A stretch of 64,000 nucleotides of DNA, taken from the NCBI GenBank assembly GCA_951406725.2, contig OX597833.1:55738001-55802000 (forward strand), in the 5' to 3' direction. Positions within the stretch are counted from its first letter, which is position 1. The number at the start of each line of letters is the position of its first letter. Shown here in pieces: positions 1 to 64,000 of this stretch. The stretch is from Octopus vulgaris. Lineage: Eukaryota. The notes beneath the pieces were generated by a model. It was not told where the DNA came from and searched no databases. It was given only the letters and a program-made list of their open reading frames with translations. Made by a program: the position numbers and the translations under genes.

Positions 1-274
1 AAATTTTTGCTTTTAACTTTTTTATTTTCGTAGCAAAATTTTATGTAGATCTAAGATACAATTCATTGGTATTCCATTATAGTTGAGTTGAGCATTGGAA
101 CAATTTTTTTCCATATTTTTGAAATCTAATTTGTTCATCCTCCATCCATGGGCGATGAAAATATACATCAACCAGTGAAAGCCAGTTCTATAAATATAAC
201 AAGCTTCTGAGAATATTTAACCTACGGTCATTCAGTGTATATCAACCCCTGCTTGAATCATCTAAATTACTCAC

Positions 275-342
275 CTGGTTTATTTCGCTGCACATTGTGC
301 AAATTATACTGCTCAAAATTCTTCGTAGCTCTTTCTTAACTT
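275..342 (-). CDS. Weak candidate internal exon (68 nt), (E)VKKELRRILSSIICTMCSEINQ
   Basis: Minus strand reads tttttag|AAGTT...AACCAG|gtgagt. Only one of three frames is open. No homology checked; may be chance. Confidence 0.25.
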
Positions 343-2064
343 CTAAAAATATGTGTCCACCAATCAAAACAGGCTTCACAGCATTAAAACCAGAACAATT
401 CCGTAGGTGTTACCTTTCCCGTAAATGAAAATCAAATATTTTCCGATCCTAACTCTAACAATAAACGTTAAAATTACGCAATTGAGTCGCATAAGTAAAA
501 TGAATTCCATTTATGCAATAGAAGAAGCTCATACATAACGTACGCATGTTTAAACACTAGAAGCTGTGGTTTGTCTGCCCAGGAAAAAAATCTCTTTAGA
601 GAGGTATACTATAAACAAACAAAAACTAAAACTCAATATACTTAAGAGCTAGGCAGAACGAAATCGCTCCAGAAGTAAAGACGAGACCGGCAGATACAAC
701 ATTTCAACGTAATTGCGGCTTATCAATGCCGCACACTCGTCTCACGTCCGACACGAAATCAGAATCGATATTATGAAATGTATGCTGGTAGTGTATGATC
801 TATTTGCTGATATGCAATTGTGTCACGTAAGTAGAATAAATTCAGATTATGCAATGGAAGCAGCTTTATAACGTAGGTTTATATTAAAATTTTCTACGAA
901 ATTAATTATTAATTTCTTAAAATCAACCTCCTTCCTTTTCTTTCACAGCCGCTAACAATTATCGTTAGATTGTTATTTTTCTTTCTCCAGTTAAGAGAAA
1001 AATTTCAATTTATGAATTTTTTTTTTTAGATACATCATTTACTACACCACCTGAGTAATAAATCAATGTTTGTTTTAACAAGTCGCTTGTGGAACACAAG
1101 AAACACTTAAGATATGTTTAATGGTCTGGAAATAAAAGATTCTGGTGCTGCAACGTTTATATCTACAAATCTACCTCTGCTGCGGCCTCGCTTCTTTTGT
1201 GGTCCATTTACCACAGATCAGTTACAACAGCAGAATCCTGATGGTGGTCATATTAGCTTCTCACTTACTCGCTGCCAAAAAACTGGCTAATCTTGTAATT
1301 TGATGGATTCTTCATTTGGCCGTTCCTGTAAGCGTTTTATTTAACCATGCTGGAATTTTGTCTGTGTATGCTATTGAGGGGTGTCAGGAATTCAGCCAAT
1401 TTCTCATTAACTATTGTATGGTAAGGTTTAGCCAGAATTTTAGAATTTCATTTAGTTCCGGGAAATTTCTACTAGAATTCCTTTGTTTCTATGTCATTTC
1501 TCTCTCGTTTTGGAGAATTTTTACCATATTTCCCCTTTTAACATGGCTGATACAGTACTGCAGTTAGTTCTTGGCGTAAAAAAAAATCAAGGATCCGGTT
1601 TCAATTCGCAGCTAATGCGCTTTGAAATTCCATGACAATCTATTATTATTGTTTAATCCCTGGTCAGACTTGATTCAACAGAAGTATGATCAAAGACGTT
1701 CCATATATGACCATCAATTTCTTTTGTCAGCCTTAGTGTATCAGGGACTGCATTATTCAGTGAGTCCTTGAATTTTTAAGTGGGTAGAGTTTGAACTGAG
1801 GAATATTTGGCTACTATTTCTAGAAGATCGAGTGAAACCGCACATGATCTCAAAGTATTTCTAGCACCTCTCCATATTAAAATTGGTTTAATGGGTTTTT
1901 AAAAAAAATCCAGTTTGATATGTTGAGGCACTGAGGTACTTACTGACTATGGAAGAGCGAGGTCAGTCTTTGAGAGCAGCTTTGTTATACGGAAGTAAAA
2001 TGTTCCTCAGTAGAAATTCTCAGTGATATTGAGGTCTAGGACTAAAAGCAATTCAAATAACAAC

Positions 2065-2098
<34 letters not shown>

Positions 2099-2100
2099 AC

Positions 2101-2866
2101 TCTCATGGCTCTCATGGCTTCTCATGTTGAAAGTGAAGTGTTATTATTTAAATTGTTTTGTCTTGGTATAAAAGATGGGCTGCGGCGAGCTGGCAGAATC
2201 GTTAGCACGCCGGGCGAAATGCTTAGCAGTATTTCGTCTGCCGCTACGTTCTGAGTTCAAATTCCGCCGAGGTCGACTTTACCTTTCATCCTTTCGGGGT
2301 CGATAAATAAAGTACCAGTTACGCACTGGGGTCGATGTAATCAACTTAATTCGTTTGTCTGTCCTTGTTTGTCCCCTCTATGTTTAGCCCCTTGTGGGCA
2401 ATAAAGAAATATATAAAAGATGGGCTACAGCAAATATTCTTCTCAATACCACAGATTTGCTTGTCAGGTGTTTCACCTTAACCAGTTGCGGTCAAACAGT
2501 GCATCTCTGATCACGAGGAGAAGTCGTGGGAGAGCATCATAGCGATGTGCTGAAAGGAAATTTTTAGGGCTTGAATAATTCAACTCTGGAAACATAGGTG
2601 TTTTGTTCATCATCCTTAAAACAAAACCTTACTGATGGACCTATTGAGCGGGAAGGGTTGCTCGACTTGAGGCAAATTCTAACCGGGCCTTACCTGCAAG
2701 GTCATGTGCTCTTTATCTTGAAATGAGATCACCTCGTCATGTACATATGGTTGTGATTCATGTCTCTGGTGTATCCTCACCAGATGAGTAGTCATGATGG
2801 GTATACTGGGCTTCGTATATTTGTACTCCAGTATCACTTTGATGGCATTCACTGCTCTCTCACTCA
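2101..2866 (+). mobile_element. Family C (TAA)n-tailed non-autonomous retroposon, 5'-truncated, interrupted by a SINE A
   Basis: Homologous to copies at 16786, 30404 and 44041. Ends ...ctctctcactc(aat)n and is preceded by (aac)n. Confidence 0.8.
2182..2411 (+). mobile_element. SINE family A monomer (tRNA-derived)
   Basis: Head gcggcgagctggcagaatcgttagc, B-box gagttcaaattcc, 15-bp TSD tataaaagatgggct (2167-2181 and 2412-2426). Confidence 0.9.
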
Positions 2867-2887
2867 ATAATAATAATGATGATGATG

Positions 2888-2948
<61 letters not shown>

Positions 2949-3014
2949 TAATAATAATTTTGCCACAAGGGTGGCCATTTTGGGAAGGGAACGAGTCGAT
3001 TACATTGATCTCAT

Positions 3015-3488
3015 TGTTTCGGGTTGATAAATTAAGTACCAGTTACGCACTGAGGTCAATGTAATCGACTTAATCCGTTTGTCTGTCCTTGTTTGTCTCC
3101 TCTGTGTTTTGCCCCTTGTGGGTAGTAAAGAAATAGGTATTTCGTCTGTCTTTACGTTCTGAGTTCAAATTCCGCTGAGGTCGGCTTTTCCTTTCATCAT
3201 TTCGGGGTCGATAAATTAAGTACCAGTTACGCACTGAGGTCGATGTAATCGACTTAATCCCTTTGTCTGTCCTTGTTTGTCTCCTCTGTGTTTAGCCCCT
3301 TGTGGGTAGTAAAGAAATAGGTATTTCGTCTGCTGCTACGTTCTGAGTTCAAATTCCGCCGATGTCGACTTTTCCTTTCATCCTTTCGGGGTCGATAAAT
3401 TAAGTACCAGTTGCATATAGGGGTCGATCTAATCGACTGGCCCTCTTTCCGCAAATTTCGGGCCTTTTACCGAGAAAAGAAAAGAATA
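3015..3488 (+). mobile_element. SINE A tandem multimer (184-bp units; last unit has the alternative tail)
   Basis: Junctions gaaata|ggtatttc at 3135/3136 and 3319/3320. Confidence 0.85.
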
Positions 3489-3566
3489 ATAATCTACGTT
3501 CTCACTTTCACCAATTCTCCTTTCTTATTCTTTTCTTCGTTATTCGTACATATACATTCGTACATA

Positions 3567-3992
3567 GGCGCAGGAGTGGCTGTGTGGTAAGTAGCTTGCT
3601 AACCAACCACATGGTTCCGGGTTCAGTCCCACTGCGTGGCATCTTGGGCAAGTGTTTTCTGCTATAGCTCCGGGCCGACCAATGCCTTGTGAGTGGATTT
3701 GGTAGACGGAAACTGAAAGACGCCCGTCGTATATATGTATATATATAAATATATGTATGTGTGTGCATGTATGTTTGTGTGTCTGTGTTTGTCTCCCTAA
3801 CATTGCTTGACAACCGATGCCGGTGTGTTTACGTCCCCGTCACTTAGCGGTTCGGCAAAAGAAGACCGATAGAATAAGTACTGGGCTTACAAAGAATAAG
3901 TCCCGGGGTCGATTTGCTCGACTAAAGGCGGTGCTCCAGCATGGCCGCAGTCAAATGACTGAAACAAGTAAAAGAGTAAAAGAGTAAAGAGT
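3567..3992 (+). mobile_element. SINE family B, full length (tRNA head, CORE-like domain, internal TA/TG microsatellite, (gtaaaaga)n tail)
   Basis: Starts ggcgcaggagtggctgtgtggtaag, B-box ggttcagtccc, CORE-like cttgggcaagt. More than 15 copies or fragments in the window. Confidence 0.9.
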
Positions 3993-4033
3993 ATACAAAA
4001 TATGTCTATATAATATCTATCTATGTATCTATC

Positions 4034-4104
<71 letters not shown>

Positions 4105-4163
4105 ACACACGTACACACATATATATACATACATATATAATATATATACATATATAATATATA

Positions 4164-4481
4164 TATCTGTAAATAAAATATGTAACAAATATTCGGTAGC
4201 CATGATAAAACTCCGAGTTTCGGATGTCGGGACGGAAACCCATATTGCCATCTCTTCAGTTATCCGCTCATCGAAAAAATGCTATAACAAAAAAAAAAAT
4301 TTTTCATAGCATTTTTTCGATGGCCGGATAACTGAAGAGATGGCGGCGTGGGTTCCGCCCCGACATCCGAAACTCGGAGTTTTATCATGGCTACCGAATA
4401 TTTGTCACATATATTTACAGATAAATTCCTGTATTTACATAATATCGAGGTCTCATTCTTTTGTTGTCTTACCATTTCTAT

Positions 4482-4484
<3 letters not shown>
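4164..4484. mobile_element. Penelope-like pLTR foldback (inverted arms 4164-4285 and 4306-4423) inside (TA)n
   Basis: ~120-bp inverted repeat with a hammerhead motif in each arm. The right arm extends a further ~60 bp. Confidence 0.7.
4327..4386 (+). ncRNA. Type I hammerhead ribozyme motif (mirror copy 4204-4264, minus)
   Basis: gataa-CUGAAGA-gaug...cauc(c)-GAAA-cuc-g-gagU-U-uuauc. Stems I, II and III all pair. Confidence 0.7.
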
Positions 4485-4543
<59 letters not shown>

Positions 4544-4804
4544 GTACGTATGTATGTATGTGTACATGTTTGTATATTAAACACACATAATTGTATACGT
4601 GTGTATATATATATATATCTATGTACATATCATTTCACTCCGCCACCACCTCCACTTTCTCTCTCTCTCTCCCTCTTTCTCGCCTTCTCTCTCGCCCTTT
4701 GTAGTGGGGTGCCTCTCGTCTCCTTTTGAAGAGCTGACTATCTTCGAAAGGTGTTCAGTTCCGCATAGGCAACAATCTTTCACGCACACACACACGCCCA
4801 CATG

Positions 4805-4843
<39 letters not shown>

Positions 4844-5468
4844 ACGCACGCACACGCACACACACAACATACATGCACGTTCCCATACATTGAGATTTAG
4901 AAGTATAAACTCATCCTTGCACCAAACATGCAATGCACACATCGTACATACGCATACACACATACGTACACGCACTTGCATACTGATGTTATATACATGC
5001 ACACACACACACACACACAGACATATACACACACACACACACACAATTATACTACCTGTGTGCTTCGCATTCTTGTTATAGTTTCTTAAGACGTGAGAAA
5101 TAGAATCGAAAATGCAGGAGGGAGAAAGTATGTACACGTGTGTGCATTTGTGTGTGTGTTTAAGAGAAAGAGAGAGAGAGAGAGAGAGACAAAGAGCGAG
5201 AGAGGAGATGTAGAAAGGGAGGGAGAAAAGGCGCCAAGAGAGAGACGGGGGGGCGGTCAGAGAAAGGAAGAGAGCTGATGCTGAAGGAGAGATGTGGAGC
5301 GAGGAGAAGAGGAAGGAAAATAAAAATGATTATGAAACTATAATGTTCGACAATCCACGCATCCTGAACAATAGAAATATTACATAACCACATAATTATT
5401 TCTTCGTATAAGATCAAATCATTGATAAAAATCTTCCGCTACTGATCTCTCTCTCTCTCTCTCTCTCT

Positions 5469-5511
<43 letters not shown>

Positions 5512-5547
5512 GTGTGTGTGTGTAGATAGCTAACTAGCTAGATAGAT

Positions 5548-5615
<68 letters not shown>

Positions 5616-5636
5616 ATGTGTGTGTGTAAATATATG

Positions 5637-5685
<49 letters not shown>

Positions 5686-5719
5686 GTATATATGTATATA
5701 TGTGTGTATGTATGTATAT

Positions 5720-5756
<37 letters not shown>

Positions 5757-5789
5757 TTCTAACTGTTGCCCCACCTCTGCGTCTGTGTT

Positions 5790-5901
<112 letters not shown>

Positions 5902-6328
5902 TGTGTGTGTACATTTATATATATATAAATATGTATATGTATATATATACATATATATGTGAATATATATATATATACACATACATACATATATACATGC
6001 ATACGTAGATACACACGCACACACACGCGCGTTTATATATATATATAAATCTCTCTCTCTCTCTCTCTCTCTGACTGTCTGTTCCCTCCTCTTTCTCTTG
6101 GCTCAGATGTTCTCTATAGAAAGACTTCAAATGAAAGACAGATGGAGAGGAAAATAAAATGAGAGAGTGGGGGGGAGGTAAGACGTGCGCGAGTGAGAGT
6201 GGGAGTGAAAGCGAAGGTGAGGAAGAGAGAGAATGTGTGTATATGTGTGTGAGTGTGAAGTCTTTGTATAGTGTACATATATATGGGTATATATGTGTGA
6301 GAGCAAATTTGTATGTGTATATGCATGT

Positions 6329-6361
<33 letters not shown>

Positions 6362-6414
6362 TGTGTGTGTGTCTGTGTGTGTGTGTGTGTGTGTCTCTGT
6401 GTGTGTGTGTGTGT

Positions 6415-6445
<31 letters not shown>

Positions 6446-6525
6446 CGTCTGTGTCAGCAAAAGAGAAAGAATGGCGGATAGGTGGACAGATAGATAGATA
6501 GATAAAGTGAGAGAGAGAGAAAACA

Positions 6526-6575
<50 letters not shown>

Positions 6576-6908
6576 TATGTGTGTGTGTGTCTGAGAGAGA
6601 GATGGAGAGAGAGAGAGAGAGAGAAAATATGTGTGTGTGTGTGAGAGAGAGAGAATAACAGAATAAGAGTTTAATGACTTCCCGAAAACTGGAAAAAGGA
6701 AATCATAGAAAATGCTTCAAATGTAAAAAAATAGAATAGAGGAAGAGAAAAAGGAGGAGGAAGAGGAGGAGGAGGAGGAGGAGGAGGAGGAGGAGAATGA
6801 CACCAACGGTGATGACGGTGACGACGGTGACGATGGTGATGATAATGATGATGATTATCGTCATCATGAACATGAAGACAACGACGATGATAATAATGAT
6901 AATGATGT

Positions 6909-6941
<33 letters not shown>

Positions 6942-7178
6942 CGGTGACGACGATTTTAATGATGATGATGATTAAGGAGCAAGGTAAATGGAGAGTGAAT
7001 GCTACTCATCATCATAATCATCATCATCATCATCGTCATCATCATTTATGTTTATTCTTCTTTAGCCGTCTTTTTCTTTTTTTCTTACTTCTTTCTCTTT
7101 TTCTTTACCCCACCCACCCCACCCACTTTTCTTCGTTTTCTTCCTTTTCCAACCACAAGGCCTCTAGCCCTCACCTTA

Positions 7179-7209
<31 letters not shown>

Positions 7210-7300
7210 CCTCTCTCTCTCTCCCTCTCTCTCTCTCTCTACTGTTGATGATAAAATATTCTGGATTACGGTTTCACTTTCAAACTATAATCGCAAATAG

Positions 7301-7400
<100 letters not shown>

Positions 7401-7402
7401 CA

Positions 7403-7456
<54 letters not shown>

Positions 7457-7503
7457 TCCTTCTTCTTCTTCTTCTTCTTCTTCTTCTTCATCTTCTTCTT
7501 CTT

Positions 7504-7537
<34 letters not shown>

Positions 7538-8099
7538 ATTACTATTATTTATTTCCTCCTCATCCTTCACCCTAGTGGCAAATAAAAGAAATTTATCATC
7601 ATCATCATCTTTATTATTATTATTTTGTTTGTTTCGTTGCACTTAACGTCGTTCCCTTTTCCCCGATTCCCCAGGTCCATCACGAAATCGCAAGAAACAC
7701 CGTTTTTAGAATTAAGATAAAAAAACAAAAAAATATATATGTAATAAAAAGGTGATTACTTTTTACTTCCTCTTTCTATATATATATATATATATTTCTT
7801 TATAAATAATTCTTTATCTGTTTTTGTTTTTATCTTCCTTTGTTTTATATATATATATATATATATTCTAGTTAGAAAGAAAGAATTTAATATTACGAGG
7901 GTCGCTTAGAAAAGCGAGGAAAACTTATACAGCACGCCATCTTAGTCTACTTTCATTACAAGAGAGCAGTTTCTAGAAATTTTATTCTTTCCTAACCTCG
8001 ACATCTTAGGCCGCTAAACTTTACTTTAGTTCCAGTTAGCTTGGCTATTTACCAAAGAATCTTTCACACTTTTTGTCATATTTCCCCCTCGCTTTCCCT

Positions 8100-8103
8100 A
8101 CCG

Positions 8104-8134
<31 letters not shown>

Positions 8135-8444
8135 TTTCCCTGTCTCTCTTTCTGTATCTGCCTTCTCTCTCTCTCATACACTTTCCCTGTCTCTCTTTCT
8201 GTATCTGCCTTCTCTCTCTCTCATACACTTTCCCTGTCTCTCTTTCTGTATCTCTCTTCTCTCTCTCTCATACACTTTCCCTGTCTCTCTTTCTGTATCT
8301 CTCTTCTCTCTCTCTCATACACTTTCCCTGTCTCTCTTTCTGTATCTCTCTTCTCTCTCTCTCATACACTTTCCCTGTCTCTCTTTCTGTATCTGCCTTC
8401 TCTCTCTCTCTCATACACTTTCCTTGTCTCTCTTTCTGTATCTG

Positions 8445-8479
<35 letters not shown>

Positions 8480-9345
8480 GTTCTTATTATCTCTTTCCCT
8501 CTTCCTGTTTCTCTTTCTCCCTCCCTATCTCCCTCATTTTCTTTGCTTCCCTCACCTTTTCTCTTTACATTTCTCTGCCTTTTTCTTGCCCTGTCTTTCC
8601 TTTTCTCTCGTCTTTCCTCCAATTTCTTCATATCTTTCTATCGACCAATATCTCTTTTTTCTTTATCTCCCCTTCACTCTCTCTCTCTCTATTTCTCTAT
8701 TTCTTGCTCTCTCTCTCTCTCTCCCTCTCTCTCCCTCTCTCTCCCTCTCTCTCCCTCTCTCTCTCTTTCCCTATCATCCAGTCTCTTTATCGCCCTCACT
8801 CTTTATCGTCTGCTTACTTTTTCTCTCTCTCTCGCTTTACTCTACCTTCCCCTCTCTCTTTCTTACTCTCTCTCTCTCTCTCTCTTTTTATCGCCGTCAC
8901 TCTTTATCGTCTGCTTACTTTTTCTCTCTCTCTCTTTACTCCACCTTCCTCCCTCTCTCACTCTTTCTTTCTTTCTCTCTCTCACACGTACACAACCTTC
9001 CTTTCCTTCTTCTCCATTCCCTTTCTATCTCTTTCTTTCTTTGTCTCTCTCTCTCATTTTCTACCTCTTTTTCTCTCTCTCCCTTTCCCTATCATCCAGT
9101 CTCTTTATCGCCGTCACTCTTTATCGTCTGCTTACTTTCCCTCTCTCTCTCTCTCTTTACTCCACCTCCCTCTCTCACTCTTTCTTTCTTTCTCTCTCTC
9201 TCTCTCTCTCTCTCTCACGCACACAACCTTCCTTTCCTTCTTCTCTATTCCCTTTCTATCTCTTTCTTTCCTTGTCTCTCTCTCTAATTTTCTACCTCTT
9301 TTTCTCTCTCTCTCTCTCACTCCCTCTATTACTACATCTCTCCCC
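8100..9345. repeat. CT-rich tract with a ~45-bp minisatellite (8125-8450, ~7 units) and larger internal duplications
   Basis: Unit ctctcatacactttccctgtctctctttctgtatct(gcct/ctct)tct. Blocks near 8765 and 9085 repeat each other. Confidence 0.9.
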
Positions 9346-9806
9346 ACCACTCTTCCTCATACCTGCTCTCCTACGGTAAGTGAAACGCTAGGTTCTCTAA
9401 TCCGATCAACGTTGACCTCAGCAACGGTGGCGGCTGAATTAAGGAATTCAAAGAATATAAATTGATGATGGAATGATGTTTTTACAGAAGAATTGGAAAG
9501 CTAGAAAAGGAGGGGGAAGGACGAGGGCACGATGAGGTGGGGCCCTCAATGTGGTAATTAAGATAAGGGCAGGGTATTTAGGATAAAGGAAGGAAATAGT
9601 TAGAGAAACGATACGAAAGTAAAATATTAAAAAAGGTAATGGGATAGTGTGTGTGTGTGTGTCTGTGTGTGTGTGTGTGTGTGAGTGTGTGTGTGTGAGT
9701 GCGTGTATGTGTGTGTGAGAGAGAGAGAGATAATGAATAGGAAGGGTGGAAACTTTAGGGTAGAAGAAAAGGAGGGTAGAAATGAAGAAAGAAAGAACGA
9801 AAGAAA

Positions 9807-9809
<3 letters not shown>

Positions 9810-9838
<29 letters not shown>

Positions 9839-9872
9839 GTAGATAGACAGACAGACAGATAGATAGATAGAT

Positions 9873-9930
<58 letters not shown>

Positions 9931-9935
9931 AAGAA

Positions 9936-10030
<95 letters not shown>
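9810..10030. repeat. (GATA)n microsatellite (one of many)
   Basis: Direct reading. Other long tracts near 14526, 21287, 40125, 42290 and 51727. Confidence 0.95.
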
Positions 10031-10032
10031 TG

Positions 10033-10103
10033 TTTCTTTATTAGCCACACAGGGCTGCACACAGATAGAACAAATTACAAGGTAGAGCTTTTCTTTTGGG
10101 GGT
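10033..10103 (-). mobile_element. Short 3' end of the L1/Tx1-like LINE, with (GATA)n on both sides
   Basis: Similar to 39709-39780 (tttctttattagccacacagggctg...gtagagcttttctttt). Confidence 0.7.
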
Positions 10104-10150
10104 AAAAAAAAAATAGATAGATAGATAGATAGAAAGAAAGAAAGAAAAAT

Positions 10151-10181
<31 letters not shown>

Positions 10182-10185
10182 AGGA

Positions 10186-10217
<32 letters not shown>

Positions 10218-10294
10218 AAAAAAGAAAGAACGGAAAACAAACGGAAAACGAACGGAAAAAGTTATTAAAACCTGAATATTTCCACCGAAAATTA

Positions 10295-10365
10295 ACGTCG
10301 GTGGTGTAACGATTGGCATGGTTAGCTTTCCAGCAATCTATTTGGGTTCAACTCCCTTCCATGCA
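10295..10365 (+). pseudogene. Decayed tRNA-Gly(TCC)
   Basis: acgtcggtggtgtaacgattggcatggttagctttccagcaatctatttgggttcaactcccttccatgca aligns by eye to the invertebrate tRNA-Gly-TCC sequence as I recall it. Stems are broken; T-runs follow downstream. Confidence 0.65.
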
Positions 10366-10564
10366 GTCGTTGCGAAGAGAGGAATTTTTCTCTTTTTCTT
10401 GTTCCTTAATGGTGACGATTCCTCCACATGGCCACTACTCTTGAGCCGTGTAAACGATCGAATCAGAAAAGATGACACATCTGCCAGGCAGTGGGGAAAA
10501 TCTGCACCCTGGTTGCTCACATTTGTCACAAATACTAACCAAACATCTCTCAAATTATACCATA

Positions 10565-10986
10565 GGCGCAGGAGTGGCTGTGTGGTAAGTAGCTTGCTTA
10601 CCAACCACATGGTTCCGGGTTCAGTCCCACTGAGTTGCACCTTGGACAGGTGTCTTCTGCTATAGCCTCGGGCCGACCAATGCCTTGTGAGTAGATCTGG
10701 TAGACGGAAACTGAAAGAAGCCCGTCGTATATATGTATATATATATATATATATGTGTGTGCGTGTATGTTTGTGTGTCTGTGTTTGTCCCTCTAGCATT
10801 GCTTGACAACCGATGCTGGTGTGCTTATGTCCCCGTCACTTAGCGGTTCGGCAAAAGAGACCGATAGAATAAGTACTGGGCTTACAAAAGAATAAGTCCC
10901 GGGGTCGAGTTGCTCGACTAAAGGCGGTGCTCCAGCATGGCCGCAGTCAAATGACTCAAACAAGTAAAAGAGTAAAGAGTAAAGAG
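10565..10986 (+). mobile_element. SINE B, full length
   Basis: Near-identical to 3567-3992. Confidence 0.9.
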
Positions 10987-11230
10987 ATATCTATATTAAA
11001 TCACGAAAGAAGCATTGAACAATGTAGTCCTACATAATAGGGTTAAAAAAAAAGGTGGGTGTCAAAGGGAGCCATAGAGTCATGGGTGTGGAGCCATAGA
11101 CTGATAAAGCTGGCTTCCCGGATTCTGTAATGTATATTGTGCAACACCTTTGGTAAGTGTCATCTACGATAGCCTCCAGCCAACCAACGCCTTGTGAGTG
11201 AATTCAGCAGACAGAAATTGTATGGAAGAA

Positions 11231-11644
11231 GGCGGTGAGCTGGCAGAAACGTTAGCACGCCGGGCGAAATGCCTAGCGGTATTTCGTCTGCCGTTACGTT
11301 CTGAGTTCAAATTCCGCCGAGGTCGACTTTGCCTTTCATCCTTTCGGGGTCGATAAATTAAGTACCAGTTACGCACTGGGGTCGATGTAATCGACTTAAT
11401 CCCTTTGTCCGTCCTTGTTTGTCCTCTCTGTGTTTAGCCCCTTGTGGGTAGTAAAGAAATAGGTATTTCGTCTGCGGTTACGTTCTGAGTTCAGATTCTG
11501 CCGAGGTCAACTTTACCTGTCATCCTTTCGGGATCGATAAATTAAGTACCTGTTACGCACTGCGGTCGATGTAATCGACTTAATCCCTTTGTTTGTCTTT
11601 GTTTGTCCCTTCTATGTTTAGCCCCTTGTGGGCAGTAAAGAAAT
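11231..11644 (+). mobile_element. SINE A dimer inserted into a decayed SINE B
   Basis: Junction at 11461/11462. Flanking duplication agaaattgtat(g/a)gaag. Confidence 0.85.
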
Positions 11645-11664
11645 AAGAAATTGTATAGAAGCCC

Positions 11665-11940
11665 CTCCAGTACTAGGAACATGTAATTAGAATGTCGCAG
11701 GGAGGAATTGCAAGGCAGGTTATTCAAGCCGAACGAAACGGCAGGAGATCTAGGGGCACTTTCAGAACGATATGATTGGATAATATCCATAGTCTCTATT
11801 GGTCACGACTAGGAAACCAGCCGGAAATGTGATGACGGTTGATTGTGGTAGGACTCTATGGAGGAGGTGCCTGAAGGCTCAACCCCTCATGAACTTTCCA
11901 GGAAGAGCTGGCAGAGAAGACGGATGGATAGCTAGATGGA
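11665..11940 (+). mobile_element. RTE-clade LINE 3' fragment (decayed)
   Basis: Translates, with lesions, to HVIRMSQGGIARQVIQAERNGRRSRGTFRTI*LDNIHSLYWSRLG. This matches the RTE C-terminal motif GHVxRM...GRRPRGRPRxRWxD. Confidence 0.75.
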
Positions 11941-11951
11941 AATATATATAC

Positions 11952-12307
11952 ATTATTTATATATTATTTATATTTGACAGATATTTGTCCTCATCTTGTT
12001 TGCTGTTAACACAACGTTTCGGCTGATATACCCTCCAGCATTCATCAGGTGTCTTGGGGAAATTTCGAACCTGGGTTTTCATTCCTAAGGTATTTTTCGA
12101 TGTTGTTATTATTATTATTATTATTATTATCATCATCATTATTCAGGTCAATGCCTGGAATCGAATTGGGAATCTTGGGGTTAGTAGCCCGCGCTCTTAA
12201 CCACTACGCCTTTTTGCCCGGGCATATGGCGTAGTGGTTCAGAGCGCGGGCTACTAACCCCAAGATTCCCAATTCGATTCCAGGCATTGACCTGAATAAT
12301 GATGATG

Positions 12308-12388
<81 letters not shown>

Positions 12389-12402
12389 TAAAAAATAAAA
12401 AA

Positions 12403-12440
<38 letters not shown>

Positions 12441-12640
12441 TAATAATAATAATAATAATAACAACACCGAAAAATACCTTAGGAATGAAAACCCAGGTTC
12501 GAAATTTCCCCAAAACACCTGATGAAGGCTGGAGGGTATATCAACCGAAACGTTGTGTTAACAACAAACAAGATGAGGACAAAATACCCGTCAAATGTAA
12601 ATAATGTAAATAATTCCCCATCTTTTAAGTGTGGAATTGA
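11952..12640. mobile_element. Head-to-head palindromic element; each arm is tRNA-like head + (TAA)n + hammerhead-bearing Penelope-like tail
   Basis: Arms 11952-12219 and 12220-12614 meet at gccc|gggc with no spacer. (TA)n lies on both flanks. Confidence 0.8.
12514..12559 (+). ncRNA. Minimal type I hammerhead ribozyme motif (mirror copy 12008-12053, minus)
   Basis: aacac-CUGAUGA-a-ggcug...ca(g/a)cc-GAAA-cGUU-guguu, with palindromic AACGUU as stem III. Confidence 0.75.
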
Positions 12641-12654
12641 AATATATATGTATA

Positions 12655-12746
<92 letters not shown>

Positions 12747-12751
12747 TATAC

Positions 12752-12785
<34 letters not shown>

Positions 12786-13406
12786 GTGTGTTTGTGTTTG
12801 TGTTTGGTTTCTCACAAACCGCTTGACAACCGATGTTGGGTTGTTTACGCCCCTGTAACCTAGTGGTTCGGCAAAAAGAATAGCGATAGAATAAGTAACA
12901 GACTTAAAAACACAAATAAAAACTTAATAAATACTGAGGCTGTAATCCAATGAGTGAAACAAGTAAAAGATAATTTTTTTAATAATTCTGCTAAGGGATC
13001 CCAAGCTAAATAACTTGAGAAACTGAATCTATCACATACCAACCTTGCAGAACCTGTCACCATCTAGGCACCTCTCAAAAGTTACCATAGCACAGACACA
13101 TGCAACGAGAAACAGATTTCGTATGCTACCCACCGATATTCAAGCAAGATAGATTATATTCTGTTCACAATGGGTTAAATACCTTTAGTGACACACAAGT
13201 TGTAAATAGCAACGAACACTAATAATAAATTTATTTGCCACGCCCGAATCTCATGCTATGTTTAAAAATTTTTTTTTTAAATCATCTCTCTACTTATTAA
13301 GATTAAAGTCTTCTAAATTTGTTGTTCTGACTTTTGGCTTGTGTGCTTGTAAAATTGGTCAGCCTGACAATTGTCACGTTGTTCTCTGAGACAAAGTCAT
13401 TAACGC

Positions 13407-13976
13407 AATATATCCCGCCTAATCTAGATTGCTGCGAATTTGATACTTATTCGAAGTAAATTTGGAGGAAGGTTACTTCAGGTCACAAAATACTTCATTG
13501 TAGATGTCCACCGCCCATTTGACCGAAAATATTTGAGGTTCAAAATCAAACTTACGCACCAAACATTTATTTTTCAAAAACGAATACATTGTCGAAATCG
13601 CCATTAAATTCTTCGAAATGGTATTGCCAAAATTTGTTGCTGTTGTTCTCTATACCTAGGTCAGCCCTAATCGAGCATACCCGATGATGAAATATATCCC
13701 GCCTAATCTAGATTGCTGCAAATTTGATACTTATTCGAAGTAAATTTGAAGGAAGGTTACTTCAGGTCACAAAATACTTCATTGTAGATGTCCACCGCCC
13801 ATTTGACCGAAAATATTTGAGGTTCAAAATCAAACTTACGCACCAAACATTTATTTTTTCAAAAAACCAACACATTGTCGAAATCGCCATTAAATTCTTC
13901 GAAATGGTATTGCCAAAATTTGCTGGTGTTGTTCTTTATACCTAGGTCAGCCCTAATCGAGCATACCCGATGACGA
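13407..13976. repeat. Tandem duplication, 2 x ~284 bp
   Basis: Units start aatatatcccgcctaatctag at 13407 and 13691, with few substitutions. Confidence 0.9.
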
Positions 13977-14030
13977 AAGGCATTCCAGCAGCGCCTAATC
14001 CAATTTCTCCTTCTATCTCCCTCTGTCTGT

Positions 14031-14090
<60 letters not shown>

Positions 14091-14524
14091 GGTAGGATTT
14101 CATTTTCTAAAGTGTTCCTCCCACGTTTAAGACGGCATGATTCGAGGCGGATTTGGTTGATATGAATGGCTGTCCATCAGTCGATATGTATGTATGTATG
14201 TATGTATGCATGTATGTATGTATGTATGTATGTATGTATGTATGTATGTATGTATATATGTATGTGTGTATGTATGTAGAATACTTTATTGTGGAGCTCC
14301 ACCGCTCATCTGATCACGAATAGTCGCTGGTACGAAACCACGTGCTAGGCTTTTATTTTTCAAACCGAAGAACTCATGCATGCATACATACATACATACA
14401 TACATCATATACATCTCTCTCTCTCCCTCCCTCTCTCTATAGATATATCTCCCTCCTCCTCCCTCTCTCCCTCTCTCCCTCTCTCTCTATATATATATAT
14501 GTGTGTGTGTATATCTTTCTCTCC

Positions 14525-14611
<87 letters not shown>

Positions 14612-15385
14612 TACATATGTGTGTGTACGTGTGTGTGTATGAGTGTGTGCGTGTGTACATACATAAGTGTTCGATTGTTGATAGGTTCCGCAGTATAAGG
14701 TACTCAATTTGTTTAATAGAAATTAATATTTTGCATAAAATATCTTATTTGTAAGAAATTATTTTAAGTTTCATGATGAACTTGTTGAACTTGTTGGCAG
14801 AGCACTGACGAGCTTTTCTCCCATTTGAATTCCCGCCAGTGTTCCCCTATCCGTCTCCTACGCTACGTGACGTCTCTGCTGTGTAAGTTGTCTTGTCTCT
14901 GCACCGTCCCTCTGTACACCGTATGTTATAGACAAGATTCTTAATCTTACAATTAACCTGTGGACTCATCCTACACACTATACAGTTGTTCTCCTTACAT
15001 GGGGACCTTTCGAATGGATATGTTCTACAGATCAGGAATTTTATGGGGGGTCCCTGGCACAAACCACATATACAAAACACATAGACAAACGTATGCACAC
15101 GCAAGCACACACACACACACACACACAAACAAACACACATACAGGGATACAAATGGAAACGCATGCGCAGATAAGGATACACACCGTAAAAAGACAGAAT
15201 GGACTAAATAGAACAGGAGGAGACACATGAGATAGAGAGTCGCTGAAGGGATCACAGGATGTGTGCCGAAGGATTTCCTAACAATCGACATAAAATAAGA
15301 ACAACAATAAATAAGTGAAGAAGGAATGTATAGTGTGTGTCTATTCGGCAAGAAAAAGTATGACCGTCCCGAAATATAACACACA

Positions 15386-15439
<54 letters not shown>

Positions 15440-15894
15440 TTACTTGAAAATTAATGTGTGGCGTTCAATCAAATAATAATGTAAATAATATATATACACA
15501 CACGCATGCATATATGGGTACATGGCGCTACCAACAGTAAACATTATGAAATACAAAAGCAAATAAGTTCAATACGCAAGCAACGAGAGAAAGAAATGGA
15601 AAACAGGACAAGTAACACAGAGAACGACCCTACCCTTCATCAGTTGTCGGCTGTCTATCTACTCTCCATTTCGAGCAATGAACGAGCCTTCGACGACAGT
15701 TGCTCCCGTAAATACCAAAATAAAATTTGGGCTTCATGGAGGGTCAAAGTTGGGAACAAAAACAGGACAGCGGAGACATACAAGGCAACCGAACGAAACC
15801 AAACATGGTGGGTCGTTAGACTAGAACGAGGGTAAAATAGCGAACGCTGGAGAAATATTTCACAGCATGGTCGCAGTCATATGACTGAAACAAA

Positions 15895-16290
15895 TCTTTA
15901 TATATAAAAGTAAGGTTGTGTGTCTGTCTACTCCGATTTAAATTTCCTAACTACTCCCACATTTTGCGGTGCAGTTTAACCAAAACTGGGTATCTTATAG
16001 TCGTGATTCATATCGAGCCCTTCTGGGTATTAGCGCGCGTCTACGATGAGTCTACGATTTTTGAAATAATTTACCATCATTTTTTTTCCATTTTAATGCA
16101 TATTTTTTAAAATATAAGGGAAGTAACTCTCTAAAAATGTCTACGATGAGTCAACGATTTAAAAAAAAATTTACCATAATTTTTTTTCCATTTTTAATGC
16201 ATTTTTTGCTATTTTTTGGCTATAACTCTCTAAAAATGCTTTATAGTCATTTCCCTTACAAACCCGAGCAACGCCGGGCGATACTGCTAG
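15895..16290 (+). mobile_element. Non-autonomous Helitron
   Basis: 5' TC(tttatatataaa), 3' hairpin cccgagcaacgccggg then CTAG. Inserted between A and T with no TSD, inside a SINE B tail (gaaacaaa|...|taaaagaat). Confidence 0.85.
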
Positions 16291-16718
16291 TAAAAGAATA
16301 AAAGAATAAAAGAAAATAAGGTGATGCATTCAGACATCATATCTTAATCTCGTTGTGAGACCAAGATAAGACATATCTTGGCAGTAGTAGCTAAAGTAAG
16401 ATCTGTCTGAGATTTGTTTGATGTTCCTGCTGACATCGCGGCTTCTCGAATCTGAGATCTATCATGACACATCAGTCTCTGAGATTACCAACCGTTTATC
16501 TACTCCTTCTTACTGCTACCGACGTTGGGTTAGTTAACCAACGCCATTGTTGGTTAACGTTATTGTGATGGTGGTGGAGGGTAAGGTTATAGAAATGATG
16601 GCGAGGAATAGTGATTACTGATTGGTGGTGGCGGTGGCAGTGATGATGGTGATGGTGATGGTGATGGTAGTTGGTTGCTTGGTTGCTTGGTGGTTATGTG
16701 TTGTTGTTGTTGTTATTA

Positions 16719-16785
<67 letters not shown>

Positions 16786-16786
<1 letters not shown>

Positions 16787-17341
16787 GAGTGAGAGGGCAG
16801 TTCATGCCATCAAAGTGACACTGGGGTAAAATATACGAAGCCCAATATACCCATCATGACTACCCGTCTGATAAGGGTACACTAGGCACATGCATCACAA
16901 CCATATGTGCGCGACATGGTGATCTCATATCAAGATAAACAGCACATGACCTTGCAGGTGGGGCCCAGTTAGACTTTTCTTTAGGTTGAGTAGCCCATCC
17001 CGCTCAAAAGGTCCCTGGATAAGGATTGTTTAAGGATGTTGAAAGAACCACCCATGTTTCCAGAGGTGAATTATTCAAACCCCAAAGAATCCCTCTCAAC
17101 ACATGGCTATGATGCTCCCCCACTACTTCTGCTCGTGATCAGAGATGCACATATCGTCAGCCACTAAGGGACATGCTCAACTGGTTAAGGTCAAACAACT
17201 GACAAGCAAATCTGTGGTATTGAGCGGAATATTTGCTGTAGCCCATCTTTTATACCAAGACAAAACAATGTACATGATAACACTTCCAATCAGTTAAGAT
17301 CAGAAGCCATGAGAGCCACTGCCTGGTACTGCATCAGGGCA

Positions 17342-17342
<1 letters not shown>
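16786..17342 (-). mobile_element. Family C retroposon, apparently full length, within (TTA)n
   Basis: (tta)n on both sides. Same ends as the 44041-44585 copy. Confidence 0.85.
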
Positions 17343-17397
<55 letters not shown>

Positions 17398-17404
<7 letters not shown>

Positions 17405-17483
17405 TCACTGCCTGGAATCGAACTCGCTCGGGCATATGGCATAGTGGTTAAGAGCGCGGGCTACTAACACCAAGATTCCGAGC
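17398..17483. mobile_element. Collapsed copy of the 12-kb palindromic tRNA-headed element
   Basis: Left-arm piece caggtcactgcctggaatcgaa fused to right-arm piece cgggcatatggcatagtggttaagagcgcgggctactaac. Confidence 0.75.
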
Positions 17484-17576
17484 TCAATAAACACACACAA
17501 CGCCCGATCTGGGAATCGAAACCGCGATCCTCCGACCGCGAGTCCGCTGCCCTAACCACTGGGCCATTGCGCCTCC
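17484..17576 (-). mobile_element. SINE family D head
   Basis: Reverse complement reads ggaggcgcaatggcccagtggttagggcagcggactcgcggtcggaggatcgcggtttcgattccc (A and B boxes). Confidence 0.85.
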
Positions 17577-17899
17577 CGACGTTGGGTTAGTTAACCAACG
17601 CCATTGTTGGTTAACGTTATTGTGATGGTGGTGGTGGCGGTTTAAGTTATAGAAATGATGGCGAGGGTGGTGATTACTGATTGGTGGTGGTGGTGGTTGC
17701 AGTGATGATGGTGCTGGTGATGGTGATGGTAGTTGGTCGCTTGGTTGCTTGGTGGTTATGTGTTGTTGCTTGCTGTTGCTTCTGGTTGCAGCTGACGACG
17801 ACGACGACATCTTTGTTTTTCTCGTTAACGTATTTGTTGATAAGAGTTTGTTATTGCAAAATGGATTGAACGGAATGTTAAACTGCTCCTCTGAACTAG

Positions 17900-18125
17900 C
17901 TACAATCGCTTCTCTCTCTCATATCTTCTCTGCTTAGACCCACCGGTCTTTCCTCTTCCTATTACCAATTACTGTGTTTCTCATACCAGACCATCCACTA
18001 AACATACCGTTCAGTCTTTCTTCCTTGAACACCTTACTGTCTAGAATTCCCATCACCGCCCTCGCTTTTCCTACAGACACTTATCTAATGATGTTTTAAC
18101 TGAACATCAACCGTATCAGTCTTCC
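17900..18125 (+). mobile_element. Ancient Jockey/CR1-group LINE 3' remnant
   Basis: Frameshifted translation resembles RTxxYxQSFFPRTxxLWNSLP...FKxNINR. Confidence 0.4.
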
Positions 18126-18252
18126 CAGACCGGGGAAAGCCTGCTGAAGACACAAATATTACCCCTTCTTATCCTCTTCATATCATATATAAAGATTATA
18201 AATATAAAAAAAGTCTTTATCTTCTGGCTATTTATCTACACTAAATTTGATA

Positions 18253-18484
18253 TACTCTTTTACTTTTTTTACTCTTTTACTTGCTTCAGTCATTTGACTG
18301 CGGCCATGCTGGAGTACCGCCTTTAATCGAGCAACTCGACCCCGGGACTTATTCTTTGTAAGCCCAGTACTTATTCTATCGGTCTCTTTTGCCGAACCGC
18401 TAAGTGACGGGGACATAAACACACCAGCATCGGTTGTCAAGCAATGCTAGAGGGACAAACACAGACACACAAACATATACATAC

Positions 18485-18525
<41 letters not shown>

Positions 18526-18687
18526 TACGACAGGCTTCTTTCAGTTTCCGTCTACCAAATCCACTCACAAGGCATTGGTCGGCCCGGGGCTATAGCAGAA
18601 GACACTTGCCCAAGATGCCACGCAGTGGGACTGAACCCGGAACCATGTGGTTGGTTAGCAAGCTACTTACCACACAGCCACTCCTGC
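18253..18687 (-). mobile_element. SINE B with a ~58-bp flanking duplication
   Basis: Direct repeats at 18195-18252 and 18692-18748. Confidence 0.9.
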
Positions 18688-19020
18688 AAAAATTATAAAT
18701 ATAAAAAAGTCTTTATCTTCTGGCTATTTATCTACACTAAATTTGATAAATATGCACACACGTACACACACAAACATACACATCGCGCGCACACACTTTA
18801 TGTATGTTTGTGTGGATAGAGTGTTCTTTGTGGCATATAGATTCTTATTTATTAATAAAAGAAAACAGTCAGAAGTTGCTGAAATGTGCTGTTTAACCTT
18901 TATGATTCTTCAATTCCGAATCTTTGAGAAATTCTGTGAAAAACGCTAAAAAGTGTAAAAACAACATAAGTGAGAAACAGATATTTCAACAACTTCTATG
19001 TATTAGACTATGTTTTGTTT

Positions 19021-19143
19021 TACTCTTTTACTCTTTTACTTGTTTCAGTTATTTGACTGTGGCCATGATGGAGCATCGGTTGTCAAGCGATGTTGGGAGG
19101 GGACAAACACAGACCCACAAACCTATACACACATGCATATATT

Positions 19144-19225
<82 letters not shown>

Positions 19226-19624
19226 GGAGTAAACACATAAATGTGAAACAAGGTGGAAAAAAGAGTACTCAAATACCAGTGGTAGAGTAATATGCTTTAT
19301 TTAAAGCAGCAGAAAATTCAACAAAACCTGCTACTCTGAGTTTCCCGTTGCAGTTCTAGCAAAAACTGTCCGATGAACGGCAACAGGAAACTCAGAGTAA
19401 CAGGTTTTGTTGAATTTTCTGCTGCTTTAAATAAAGTATATGTATATATATACATATATACGATGGGTTTCTTTCAGTTTCCGTCTACCAAATCCACTCA
19501 TAAGGCTTTGGTCGACCCGAGGCTATAGTAGAAGACACTTGCCCAAGGTGTCACGCAGTTTGACTGAACCCGGAACCATGTGGTTGGTAAGCAAGCTACT
19601 TACTTATATACTTACTCCTACGCC
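19021..19624 (-). mobile_element. SINE B whose internal (TA)n hosts a foldback insertion
   Basis: Tail at 19021-19140, head at 19460-19624. Confidence 0.85.
19224..19441. mobile_element. Penelope-like foldback with hammerhead motif (19366-19403, plus)
   Basis: Arms 19290-19351 and 19380-19441. Motif cugu-CCGAUGA-acg-gcaa-cag-GAAA-cuc-a-gagU-A-acag, with U4C and a damaged stem II. Confidence 0.65.
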
Positions 19625-20035
19625 TATATATATATATATATACTTAGGTTCTCAAATAATTTTTGCAGTGCCCATAGATTTAATATTTTATTAGTTTCAG
19701 ATGTACCGTTTGAATTTTGTGGAACCATAGTCTCTAAACAAATATGTTAAATACGATTTTTCGCTCAATAATTATCTATGTGTTAAGTCCCCTTGGGAGT
19801 GTGGACTCTTTGATCTTTGAATCAAGTGTGTGTGTATATATATGTATATACATATATTTATATATACTGATACGCATACACACACACGCACGCACACATA
19901 TATTCTTTTACTCTTCCTTTCATTTTTTTTTACTTGTTTCGGCCATTTGACTGCGGCCATGCTGGAGCAAATATATATATATATAGAAAAACAAAAGGGA
20001 AAGACAGGTGTATAAACAACAAGCTGGGGTATTAG

Positions 20036-20087
<52 letters not shown>

Positions 20088-20097
20088 TTCTTTCTTT

Positions 20098-20505
20098 CTT
20101 TTCTTTTACTTGTTTCAGTCATTTGACTGCGGCCATGCTGGAGCACCGCCTTTTAGTCGAGCAAATCGACCCCGGGACTTATTCTTTGTAAGCCCAGTAC
20201 TTATTCTATCGGTCTCTTTTGCCGAACCGCTAAGTGACGGGGACGTAAACACACCAGCATCGGTTGTCAAGCAATGCTAGGGGGACAAACACACAAACAC
20301 ACACACATACACACACATATATATATATATATACATATATACGGCAGGCTTCTTTCAGTTTCCGTCTACCAAATCCACTCACAAGGCATTGGTCGGCCCG
20401 GGGCTATAGCAGAAGACACTTGCCCAAGATACCACGCAGTGGGACTGAACCCGGAGCCATGTGGTTGGTTAGCAAGCTACTTACCACACAGCCACTCCTG
20501 CGCCT
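20098..20505 (-). mobile_element. SINE B, full length
   Basis: Matches the family consensus. Confidence 0.9.
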
Positions 20506-20740
20506 GTATATATATACATATATATATATATATAAATATCTCTAGTCGTCATTACGGCATTCCAGAAGCCTAAACGAGTCGGTTCGGCGTTCCAAAAGCC
20601 TGAATGAGTTGGGTTCCCGTTAGGGGCCTGTGAAACTTGAGGCAGCAAGGAACCGAACCAAACTGTCATAAATAATATAACTTCTAGTAAATGTACTGAG
20701 TGCCCTTTTCTTTCGTCTGTCCACTCGTATAGCAATCTCT

Positions 20741-20780
<40 letters not shown>

Positions 20781-21204
20781 TCTCTCTCTCGGTTTCTGTT
20801 TTTACATGTACATATGCATATACTTACATATGCAACACAAAACGAAACTACCTTTGACGAGGCCTTATTTAAAATAGCGTAGATATACGACCTTGATAAA
20901 ATAACCTGATACGATAAGTTTAAGTCTAAATATATCTAAGAGTATAAGACGTCTTCAATTAAGATTTAATGCAATAATTTGTTGCTTTCTTTTTTTCCTT
21001 AGACGTCTTTAAGATGAAAAAGCGTGCTAAGTGCCAAGCAGGATATTAGTATAACTTCCTGTCTGTTCGTGTGTCTAATAGACAAAGTTGGGCATTCAAA
21101 TTAAAATACACAAAGTGAGGTTTAATATTTGTTTAATTAATTAGTTAATTATTAACGCACTACTATAGAACATTTTATAATATCATATTCCGACTAATAG
21201 ATAG

Positions 21205-21353
<149 letters not shown>

Positions 21354-21522
21354 CAGAGAGACGAGGGGACGGTCGGACGGACGGACGGACGGAGGACGGA
21401 GGACAGATGGACGGACGGGAGGCGGACGGGAGGCGGACGGACGGACGGACGGGCAGATGGACGGCAGACAGATAGAGAGATAGATGGATGGGGAGGGGAA
21501 GAGAGGAGGAGAGAAAGACACA

Positions 21523-22414
21523 CAGGTGTTCGGGCTAAATTGATGTATATTTATACCCCCTTTTTCCAGGATTAGCTTGATGCATTGGAGAACAGCCAAC
21601 GGCGTTGGAGAGCATAAAAATTAAAATCGTAGTTGAGAAAGAGTTAGCTGGCATGGAAGAGCGGAAGCCATCTGAATATTGGAAAAGAGTTACTTGTACC
21701 ATGGTGATTGGCGCCGGGTATCAAAATGTCAACATTCTGACGGCTGCTCAATGCTTTGTGAGCACTGTTAAGGATATAAGACGTGACATGGACAGCTGCA
21801 ACGGAAACTAGGAAACCATTGCCAACAGAAAGGAACACAGCGGGCATTCTGACTGCATCTGCACCTTAGAATTCACCCCCGCATCTTTGAACATGGCTTT
21901 AGGATCAATTCAAACAGCTGGTTGAAGCTGCTGAAGACTGGTCAATCCCTGGTTGCAGGGGGATTGCTGCTGGAAGGCCATATGTGTGGCCGCAGGATCT
22001 GGTTTCTTGCCATTCCCCCGAAAAGAGTCAAAAGCGGTTGTCGGAGAATTTCCACGACTTCATCAGCCTCCTAATATCCCCCGATTGTAATGCTATGGAT
22101 TTCTACGTGTGGGGCACGGTTGAGAAAAACACCAACCACACTGTCTGCAACACCAAGGCCGAGCTGGTGACCAAAGTCAAGGAAGCTTTTCGAAGATCTA
22201 CTGAGGGACACAGTGAGGAACTCACGCACCAGGTTCCGGAGTTGTCTTGAGGCCGTGGTGGAAGCTGAAGACGGTTACTTTAAGAAATCTGTTATCCTGA
22301 AACCATAATTTATTTTATATTTTTTGGTTGTTTTAAAATACATTTATTTTTGGACGGGATATTTTGTTTTCTTTTCTTGTTATGGAAACTGTCCAATTTA
22401 GTCCAAGTACCCTG
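21523..22414 (+). mobile_element. Internally deleted Tc1/mariner-superfamily transposon (DD37D/maT-like) with transposase pseudogene
   Basis: Imperfect TIRs caggtgttcgggctaaattg and caatttagtccaagtaccctg. ORF 21984-22250 reads WPQDLVSCH...SENFHDF...SPDCNAMDFYVWGTVE, matching QQDSAPxH...SPDLNPLDYxVWG. Confidence 0.8.
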
Positions 22415-22736
22415 CAGATAGTTCGAACACCCAGTAGGAAGCAAAGTTAGCGCTCGCTTATTTAAGATGAGCATGGCAATTATTACCGGAAAAATCCAAG
22501 TATTGCTAAGCTACCATGTTTAATACGCACTCCGAATCGAAGACCTGAATTGTCTTAAAATCTCAAACCATCTGAGATCAGATATGGCCGCGTTGTTAAA
22601 AGGTTCACTTCGTAAACACGTTGTTTGAGGTTCAGTCTCACGGCGTGGAAACTTAGATAAGAGTCTTCTAACATAGCCCCGAGTCGACCAATGCCTCGTC
22701 TGTGAATTTGGTTCACGTATAGTACGTGGAAGCCCG

Positions 22737-22791
<55 letters not shown>

Positions 22792-23196
22792 TTTGATGAG
22801 ACACAAGTGCGTATTATACATGGAGTTTAATGGTAATCATTCAACAAAAGTGTAATTAGTCAACAGTGAAAGAAATATGAGGAAGAATCTGTCAAATTTT
22901 CAAATTTTACATCGATTTGCTTATTTATTTTTAATACAGTTCAGCAGATTCTAACGTGAATATGCCAGTCGCTGTTGTGTGACTGACGGGACAGAATAAT
23001 GTCGATACTCCGGCTGTCGCAGAGCCCCTTACGCTAATAAATTGAGTATGTTACGAACACACATTCATCGTGAAGGAAAAATTCTCCTGCGACGAAACAC
23101 ACCAGCGAATAGTATATTCACTTTTAACTCCACCGGAACGTAGTATGAATAAATATGCTAGTTGTCGTTTTAATTCTTGCAGTTCACCATGCATAT

Positions 23197-23530
23197 TAAA
23201 AAAAAAAGACTCCGCCGGTTACGACGACGAGGGTCCCAGCTGATACGATCAACGGAACAGCTTGCTCGTGAAATTAACGTGCAAATGGCTGAGCATTCCA
23301 CAGACACGTGTACCCTTAACGTAGTTCTCGGGGATAATCAGCGTGACACAGAGAGTGACAAGGCTGACCCTTTGAAAATACAAGTACAACTCATTTTTGC
23401 CAGCTGAGTGGACTGGAGCAACGTGAAATAAAGTGTCTTGCTCAAGGACACAACGCGTCGCCGGGAATCGAACTCACAACCTTACGATCATGAGCCGAAT
23501 GCCCTAACCACTAAGCCACGCGCCCTCACT
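23197..23530 (-). mobile_element. CORE-SINE (family F), single copy
   Basis: Head ggcgcgtggcttagtggttagggc...gagttcgattcc, CORE tgtgtccttgagcaagacacttta, TSD accatgcatat (23186-23196 and 23531-23541). Confidence 0.9.
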
Positions 23531-24957
23531 ACCATGCATATAACGATTTATTATCAGACTTTAAGCCTCCATTATTCCAGCTAGCCTTATAACAGATAAA
23601 GCATATCAGGTACGAAAGTTGGTTAAGAAACTAGGATTTTGTTGGCTTCGTATAGGCCATATTCCTTTGAATTATATTCTATCATGAATAGGTTGTATTG
23701 AAACCTCTTTTTGGTTTTATGGAAAATTATTCACAAACCTTATGACATTGAAAGAATTTTTAGATCGTCTGACAAAATGTTTTACGGTATTTCGTTGTGT
23801 CATTCTACGTTCTGAGTAGAATTTTCACCGAGGTCAACTTTGCCTTTAATTTCTTCAGGGTCGATACAAATAAAGAACCAGTCATTTACCGGGGTTGAGA
23901 TAATCGACTAACACCTTCTGCATCAAAACTGTTGGCTTTGTAGCTAAAATGAGAAATAATTAGTGCAAACATTCCACTTTCAGAAAGGGTCGTTTTAAAA
24001 ATGGAATTTAAAACGCTACCAAGGCTAGAGGCACAATTTATTTTCAAGGATTCACCAACCACAAATAAGATCTTCCAATTCCTGAAGACCACGAAAAGAT
24101 TTAACAGAAACCTTTAACTGTTCTTTGTCTGTATTTCATCCTTCTTTTGTTTTGTTAGATTTTTTTTGTTTCTGTTCCCTATGTTATATCAGTAGTATTA
24201 TGTACTTTCTTATTCTGCCATGGTTTACCAGCCTTACGTAAATGGTTACATTAATTAGATAAATAATAAAGGAATGACTATATCCTTGTTGCTTAAATCA
24301 GCCCGTTAATTAAATGTCCGATAAGATGGACGTGTCCTACGTGTCTTACGCGTCCAAGAAACTTCAAGTCATGCGGAATTGAATCAAAACTGTTAAAAAT
24401 GTATATGTAACACCTTCCAAATTTGTTGACTGTTACATTTTTTTTTTCGTTTGTTCACTGATTCATGTATGTGTGTGTGTGTGTGTGTGCGTTTAGAGGG
24501 AGAAAAAGAGACACAGAGAGAGAGCAAGAAAGAGAATGGTAAACAAGATGCTTTCCAAATTTAACCAAGACAAAATTTCTAAAATTGGGAATGACAATTG
24601 GACTGAGGAAAACTAAAAACTGATTATCTAAAGATAACGTTATATCCCGAATCTCACAATCTACAATTTATTTCCATTATTTTTATTTTTATTTTTATTT
24701 TTCTTTCTCTTCTTCCTCCTCGTTCGTTCGTTCTTGCTTCTTTCCTTTTATTTAATTTTCTTTTCCTCTCTTCAGTTTCCAGTTTTATTTCCATCTCCTT
24801 TTTATCATACATAGACACACACTCATACATTCACAAACACACAAACAAAAACAAAAACCCACATGCTGCACTCTTGAAAATGTACTAATACATATTTATG
24901 GTTTTCTTCTTTCTTTTTTTCTTTTTCATTATCTCTCTTGCCACTCTCCTTGTCTTG

Positions 24958-25028
<71 letters not shown>

Positions 25029-25154
25029 CAGATATAGATATAGATATATAGATATATAGATATAGATATAGATATAGATATACATATACATATATATATA
25101 TATACAAATGCATATATGTATATATATAGATATAGATATATATATATATATGTT

Positions 25155-25238
<84 letters not shown>

Positions 25239-26022
25239 TGTATATATATATATATATTCGTACGTTTACTCGATTTCCTCTCACGCCCGCATTAAATCGC
25301 TTGTTCCCTCTCTGTTTCACCCTCTCCTCTTCACTTCCTCTGATTCTCTCTCTTTCTCTCTTTCTATCTCAGTCAATTTATCTTGCTGTCATACTCTCCG
25401 CCACACCTTCTTTGCCTTCCAATCTCAATGCTAACTTCTGTATGTCCATTCGTCTTCGCAAATACAAACATATCTACCTCTTCGTTTTTTTTCTTTTTTC
25501 CCATCTGTCTGTACCTTTAACCTTCTTTCCAGTTTTTCTTCTTCTGTGCTTTTCTCTTCGCTTTGGTATCCTCCCATCCTCGCTTCTCTTATCTTTGCTT
25601 AATCTCGGCATGTTTACTTAAAAATCTTTTAATAATTGAATTGAAGAAAGCAGACGATAATTCACTATGGTTGACACGTGATTCAGTTTTTATCTAAAAT
25701 ATATTTGCGTGTGTGCGCATACACACAAATGTACCTACATACCTTCGACTCATCACCACAACCATTCCACGCAAGTAGGTCAAGTTAAGCTTACCATTCC
25801 ACAAGATATTCCACCCAAATCAAGGCCGGCCGCTGCCAATGATGTGTAACAAACGAGAAGCAATAACGAGATCTTCTTCCAACAACAAGATAAATCTGAA
25901 GAATAAAGTATTATGGGAAATCATTTCTGATAAGCAGTTCCATATGTAACACTTCTTGTGTTCAAATAAACAGGTTTTCTAGTTTGTTTATCCATCCATC
26001 CCTCTATCTCTTTCTCTCTGTC

Positions 26023-26053
<31 letters not shown>

Positions 26054-26090
26054 TTCGCTGTAATTCTCTGCCTGTTTCTCTCCATTTCTG

Positions 26091-26156
<66 letters not shown>

Positions 26157-26586
26157 TCTCTTTCTAGAAAAGCTATGTTTCCGTTTAATCGTTTTTATCA
26201 AATAAAAGATTGTTCATATTTCATGGCTAGATTTCTATGTTTATTTCGAAATAATAGCAAGCTTCAGGTGATCAATGTTTCAGACTTTCTCAGCCTCCTC
26301 ATCTGGATGAAATGATAATGGAGTCGATTTTCTCTAGAAAGCAGCGTTGTTACCGCGTTTTCGCATTCAATTAGTTTGATACCGCTTCTGTTTCACGTAA
26401 CAGGTTTTTATTCAGCCGATTGCTAATTACAACACTAGTGCTGGTTCAATCACTGTTTTCCTCTATCAGTAGCGACGTATTTTGTTTTGACATGCAATTG
26501 GCATTGAGTACATACACTGACAAAGGCTAACAAGGTAGAAATGCGCACCTAGAGTTGTCACCTACCACTGTTGGATGATTTTCGTC

Positions 26587-26652
26587 AGCTGCTCAAATAG
26601 GTTTTGCTTTTAAACAATGTTTTGTTTAGAAGCAAAACCTATTTGAGCAGCT
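26587..26652. other. 31-bp near-perfect hairpin with a 4-nt loop
   Basis: agctgctcaaataggttttgcttttaaacaa-tgtt-ttgtttagaagcaaaacctatttgagcagct, with one U.G pair. Confidence 0.9.
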
Positions 26653-26931
26653 ATTTGAGACACTATTTCCAAACGAATATTATTTTGATACTATCTTAAT
26701 CTAATACTGTTCCTATTGCGTATAACGGATAAATATTATTGTATTACATAAATGACATAACAGTAGGCGCATGCGTGGCTGCGTGTAAGAAGCTTGCTTC
26801 CCAGCCACATGGTTTCAGGTTCAGTCTCACTGCGTGGCACCTTGGGCAAGTGTCTTCTACTATAGCCTCGGGTCGACCAAAGCCTTGTGAGTGGATTTGG
26901 TAGACGGAAACTAGAAGAAGCATGTCGTGTG

Positions 26932-27001
<70 letters not shown>

Positions 27002-27004
<3 letters not shown>

Positions 27005-27276
27005 AGGCGCGGTCGTAGGATCGTGGTTTCGATTCCCAGACCGGGCGTTGTGAGTGTTTATTGAGCGAAAACACCTAAAAGCTCCACGAGGCTCCGGCAG
27101 GGGAGGGGTGATCCCTGCTGTACACTTTCACCACTCTTTCTCCCACTCTTTCTTCTGTTGGCCCGCTCGCTTAGCCAGCGGGGTGGCGTCATTCGAAGGC
27201 TAAAACAATGCGAACACATTGTGACCAGCGATGTGTAACTACATCTGATAGACTGGTCGTTCACGTGGTCACGTGA
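27002..27276 (+). mobile_element. SINE D with tail type 1, ending ...tcacgtgg tcacgtga(ta)n
   Basis: Head and body shared with the 17484, 35445 and 55160 copies. Confidence 0.85.
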
Positions 27277-27290
27277 TATATATATATATA

Positions 27291-28395
<1,105 letters not shown>

Positions 28396-29167
28396 TGTGT
28401 ATGTATGTATGTATGTATGTATGTATGTATGTATGTATGCGCATGATGTGTGGAGGTGCGTGTGGGGAGTGCGTGTGTGTGGGGGTGCGTGTCTTTGTGT
28501 TTGTCCCCACCACCACTTGACAACCGATATTGGAGTGTTTACGTCCTCATAACTTAGCGGTTCGGCAAAACAGACTGATAGAAGTACTAGGCTTAAAAAT
28601 AAGCCCTAGGGTCGATTTGTTCGACTAAAACCCTTCAAGAGGGGCACCACCATGAAGGGTTTCAAATACCTGAAAAAAGTATAAGAAAAAAAACAATAAT
28701 CGTAAATGCCAAAAACAGAAACAACAGCAACACCAATAATGATAATATGAAAATAATTATTAATAAGCCTTCGAATTCGATCCCAACAAAGCCTCGGATT
28801 TCAACACCCAATCTAACATACTATCTCATAATAGACAGAACCAATGTGCGACCGAAAAACAGAAATTCAGTGTTCTAAATTTAGAGAAATAACCCCGACT
28901 ACGTCCATAGCTGAAGTAAAAGAAATTCAAAAGTAAAAATACGTATCGCGTGAGAAAAATTGGGGCACATTAAACGAAGGCTCTGGTAAAGATTTCCGGA
29001 GGAGCCTTAATTATCTGATAAACTAACTGCATATCAGAGATTGACCCCAGGATATTTGTTATCTTAACCTGGGGGTTAATTCTAAACGACCCCTACTTAC
29101 ACGATAACACACATTCATGGATCTGATAGCAAGCTAGAAAATTCCTCCTTGTTATCTGTCTGTTTGC

Positions 29168-29246
<79 letters not shown>

Positions 29247-29256
29247 CCTATCTGTT

Positions 29257-29311
<55 letters not shown>

Positions 29312-29335
29312 GTACTGTTTCGTGTGTGTGTGTAG

Positions 29336-29366
<31 letters not shown>

Positions 29367-29565
29367 GATAGATAGATAGATAGGTACATATATATACATA
29401 TACACACACATGCATACACACACATGCATGTATGTATGTATATATGTAATGTATGTTTATATGTTTGTATGTATTTATGTATCTTGCTGGGTTGCAGAAA
29501 ACTCGGTGAACTCAAGTGAAACAGTATTAAATTAAAATAGGCCATCTGTGTATCATTCTATATAT

Positions 29566-29642
<77 letters not shown>

Positions 29643-30049
29643 CTGTATATATATACACCGTTAGATAACACGATGCTATGGAATTATCTGAGATACTTGC
29701 TGGGCTATAGAAAATTCTTCAGAATGCTAGTAAATGTTTAATTCAGTGCTTCCTATAGATCTAGACACGAATTTCGTTTCAGCAGGTGACAAGTGGGAGG
29801 CACGGTATTGACAGACCTCAAGAAAGGTGAAATGCGTCTGTCGTTCTCCCGTGTCATTGTAGCGACGACGTTCTTATTATATTTCGATGTATATTGCGTT
29901 TTTAAGAGACGAAATCTTGATAATATTCTGTCCGAGACAATTCCACGGTGTCATGTCTTCTGACGGTGAGTATACACATTATACACAGGTGGCGATACAC
30001 ATACACGCGCATGCATACGCACACAGACACACACACACACATGCAATTA

Positions 30050-30135
30050 CAACGATAACAATAACAATAATAATGATGATAATAATAATAATAATAATAA
30101 TTATAATAATAATGATGATGATGATGATGATAATG

Positions 30136-30218
<83 letters not shown>

Positions 30219-30264
30219 AATAATAATAATAATGAAAATAATAATAATAATAATGATGATAATG

Positions 30265-30307
<43 letters not shown>

Positions 30308-30330
30308 TGATGATGATGATGATGATGATG

Positions 30331-30388
<58 letters not shown>

Positions 30389-30403
30389 CAACAACAACAA
30401 CAA
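30050..30403. repeat. Compound (AAT/GAT/AAC)n microsatellite
   Basis: Direct reading. Confidence 0.95.
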
Positions 30404-30850
30404 CAGCAAATATTCTGCTCAATACCACAGATTTGCTTGTCAGTTGTTTGACCTTAACCAGTTGAGTAATGTCTCTTCGTGGCTGGCGATATGTGCATCA
30501 CGAGCAGAAGTAGTGGGGGAGCATCATAGCCATTTGTTGAGAGGAATTCTTTGGGGGTTTGGATAATTCACCTCTGGAAACATGGGTGTTTTGTTCAACA
30601 TCCGTTAAGAACCCTTAATCAGGGACCTGTTGAAAGGGATGGGCTACTCGACTTGAAGCAAATTCTAACTGGGCTCCATCTGCAAGGTCATGTGCTGTTT
30701 TTCTTGATATGAGGTCACAATGTCGCGCACATATGGGTGTGATGCATGTGCCTAGTGTACCGTTATCAGACGGGTAGTCATGATGGGTATATTGGGCTTC
30801 GTATATTTTACCCCAGTGTCACTTTGATGGCAGGCACTGCTCTCTCACTC

Positions 30851-30852
<2 letters not shown>
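30404..30852 (+). mobile_element. Family C retroposon, 5'-truncated
   Basis: Starts at acagcaaatatt, fused to (aac)n. The 3' end cactc(aat)n is intact. Confidence 0.85.
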
Positions 30853-30904
<52 letters not shown>

Positions 30905-31053
30905 CCATCATATGCCCGCTGAACGGCGAGAATCAAAATGATGACGTGCATATTTATTCTTAATACATTGCAGCAGATTCTAACGTGAAGATGCTAATCG
31001 CTGCCGTGTTTCGCCACGGGACAACAACTTTTCGTTTACGAATAATGAGGTCC

Positions 31054-31465
31054 GGGTTAGGGTTAGGGTAAGTATTAAAGTTAGCATAATAGTTAGTATT
31101 AAAGGTGGTGAGCTGGCAGAAACGTTAGCACGCCGGACGAAATGCTTAGCGGTATTTCGTCTGTCTTTACGTTCTGAGTTCAAATTCCACCGAGGTCGAC
31201 TTTGTTTTTCATCCTTTCGGGGTCGATAAATTAAGTACCAGTTGCATACTGGAGTCGATCAAATCGGGTGGTCCCACCCACTCCCCAAAAATTTCGGGCC
31301 TTCTGCCTAGAATAGAAAAGAGTATTAGAGTTAGGGCTCCGGTTTGGATTAGGCCTAGGGTTAGAGCTATGTTTGGCGTTAGCATTAGGCTTTGGTTCAG
31401 GGTTAAGAAGGTTAGGGCAAGGGTTAGGGTTAGGAATAGGGTTAGGAGTAGATTTATAGCTAGTG
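31054..31465 (+). repeat. Degenerate (TTAGGG)n-like tract interrupted by a SINE A (31103-31320, alternative tail)
   Basis: gggttagggttaggg at 31054 and gggttagggttagg near 31420, with variant hexamers between. Confidence 0.7.
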
Positions 31466-31689
31466 ACTGTGTTAGACTAAATAGCAAAGAAAAAATAATG
31501 AACGAAGGGAATATCTCTGTGCGGTCGCTCGACCTGGTAAAAATAATAGCTAATTTTTAGATTAAACCTCGTCCTCTTGAGCAAGAGGGAACTCACTGGA
31601 TAATGTAGTTCTGGGCATTCTTGAAGAAGACGGGATGGGCTAAATATCAACAACAGCAACAATAAAAGATTAGCAAAATACCATTACTT

Positions 31690-31917
31690 ATTTATTTATT
31701 GCCCACAAGGGGCTAAACATAGAGAGGACAAACAAGGACAGACAAAGGGATAAAGTCGATTACATCGACCCCAGTGCGTAACTGGTACTTAATTTATCGA
31801 CCCCGAAAGGATGAAAGGCAAATTCGACGTCGGCGGAATTTGAACTCAGAACGTAAAGACAGACGAAATGCCTCTAAGCATTTCGCCCGGCGTGCTAACG
31901 TTTCTGCCAGTTCGCGG
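31690..31917 (-). mobile_element. SINE A monomer
   Basis: Matches the family consensus. Confidence 0.9.
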
Positions 31918-32034
31918 CCTTGATGATGGCTATTTATTATTATTATTATTAATACCATTACTACACTACCATCATCACTTCACCGCCGTCGCTTTCCCTG
32001 TGAGTACTAGACAAATGATTTATTTCGCTTCTCC

Positions 32035-33007
<973 letters not shown>

Positions 33008-33710
33008 CTCTCACGAAAACAGAGCACTATTACCAATGTCTCCAATGATGAACAAATTAACAAACACAATTCCCATCACCGCCAACACCAACACCAACGC
33101 CATGACCACCACCTCCGCGGAGCCAACTTTCCTGACCCAGTTTTTTTTTTGTTTTACTCATTAAGTTAAAAAAAAAAACAGAGTTTGTAAAAGAGGTGAA
33201 TCATACTTTAAAAACAGAGAGGTACCTTTTCCACCCCAGTTCTCACCTTATCTCTAAAGATTTGTAGTTCAGTGACATGTGTGGAGCTTTTAAGACTTCA
33301 AGGAAGAGAAAGTCGATAAGATCTCTCTCTCTCTCTCTCCCTCTCTGTCTCTCTCCTTCTTTCTCGCCATCTCTTTCCCCCCTTTCTCTCTCTCCCACTC
33401 TCTCTTTAGGTTCTATGTACCTATTAGTGTGTGCGTATTTATGCATTGTTGTGTGTATATACATGTTTGTATTCATGTATGTATGTATGTATGTATGTAT
33501 GTATGTATGTATGTATGTATGTATGTATGTATGTATGTATGTATGTATGTATGTATGTGTGTATGTATGTATGTTATGTATGTATATATGTATGTATGTA
33601 TGTATGTATGCATGCATGTATATATATATGTATGTATGTATGTATGCATGTATGTATGTATGTATGTATGTATATATGTATGTAAGTATGTATGCACGTT
33701 TGTGTGCTTG

Positions 33711-33744
<34 letters not shown>

Positions 33745-34261
33745 TGTATGTATGTATGTATGTGTATATGTATGTAAGTATATATGTATGTACGTACGTA
33801 TGTATGTATGTATGTATGTATGTATGTATGTATGTATGTATGTACGTAAGTACGTACGATATATACGCTTGTATATCCTAGTTATATTTTTGAGATTTCT
33901 CATCAACAGATAAAAAAAAAAAACGGCCAAGAACAAAGCCCTTTCATTTTACTTCAAACAACATCAGCCATGTATGTATATCTATTTCCAAGAGAAAACT
34001 TAGTCAAGATCTTTCTGGAATTCGAGCCAATCAACATTAAAGTAACAAGGAATATTTTGTATTTGAATCAAGACAATTCTAAGAATTTGTAAATATATGA
34101 ATTCTTACACGTGAATGTATGCACCTATGTAGGAGTATGTGAGGATATACTCTTACTCACGTAACGGAGTGCATGTCTCTTTATGTTAATTCAAGGAAAC
34201 TTAAGTGGAGATTCTTTAGAATGTTTAACGATCCTTCAGTGTATCACTAATCGATTAGATT

Positions 34262-34851
34262 TGGCAGAAACGTTAGCACGCCGGGCGAAATGCTAAGCGG
34301 TATTTCGTCTGCCGCTACGTTGTGAGTTCAAATTCCGCCGAGGTCGACTTTGCCTTTCATCCTTTCGGGGTCGATAAATTAAAGTACCAGTTACGCACTG
34401 GGGTCGATGTAATCGACTTAATGCGTATGTCTGTCCTTGTTTGTCCTCTCTGTGTTTAGCCCCTTGTGGGTAGTAAAGAAATAGGTATTTCGTCTGCCAC
34501 TACGTTCTGAGTTCAAATTCCTCCGAGGTCGACTTTGCCTTTCATCCTTTCGGGGTCGATTAAATAAGTACCAGTTACGCACTGGGGTCGATGTAATCGA
34601 CTTAATCCGTTTGTCTGTCCTTGTTTGTCCTCTCTGTGTTTAGCCCCTTGTGGGTAGTAAAGAAATAGGTATTTCGTCTGCCGCTACGTTCTGCGTTCAA
34701 ATTCCGCCGAGGTCGACTTTGCCTTTCATCCTTTCGGGGTCGATTAAGTATGTACCAGTTACGCACTGGGGTCGATATAATCGACTTAATCCGTTTGTCT
34801 GTCCTTGTTTGTCCTCTCTGTGTTTAGCCCCTTGTGGGTAGTAAAGAAATA
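34262..34851 (+). mobile_element. SINE A trimer
   Basis: Junctions at 34483/34484 and 34667/34668 (184-bp period). One TSD, tagatttgg, encloses the whole array. Confidence 0.9.
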
Positions 34852-35362
34852 GATTTGGATGACGCATGCCAGTTTGCTTTGTTCTTTATTGAAAACTCCT
34901 AAAGTTTTAAGGCTTTTAAGTAAATATGTCATTACACAGACCTGTGTGCCTATGATAAGAGCTACACATGAAAATCTGATCTTAATGCAAGTGCTGTAAA
35001 CTCTGCAATAGTTTACTATAGATTATAATCTATAGTAAATTAATGCATAACTATAATTATAATTAGACTAATAACATCTGTAGTTATTATATTCATTTGT
35101 CCTCTTTTGCATATTAGAGAATGTATAGAACTAATTTGTGATTTTTTTTTACTTTTGAAAAAATTTTTTTCTGATATTTAATGTGAGTACTTTTTAGATT
35201 GAAAGGTAAATGACTGAATAACAGTATGAGATGAATGGGCGGATTTTTAAAGTTATACATACATACATACATATACATAATATACATATACATACATACA
35301 TATATACATACATACATACATACATACACATACATACATACATACATACATACATACATACA

Positions 35363-35444
<82 letters not shown>

Positions 35445-35448
<4 letters not shown>

Positions 35449-35606
35449 CCAGTGGTTAGGGCAGCGGACTCGCGGTTGTAGGATCGCGGTTTCGATTCCC
35501 AGACCGGGGGTTGTGAGTGTTTATTGAGCGAAAACGCCTAAAGCTCCACGAGGCTCCAGCAGGGTGGGTGGCGATCCCTGCTGCACTCTTTCACCACAAC
35601 TTTCTC
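35445..35606 (+). mobile_element. SINE D fragment in (TA)n
   Basis: Head and body match family D. Confidence 0.85.
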
Positions 35607-35665
35607 ATATATATATATATGTATGTATGTATATATGTATGTATGTATATATATATATGTATACA

Positions 35666-35720
<55 letters not shown>

Positions 35721-36299
35721 AATATATATATATAATATGTCATATTTTCCCTGACATGGTCTCTTAGACAACTCACTCGCGTATACATGTATATAATATA
35801 TATATACATGTATGTATATATATATATATAGTTATATATATATATATCTTCTCCTCTCACGTGACCGCCGGTCAACTAGCCTTTCGGCTTCTGACCAGCG
35901 CCACGACAACATCGTTTTCTACGTCTGCCGTAAAGGCATTTTTTCCAAATACGCCAGCTAAGCTAAGTTGAACTGTCTAAAGTCGTAAGACACCCGCTGT
36001 TTTTGTCCTGTTATTACTATTATTGTTTTTTGTATTTATATTCGTGTGGCATCGTCCGTTTTTCTGTCCTTGTTTCGTATACATTCGATCCTTTTTCCAA
36101 GAAATCCAATGCCCGTAGCTTAGTTTTTCCTCGGGGCTGGCTTGATCGGAGCGATCTCATGATTAATCAGCCGAAATTGCGAGGATGATCCAGTTCTTGA
36201 CTGAAGATTAGAGGATTCGAATGACCCGTCCGTTTCTTGTGTCGTCTCTTTGAGTGTTTTGCTTTCTTGTCCCATTTCGTATTTTTATATATATTTTTT

Positions 36300-36373
<74 letters not shown>

Positions 36374-36381
36374 ATATATAT

Positions 36382-36798
36382 ACTCTACTCTTTACTCTTT
36401 TACTCTTTTACTTGTTTCAGTCATTTGACTGCGGCCATGCTGGAGCACCGCCTTTAGTCGAGCAAATCGACCCTAGGATTTATTCTTTGTAAGCCCAGTA
36501 CTTATTCTATCGGTCACTTTTGCCGAACCGCTGAGTGACAGGGACGTAAACACACCAGCATCGGTTGTCAAGCAATGCTAGGGGGACAAACACAGACACA
36601 CAAACATATACACACACATATACATATATATACATATATATACGACAGGTTTCTTTCAGTTTCCGTCTACCAAATCCACTTACAAGGCATTGGTCGGCCC
36701 GGGGCTATAGCAGAAGACACTTGTCCAAGATGCCACACAGTGGGACTGAACCCGGAACCATGTGGTTGGTTAGCAAGCTACTTACCACACAGCCACTC
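36382..36798 (-). mobile_element. SINE B, near full length
   Basis: Matches the family consensus. Confidence 0.9.
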
Positions 36799-37076
36799 AT
36801 ATATATATATGCATACATATATACATAGATATGTATGTATATATGTATACATATATACATAGATATGTATGTATGTATGCATTATGCATGAATTTATATA
36901 CAACGGCCTTCCACACAAGACATTAGTGATCTGGGCATATAGTAGAAATCACTTGCCCAATGTGACGCGTTGTGGAACTGAACCCGAGACCACTTGACTG
37001 CAAAGCGAACCCGGAATAGATAGATAGATAAATAGATTAATAGATAGATAGACAGATAGGCAGATTGTGTGAATGT

Positions 37077-37171
<95 letters not shown>

Positions 37172-37178
37172 AGAGAGT

Positions 37179-37224
<46 letters not shown>

Positions 37225-37837
37225 AAGAGACTGAGAGGTATGAAATAGCCAGATCATAGTTATTCATTAAGCAGACTACGTTCTCAGTACATACTTTAAA
37301 GTCGTTAGCGAAGAGTGTGTTTTAGATTGGTATTTCTGAATTCAGTAGAACCGATCATATAACTCTGCAGCAGATTTCCTCAGTTATAAAAGATGAGCAG
37401 CTTTATTTGCTGCCAGGATGAACAGCGAACGTCATCAAAGTACAAACATTCCTGCTCTGAGACAAGCCAGAAATATTTACCTGTAAACCATACACGAAGC
37501 AGCCTATGAATAAATATGTGAAGTAATGTTAGTAACAGCCACTAGCTTAACGTTTGCAGATATAACCTGATCCAAACATATATGTACACGGACTTGAGTG
37601 TGCAAACAAACAAGTAGCAAACTGCAACAAATAAATTTCTCCCAGCCGTGCATATACAGCAGGTAGCAGAGAGCTTCACGGAAAAAAAAACCCCAAAAAA
37701 ACCCCAAAAACACAGATTATAACGTTAACGTTGACGAGCTAATGAGAAAGCCTCTACATGGTCGTTCAACCTGTTAGAAATAGCTACGTACAAATACTTC
37801 AAATCACACTTTCTAATTTCTTAAGAAAATGAAACGT

Positions 37838-38433
37838 ATTCCTTTACTACTACCCACAAGGGGCTAAACACAGAGGGGACAAACAAGAACAGACAAAAGG
37901 ATTAAGTCGATTATATCGACCCCAGTGCGTAACTGGTACTTAGTTTATCGATCTTCGAAAGGATGAAAGGCAAAGTCGACCTCGGCGGAATTTGAACTCA
38001 GAACGTAGCGGCAGACGAAATACCTATTTCTTTACTACTACCCACAAGGGGCTAAACACAGAGGGGACAAACAAGAACAGACAAACGGATTAAGTCGACT
38101 ATATCGACCCCAGTGCGTAACTGGTACTTAGTTTATCGACCCCGAAAGGATGAAAGGCAAAGTTGACCTCGGCGGAATTTGAACTCAGAACATAAAGACA
38201 GACGAAATATCTATTTCTTTACTATCCACAAGGGGCTAAACACAGAAGGGACAAACAAGAACAGACAAACGGATTAAGTCGATTATATCGACCCCAGTGC
38301 TTAACTGGTACTTAGTTTATCGATCTTCGAAAGGATGAAAGGCAAAGTCGACCTCGGCGGAATTTGAACTCAGAACGTAGCGGCAGACGAAATGCCGCAA
38401 AGCATTATCGCCCGGCGTGCTAACGATTCTGCC
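37838..38433 (-). mobile_element. SINE A trimer
   Basis: Three units; only the rightmost carries the head. Confidence 0.9.
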
Positions 38434-38570
38434 AAACGGCACGCTTGAGAATATAGCTCTAGTAACCGTCCAAAGTCGAGATGGTCATGATTATAGCTCT
38501 CCCCAATTACGGTTGATCTGGAACTAAAGAACAACAACGATGATCTCGACATGGATGAAGATGACATAAT

Positions 38571-38601
<31 letters not shown>

Positions 38602-38609
38602 ATGTATGT

Positions 38610-38665
<56 letters not shown>

Positions 38666-38667
<2 letters not shown>

Positions 38668-38881
38668 TCTCTTTTATTCTCTTTTACATGTTTCAGTTAT
38701 TTGACTGTGGCCATGCTGGAGCACAGCCTTTAGTCGAGCAAATCGACTCCGGGACTTATTCTTTATAAGCTTAGTACTTATTCTATTGGTCTCTTTTGCC
38801 GAACCGCTAAGTGACGGGGATGCAAACACACCAGCATCGGTTGGCAAGCAATGCTAGGGGGACAAACACACACACACAAAC

Positions 38882-38954
<73 letters not shown>

Positions 38955-39010
38955 CCATATATACGACAGGCTTCTTTCAGTTTCCGTCTACCAAATCCAT
39001 TCACAAGGCT
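38666..39010 (-). mobile_element. SINE B (partial)
   Basis: Matches the family consensus. Confidence 0.85.
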
Positions 39011-39142
39011 TTATCAACCAAATACAGATACTGTCTGTGCGACAGGCCTCATCTTCATCTTCTCATTTTCACTCACAAGGTTTGGATCAACGTGAGATTA
39101 AACAGAAGGTACCGGTCCAAAATGCCACTCGGTAACATTGAA

Positions 39143-39372
39143 GGCGGCGAGCTGGCAGAAACGTTAGCACGCTGGGCGAAATGCTTAGCGGTATTTCGTC
39201 TGCGTTACGTTGTGAGTTCAAATTCCGCCGAGGTCGACTTTGCCTTTCATCCTTTCGGGGTCGATAAATTAAGTACCAGTTACGCACTGGGGTCGATATA
39301 ATCGACTTAATACCTATGTCTGTCCTTGTTTGTCCGCTCTGTGTTTAGCCCCTTGTGGGTAGAAAAGAAATA
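39143..39372 (+). mobile_element. SINE A monomer
   Basis: 12-bp TSD ggtaacattgaa. Confidence 0.9.
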
Positions 39373-39708
39373 GGTAACATTGAACCTGTAACCACACGAC
39401 TGCGAAGATAACTTCTTCAACACAGCTATTCCTACATTTATTCATATATGGCTGGTTGTTGACAAATTTTCCCGCTTTGTAAGGGTAATTTATCCAATAA
39501 TCCTGCTATACTAACGGCAACTTTGCGTTCGAAAAAGATATCATTTTATTTCTATGTACAATAAACATTTTCAACGGTTCTAATAAAAGAAGAAATATTT
39601 GTCTGTGTATTTGTTCCATAAATCTAGAGTATTTAGCGTCTAAATTCGGTGGTGAATTTGTCAGCGGGCAGTTTAGCTTTATATAGATAGATAGATTAAA
39701 TAGATAAC

Positions 39709-40121
39709 TTTCTTTTATTGGCCACACAGGGCTGAATACAGAGGGGACAAATACAAATGTAGAGCTTTTCTTTTCGAGGGTGGAAAAGAAAAAGGAAAAT
39801 AAATGTAAGATTCCGATCAAAAGGGATCGAGAGCAAAAAAAAAAAGGAAAGAAAAAAAAAGGAAAGAAATCGTGTATCAACAGAAACACTTTAAAAAAAA
39901 AACATTGATAAAACAAGATTGGGTTCATCCGTGGGAAGAAAAGCTTACAGAAAAGACCACGGGAACCTCAGTCAGGGAGGAAATAACCACATGAGAGCAA
40001 AATGCTCTCTCTCTCTCTTTTTTACGATTTACAGGGTCATGCTCAAAATGGTTTCGTCACTCGCACGCACCATCTTTGCTACATTCACCCATCTTTTTCT
40101 TGCATCTTTCGCGAGACAAAA
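39709..40121 (-). mobile_element. L1/Tx1-like LINE 3' fragment (ORF2 end plus 3' UTR) inside (GATA)n
   Basis: ORF end ...KRWVNVAKMVRASDETILSMTL* (stop at 40029). Tail ttgtcccctctgtattcagccctgtgtggccaataaaagaaa. GATA repeats on both sides. Clade assignment is from memory. Confidence 0.65.
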
Positions 40122-40142
40122 ATAGATAAATAGATAGATAGG

Positions 40143-40222
<80 letters not shown>

Positions 40223-40260
40223 AGCACACACTCAGGCACGCACATATATTATACACAGAA

Positions 40261-40304
<44 letters not shown>

Positions 40305-40749
40305 ATATACAAATGAAGCGAGGCGATAAGTCTTTTTCAGAACACCAATCCAATTCTTATTGTGTCACCGGGTTTACTGCGCCTCAACAGATGAATCCAG
40401 TTAGCTGTAAATAGCTAGGTGCAGGGTGGAGAGTAATTCCTAGAAGTCTGCAGATGAGAATTCAAATAAATTACTATAGTCAGGTAGCCGTGAGGAATGG
40501 GAAAATCCAGTCGTTTGAACGCTTGACTTTTCCTGGGGAGAGAGAAGCAGGGAGGAGAGGGATAGGGGGAGAGAGAGAAGTGAAGTCAACTGCGCCACTG
40601 TTACGTAATGAAATTTATCTCTGTGTGGCTATACAGATTGGATGAAGACTGACTTTACCACGCAGATAGGTCTTCAGTAGCCTTCACGAATCAGTAGTAT
40701 ACGTGACTAACATCATACACTACTATGCACGTAGGAAGGAATGTGTGCG

Positions 40750-41250
<501 letters not shown>

Positions 41251-41632
41251 ACATTGTTTACGTCACAGGAATTTGGAAACTTGGGGAAACATGAAATAAA
41301 TCGTTATTAACGGTGGAATTTGAAATAGATAAAGTTATAAATAACACCGTGCAAATAGTGGTTCAAAGTCCACCTTGGATGAAAAAAAGACAACTTTTAT
41401 CCAGCAAAGTGGGGTTATTAACCCAATATATATCTAAGCTATTTTAAAATGGTCATCGACCGACCCAACTTTCTGAGTTCAAATTCTGCCGTGGTCGACT
41501 TTGCTTTTCATCCTTTCGGGGACGATGAAATAAGTATCATTTGAGCAACAGAGTCAATATAATGGCTTAGCCTCCTCCCTGCAAAATGTTAAGCCCTGTG
41601 GTGTAGTAGAAAGGGTGGCTGCCTGGTAAGAA

Positions 41633-41858
41633 GCGAGCTGGCAGAAACGTTAGCATGCCGGGCGAAATGCTTAGCGGTATTTCGTCTGCCGCTACGTTCT
41701 GAGTTCAAATTCCGCCGAGGTCGACTTTGCCTTTCATCATTTCGGGGTCGATAAATTAAGTACCAGTTACGCACTGGGGTCGATGTAATCGACTTAATAC
41801 CTATGTCTGTCCTTGTTTGTCCCCTCTGTGTTTAGCCCCTTGTGGGCAATAAAGAAAT
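41633..41858 (+). mobile_element. SINE A monomer inserted in a SINE B head
   Basis: Flanking repeat taagaagc. SINE B resumes at ~41865. Confidence 0.85.
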
Positions 41859-42287
41859 AAGAAGCTCGCTCTTCCCAACTACATGGTTCCGGGTTCAATC
41901 TGACAGCGTTGTACCTTGGGCAAGTATCTTCTACTATAGTCTCGGGCCGACCAAACCCTTGTGAGTAGATTTGGTTGACAGAAACTGAAAGAAACATGTT
42001 GTATAATGTTATATACGTATATATAGATAGACAGACATTAACACACAGAAACACACACTCACATACACCCACATACACATACTTACACAAGCTCGCATTA
42101 GTTGTGTGTACGGATTTTGTCAGAAAAACCTTTTGTACGTATGTAGATCAGAGAGTAAAGTTTAAAATCACAATTATCATATTTAATTTGAATTACATTC
42201 ATACACTGTGTATGTGTGTATATATGTGTGCGTGCGCAAGTGAATCTAAGCATGTATGCATGTATGCATGTATGTACGTAAGTGTCT

Positions 42288-42363
<76 letters not shown>

Positions 42364-42421
42364 GATGGATAGATAAGATGGGCAGATGGATAGATAGATA
42401 GATAGATAGATAGATAACATG

Positions 42422-42571
<150 letters not shown>

Positions 42572-42603
42572 GATAAGATAGATAGATAGATAGATAGATA
42601 GAC

Positions 42604-42669
<66 letters not shown>

Positions 42670-44040
42670 GATAAGATAGATAGAGAGTGAGAGAGAGAGA
42701 GACAGACAGACAGACAGAAACAGAGACAGAGACAGAGGCAGACAGACAGAGTAGTGATTTAGTTCCTGGAATTAGTAGCAGATTCCTTTGATGTCCCAAA
42801 TGCAGCAGGAACAACTCTGCAAGAATCTAAGTCTGTTCATAGCTCCGACCGCTACTCAAGACGTTTAGTTTTTCACCTCCTTCTCACAAGAGAGCTACAC
42901 TACTTGCCACATACCAAACTGGGTAAGACCTTCGTTTTGGAGCAAGTCGTCATTTTTTCTAGTTTTGTTGTTTTTATAGTTTTTGTTGATTTTTTTTTTT
43001 CGCTCGTAATTGTTGTTGTTGTTGTTGTTTTCCTTGACGTTGATGATGGTGGCGGTGTTGGTGGTTGGTGGTGGAGCTTTTTTGGCAAATCCTTGTTTTG
43101 TTTTATCGGGGGTGAAATCGGGCCAGTTGGGTTAGGAGAAACGTAGCAGTTTGCATAATATAAGCATATGTTTTAATTACATGGATAAGCAGCTCTTATT
43201 GTTGATTAGCATCTTCGCATCTCCTCCTCCGCCACTATCATCATCATCATCATCATCATCATATTCTTCTTCTTCTTCTTCTTCTTCTTCTTCTTCTTCT
43301 TCTCCTCCTTCTTCTTCTTTTTCTTTTTCTTCTTCTTTTTCTTCTTCTTTTTCTTCTTCTTTTTCTTCTTCGTCTTCTTCTTCTTCTTCTTGTCCTCCTC
43401 CTCCTCCTCCCCCTTCTTCTTCTCCGTCTCCTTCTGTTTCTCCCATGTTTTCCACTACTTCTTTTCCTCTTTCTCTCCTCTCTCTTAACCCCCGCCACTT
43501 CCTCCTCTCCTTCTTATTCTCCTCCTTTTTCACCTCTTCTTTTCCTCCTCCTTCTCCTCCTCCCTCTTTCCCTCCTCCTCCTCATCCTCCTCCTTCTTCT
43601 TCTTCTTCTTCTTCTTCTTCTTCTTCTTCTTCTTCTTCTTCTTCTTCTTCTTCATTATCGTCATTATGACCATCATGATCAGCAGCAGCTGACAGAAACG
43701 GTAGAGAGACAGACAAACAGCCTCTCTGACATTTGATTGATTACTTCCCTTTTCGGTCAGTGCCCTAACCCAATCCCGATCAAGTTTGCCCTTTGATAAA
43801 AATAACTCAACTATTTACTGTCGATTTAATCCCTTTATACCATCGACTTAATTTGTAACCCTGTGCTTAGGCTAGAAGTCATTCCTTGGCAGTATTTATT
43901 TTGAATCTTTGGGTTCAGAGTTCAGTTCATACCTGGTATACTTTATCTTTTTTTCCACCCGAGACTGTGTCTATAGTAATAATAATCATCATCATCGCCA
44001 TTATTATTATTATCATTATTATTATTATTATTATTATTAT

Positions 44041-44585
44041 TGAGTGAGAGAGCAGTGCATGTCATCAAAGTGACACTGGAGTAAAATATACGAAGCCCAG
44101 TATACCCATTATGATTACCCGTCTGATAAGGGTACACTAGGCACATACATCACAACCATATGTCCGCGACATGGTGATCTCATATCAAGATAAACAGCAC
44201 ATGACCTTGCAGGTGGGGCCCAGTTAAAATTTAGTAACCCATCCTGCTCAAAAGGTCCTTGAATAAGGGTTGTTTAAGGATGTTGAATGAAACACCCAGG
44301 TTTCCAGAGGTGAATTATTCAAACACCAAAGAATCCCTCTCAACACATGGCTATGATGCTCCCTCACTACTTCTGCTTGTGATCAGAGATGCACATATTG
44401 TCAACCACTAAGGGACATGCTCAACTGGTTAAGGTAAAACAACTGACAAGCAAATCTGTGGTATTGAGCAGAATATTTGATGTAGCCCATCTTTATACCA
44501 AGACAAAACAATGTACATGATAACAGCTGCAATCAGTTAAGATCAGAAGCCATGAGAGCCACTACCTGGTACTGCATCAGGGCAT
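44041..44585 (-). mobile_element. Family C retroposon, full length
   Basis: (tta)n on the left, ttattatt on the right. Homologous to 16786-17342. Confidence 0.85.
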
Positions 44586-45016
44586 TTATTATTGGAGAAC
44601 TGGTAGAATCTCTAGCACGCTGAACGAAATACTTAGCCGTTCGACTTTGCCTTTCGCCGAGGTCGACTTCGAGTTCGATAAATTAAGTACCAGTTGAACA
44701 CTGGGGTCCATGAAATCGACACATTCCCTCCCCCAAACGGACTGCCCTTGTGGCAAAATTTGAAACCATTATTATTATCATTATTCGAAGGCAGCGAGCT
44801 GGTAGAATGGTTAGCACGCTAGACGAAATGCCGGCTTTGCCTTTCATCCTTTCGGTGTTGATAAATTAAGTACCAGTTGAGTGCTGGAGTCGATATAATC
44901 GACTATCCACCTCCCCCAAATTACAGGCCTTGTGCCTATAATAGAAAGGATTATTATTATTATTATTATTATTATGACTATTATTACTATTATTATTGTT
45001 GTTGTTGTTGTTGTTT

Positions 45017-45090
<74 letters not shown>

Positions 45091-45285
45091 TGAGTTAATA
45101 ATGATAATCGGCAAGACAGCTATTGTTGTGACTGGTTATTTACTTAGAGCTGTGAATAGATAAGGAAGTAAAAGAGACGAAAAATAGGAAGAGAAATTTG
45201 ATAGATGATTAGATGATGGGTCATGGTGGTGGTGGTGGTGGTTTTCGTGGTGGTGGTGATGGTGGTGGCGGCGGTAGTCGTGGTT

Positions 45286-45321
<36 letters not shown>

Positions 45322-45580
45322 GCGGTGGTGGTAATGATGGCAATGATAGTGGTGGTGGTAGTGGTAATGATGATGATGATGATGATGATAATGATGATGA
45401 CGTCGTGGTGGTGGTGGTGGTGGTGGTGGTGGTGGTGGTGGTTCTGCTGCTACTGCTACTGATGCTGGTACGAAAGCCGAGGATGATAGTGCTGATAGTG
45501 ATGATGACAAAGATGATGATGAACACATTAACGTCGATAATGATGACGACGACGACGACGACGAAGACGACGACGACGGC

Positions 45581-45614
<34 letters not shown>

Positions 45615-46091
45615 GTAACAATGATGATGTGATGATAGTGGTAATGGTGGATGTTGGTGGCGGAAGATGATGATGAAGAGGAGGAGAAGGAGGAGGAGGA
45701 GGCGTATGTTCGAAGAAGGGGGTATAAGATGACTAGGATGAAAAGAGAGATGAGGAAAAAAAGGCGGAGAAAGTATAAAAGGAGAAAAGAGGATGTCGCC
45801 ACCGCCCCACCCCCCACCGCCACCACCACTCCTGCCACCGTCCCCGCCGTCGCCACCCTCGCTTTCTATTCTGGTGGCAATATGGCCATATTCTGGAATG
45901 ATGAAAAACTATCATCGTAAGTAAGGTTCACCACTTCGCCACCTCAAAGATTTGGAATTAAACCATGAAAAAAAGAGAGAGAGAAGAGAGAGAAAAAAAA
46001 ATGTTAACCAGCTATTTTACAATTTGCTTTTTCTGCTCCTGCATCTACACACACACGCACACACACACACATACACACACACACACGCACA

Positions 46092-46122
<31 letters not shown>

Positions 46123-46242
46123 GTAAACACAAATACATATTTCTGGTTTCTTCATTTTGTTCTATAAATATTTCTTATGTTTCTGTATTGTGCATCTCTC
46201 TCTCTCTCTCTGTCTTTTTATCTCTCACCCTATATATATACA

Positions 46243-46320
<78 letters not shown>

Positions 46321-46429
46321 ACAGCCACAACCACACACACACACGTGTTATCATTGCACACACATACACACATACACACACACGGACACACAGACCTGCG
46401 CGCACGCACATATCCACACTTACACACAC

Positions 46430-46695
46430 AAACCTCCTCTTGCACTCTCATGCCTTTGAAAGAACTTTTCTTCACCCGTTCTCTTCCGGTCATTCAAAAT
46501 GAGACGCGTGTGTACCGTTGGCGATTTTTTTCCCTCTGTCTTCCCTTCTCTGGATCTTTCATTCTTCTATGTTTCCGACGAAGAGCTCCGCTCGAAACGT
46601 CATACCCTCCTTTCCTTCTTTCCTGAGCGTCCGATAATACTCTATTTGTTCCACGTCCTCGCGTTGTTGTTTTTTTTGTGCTATCTTGTTTGGAT

Positions 46696-46699
<4 letters not shown>
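46430..46699 (+). mobile_element. Penelope-like 3' end/pLTR with minimal hammerhead motif (46571-46605), followed by (TA)n
   Basis: guuu-CCGACGA-a-gagc-ucc-gcuc-GAAA-cGUC-auac. Upstream CTLMP.KELFF weakly recalls the TLxPxGxN end of PLE ORFs. Confidence 0.6.
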
Positions 46700-46750
<51 letters not shown>

Positions 46751-46990
46751 ATGTATATATATATATATAAATATAATACATATATATACATATATACTCT
46801 TTTACTCTTTTATTTGTTTCAGTCATTTGACAGCGGCCATGCTGAAGCACCGCCTCTAGTCGAACAAATCGGACCGAGGTTATAGTACAAGAGACTTGCC
46901 CAAGGTGCCATGTAGTGGAACTGAACTCAGAACCATATGGTTGGGAAGCAAGCTTCTTACCACACAGCCACGTTGCGCCTATATATATAC

Positions 46991-47042
<52 letters not shown>

Positions 47043-47939
47043 ACATACAAATATATATGTGTGCATGCGTGTATATATATATATATATGTACATACACAC
47101 ACATATAAAAAATATATATAATATATAAGCAAATTTGTGCTTGTATCTGTAAGTACACACACAAACACATACACGCATGCACATATACACATGTACAATA
47201 TATTTTTATCCGTGCAATATATATGTATACGCATATATATATATATATATACAGGAATATATTATTTTACCATCTAGTTTCATAAATATATTTTTAACTA
47301 TGCAAATATGTGTGTATATTTCTGTCTATATATAAATATATATATATATATATTCACGTGTATGTGTGTGTATTCGTGTGTCTGTAATGTATATAACAGA
47401 TATAGGTGTGTATCTATGTATTACGTATACACACACACATGCGCGCGCGCATGTTAGCGTAAGCGAGTATGTGTAAATATATATATATACATATATATAT
47501 ATATATTTATATATATATATATATATATATACACGTATATATATACACATATATATACACATATATATGTGTATGTATGTATGTATATGTATGCATGTAT
47601 ATGAGTGTGTGTAAACACATAAATAATAAAGTAGATGTGAGAGAAAGATTTATGTAACACACCATAGAAACAATTAGTTATATAAAAGAATATATTTCTA
47701 GTCTTCCTTAAAACTAACATTATACTCTTAACCCCTCAGGGAAAACATATACTGTGTCGGCTTTGTTGAGGTTTTATTCACTTTCAGCACAGTCAGAACT
47801 GCCCGAACCTCGTTTAGACTTGAGAGAAATTATTTAATACAAGTAAAAGTATATTCTTTTAATCTGTTATTCTTTTATTCTTTCCAGTCATTCGACTGCA
47901 TCCATTCTGGAACACTACCTTAAAGGGGTTTTGTCGAAG

Positions 47940-48281
47940 AAATCGATCCCAGTACGCAACTGGTATTTAATTTATCGACTCCGAAAAATAAAAGGCAAAG
48001 TCGAACTCGGCGGAATTTGAACTCAGAACATAAAGACAGACGAAATACTTATTTCTTTACTACCCACAAGGGGATAAACACAGAGAGGACAAACAAGGAC
48101 AGACAAACGAATTAAGTCGTTTACATCGACCCTAGTGCGTAACTGGTACTTAATTTATCGACCCAGAAAGGATGAAAAGCAAAGTTGACCTCGGCGGAAT
48201 TTGAACTCAGAACGTAAAGACAGACGAAATACTGCTAAGCATTTCGCCCGGCGTGCTAACGTTTCTGCCAGCTCGCCGCCT
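47940..48281 (-). mobile_element. SINE A dimer (partial)
   Basis: Junction near 48047-48056. Confidence 0.85.
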
Positions 48282-48436
48282 TCATAAATACATCAATATC
48301 GGTTGTCAAGTGATGGTAGGGGAAGAAACACTGATGCAATGACACACACACACGCATCAACATATATACACAGACACGCACGCACACACACACACACATA
48401 CACACACACACACACACATACATATATATATATAAG

Positions 48437-48488
<52 letters not shown>

Positions 48489-48489
<1 letters not shown>

Positions 48490-48816
48490 TAGCAGTATCG
48501 TCCGGCGTTGCTCGGGTTTGTTTCGACCCTTTAGAATTGGAATTTTTGAAAAGTAAAAATTTTGTATTTTTCTGGTTGAAATACACTGAAAAATGGCGGC
48601 ACAGCAGTTAAAAAAATCGGGATTTTCATAGAAAAAAAGCACCTTTTTGATGTAAATAATTTTTGCTGTTAACATGGTCCGATTTAAATTTTTTCTTCTA
48701 TGGAATGAAGAGCAATTTTGGTCAACTTGCGCCGCAGGGTCTCGGAGGAGATTGTGTTAGTTCACGGCTACCAAACCTGCCATACACAGAAAATTTCAGC
48801 TTTATATATAGAGAGA
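48489..48816 (-). mobile_element. Non-autonomous Helitron inserted in a SINE B microsatellite
   Basis: Reverse complement a|TCtctctatatataaag ... aaacccgagcaacgccggacgatactgCTAG|t. The 3' end matches 16260-16290. Confidence 0.85.
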
Positions 48817-48833
48817 TGTGTGTGTGTGTGTGT

Positions 48834-48890
<57 letters not shown>

Positions 48891-49259
48891 CGATGGGCGT
48901 CTTTCAATTTCCGTCAGCCAAATTCGCTCACAAAGGCTTCGGTCGGCCCGAGGCTATAGTACAAGACACTTGATCCAATATACCGCGCAGTGGGACTGGA
49001 CCCCGAACCAAGTGTTGGAAAGCAAGCTCCTTACCCCACAACCACGCCTGCGCTTATATTTGCATCTTTATATCATATTGAATGCTGTAATCAATAGCAT
49101 CGCTGGTTACACATTTTCGTTGGGCTAATCTCTGGTTCACTGTAGTTACAATGACAAATGCTACAAGGAAGCGTTTGCACAATTTGTTGGAACAAAGTAA
49201 TTTTGATCAAGAGCACGAGTCTATTGGGTTTCTCGCTGATGTTTACATCTGTTGGTTTA

Positions 49260-49449
49260 CCTATTTCTTTACTGTCCACAAGGGGCTACACACAGAGGGG
49301 ACAAACAAGGACAGACAAACGGATTAAGTCGATTATATCGACCTCAGTGCGTAACTGGTACTTATTTAATCGACCCCGAAAGGATGAAAGGCAAAGTCGA
49401 CCTCGGCGGAATTTGAACTCAGAACGTAGCGGCAGACGAAATACTGCTA
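49260..49449 (-). mobile_element. SINE A unit
   Basis: Matches the family consensus. Confidence 0.85.
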
Positions 49450-49938
49450 AAATTTGGTTAAAGTGATTCAAACTGCAGACTCAACGCAAAACGGTCACAT
49501 TTAATTCAAAGCATTAAAAATGTTATGAAAACAATTGGTATGTGTTCACAAAGTCCAAACGATTAATACGAAAAAACCCTCCAGGCTACATCCTGAAAAT
49601 TCATTTCTTTGCCGAATTTCTACAATGTTTACAGCGATTCGTTTTTATATCTTGATTTTTTATTTTTCATGCAATTTACGCATGCTTGCGCGCGTGGTGA
49701 ACACAGTTCACGTCAAATAGCTGACTGAGTAAAGTTCACTATTCAATGCATGGGATAAGGCCTAAACAAACACATTATCGATTTTTGCGCTTGCGAGATG
49801 AATTTCGGAACAGAAATAGCGCAGTTCAATTTTCATTCTCCTAAACTGTAAGTGACCCATTTTTGGTGGTTCTACGCTTTGTTGGCTAGGAGGGGATGTG
49901 CCGGGAAGTTAAACACACAGACACACAAGTTGAGTTTC

Positions 49939-50016
<78 letters not shown>

Positions 50017-50019
<3 letters not shown>

Positions 50020-50375
50020 AGATAAGAAAATGGAGAAATACATCTAAATCAAATATCAATTACCAGATAATACTCAATCACATACTTTATTAAACCACCA
50101 CATAAGAGACTGTAGGGTTAAATATAAAAAGCAGAACAAATCAGTGTACATAAAGGAAAGTACATAAAAAGTGTACATAAAAGAGTAATGTTGTATAATA
50201 AGTAGAATATATATAAAAGAGAATATAAATATAAGTATAGATTACATCTTACTGCTGTTTCGGCCATGTAGATAAGTATGTCTCATTTTACCAATATTAG
50301 CCCTTTATGATTGGTCAATATATAGATATAAATGAGACATTTACAAAAATATCATAAGGCCTCTTCGGAGATTAT
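50017..50375 (-). mobile_element. Penelope-like pLTR abutting (TA)n, with long-stem-II hammerhead motif (50246-50372)
   Basis: Reverse complement aucu-CCGAAGA-ggcc-(~90-nt hairpin)-ggcc-GAAAC-agca-GUA-agau. The 3' end resembles 58246-58561. Confidence 0.6.
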
Positions 50376-51261
50376 GTAATATAACTCAGTCTACATATAT
50401 ACCCACATGGGTGTGGGTGCATACCCACAGTACAACATATACATATACATATGAGTGCATATACTCACACTCCTATACATATAAAAATATACATTTACAT
50501 AATGATATAAATAAATAATATAAATTAGTAAACATATATATGTGTTCCACATTCAATGTCTCAGTTTTTCGATTTAGTATTGTGATAATAAACATACACA
50601 AATTAGTACCTAGATGCAAATATACATAGTCAATAGTACATTATATTACTTCATAATAATTTCTAAAGTGTCATTGTTATCATTATTATCATTCATAATA
50701 TTATTAATAACGCTTACATTAGGATCCAGAGTGGTATATATGTATGTCCGGGTTCCAGTTAATAATTTTCCTTATGACATAAATACACTATTGGATTTGA
50801 ATTTAAAATTATCATTATCTCCCTCACGGTTGATCAATTGGGAGCCATCCGACCTCCACCACACCGCACAAGCAAAACATACACATCCACATCTAACCCC
50901 AAACCCACACATCCACACAGAAACTCACACACACATGTACACACACATGAATACACCCCGACACCTCTCTACACATTCAATAAATTGCAGAGTGCATGTC
51001 TGTCATCGCATGGCTTATAGACATATCAGTACAGGCAGCAGTGTCTAACACTAACACACAAACTCACACGCACATCCGCATATACGCATAAATATTAATA
51101 CACTTTCCTATACTATGTCAGGGAACTTTCGCACACACATATATATATATTTAAATATATATCTGCGCACTCATACGTACAAATAAAACCTATATTTATA
51201 TCCACCCATGAATGAATATTCGCATATACATATATACACATCCAAGTGCGCACCTGCGTGG

Positions 51262-51331
<70 letters not shown>

Positions 51332-51726
51332 TATATGCGCGCACACAGACACAAATACTCTCATATACACACATACATACAAATATATAAATGCTTATAT
51401 ATTTATAACTATCTAATAATATATACCTTCACACATGCACATCAGCGTTATGTCAGTGCGTACGCGTGTCTGCAAATGTACATTCGTGCAGGCGAACATT
51501 TAGGGAGCGGACACATGTGTAGACAAGCAGGCAGACAGTCAATACATTTTGACTAACAGGGTTGTTTATTTGACTTGGAAGTTATTACCGTCAGACCCTC
51601 TTTAAAAGATGCTCTACCTTTAGGGATACCGGGAGGATTGAATTTCATTGATGTTTCCCTTGCCAGCACTAACATCTGCCTTTGATAGCCCCCTCACTCA
51701 CAGCAACACTACATCTTACAAACAGT

Positions 51727-51804
<78 letters not shown>

Positions 51805-51812
51805 GATAGATT

Positions 51813-51886
<74 letters not shown>

Positions 51887-51943
51887 CAAACAGACAGATA
51901 AATAGATAGAAAGATTGATAGATAGTTAGATAGATAGGTCGAG

Positions 51944-52022
<79 letters not shown>

Positions 52023-52384
52023 AAGCGGGAGGGGAGGGCATACCCTAGACATGTTGAAATGCATTCCAGCCGAATGAGTCAGTTTTACGGGAAGATCTTC
52101 CCTTTAAGTTGGTGAAGGAATTGCCACAAAGATACAGACCGGAAACCGACCAAACCGTTCTCCAGACTCTATCCTCGCCCACCCACACAAACACTCACAG
52201 ACCTCACAAATACATGTATAACCACATACACACAAACATTTACGCACATGTATACCTCCATTCATCCATCCATATACATTCATACATATATATATACATA
52301 TATATGTATATATATATATCTACCTATTATATACATTATATTATTTTTGTAATTTACTTAATCTTTACTTTTTAATTTTTTTTT

Positions 52385-52580
52385 TACTTGTTTCGGTCAT
52401 TTGACTGCGGCCATGCTGGAGCACCGCCTTTTAGTCGAGCAAATCGACCCCAGGTCTTATTCTTTGTAAGCCTAGTACTTATTCTAACGGTCTCTTTTGC
52501 CGAACCGTTAAGTAACGGGGACGTAAACATACCAGCATCGGTTGTCAATCGATGTTGGGGGAACAAACACAGACACACAA

Positions 52581-52611
<31 letters not shown>

Positions 52612-52783
52612 CATATATACGACGGGATTCTCTCAGTTTCCGTCTACTAAATCCACTCACAAGGCTTTGGTCTGCCCGAGGCTATAGTAGAAAATACTTT
52701 CCCAAGGTTCCACGCTGTGGGACTGAACCCGGAACCGTGTGATTGGTAAGCAGGCTACTTACCACACAGCCACTCCTGCGCCT
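52385..52783 (-). mobile_element. SINE B, full length
   Basis: Matches the family consensus. Confidence 0.9.
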
Positions 52784-54563
52784 ATTGTTATTTTAATTTT
52801 AACTTTTCTATTATATGTAATTTTCTAGAGGGTGTAATTCAATTATTCATTTTGAATTGATAAAAGGTGATTTTTTCTAATATTTTTATATATATATTAT
52901 ATTGTGTGGAATTTGATTTAGTATTTCTAAATTGAATTCTTTTTCCCTGTAAGTTTGGATTTTATTCCCTCAAATATTAATCATATATATATACTATATA
53001 TTATATTGTTTTATATATATTACGCCATGTGTGTGCGTGCACCTGTGTGTGTATATGTACGTGCGTGTATGTCTGAAGGCACACGGCATAGTTGTTTGGA
53101 TGTAGGATTCGTAATCCTTCAGTTCAATTTCTGGACCGGTTGTACATTCCGTTCTCGAGCAAGGCATTTCATGTCTCGTTGCCCGAGTTCACTCATCTTT
53201 AAGTGAGTTCTTCCAGCCGCATATGAGAGTGTCTTTCCGAAGGACTAACTTCCCATTCAAGAGCACCTTTCACAGATAAGGATTAGCACCCCGAGCAAGG
53301 TTTTATCCGCTGTTGAAAGGTTATTATGATAACCCGTGTTACCCACGGCCTACATTCAGATACGCACGCGTGCACACACACACACATGTATTGCCAACAA
53401 GGATCCGTGTATGAAGTCAATGGAATTTTTAGAAACAGCAGCTAAATAGCCACGAAATCACATTTCAGTGTCTTAAAAAGGAGAAATACATTGAAAAATG
53501 TACGCATTGCTCAAAAACAAAATTGGTTATACTAGAAAATCCTTCATGATAGGGCTATTCAGAGTTAACCAGGAGCTTAACTACTACATCTCTGTGTGCG
53601 CGCGTTTGTTTGTCTGCGTGTGACTGTGTGTGTATGGGTGAATAATGATTAATTTATTAAACTTCTCTTACAAAAAGCTTATTTATTTCGTTTGAAGACG
53701 TTATAAAAATTAATCCAAAATTCTTTTCAAAACAGATTCCTCTATCAAAACTTTATCACAACTCTACATGCAATGATTTATTCATAATAGATAACATCGC
53801 TGTAACTAAAACATAGGAAGGTAACTTGGCATAATCCACCGTGCATCTTTGTCGTTAAAACTAATACAACTAGGAACCTTCCGGCCGATGCTGCCTAATC
53901 TCAGGCATCACGAATTACTTATCTTTCCTCTTCTCATTATTCTTTTTGCCTCAAATCCCTCACCAGGCCCTTCATTAATCATTATTACTAGCTTTTCCTC
54001 CCCAGAACGTAGATCCTCAGGAATCCCATCTGTGTTCCTATTTTCCCCGCAGTGTTGACTTACGATGGTCCAAGATGTATATTAATAATATTAGTGTCAC
54101 CAGTTTAGGAGGGGCTGTGAAGGCGATGGATACAGTCCCTTTCTCCAAACTCAACAATTAGCATTGTGACAGCTTTTCCCACGGACACATAAATCTAACA
54201 AATTTTGCAGCATCAACAACATTAGGGTAAACTATTTCTACCTGGTTAAGTGTCATATAACTTTTTGGATTACACTACAACTCAGAGCATACACCCTCCC
54301 CAGGTCTCTTTAACAGGCAACTTGTAACTTTCGAAATCTCACCAATTGCCTACTCAAAGTAGTGATATACCTCGTTTCCAGGACGTATGTATGTATGTAT
54401 GTATGTATGTATGTATGTATGTATGTACGTATGTATGTATGTATATTGCATTACCGAACATAATACAGAATGATAGTACGAATATAGCCAAACAAAACAC
54501 ATACGTGTAATGTATGTACGCATAAATATAACGTGATCGTCTGCCATTCTCTCATTATATGTG

Positions 54564-54972
54564 CACAACTGCCCTACACTGATCCTATTGTTTTTCTTTT
54601 GACTTAGTGGAAATATCTCTGTATTTGAGAAGACAGAAGAGAGAGAGAAAAAGAAAGAGAAGGGAACAATTCTTCTGGAAGCAACATTTTTAAAGAAATG
54701 CGGAAGAAATTGTTCATTCTATGTATATATTTCAGGAACGTGTGATGTATGGGCGTACAGTGGTCACACAACTGCCCTACACTGATCCTATTGTTTTTCT
54801 TTTGACTTAGTGGAAATATCTCTGTATTTGAGAAGACAGAAGAGAGAGAGAAAAAGAAAGAGAGGGGAAACAATTCTTCTGGAAGCAACATTTTTAAAGA
54901 AATGCGGAAGAAATTGTTCACTCTATGTATATATTTCAGGAACGTGTGATGTATGGGCGTACAGTGGTCACA
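54564..54972. repeat. Tandem duplication, 2 x ~203 bp, nearly identical
   Basis: Units start cacaactgccctacactgatcc at 54564 and 54767. Confidence 0.9.
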
Positions 54973-55159
54973 CGAGGTCAGTAACCAGCACCAGAAGTTT
55001 TATTCATTAAACCGAATACTTAACGGACTTACCATCAGAGCGTTACTATAATGTTGTTATAAGGAAATATCTCGAATATTTATTTGACGTAGCTACTTGT
55101 CAATTTACTAAGTAGTTGCTTAATATAGGTTGATGTTGTTGTTGTTGTTTGTTTGTTTG

Positions 55160-55548
55160 TTTGTTGATCGAAGCGGTCTTCGTCCCAGAGCTCGCAAGAT
55201 CGCGCCTCTGTAGTGGGAGAAGTCCGAAACGTTGGTCCTTTGCTATTCGTAAGACCCGCAGAAGAGAAAGCAGGTCAACCCCCGACGCCGAGAGCATCGA
55301 CGGATGGATGAATGCGCATCCAGGCTCAGCGGTTGCGTAGGAAGTCGGGGACAAGAAACAGGAAGAAAGAGTGAGAGAAAGTTGGAGCGAAAGAGTACAA
55401 CAGGAGTCGCCACCACCCCCTGCCGGAGCCTCGTGGAGCTTTGTGTTTTCGCTCAATAAGCACACACACAACGCCCGGTCTAAGAATCGAAACCGCGATC
55501 CTCCGACCGCGAGTCCGCTGCCCTAACCACTTTGCCATTGCGCCTCCA
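55160..55548 (-). mobile_element. SINE D with tail type 2, ending (aac/aaac)n, inside (GTT)n
   Basis: Head as in family D; the 3' ~190 bp is unrelated to the 27002 copy. Confidence 0.85.
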
Positions 55549-55769
55549 CTGTTGTTGTTGTTGAAGATGATGATGACGAAAATGATGATATTGACGAGAA
55601 TGTAATGATGTTGATGATCGTGATGATGCTGTTTAACTCCGGGTCAGCTGTGATCGAGTAGACCTGCGTCTAGAGGCAGCCTCGTCGAAATCGTCCCTCA
55701 CATTGATAAGTTTGCTCAGTATGACGCAGGGGACTCTTAACCTTTGAGTGACATGTAATTATACAGATA

Positions 55770-55833
<64 letters not shown>

Positions 55834-56345
55834 TGCGTCTGTGTTTGCCCCCCACACACACAACATCGCTTGACATCCGATGCTGGTGTGTAACTTAGCG
55901 GTTCAGTAAAAACAGACCGATAGAACAAGTACTAGACTTACAAAGAAAAACTGCATGGCCGCAATTAAATGACTGAAACAAGTAAAAGAATAAAAGAATA
56001 CTTAGTAGGGTGGACGAAGAATTTTTAATTATTCAAAATTGCGCCTCTGATGAGAAAGAATCATTTTACACGATAAATTAAGGCAAAGGGAGACATGGGA
56101 GACAACTCTGATAATTATTGCTATATGACAGTGTACTAGCAGGAGCTTGAGTCAGCTAGTCGTGAATGTAACACGCAAAAAATAAATGAAATTACAATTG
56201 TAATTGTAATTTCATTAAACCGAATTGATAGATAGCGGAATAGACATCACGACTCTACCACGGTTGTTTTACGTGATCGCTCAGTTAACCGACCAATTAA
56301 CGTCAAGTCATTGCGTGATTCGACTTTCTAAAACTTTTTCCTTGC

Positions 56346-56597
56346 CTTGAGCCCCAGTGTGCACAGCAGATAGAGGGCACAGATTTGTCGTCATGAATAT
56401 AATGCGATTATTTTCCACTTGTGATGGACCAGCCGTAATTTTTATTCCATTTAAATTGTCCCAGTAGTATGTCTCTCCCGGTGTGTAATTGCCGCTGTTT
56501 GTTTTAATCAAAAGACCAATATAAACAACACCGTTTGCAGTAAATAAAGCTTCTGTTGATTGTTTGTGAGCGTTGTTAACTACATCTACACGCAACC
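56346..56597 (-). CDS. Candidate coding exon (84 codons, phase 1-1), divergent C-type-lectin-like module
   Basis: Non-repetitive ORF. Acceptor tgttttctag| lies immediately before it, with a possible GC donor CAAG|gcaag. Peptide has VVYIGL...YYWDN spacing like the CTLD WIGL...W.DG motifs. It could instead run to the stop at 56308. Confidence 0.5.
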
Positions 56598-57819
56598 CTA
56601 GAAAACATTTTCATTCACCACCAACATTAAATACCAAGCACAACACACCACAACAAAAGTATTAGTGTAGCTAATATGTAAAATGTCTACAATAGTCAAT
56701 GTTAAGTAAATGTGTTGATAATGAAGTATATTTATTTTGTAAGAGACTGTGATGTTAGTATTGAGATTATATTATTTATTTTTGAGATGACGCAAGCAAT
56801 CTTGCTATCATGACTATTAAATCCTTAAAATGGATATCAAAATGCATAATGAATATCTAACAAACGCGGCGTAGTTTTATATGTTAAAAAAAAAAAAGAA
56901 GCGTGCTATATTAAATATCTAATGAACAGGTAATCTAATCATCTCATGCATGGGTAATTTGTTTAATTAAACATTGATCGTCTCCGGTTTCCAAGATCTG
57001 TAGCATCAGCTAATGTCTGTTTAAGCTTGTCGACTTCAAAGGGAAAGAAAATGGCGACTGTAGCGTTCATATTTTTTTTTTTTTACATACGACAGTTTGG
57101 ATCAGTGCTTCTCAAAGTGGCCAGTGATTTTATTTGGGTATTGATAACAAAGTGGACGATAGGGGAGAAGCAATAGATGTATCATTTAATTGTTCTAATT
57201 TCCAAGGGCGGTTCGGCAAAAACAGACCGATAGAATAAGTACTAGGCTTACAAAGAATAAGACCTGGGGTCGATTTGCTCGACTAAATGGTGGTGCCCCA
57301 GCATGGCCGCAGTCAAACGACTGAAGCAAGTAAAAGAACAAAAGAATAAAAGAATATTTAGTGGGGTGGACGAAGAATTTTTAATTATTCAAAATTGCGC
57401 CTCTGATGAGAAAGAATCGTTAGTCACACGATCAATTAAGGCAAATGGAAACATGGGAGACAACCCTGATAATTATTGCTATATGACAATGAGCTAACAG
57501 GAGCTAAATGGTGGTGCTCCAGTATGGCCGCAGTCAAATGACTGAAGCAATTTTTAGTTTGTGAGCAAGTCATCTGTAATATTGGTTTAAAATTTTGGCC
57601 CAAGGCCAGCTATTTCGGGGAAGGACGTAAGACGATTATATTGATCCCATTGCTCGACTAGTAATTATTTTATCGACCTCGAAAGGATGAAAGGCAAAGA
57701 GGCCCAGGGAGGAACTTGAACTTAGAACGTAAAGACGGACGATATGCCACTAAGCATTTTGCACGGAGCGGTAACGACTCTGCCAGCTCGCCGCCTTGAC
57801 GTAAAAGAGATCTCTCTCT

Positions 57820-58769
<950 letters not shown>

Positions 58770-58954
58770 ATCTGGCAATATTAGTAACTGAAATGCTTGT
58801 TTGCTTTTTCTTTAACAATCCCTTTTATATTGATGCGCAAGGAGTCTTTTAACAGCGTTTCTGCGCATTTGAGAAGATTAGTCGCTTTTGGGGATTTCAG
58901 CGGGTTTACAGATACAGCAATCGAATCATGAACATTGTTCTATAGCCATAGGGT

Positions 58955-59115
58955 TTATTAGACGGCTTTCAAATAGAACGCCGTTGCTGAATTATCGGAG
59001 TATCGATATGGAATGATCACATTTAATGAACTTGCTTTTGTTAACCGACCATTTCTGAATCAATTAAACAGACATCGGCTCCGCTTTTACGGCCATGTAA
59101 TTCGAATGGAACACA
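58955..59115 (+). mobile_element. Old RTE-like LINE remnant
   Basis: Translates to LNQLNRHRLRFYGHVIRME, preceded by LDGFQ...IIGVS.WNDHI. Confidence 0.65.
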
Positions 59116-59571
59116 TGACTGTTACCTTAAAAGCTACTTACGTATTTCCGATTGGATCGTATTGAATGAAGCGTAAAAACGAAATTACACGAGGAAGATT
59201 CGAAAACTATTTCACTGAAAAAGTATTCAAATTGTATGGAGAAATTATCAGCGTCATACATCTGGCAGAAACAACAACAGCAGCAATAATAACAAAACAA
59301 AACCAGCAGATGGAAGGAAGGAAATTGTCCTTGAGTTTGATTTATTGACACCTAAAGAAAGGAAATACTTTGAGCCCTCCTTTCCTAGGAAATTCATCAT
59401 TATTGTCGGCAGTTTTAGGGATACAGAAGAATCTGTGTGAAATTTAAACTGTGCGTGCCAATGTCTCTTAAAGATGTTAGCTGGTGTGGCTATATCTAGG
59501 AGGATATATATGGCGGTAGGAAGGTGTTACAACTGATCGGACCGACAGGATATAGCTCTACCAAATGTTTT

Positions 59572-60170
59572 CTTATTTCTTTATTGCCCACAAGGGGCGA
59601 AACATGGAGAGAACAAACAAGGACAGACAAAGAGATTAAATCGATTACATCGACCCCAGTGCGTGATCGGTACTTAATTTATCGACCCCGAAAGGATGAA
59701 AGGTAAAGTCGACCACGTCGGAATTTGAACTCAGAACTTAACGGCAGACGAAATACCTATTTCTTTACTACCCACAAGGGGCTAAAAACAGAGAGGGCAA
59801 ATAAGGACAGACAAACGGATTAAGTCGATTGCATCGACCCCAGTGCGTAGCTGGTACTTATTTTATCGACCCCGAAAGGATCGATTTAAGTCGACCTCGG
59901 CGGAATTTGAACTCAGAACGTAGCAGCAGACGAAATACCTATTTCTTTGCAACCCACAAGGAGCTAAACACAGAAGGGACAAACAAGGACAGACAAACGA
60001 ATTGAGTCGATTATATCGACCCCAGTGCGTAACTGGTACTTAATTTATCGACCCCGAAAGGCTGAAAGGCAAAGTCGACTTCGGCGGAATTTGAACTCAG
60101 AACGTAGCGGCAGACGAAATACTTCTAAGCATTTCGCCCGGCGTGCTAACGCTTATGCCAGCTCGCCGCC
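59572..60170 (-). mobile_element. SINE A trimer
   Basis: Junctions near 59754 and 59937. Flanking repeat aaatgttt. Confidence 0.9.
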
Positions 60171-60549
60171 TAAAATGTTTCCTAGCTGCAGGATTAGCAC
60201 TATAGTCATAGGCAAAATAATCTTCTGGACTCATACTGATTCAATTCACCTATCTGAGAACAGAAGCTAGAAGGAGGTAGTGTATATATTAAAGATAACG
60301 CAAACCAAATATAAATCTTCACTTTGACATAAAGCCACAAGCTTAGACTGAAAGCGTATGGTATATAAAAATTCCACCCACTACATAATCGGTTCTTAGT
60401 TTTAGTTTATTGACCGCGGTGGATTGGAGTTAGGAACACAAAGAATCGAATTTAATTCTGAAAATCTTTTAACTCAGTATTCTATTTTTTCTTTCTTTTT
60501 TTTTTTGCCTCTGTTATTTTTTAACTTCATAGTAATTGGCAAATATCAA

Positions 60550-60780
60550 GGCGGCGAGCTGGCAGAAACGTTAGCACGCCGGGCGAAATGCTTAGTGGTT
60601 TTTCGTCTGCCGTTACGTTCTGAGTTCAAATTCCGCCGAGGTCGACTTTGCCTTTCATCCTTTCGGGGTCGATAAATTAAGTACCAGTTCCGCACTGGGG
60701 TCGAAGTAATCGACTTAATCCGTTTGTCTGTCCTTGTTTGTCCTCTCTGTGTTTAGCCCCTAGTGGGTAGTAAAGAAATA
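60550..60780 (+). mobile_element. SINE A monomer
   Basis: TSD agtaattggcaaata. Confidence 0.9.
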
Positions 60781-61192
60781 AGTAATTGGCAAATACTTTT
60801 GTTAACTTGTATTGCTAAGTTCAAACTCTTACTTTGAATATGGCTTGGAATGGAATGTCTTTCGGACAGTTCGAGTAGCTTACAGATATATAACAGCGAG
60901 TGGTGAATGGGATTTGTTTATATGGAAATATTTAGATATATAAATGCTTCAAATTTTTCTACTTCAAAATATTTATAATTATTTATTTATCTATTTCACA
61001 CACGGTACCTTCGCATGAAACTAAGTCAATAAAGCATCTGACTATTAAACCGATCTTTCACTAGTTCGCATTTCGCCACCGGTGCGGACGTTGACAGGTG
61101 TTGAAATATTTCCTCAAGCTGGGATGAATTCCATTGTAAATTCCATTGTAATAACTGTAGATTCCATTCTCAAATATGTAAGCATTTTGCAT

Positions 61193-61423
61193 AGGCCCAG
61201 GAGTGGCTGTGAGGTAAGTAGCTTGCTTACCAACCACATGGCTCCGGGTTCAGCCTCACTGCATGGCACCCTGGGCAAGTGACTACTTCTATAGCCTCGG
61301 GCCGACCAACGCCTTGTGAGTGGATTTGATAGACGGAAACTGAAAGAAGCCCGTCGTATATATATATATATATATCGACTGGGGTCGATATAATCGACTT
61401 AATCCGTTTGGGAGAGATACTTG

Positions 61424-61468
<45 letters not shown>

Positions 61469-62125
61469 CCAACATCGACCTCAGCGGAATTTTAACTCAG
61501 AACGTAACGGCAGCCGAAATACCTATTTCTTTACTACCCACAAGGGGCTAAACACAGAGTGCACAAACAAGGACAGAAAAACGGATTAAGTCGATTACAT
61601 CGACCCTAGTGCGTAACTGGTACTTATTTAATCGACCCCGAAAGGATGAAAGGCAAATCGACCGCGGCTGAATTTGAACTCAGAACGTAGCGGCAGACGA
61701 AATACCGCTAAGCATTTCGCCCGGCTTCAATATTATCATATTGACACACCAAAAATTCTCCACGGGTGTTTGCAGTAGTGCAGACATTCATGGTTCAAGT
61801 GATGACATTAAACTGGGAGAGCGATTAGGTCTCTAGACCAAGAACAGATATAGTGCGTTCGACCTATTTCCATGCAATTTTTGTCCATCTAATTTCACTC
61901 ACAAGGCTTAGGTCGACCTAAAGGTATGGCAAGAGGGCGAGCTGGCAGAAACGTTAGCACGCCGGGCGAAATGCTTTGCGGTATTTCGTCTACCGTTATG
62001 TTCAGAGTTCAAATTCCGCCGAGGTCCACTTCGCCTTTCATCCTTTCGGGGTCGATTAAATAAGTACCAGTTACGCACTGGGGTCGATATAATCGACTTA
62101 ATCCGTTTGAGGGAGATACTTGTGC
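61193..62125. mobile_element. Cluster: SINE B head (plus), SINE A multimer fragment (minus, 61476-61725), SINE A (plus, 61936-62110)
   Basis: Matches to the family consensus sequences. Confidence 0.8.
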
Positions 62126-62199
62126 AATGAGTCAACCAATAGAATCGACATGCCCGACAGATATGATTAGTATGGTGTGTTACACCACCACCAGTGGCC

Positions 62200-62230
<31 letters not shown>

Positions 62231-62268
62231 CATAGATCCATCCATCCATCCATACATACATGCATACA

Positions 62269-62300
<32 letters not shown>

Positions 62301-62402
62301 GACAGACAGACAGACAGACAGACACAGACAGAGCTCGTCACTCGTGCAGACAGCAAACACACATTTACAGCAACACTATACGCATACACACACACACACA
62401 CA

Positions 62403-62479
<77 letters not shown>

Positions 62480-62834
62480 TACTCACATCCACACGGGACA
62501 CACATTCACACATGCGCATAGCAGACGCATACACCGAGCTTCTGAGGGAAATAGTGAAGGGAGGAACAAGACTACTTTCGGGTCCCCGGGGGAAGGAATA
62601 AGGCTCTCAAGATTGAAGGAGGCTGTGAATTGGGGATTTTTTTTTTCTGTTAGGGGAGGGTTACGTCAGATATTTAAAAACTCCTTTTTGTCTCTCTGTC
62701 CTCCATCACCACCACACCGATGTACCAACTGACCCCAGCCCCCTAAGTCCATCACTCACAAGCAAAAAAAAAAAAAACACCCAAATACACACGTGACCCG
62801 ACCCACAACCAATTCATGCGAACAATGAACACAA

Positions 62835-62954
62835 GGCGTGGCTGTGCGGTAAGAAGTTTGCTACCAGGCCACAAGGTTCCGGGTTCAGTCTCACTGCGAC
62901 CAAAGCATTGTGAGTGTGGATTTGCCAGACGGAAACTGAAAGAAATCCATCACG

Positions 62955-62994
<40 letters not shown>

Positions 62995-63220
62995 TATGTG
63001 TGTGTGTGCTTGTGTGTATGTGTGTGTGTGTGTGCGCGTATGTGTGTGTGCTTGTGTGTGTGTGCGTGTGGTTGTGCCCTGTTACTGTTTGACAACCGGT
63101 ATTGATGTGTTTACATCCCTGTAACTTAGTGATTCGGCAACAGAGAACCGATAAAATAAGTATCAAGCTAAACAAAAAATAAGTATTGGGGTCAATTCTT
63201 TGAACTAAAATTCTTCAAGG
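62835..63220 (+). mobile_element. Diverged SINE B
   Basis: Head, microsatellite and tail are colinear with the consensus. Confidence 0.8.
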
Positions 63221-63520
63221 AACAAAAGCAATAGAGAAATGAAAAGAACATTCCATCCATATTAAGCAGTTGTATACCTGCTCTTGCCCACCCCTGCATG
63301 ATACCCTTTTCCTATTATTTTTTCAGCCACCAGAGTAACATGAGACTTACGAAAGGAGAGCTTTATATTACTCAGAATGTGTGAAGCAAGGGCTAACTAA
63401 AAGTCTGAAACCAAGCGTGGGTGTTTGGGCCTAAACTTATAAAGAATGCTTTGGACAGGGAAAAAAAAGGGTTAAATTTTGTTCCTTACTGGAGTTCCGT
63501 CAAACGTAAGTTTATTGAGA

Positions 63521-63939
63521 GGCGGCGAGCTGGCAGAACCGTTAGCACGCCGGGCGAAATGCGTAGCCGTATTTCGTCTGCCGTTACGTTCTGAGTTCAA
63601 TTTCCACCGAGGTCGACTTTACCTTTCATCCTTTCGGGGTCGATAAACTAAGTACCAGTTACGCACTGGGGTCAATGTAATCGACTTAATTCGTTTGTCT
63701 GTCCTTGCTTGTCCCCTCTATGTTTAGCCCCTTGTGGGTAGTAAAGAAATAGGTATTTCGTCTGCCGTTACGTTCTGAGTTCAAATTCCACCGAGGTCGA
63801 CTTTGCCTTTCATCCTTTCGGGGTCGATAAAATAAGTACCAGTTACCCACTGGGGTCGATATAATGGACTTAATCCCTTTGTCTGTCTTTGCTTGTCCCC
63901 TCTATGTTTAGCCCCTTGTGGTTGTGGGTAGTAAAGAAA
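63521..63939 (+). mobile_element. SINE A dimer
   Basis: Junction at 63751/63752. TSD attgagaggc (63514-63523 and 63941-63950) encloses both units. Confidence 0.9.
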
Positions 63940-64000
63940 CATTGAGAGGCAGGCAGTGCCATCGAGTTCAATGCAAAAATAAATATATCATAAAAAGAAA

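Follow-up and report, generated by a model that had tools for sequence, protein, structure and literature searches.

A head-to-head palindrome in the Octopus vulgaris genome as an ORF-less inverted piece of a Penelope-like element with a tRNA-derived, probably Pol III-promoting pLTR segment

Anatomy of the palindrome and its hammerhead motifs

In the window (the whole analysed stretch of 64,000 nucleotides from Octopus vulgaris contig OX597833.1, forward-strand positions 55,738,001 to 55,802,000), two arms diverge from a junction GCCC/GGGC at 12219/12220, each with a tRNA-like head and a hammerhead motif. The locus raises the question of what kind of element leaves such a palindrome. A sequence-only reading had proposed a separate non-autonomous SINE that borrows the tail of a Penelope-like element (PLE) and is mobilised by its reverse transcriptase (RT).

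Reading the sequence and comparing the arms showed each to have a head of 77 nt, followed by (TAA)n, a hammerhead motif and an A-rich end. Identity between the arms is 98.6% over 69 nt in the head and 92.4% over 157 nt in the tail, and the outer end of the right arm is about 29 nt longer than that of the left. The insertion spans 11950-12639 and is bracketed by a 10-nt TSD, which was called by eye; automated TSD scoring over-extended the window copy and returned 3 nt. The features are:

11940..11949, no strand: left TSD AAATATATAT, read by eye
11950..12219, minus: left arm, an inverted pLTR copy with a short 3' end, without the 25-30 nt tail (arm comparison)
12008..12053, minus: minimal type I hammerhead motif of the left arm, without its G10.1 (position 12040; motif reading)
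12106..12141, minus: left (TAA)n (sequence read)
12142..12219, minus: left tRNA-derived head (arm and tRNA alignment)
12216..12223, no strand: junction GCCC/GGGC (family junction survey)
12220..12296, plus: right tRNA-derived head (tRNA alignment and tRNA model)
12227..12237 and 12272..12281, plus: right A-box, and right B-box with its first G changed to A (sequence read)
12297..12461, plus: right (TAA)n, unequal in length to the left tract (sequence read)
12485..12639, plus: PLE ORF start, ATG at 12485, frameshifted in the window copy
12514..12559, plus: minimal type I hammerhead motif of the right arm, mismatched in stem II at 12544 and predicted to be cut after 12554
12611..12639, plus: one-sided PLE tail extension, right arm only (on exactly one arm in 58/63 family pairs)
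12640..12649, no strand: right TSD AAATATATAT, then (TA)n (sequence read)
17343..17479, no strand: second, damaged copy, made of (TTA)n, inverted head 54-77 and head 1-50

The palindrome is a single insertion of an ORF-less inverted piece, and the arms in the window are decayed copies. Much of the initial description stood, including the divergent arms, the junction, the A-box-like sequence TGGCGTAGTGG starting at 12227, the anticodon-like loop, the unequal (TAA)n tracts and the hammerhead cores at 12519 and 12547, while details of stem II, the B-box, the (TA)n and the tail had to be corrected. A B-box is present, but both arms lack its first G (A at 12272). The (TA)n said to flank both sides is long on the right only, the left side being the TSD and the element's own end. 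What was taken for an AT-rich tail is the start of a protein-coding ORF; on the left, too, the hammerhead motif sits within this ORF start (ATG at 12082). The family form of the junction is GCCC-AC-GGGC, which is a self-complementary leader together with the first head bases.

The second copy had been read as sharing the head-to-head join, and this was recovered at 17399-17479; hammerhead and tail are absent from it within the window. Foreign repeats adjoin both its sides. Another tRNA-derived SINE head with A and B boxes, present in 28/343 loci, adjoins the broken copy at 17480-17575 on the minus strand, and a direct repeat of about 190 nt (16516-16706 and 17573-17768, 88-97% in pieces) frames the second copy together with an element inserted in its TAA tract.

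The intact stem II quoted earlier (ggcug..cagcc) is a composite: the right arm has GGCUG/CAACC (G>A at 12544), the left arm is without G10.1 (12040), and neither has the family's intact stem. In the family, the majority of copies keep CUGANGA, GAAA, UH, the extra base 9/10.1, G10.1-C11.1 and a palindromic stem III, and N7 is the sole motif site with a common second base (93 T and 42 A of 142 copies). The ribozyme call rests on reading this motif against published features of minimal hammerheads, which in metazoan PLEs are an extra base 9/10.1, G10.1-C11.1, palindromic 15.2-16.2 and a short stem I (PMC4209133). A search with Rfam hammerhead models gave no match at the gathering threshold nor at E<=10 (miRNA matches in the Rfam scan were artefacts of the palindrome), and neither the hammerheads nor the head folded better than shuffled sequences (z between -0.8 and +0.9). 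The expectation that the core would be more conserved than its flanks was not borne out among 142 copies. Neither the hammerhead core nor the promoter boxes were better preserved than the flanks, as is expected where copies decay neutrally. The motif is probably a ribozyme that depends on protein or on dimerisation and would be dispensable for insertion.

An autonomous element with a tRNA-derived head

The head, (TAA)n tract, hammerhead and so-called tail are the pLTR and ORF start of an autonomous Penelope/Poseidon-type element. Its units, which occur in partial tandems, run from the ORF (RT and a probable C-terminal endonuclease) and its stop across 29 nt to the tRNA-like head, then on through (TAA)n, the ATG and the hammerhead motif into the tail and the remaining ORF. 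An autonomous PLE sharing the tail had been anticipated by the sequence-only reading, and it was found, with the head-TAA-hammerhead-tail block as its pLTR; the unit is thus PLE-related, its head and tail being joined to an RT/endonuclease ORF, and mobilisation by a PLE RT was judged right.

The linkage was seen from several starting points. Endonuclease-like coding sequence lay directly before the head in 2 of the first 30 tail loci. The head directly followed the ORF end in 29/30 loci picked by endonuclease DNA (one being the query locus) and in 26/30 loci picked by a relative's protein, all of the same family, with 29 nt from ORF stop to head. On the other side, the tail continued into the ORF N-terminus in 22/30 loci. 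Two loci (L103 and L106) hold ORF end, head, hammerhead and ORF start in tandem, and in three more (L111, L114 and L125), with the ATG upstream of the hammerhead, the frame is open across it bar single stops.

The ORF N-terminus is 70% identical over 70 aa to a full-length relative of 806 aa (P0025). The single long ORF matched RVT_1 above the cut-off (33.1 bits in L061), with telomerase RT among its weak PDB matches, and the ORF falls among Atlas clusters that carry RVT_1, HTH_animal and GIY-YIG (PF01541 in 27% of one cluster). The C-terminal endonuclease motif VYSIPCSC..YKGET..R..EH was matched by eye to what we take to be the GIY-YIG/CCHH pattern; a Pfam scan of the ORF sequences gave no GIY-YIG match, and the predicted endonuclease fold is poor (pLDDT 44.5). 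The Poseidon label is presumed from a GxPMGSPLSP-type RT without a Zn-finger linker, plus the layout shared with the Anolis element PAc. Several insertion traits of PLEs are present, namely partial-tandem pLTRs including the ORF start, an inverted 5'-truncated copy, a one-sided tail and a short TSD. Metagenome scans for relatives with DNA context returned none, or six distant loci (23-53% identity) without an A/B-box or hammerhead match.

Some copies of the element (L099, L106, L108, L109 and L116) are internally deleted, with the tail joined directly to a point about 400 nt inside the ORF, and these are possible bipartite non-autonomous derivatives. A 9-nt unit in the ORF start (L022 and many others) occurs in 1 to >10 repeats, in frame, adding Asn-Val-Asn. 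A second PLE family (L248-L267, the family of L004) has a C-terminal endonuclease, a hammerhead motif of its own, longer in stem III, in 8/20 loci, and a long Asn/Ser-rich insert in the ORF of L004, which resembles the N-rich inserts carried by rotifer Penelopes.

That the head is tRNA-derived was upheld. It was compared with 37 distinct tRNA sequences of six isotypes from the octopus genome G000 (2.8 Gb) and with shuffled controls; the best match was tRNA-Arg(TCG) (score 64, z 8.7), above all shuffled controls (best-of-set null maximum 49), the isotype being uncertain as most isotypes lie outside the sample. The A and B boxes are in register on the tRNA model (10.8 bits, a weak score). ARAGORN called no tRNA, and the cloverleaf is absent from the head. 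In two other PLE families of G000, a simple pattern search over 20 loci per family found no A/B pair bar that of one unrelated SINE; these two families do show hammerhead motifs. The tRNA-derived pLTR segment is likely to act as a Pol III promoter. It could have originated from a short tRNA retrocopy or a (TAA)n-tailed SINE inserted just past the stop codon, as proposed for TRIMp3.

A free SINE made of head and (TAA)n was looked for in 16 heads without a nearby tail and rejected; in most of them another repeat has inserted within or behind the TAA tract, and reading by eye gave no clear case of a head-only copy between TSDs. The (TAA)n tract is often invaded by other TAA-tailed elements, including a LINE 3' end, presumably Dong/R4-like, and a non-coding repeat of about 560 nt found in 23/343 loci. 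Such insertions lie at 16780-17342 in the window and in L002, L014, L102, L122, L290, L306, L309, L310, L311 and L316; as they split the head from the hammerhead, many heads appear tail-less. Among the loci read, L193 holds tandem tRNA-Cys genes and variants at a spacing of about 155-180 nt.

Copy ends and the possible origin of the palindromes

Exact 22-mers of the tail, head and ORF end matched 9,792, 2,931 and 991 times in G000, and reversed controls 0 times. Calibrated by the exact-match rates in loci not picked by those words (60/174, 13/100 and 22/50), this gives about 28,000 tail arms, about 22,000 heads (a loose figure) and about 2,300 ORF ends, at a pairwise identity among copies of about 89%. 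The palindrome is far beyond chance, as an exact fold-back junction 20-mer occurs 334 times and its reversed control 0 times. With two-thirds of loci inverted, about 28,000 arms correspond to an estimated ten thousand short palindromes. In 3/4 sequencing runs, covering three organism codes, contigs extend from the ORF end across into the head and also hold opposite-strand joints at the head start; these are contigs and speak to neither RNA ends nor RNA levels.

Copies were sampled as the first in genome order: 20 of 991 for the ORF end, 90 of 189 for an exact 45-nt head and 30 of 9,792 for the tail. Among the 90 head copies, 13 run into the ORF and 77 are without it, and 76 of these 77 start within 7 nt upstream of the tRNA +1; the sample demanded an intact head from +1, so ends within the head are excluded. 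The inversion proved to be a family property, as had been suggested. An inverted arm lies directly upstream in 55/77 ORF-less head copies, and the 22 solo copies in which no inversion was detected start at the same place; in the unbiased tail-anchored set of 28 loci, 19 have an inverted piece and 1 has an ORF stub. In the 20 copies anchored at the ORF end, the ends are scattered from -63 to -1430. Of the long copies that reach the 5' pLTR, L103 and L106 extend further upstream, and L114 is the only one to begin at the head. A second hot spot near -200, suspected from 4/13 copies, was not seen in 20 more, where single ends fell at -225 and -170.

Immediately upstream of the head lies a leader of six bases, GCCCAC, complementary to the first head bases. 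Of the 77 junctions, 56 retain all or part of this leader, 29 are leader plus clean fold-back, and other junctions join further in through 3-4 nt of microhomology. An RNase P cut at the tRNA +1 is disfavoured as the source of the 5' end, because leader bases survive at those 56 junctions and the acceptor stem has no pairing. The leader hairpin was calculated at -5.4 kcal/mol as RNA and -1.3 as a cDNA fold-back, whereas two cDNA ends pair at -11.8, which makes two-cDNA pairing as plausible as fold-back. Of 63 pairs scored for the tail, 58 have it on a single arm, and a shared flank word of at least 8 nt (a TSD) was found in 32/65 family palindromes against 0.9% of shuffled pairs; the one-armed tail and the TSD together indicate that each palindrome is one event. 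At two markers the arms agree in 59/64 and 49/58 pairs, far above random but imperfectly, and the 9/58 pairs that differ at N7 are not predicted by strict fold-back. Arms differ from each other nearly as random pairs do (0.069 vs 0.074), so the inserted templates were near-master and old solo copies are rarely re-copied. Private variants common to both arms (33 sites, about three times the null) are a small excess, and this excess was all that gene conversion between arms had to offer; it was rejected.

An independent tRNA-head/hammerhead SINE mobilised in trans by a PLE would fit the roughly tenfold excess of ORF-less over ORF-linked copies and their sharp 5' start, and the small excess of arm-shared private variants allows some secondary sources. 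However, the identical head is carried by the autonomous element, and the solo copies cannot be told from the ORF-linked ones. The markers at N7 (T/A) and at a synonymous A/G site are equally frequent among the 64 solo and the 60 ORF-linked copies compared (Fisher P 0.68 and 0.83), the identities within and between the groups are 0.891/0.892/0.895, and no column has a different majority base, so there is no separate SINE lineage. The SINE part of the sequence-only reading is therefore largely refuted and has very little probability left. Of the hallmarks of a SINE2, the head with A/B boxes is found and a lineage separate from the partner is not; the head-to-tail hammerhead tandems of non-LTR retrozymes are not found either, the short copies being single or head-to-head.

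The account that we favour, and consider fairly probable, is that the palindrome is an ORF-less inverted piece of an autonomous Penelope/Poseidon-type element whose pLTR tRNA segment likely serves as a Pol III promoter. Pol III would start about 6 nt before the head, at the G of GCCCAC, and any copy keeping its pLTR could give a short RNA of about 300-400 nt ending at the first T-run of the flank. By analogy with PAc, this RNA would hold the segment of the ORF start to which the element's protein binds, and target-primed reverse transcription may start at two sites 25-30 nt apart. The cDNA would halt on reaching the 5' end of the RNA; its final bases, GCCC-GT-GGGC, could then either fold back or anneal to another cDNA end of the same sequence. 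The folded or paired end would then prime the inverted arm, giving a head-to-head copy that has the tail on only one arm and is flanked by a TSD of 9-13 nt. Short templates would be about tenfold more numerous than long ones. Their main source may be the pLTRs of ORF-linked copies, since arms differ like random pairs and solo copies have no upstream TATA-like word.

A sharp 5' end needs no Pol III, since PLE pLTRs have been described with Pol II-type promoters and 5' palindromes and no tRNA part (PMC3846280; PMC2377424). Pol II could make the same short template from a TATA/initiator at the ORF-pLTR border, leaving head and (TAA)n as a passive remnant of a SINE or tRNA retrocopy. The word TTTATAA lies at the ORF stop codon, about 30 to 24 nt upstream of the 5' hot spot, and as it also fits Pol II it is not decisive for Pol III. 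Among Penelope pLTRs, those of rotifers and the fly carry either TATA/Inr or internal promoters resembling those of LINEs (PMC3846280; PMC2377424), a capped RNA is a simple account of translation, and Kojima holds Pol III to be too weakly processive for autonomous elements (PMC10886601). Yet Pol II leaves unexplained the consensus A/B boxes kept at tRNA spacing despite loss of the cloverleaf, the start 6 nt before the tRNA +1 and the absence of TTTT over 2.6 kb, and we regard it as unlikely.

Another possibility is that there is no short RNA, and that RT copying a long RNA is halted, or changes template, at the GCCC-AC-GGGC hairpin, the 5' pile-up and inversions being structural. The hairpin is exactly at the hot spot, and rotifer PLE pLTRs have 5'-end palindromes with known self-priming (PMC3846280). 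When the last 1.4 kb of one copy was scanned, no other all-GC stem of at least 4 bp was found (its own hairpin is mutated and was missed), so with the hot spot as the sole GC-rich hairpin found near the 3' end, promoter and hairpin are inseparable by position. What weighs against a structural stop is that this weak hairpin (-5.4 kcal/mol as RNA, -1.3 as cDNA) must halt about 85% of passes, although the stronger fold of the head (-16 to -22 kcal/mol) is usually passed. In addition, 40/77 junctions retain part or none of the leader, and 22/77 solo copies without detected inversion share the start. We give this explanation a small probability, below that of Pol II.

Pol III termination brings a further observation to bear on the preferred reading of a Pol III-promoting tRNA segment. 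Over 2,634 nt of the sense strand, 0 T4 runs are common to half of the copies, against 5.9 expected by composition; there are 30 A4 runs. Under an amino-acid-preserving reshuffle of 1.9 kb of L061, 3.3 would be expected (P=0.017), and T3 is normal. Two other PLE families have 1-4 and 1-5 shared T4 per 0.5-2 kb, decayed ORF pieces (95, overlapping) have 0.36 T4/kb, and the three largest other retroelement ORF clusters have 2.35, 6.2 and 1.8 T4/kb (smaller clusters, some in wrong frames, 0-19 per kb). The depletion is suggestive only, as it concerns one lineage with copies that are not independent, a modest P and an A-rich strand. A sense strand of 2.6 kb without TTTT means that the same promoter could yield full-length RNA. 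A bolder extension, which we consider possible though doubtful, is a PLE transcribed end to end by Pol III, with a captured promoter and purged terminators, translated from uncapped RNA, shedding SINE-like pLTR palindromes by the ten thousand and being a dsRNA source for octopus A-to-I editing.

Implications and comparison with known systems

For the promoter, template and second-strand steps of PLE transposition, this family offers thousands of junctions in which the 5' end is fixed, the leader is self-complementary and there are two 3' ends, and fold-back and two-cDNA priming can be compared directly. If Pol III makes the short RNA, SINE-like behaviour would not require a SINE lineage of its own; should it also make the long RNA, the usual division between autonomous (Pol II) elements and SINEs (Pol III) would be broken. 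R2 is an autonomous element transcribed by Pol I read-through. Annotation pipelines would class the short form as a SINE. In an octopus genome, SINEs amount to 11.6% and are mostly unclassified, and the account of them does not mention a ribozyme (PMC13282606). The octopus is reported to have exceptionally many near-perfect dsRNA-forming loci and hyper-editing, and a lizard Penelope is heavily edited (PMC5625713); the roughly ten thousand short palindromes are candidate contributors to octopus dsRNA and hyper-editing.

A PLE pLTR with hammerhead and inversion belongs to a known class, while a tRNA-type A/B-box segment in a PLE pLTR and a TTTT-free ORF appear to be new. In the literature consulted, neither a tRNA-type segment in a PLE pLTR nor the family itself was found described, and a repeat-database name may exist. 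Schistosoma Sm-alpha and Sj-alpha are short high-copy repeats with a SINE-like part and a canonical hammerhead, occurring in tandem repeats. Unlike the octopus family, they are not known to be the pLTR of an autonomous PLE or to insert head to head.

A palindrome with a one-sided tail is a described form of PLE insertion (PMC3846280, PMC8557442, PMC4209133). For PLE insertions, TSDs of 9-10 nt, inverted 5' copies and a tail of 30-40 nt at one of the ends have been described (PMC8557442), and so have palindromes at the 5' end of the pLTR (PMC3846280). In the Anolis Poseidon element PAc, the ORF starts at the hammerhead, reverse transcription has two start sites within the ORF, and the ribozyme, which needs protein in order to cut, is dispensable for insertion (PMC11167929). 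PAc and Adineta Pen2a (PMC11167929, PMC3846280) share with the octopus PLE a single ORF of about 800-850 aa with RT and a C-terminal endonuclease (probably GIY-YIG in the octopus PLE), partial-tandem pLTRs, an ORF start overlapping the hammerhead, an inverted 5' copy, a one-sided tail of about 30 nt, a TSD of about 9-13 nt and a palindrome at the pLTR 5' end. The octopus PLE differs from them in the A/B-box segment and (TAA)n of its pLTR, in the start of about 85% of head copies there and in its TTTT-free sense strand; the passages on PAc and Pen2a in these sources do not mention a tRNA-type head.

The minimal hammerheads of metazoan PLEs share the motif features and the opposite-strand pairing of the octopus family, pairs 100-700 bp apart on opposite strands having been ascribed to truncated PLEs; the text on these hammerheads mentions neither molluscs nor tRNA, and the octopus hammerhead is a putative one (PMC4209133). 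Animal non-LTR retrozymes (PMC7229834; bioRxiv 10.64898/2026.07.22.740005) are likewise ORF-less hammerhead elements related to PLE pLTRs, but they form head-to-tail tandems and circular RNA, whereas the octopus family is dispersed and head-to-head. With one hammerhead per strand in this orientation, double cleavage to a circle is not expected.

For the tRNA part, RTE-1_DAn and related elements (PMC5786205) are alike in being autonomous non-LTR elements with a tRNA-like sequence; they are LINEs rather than PLEs, and the source does not state a promoter role. The TRIMp3 elements Cassandra, Helenus and Ajax (PMC10886601) also have a Pol III-type promoter derived from a small RNA in the terminal repeat, probably through SINE insertion. 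They are non-autonomous LTR elements below about 1.3 kb, and in that work their autonomous partners must use Pol II. It is against this view that an autonomous element with a tRNA head stands out, the octopus segment being located in the pLTR of the autonomous PLE itself.
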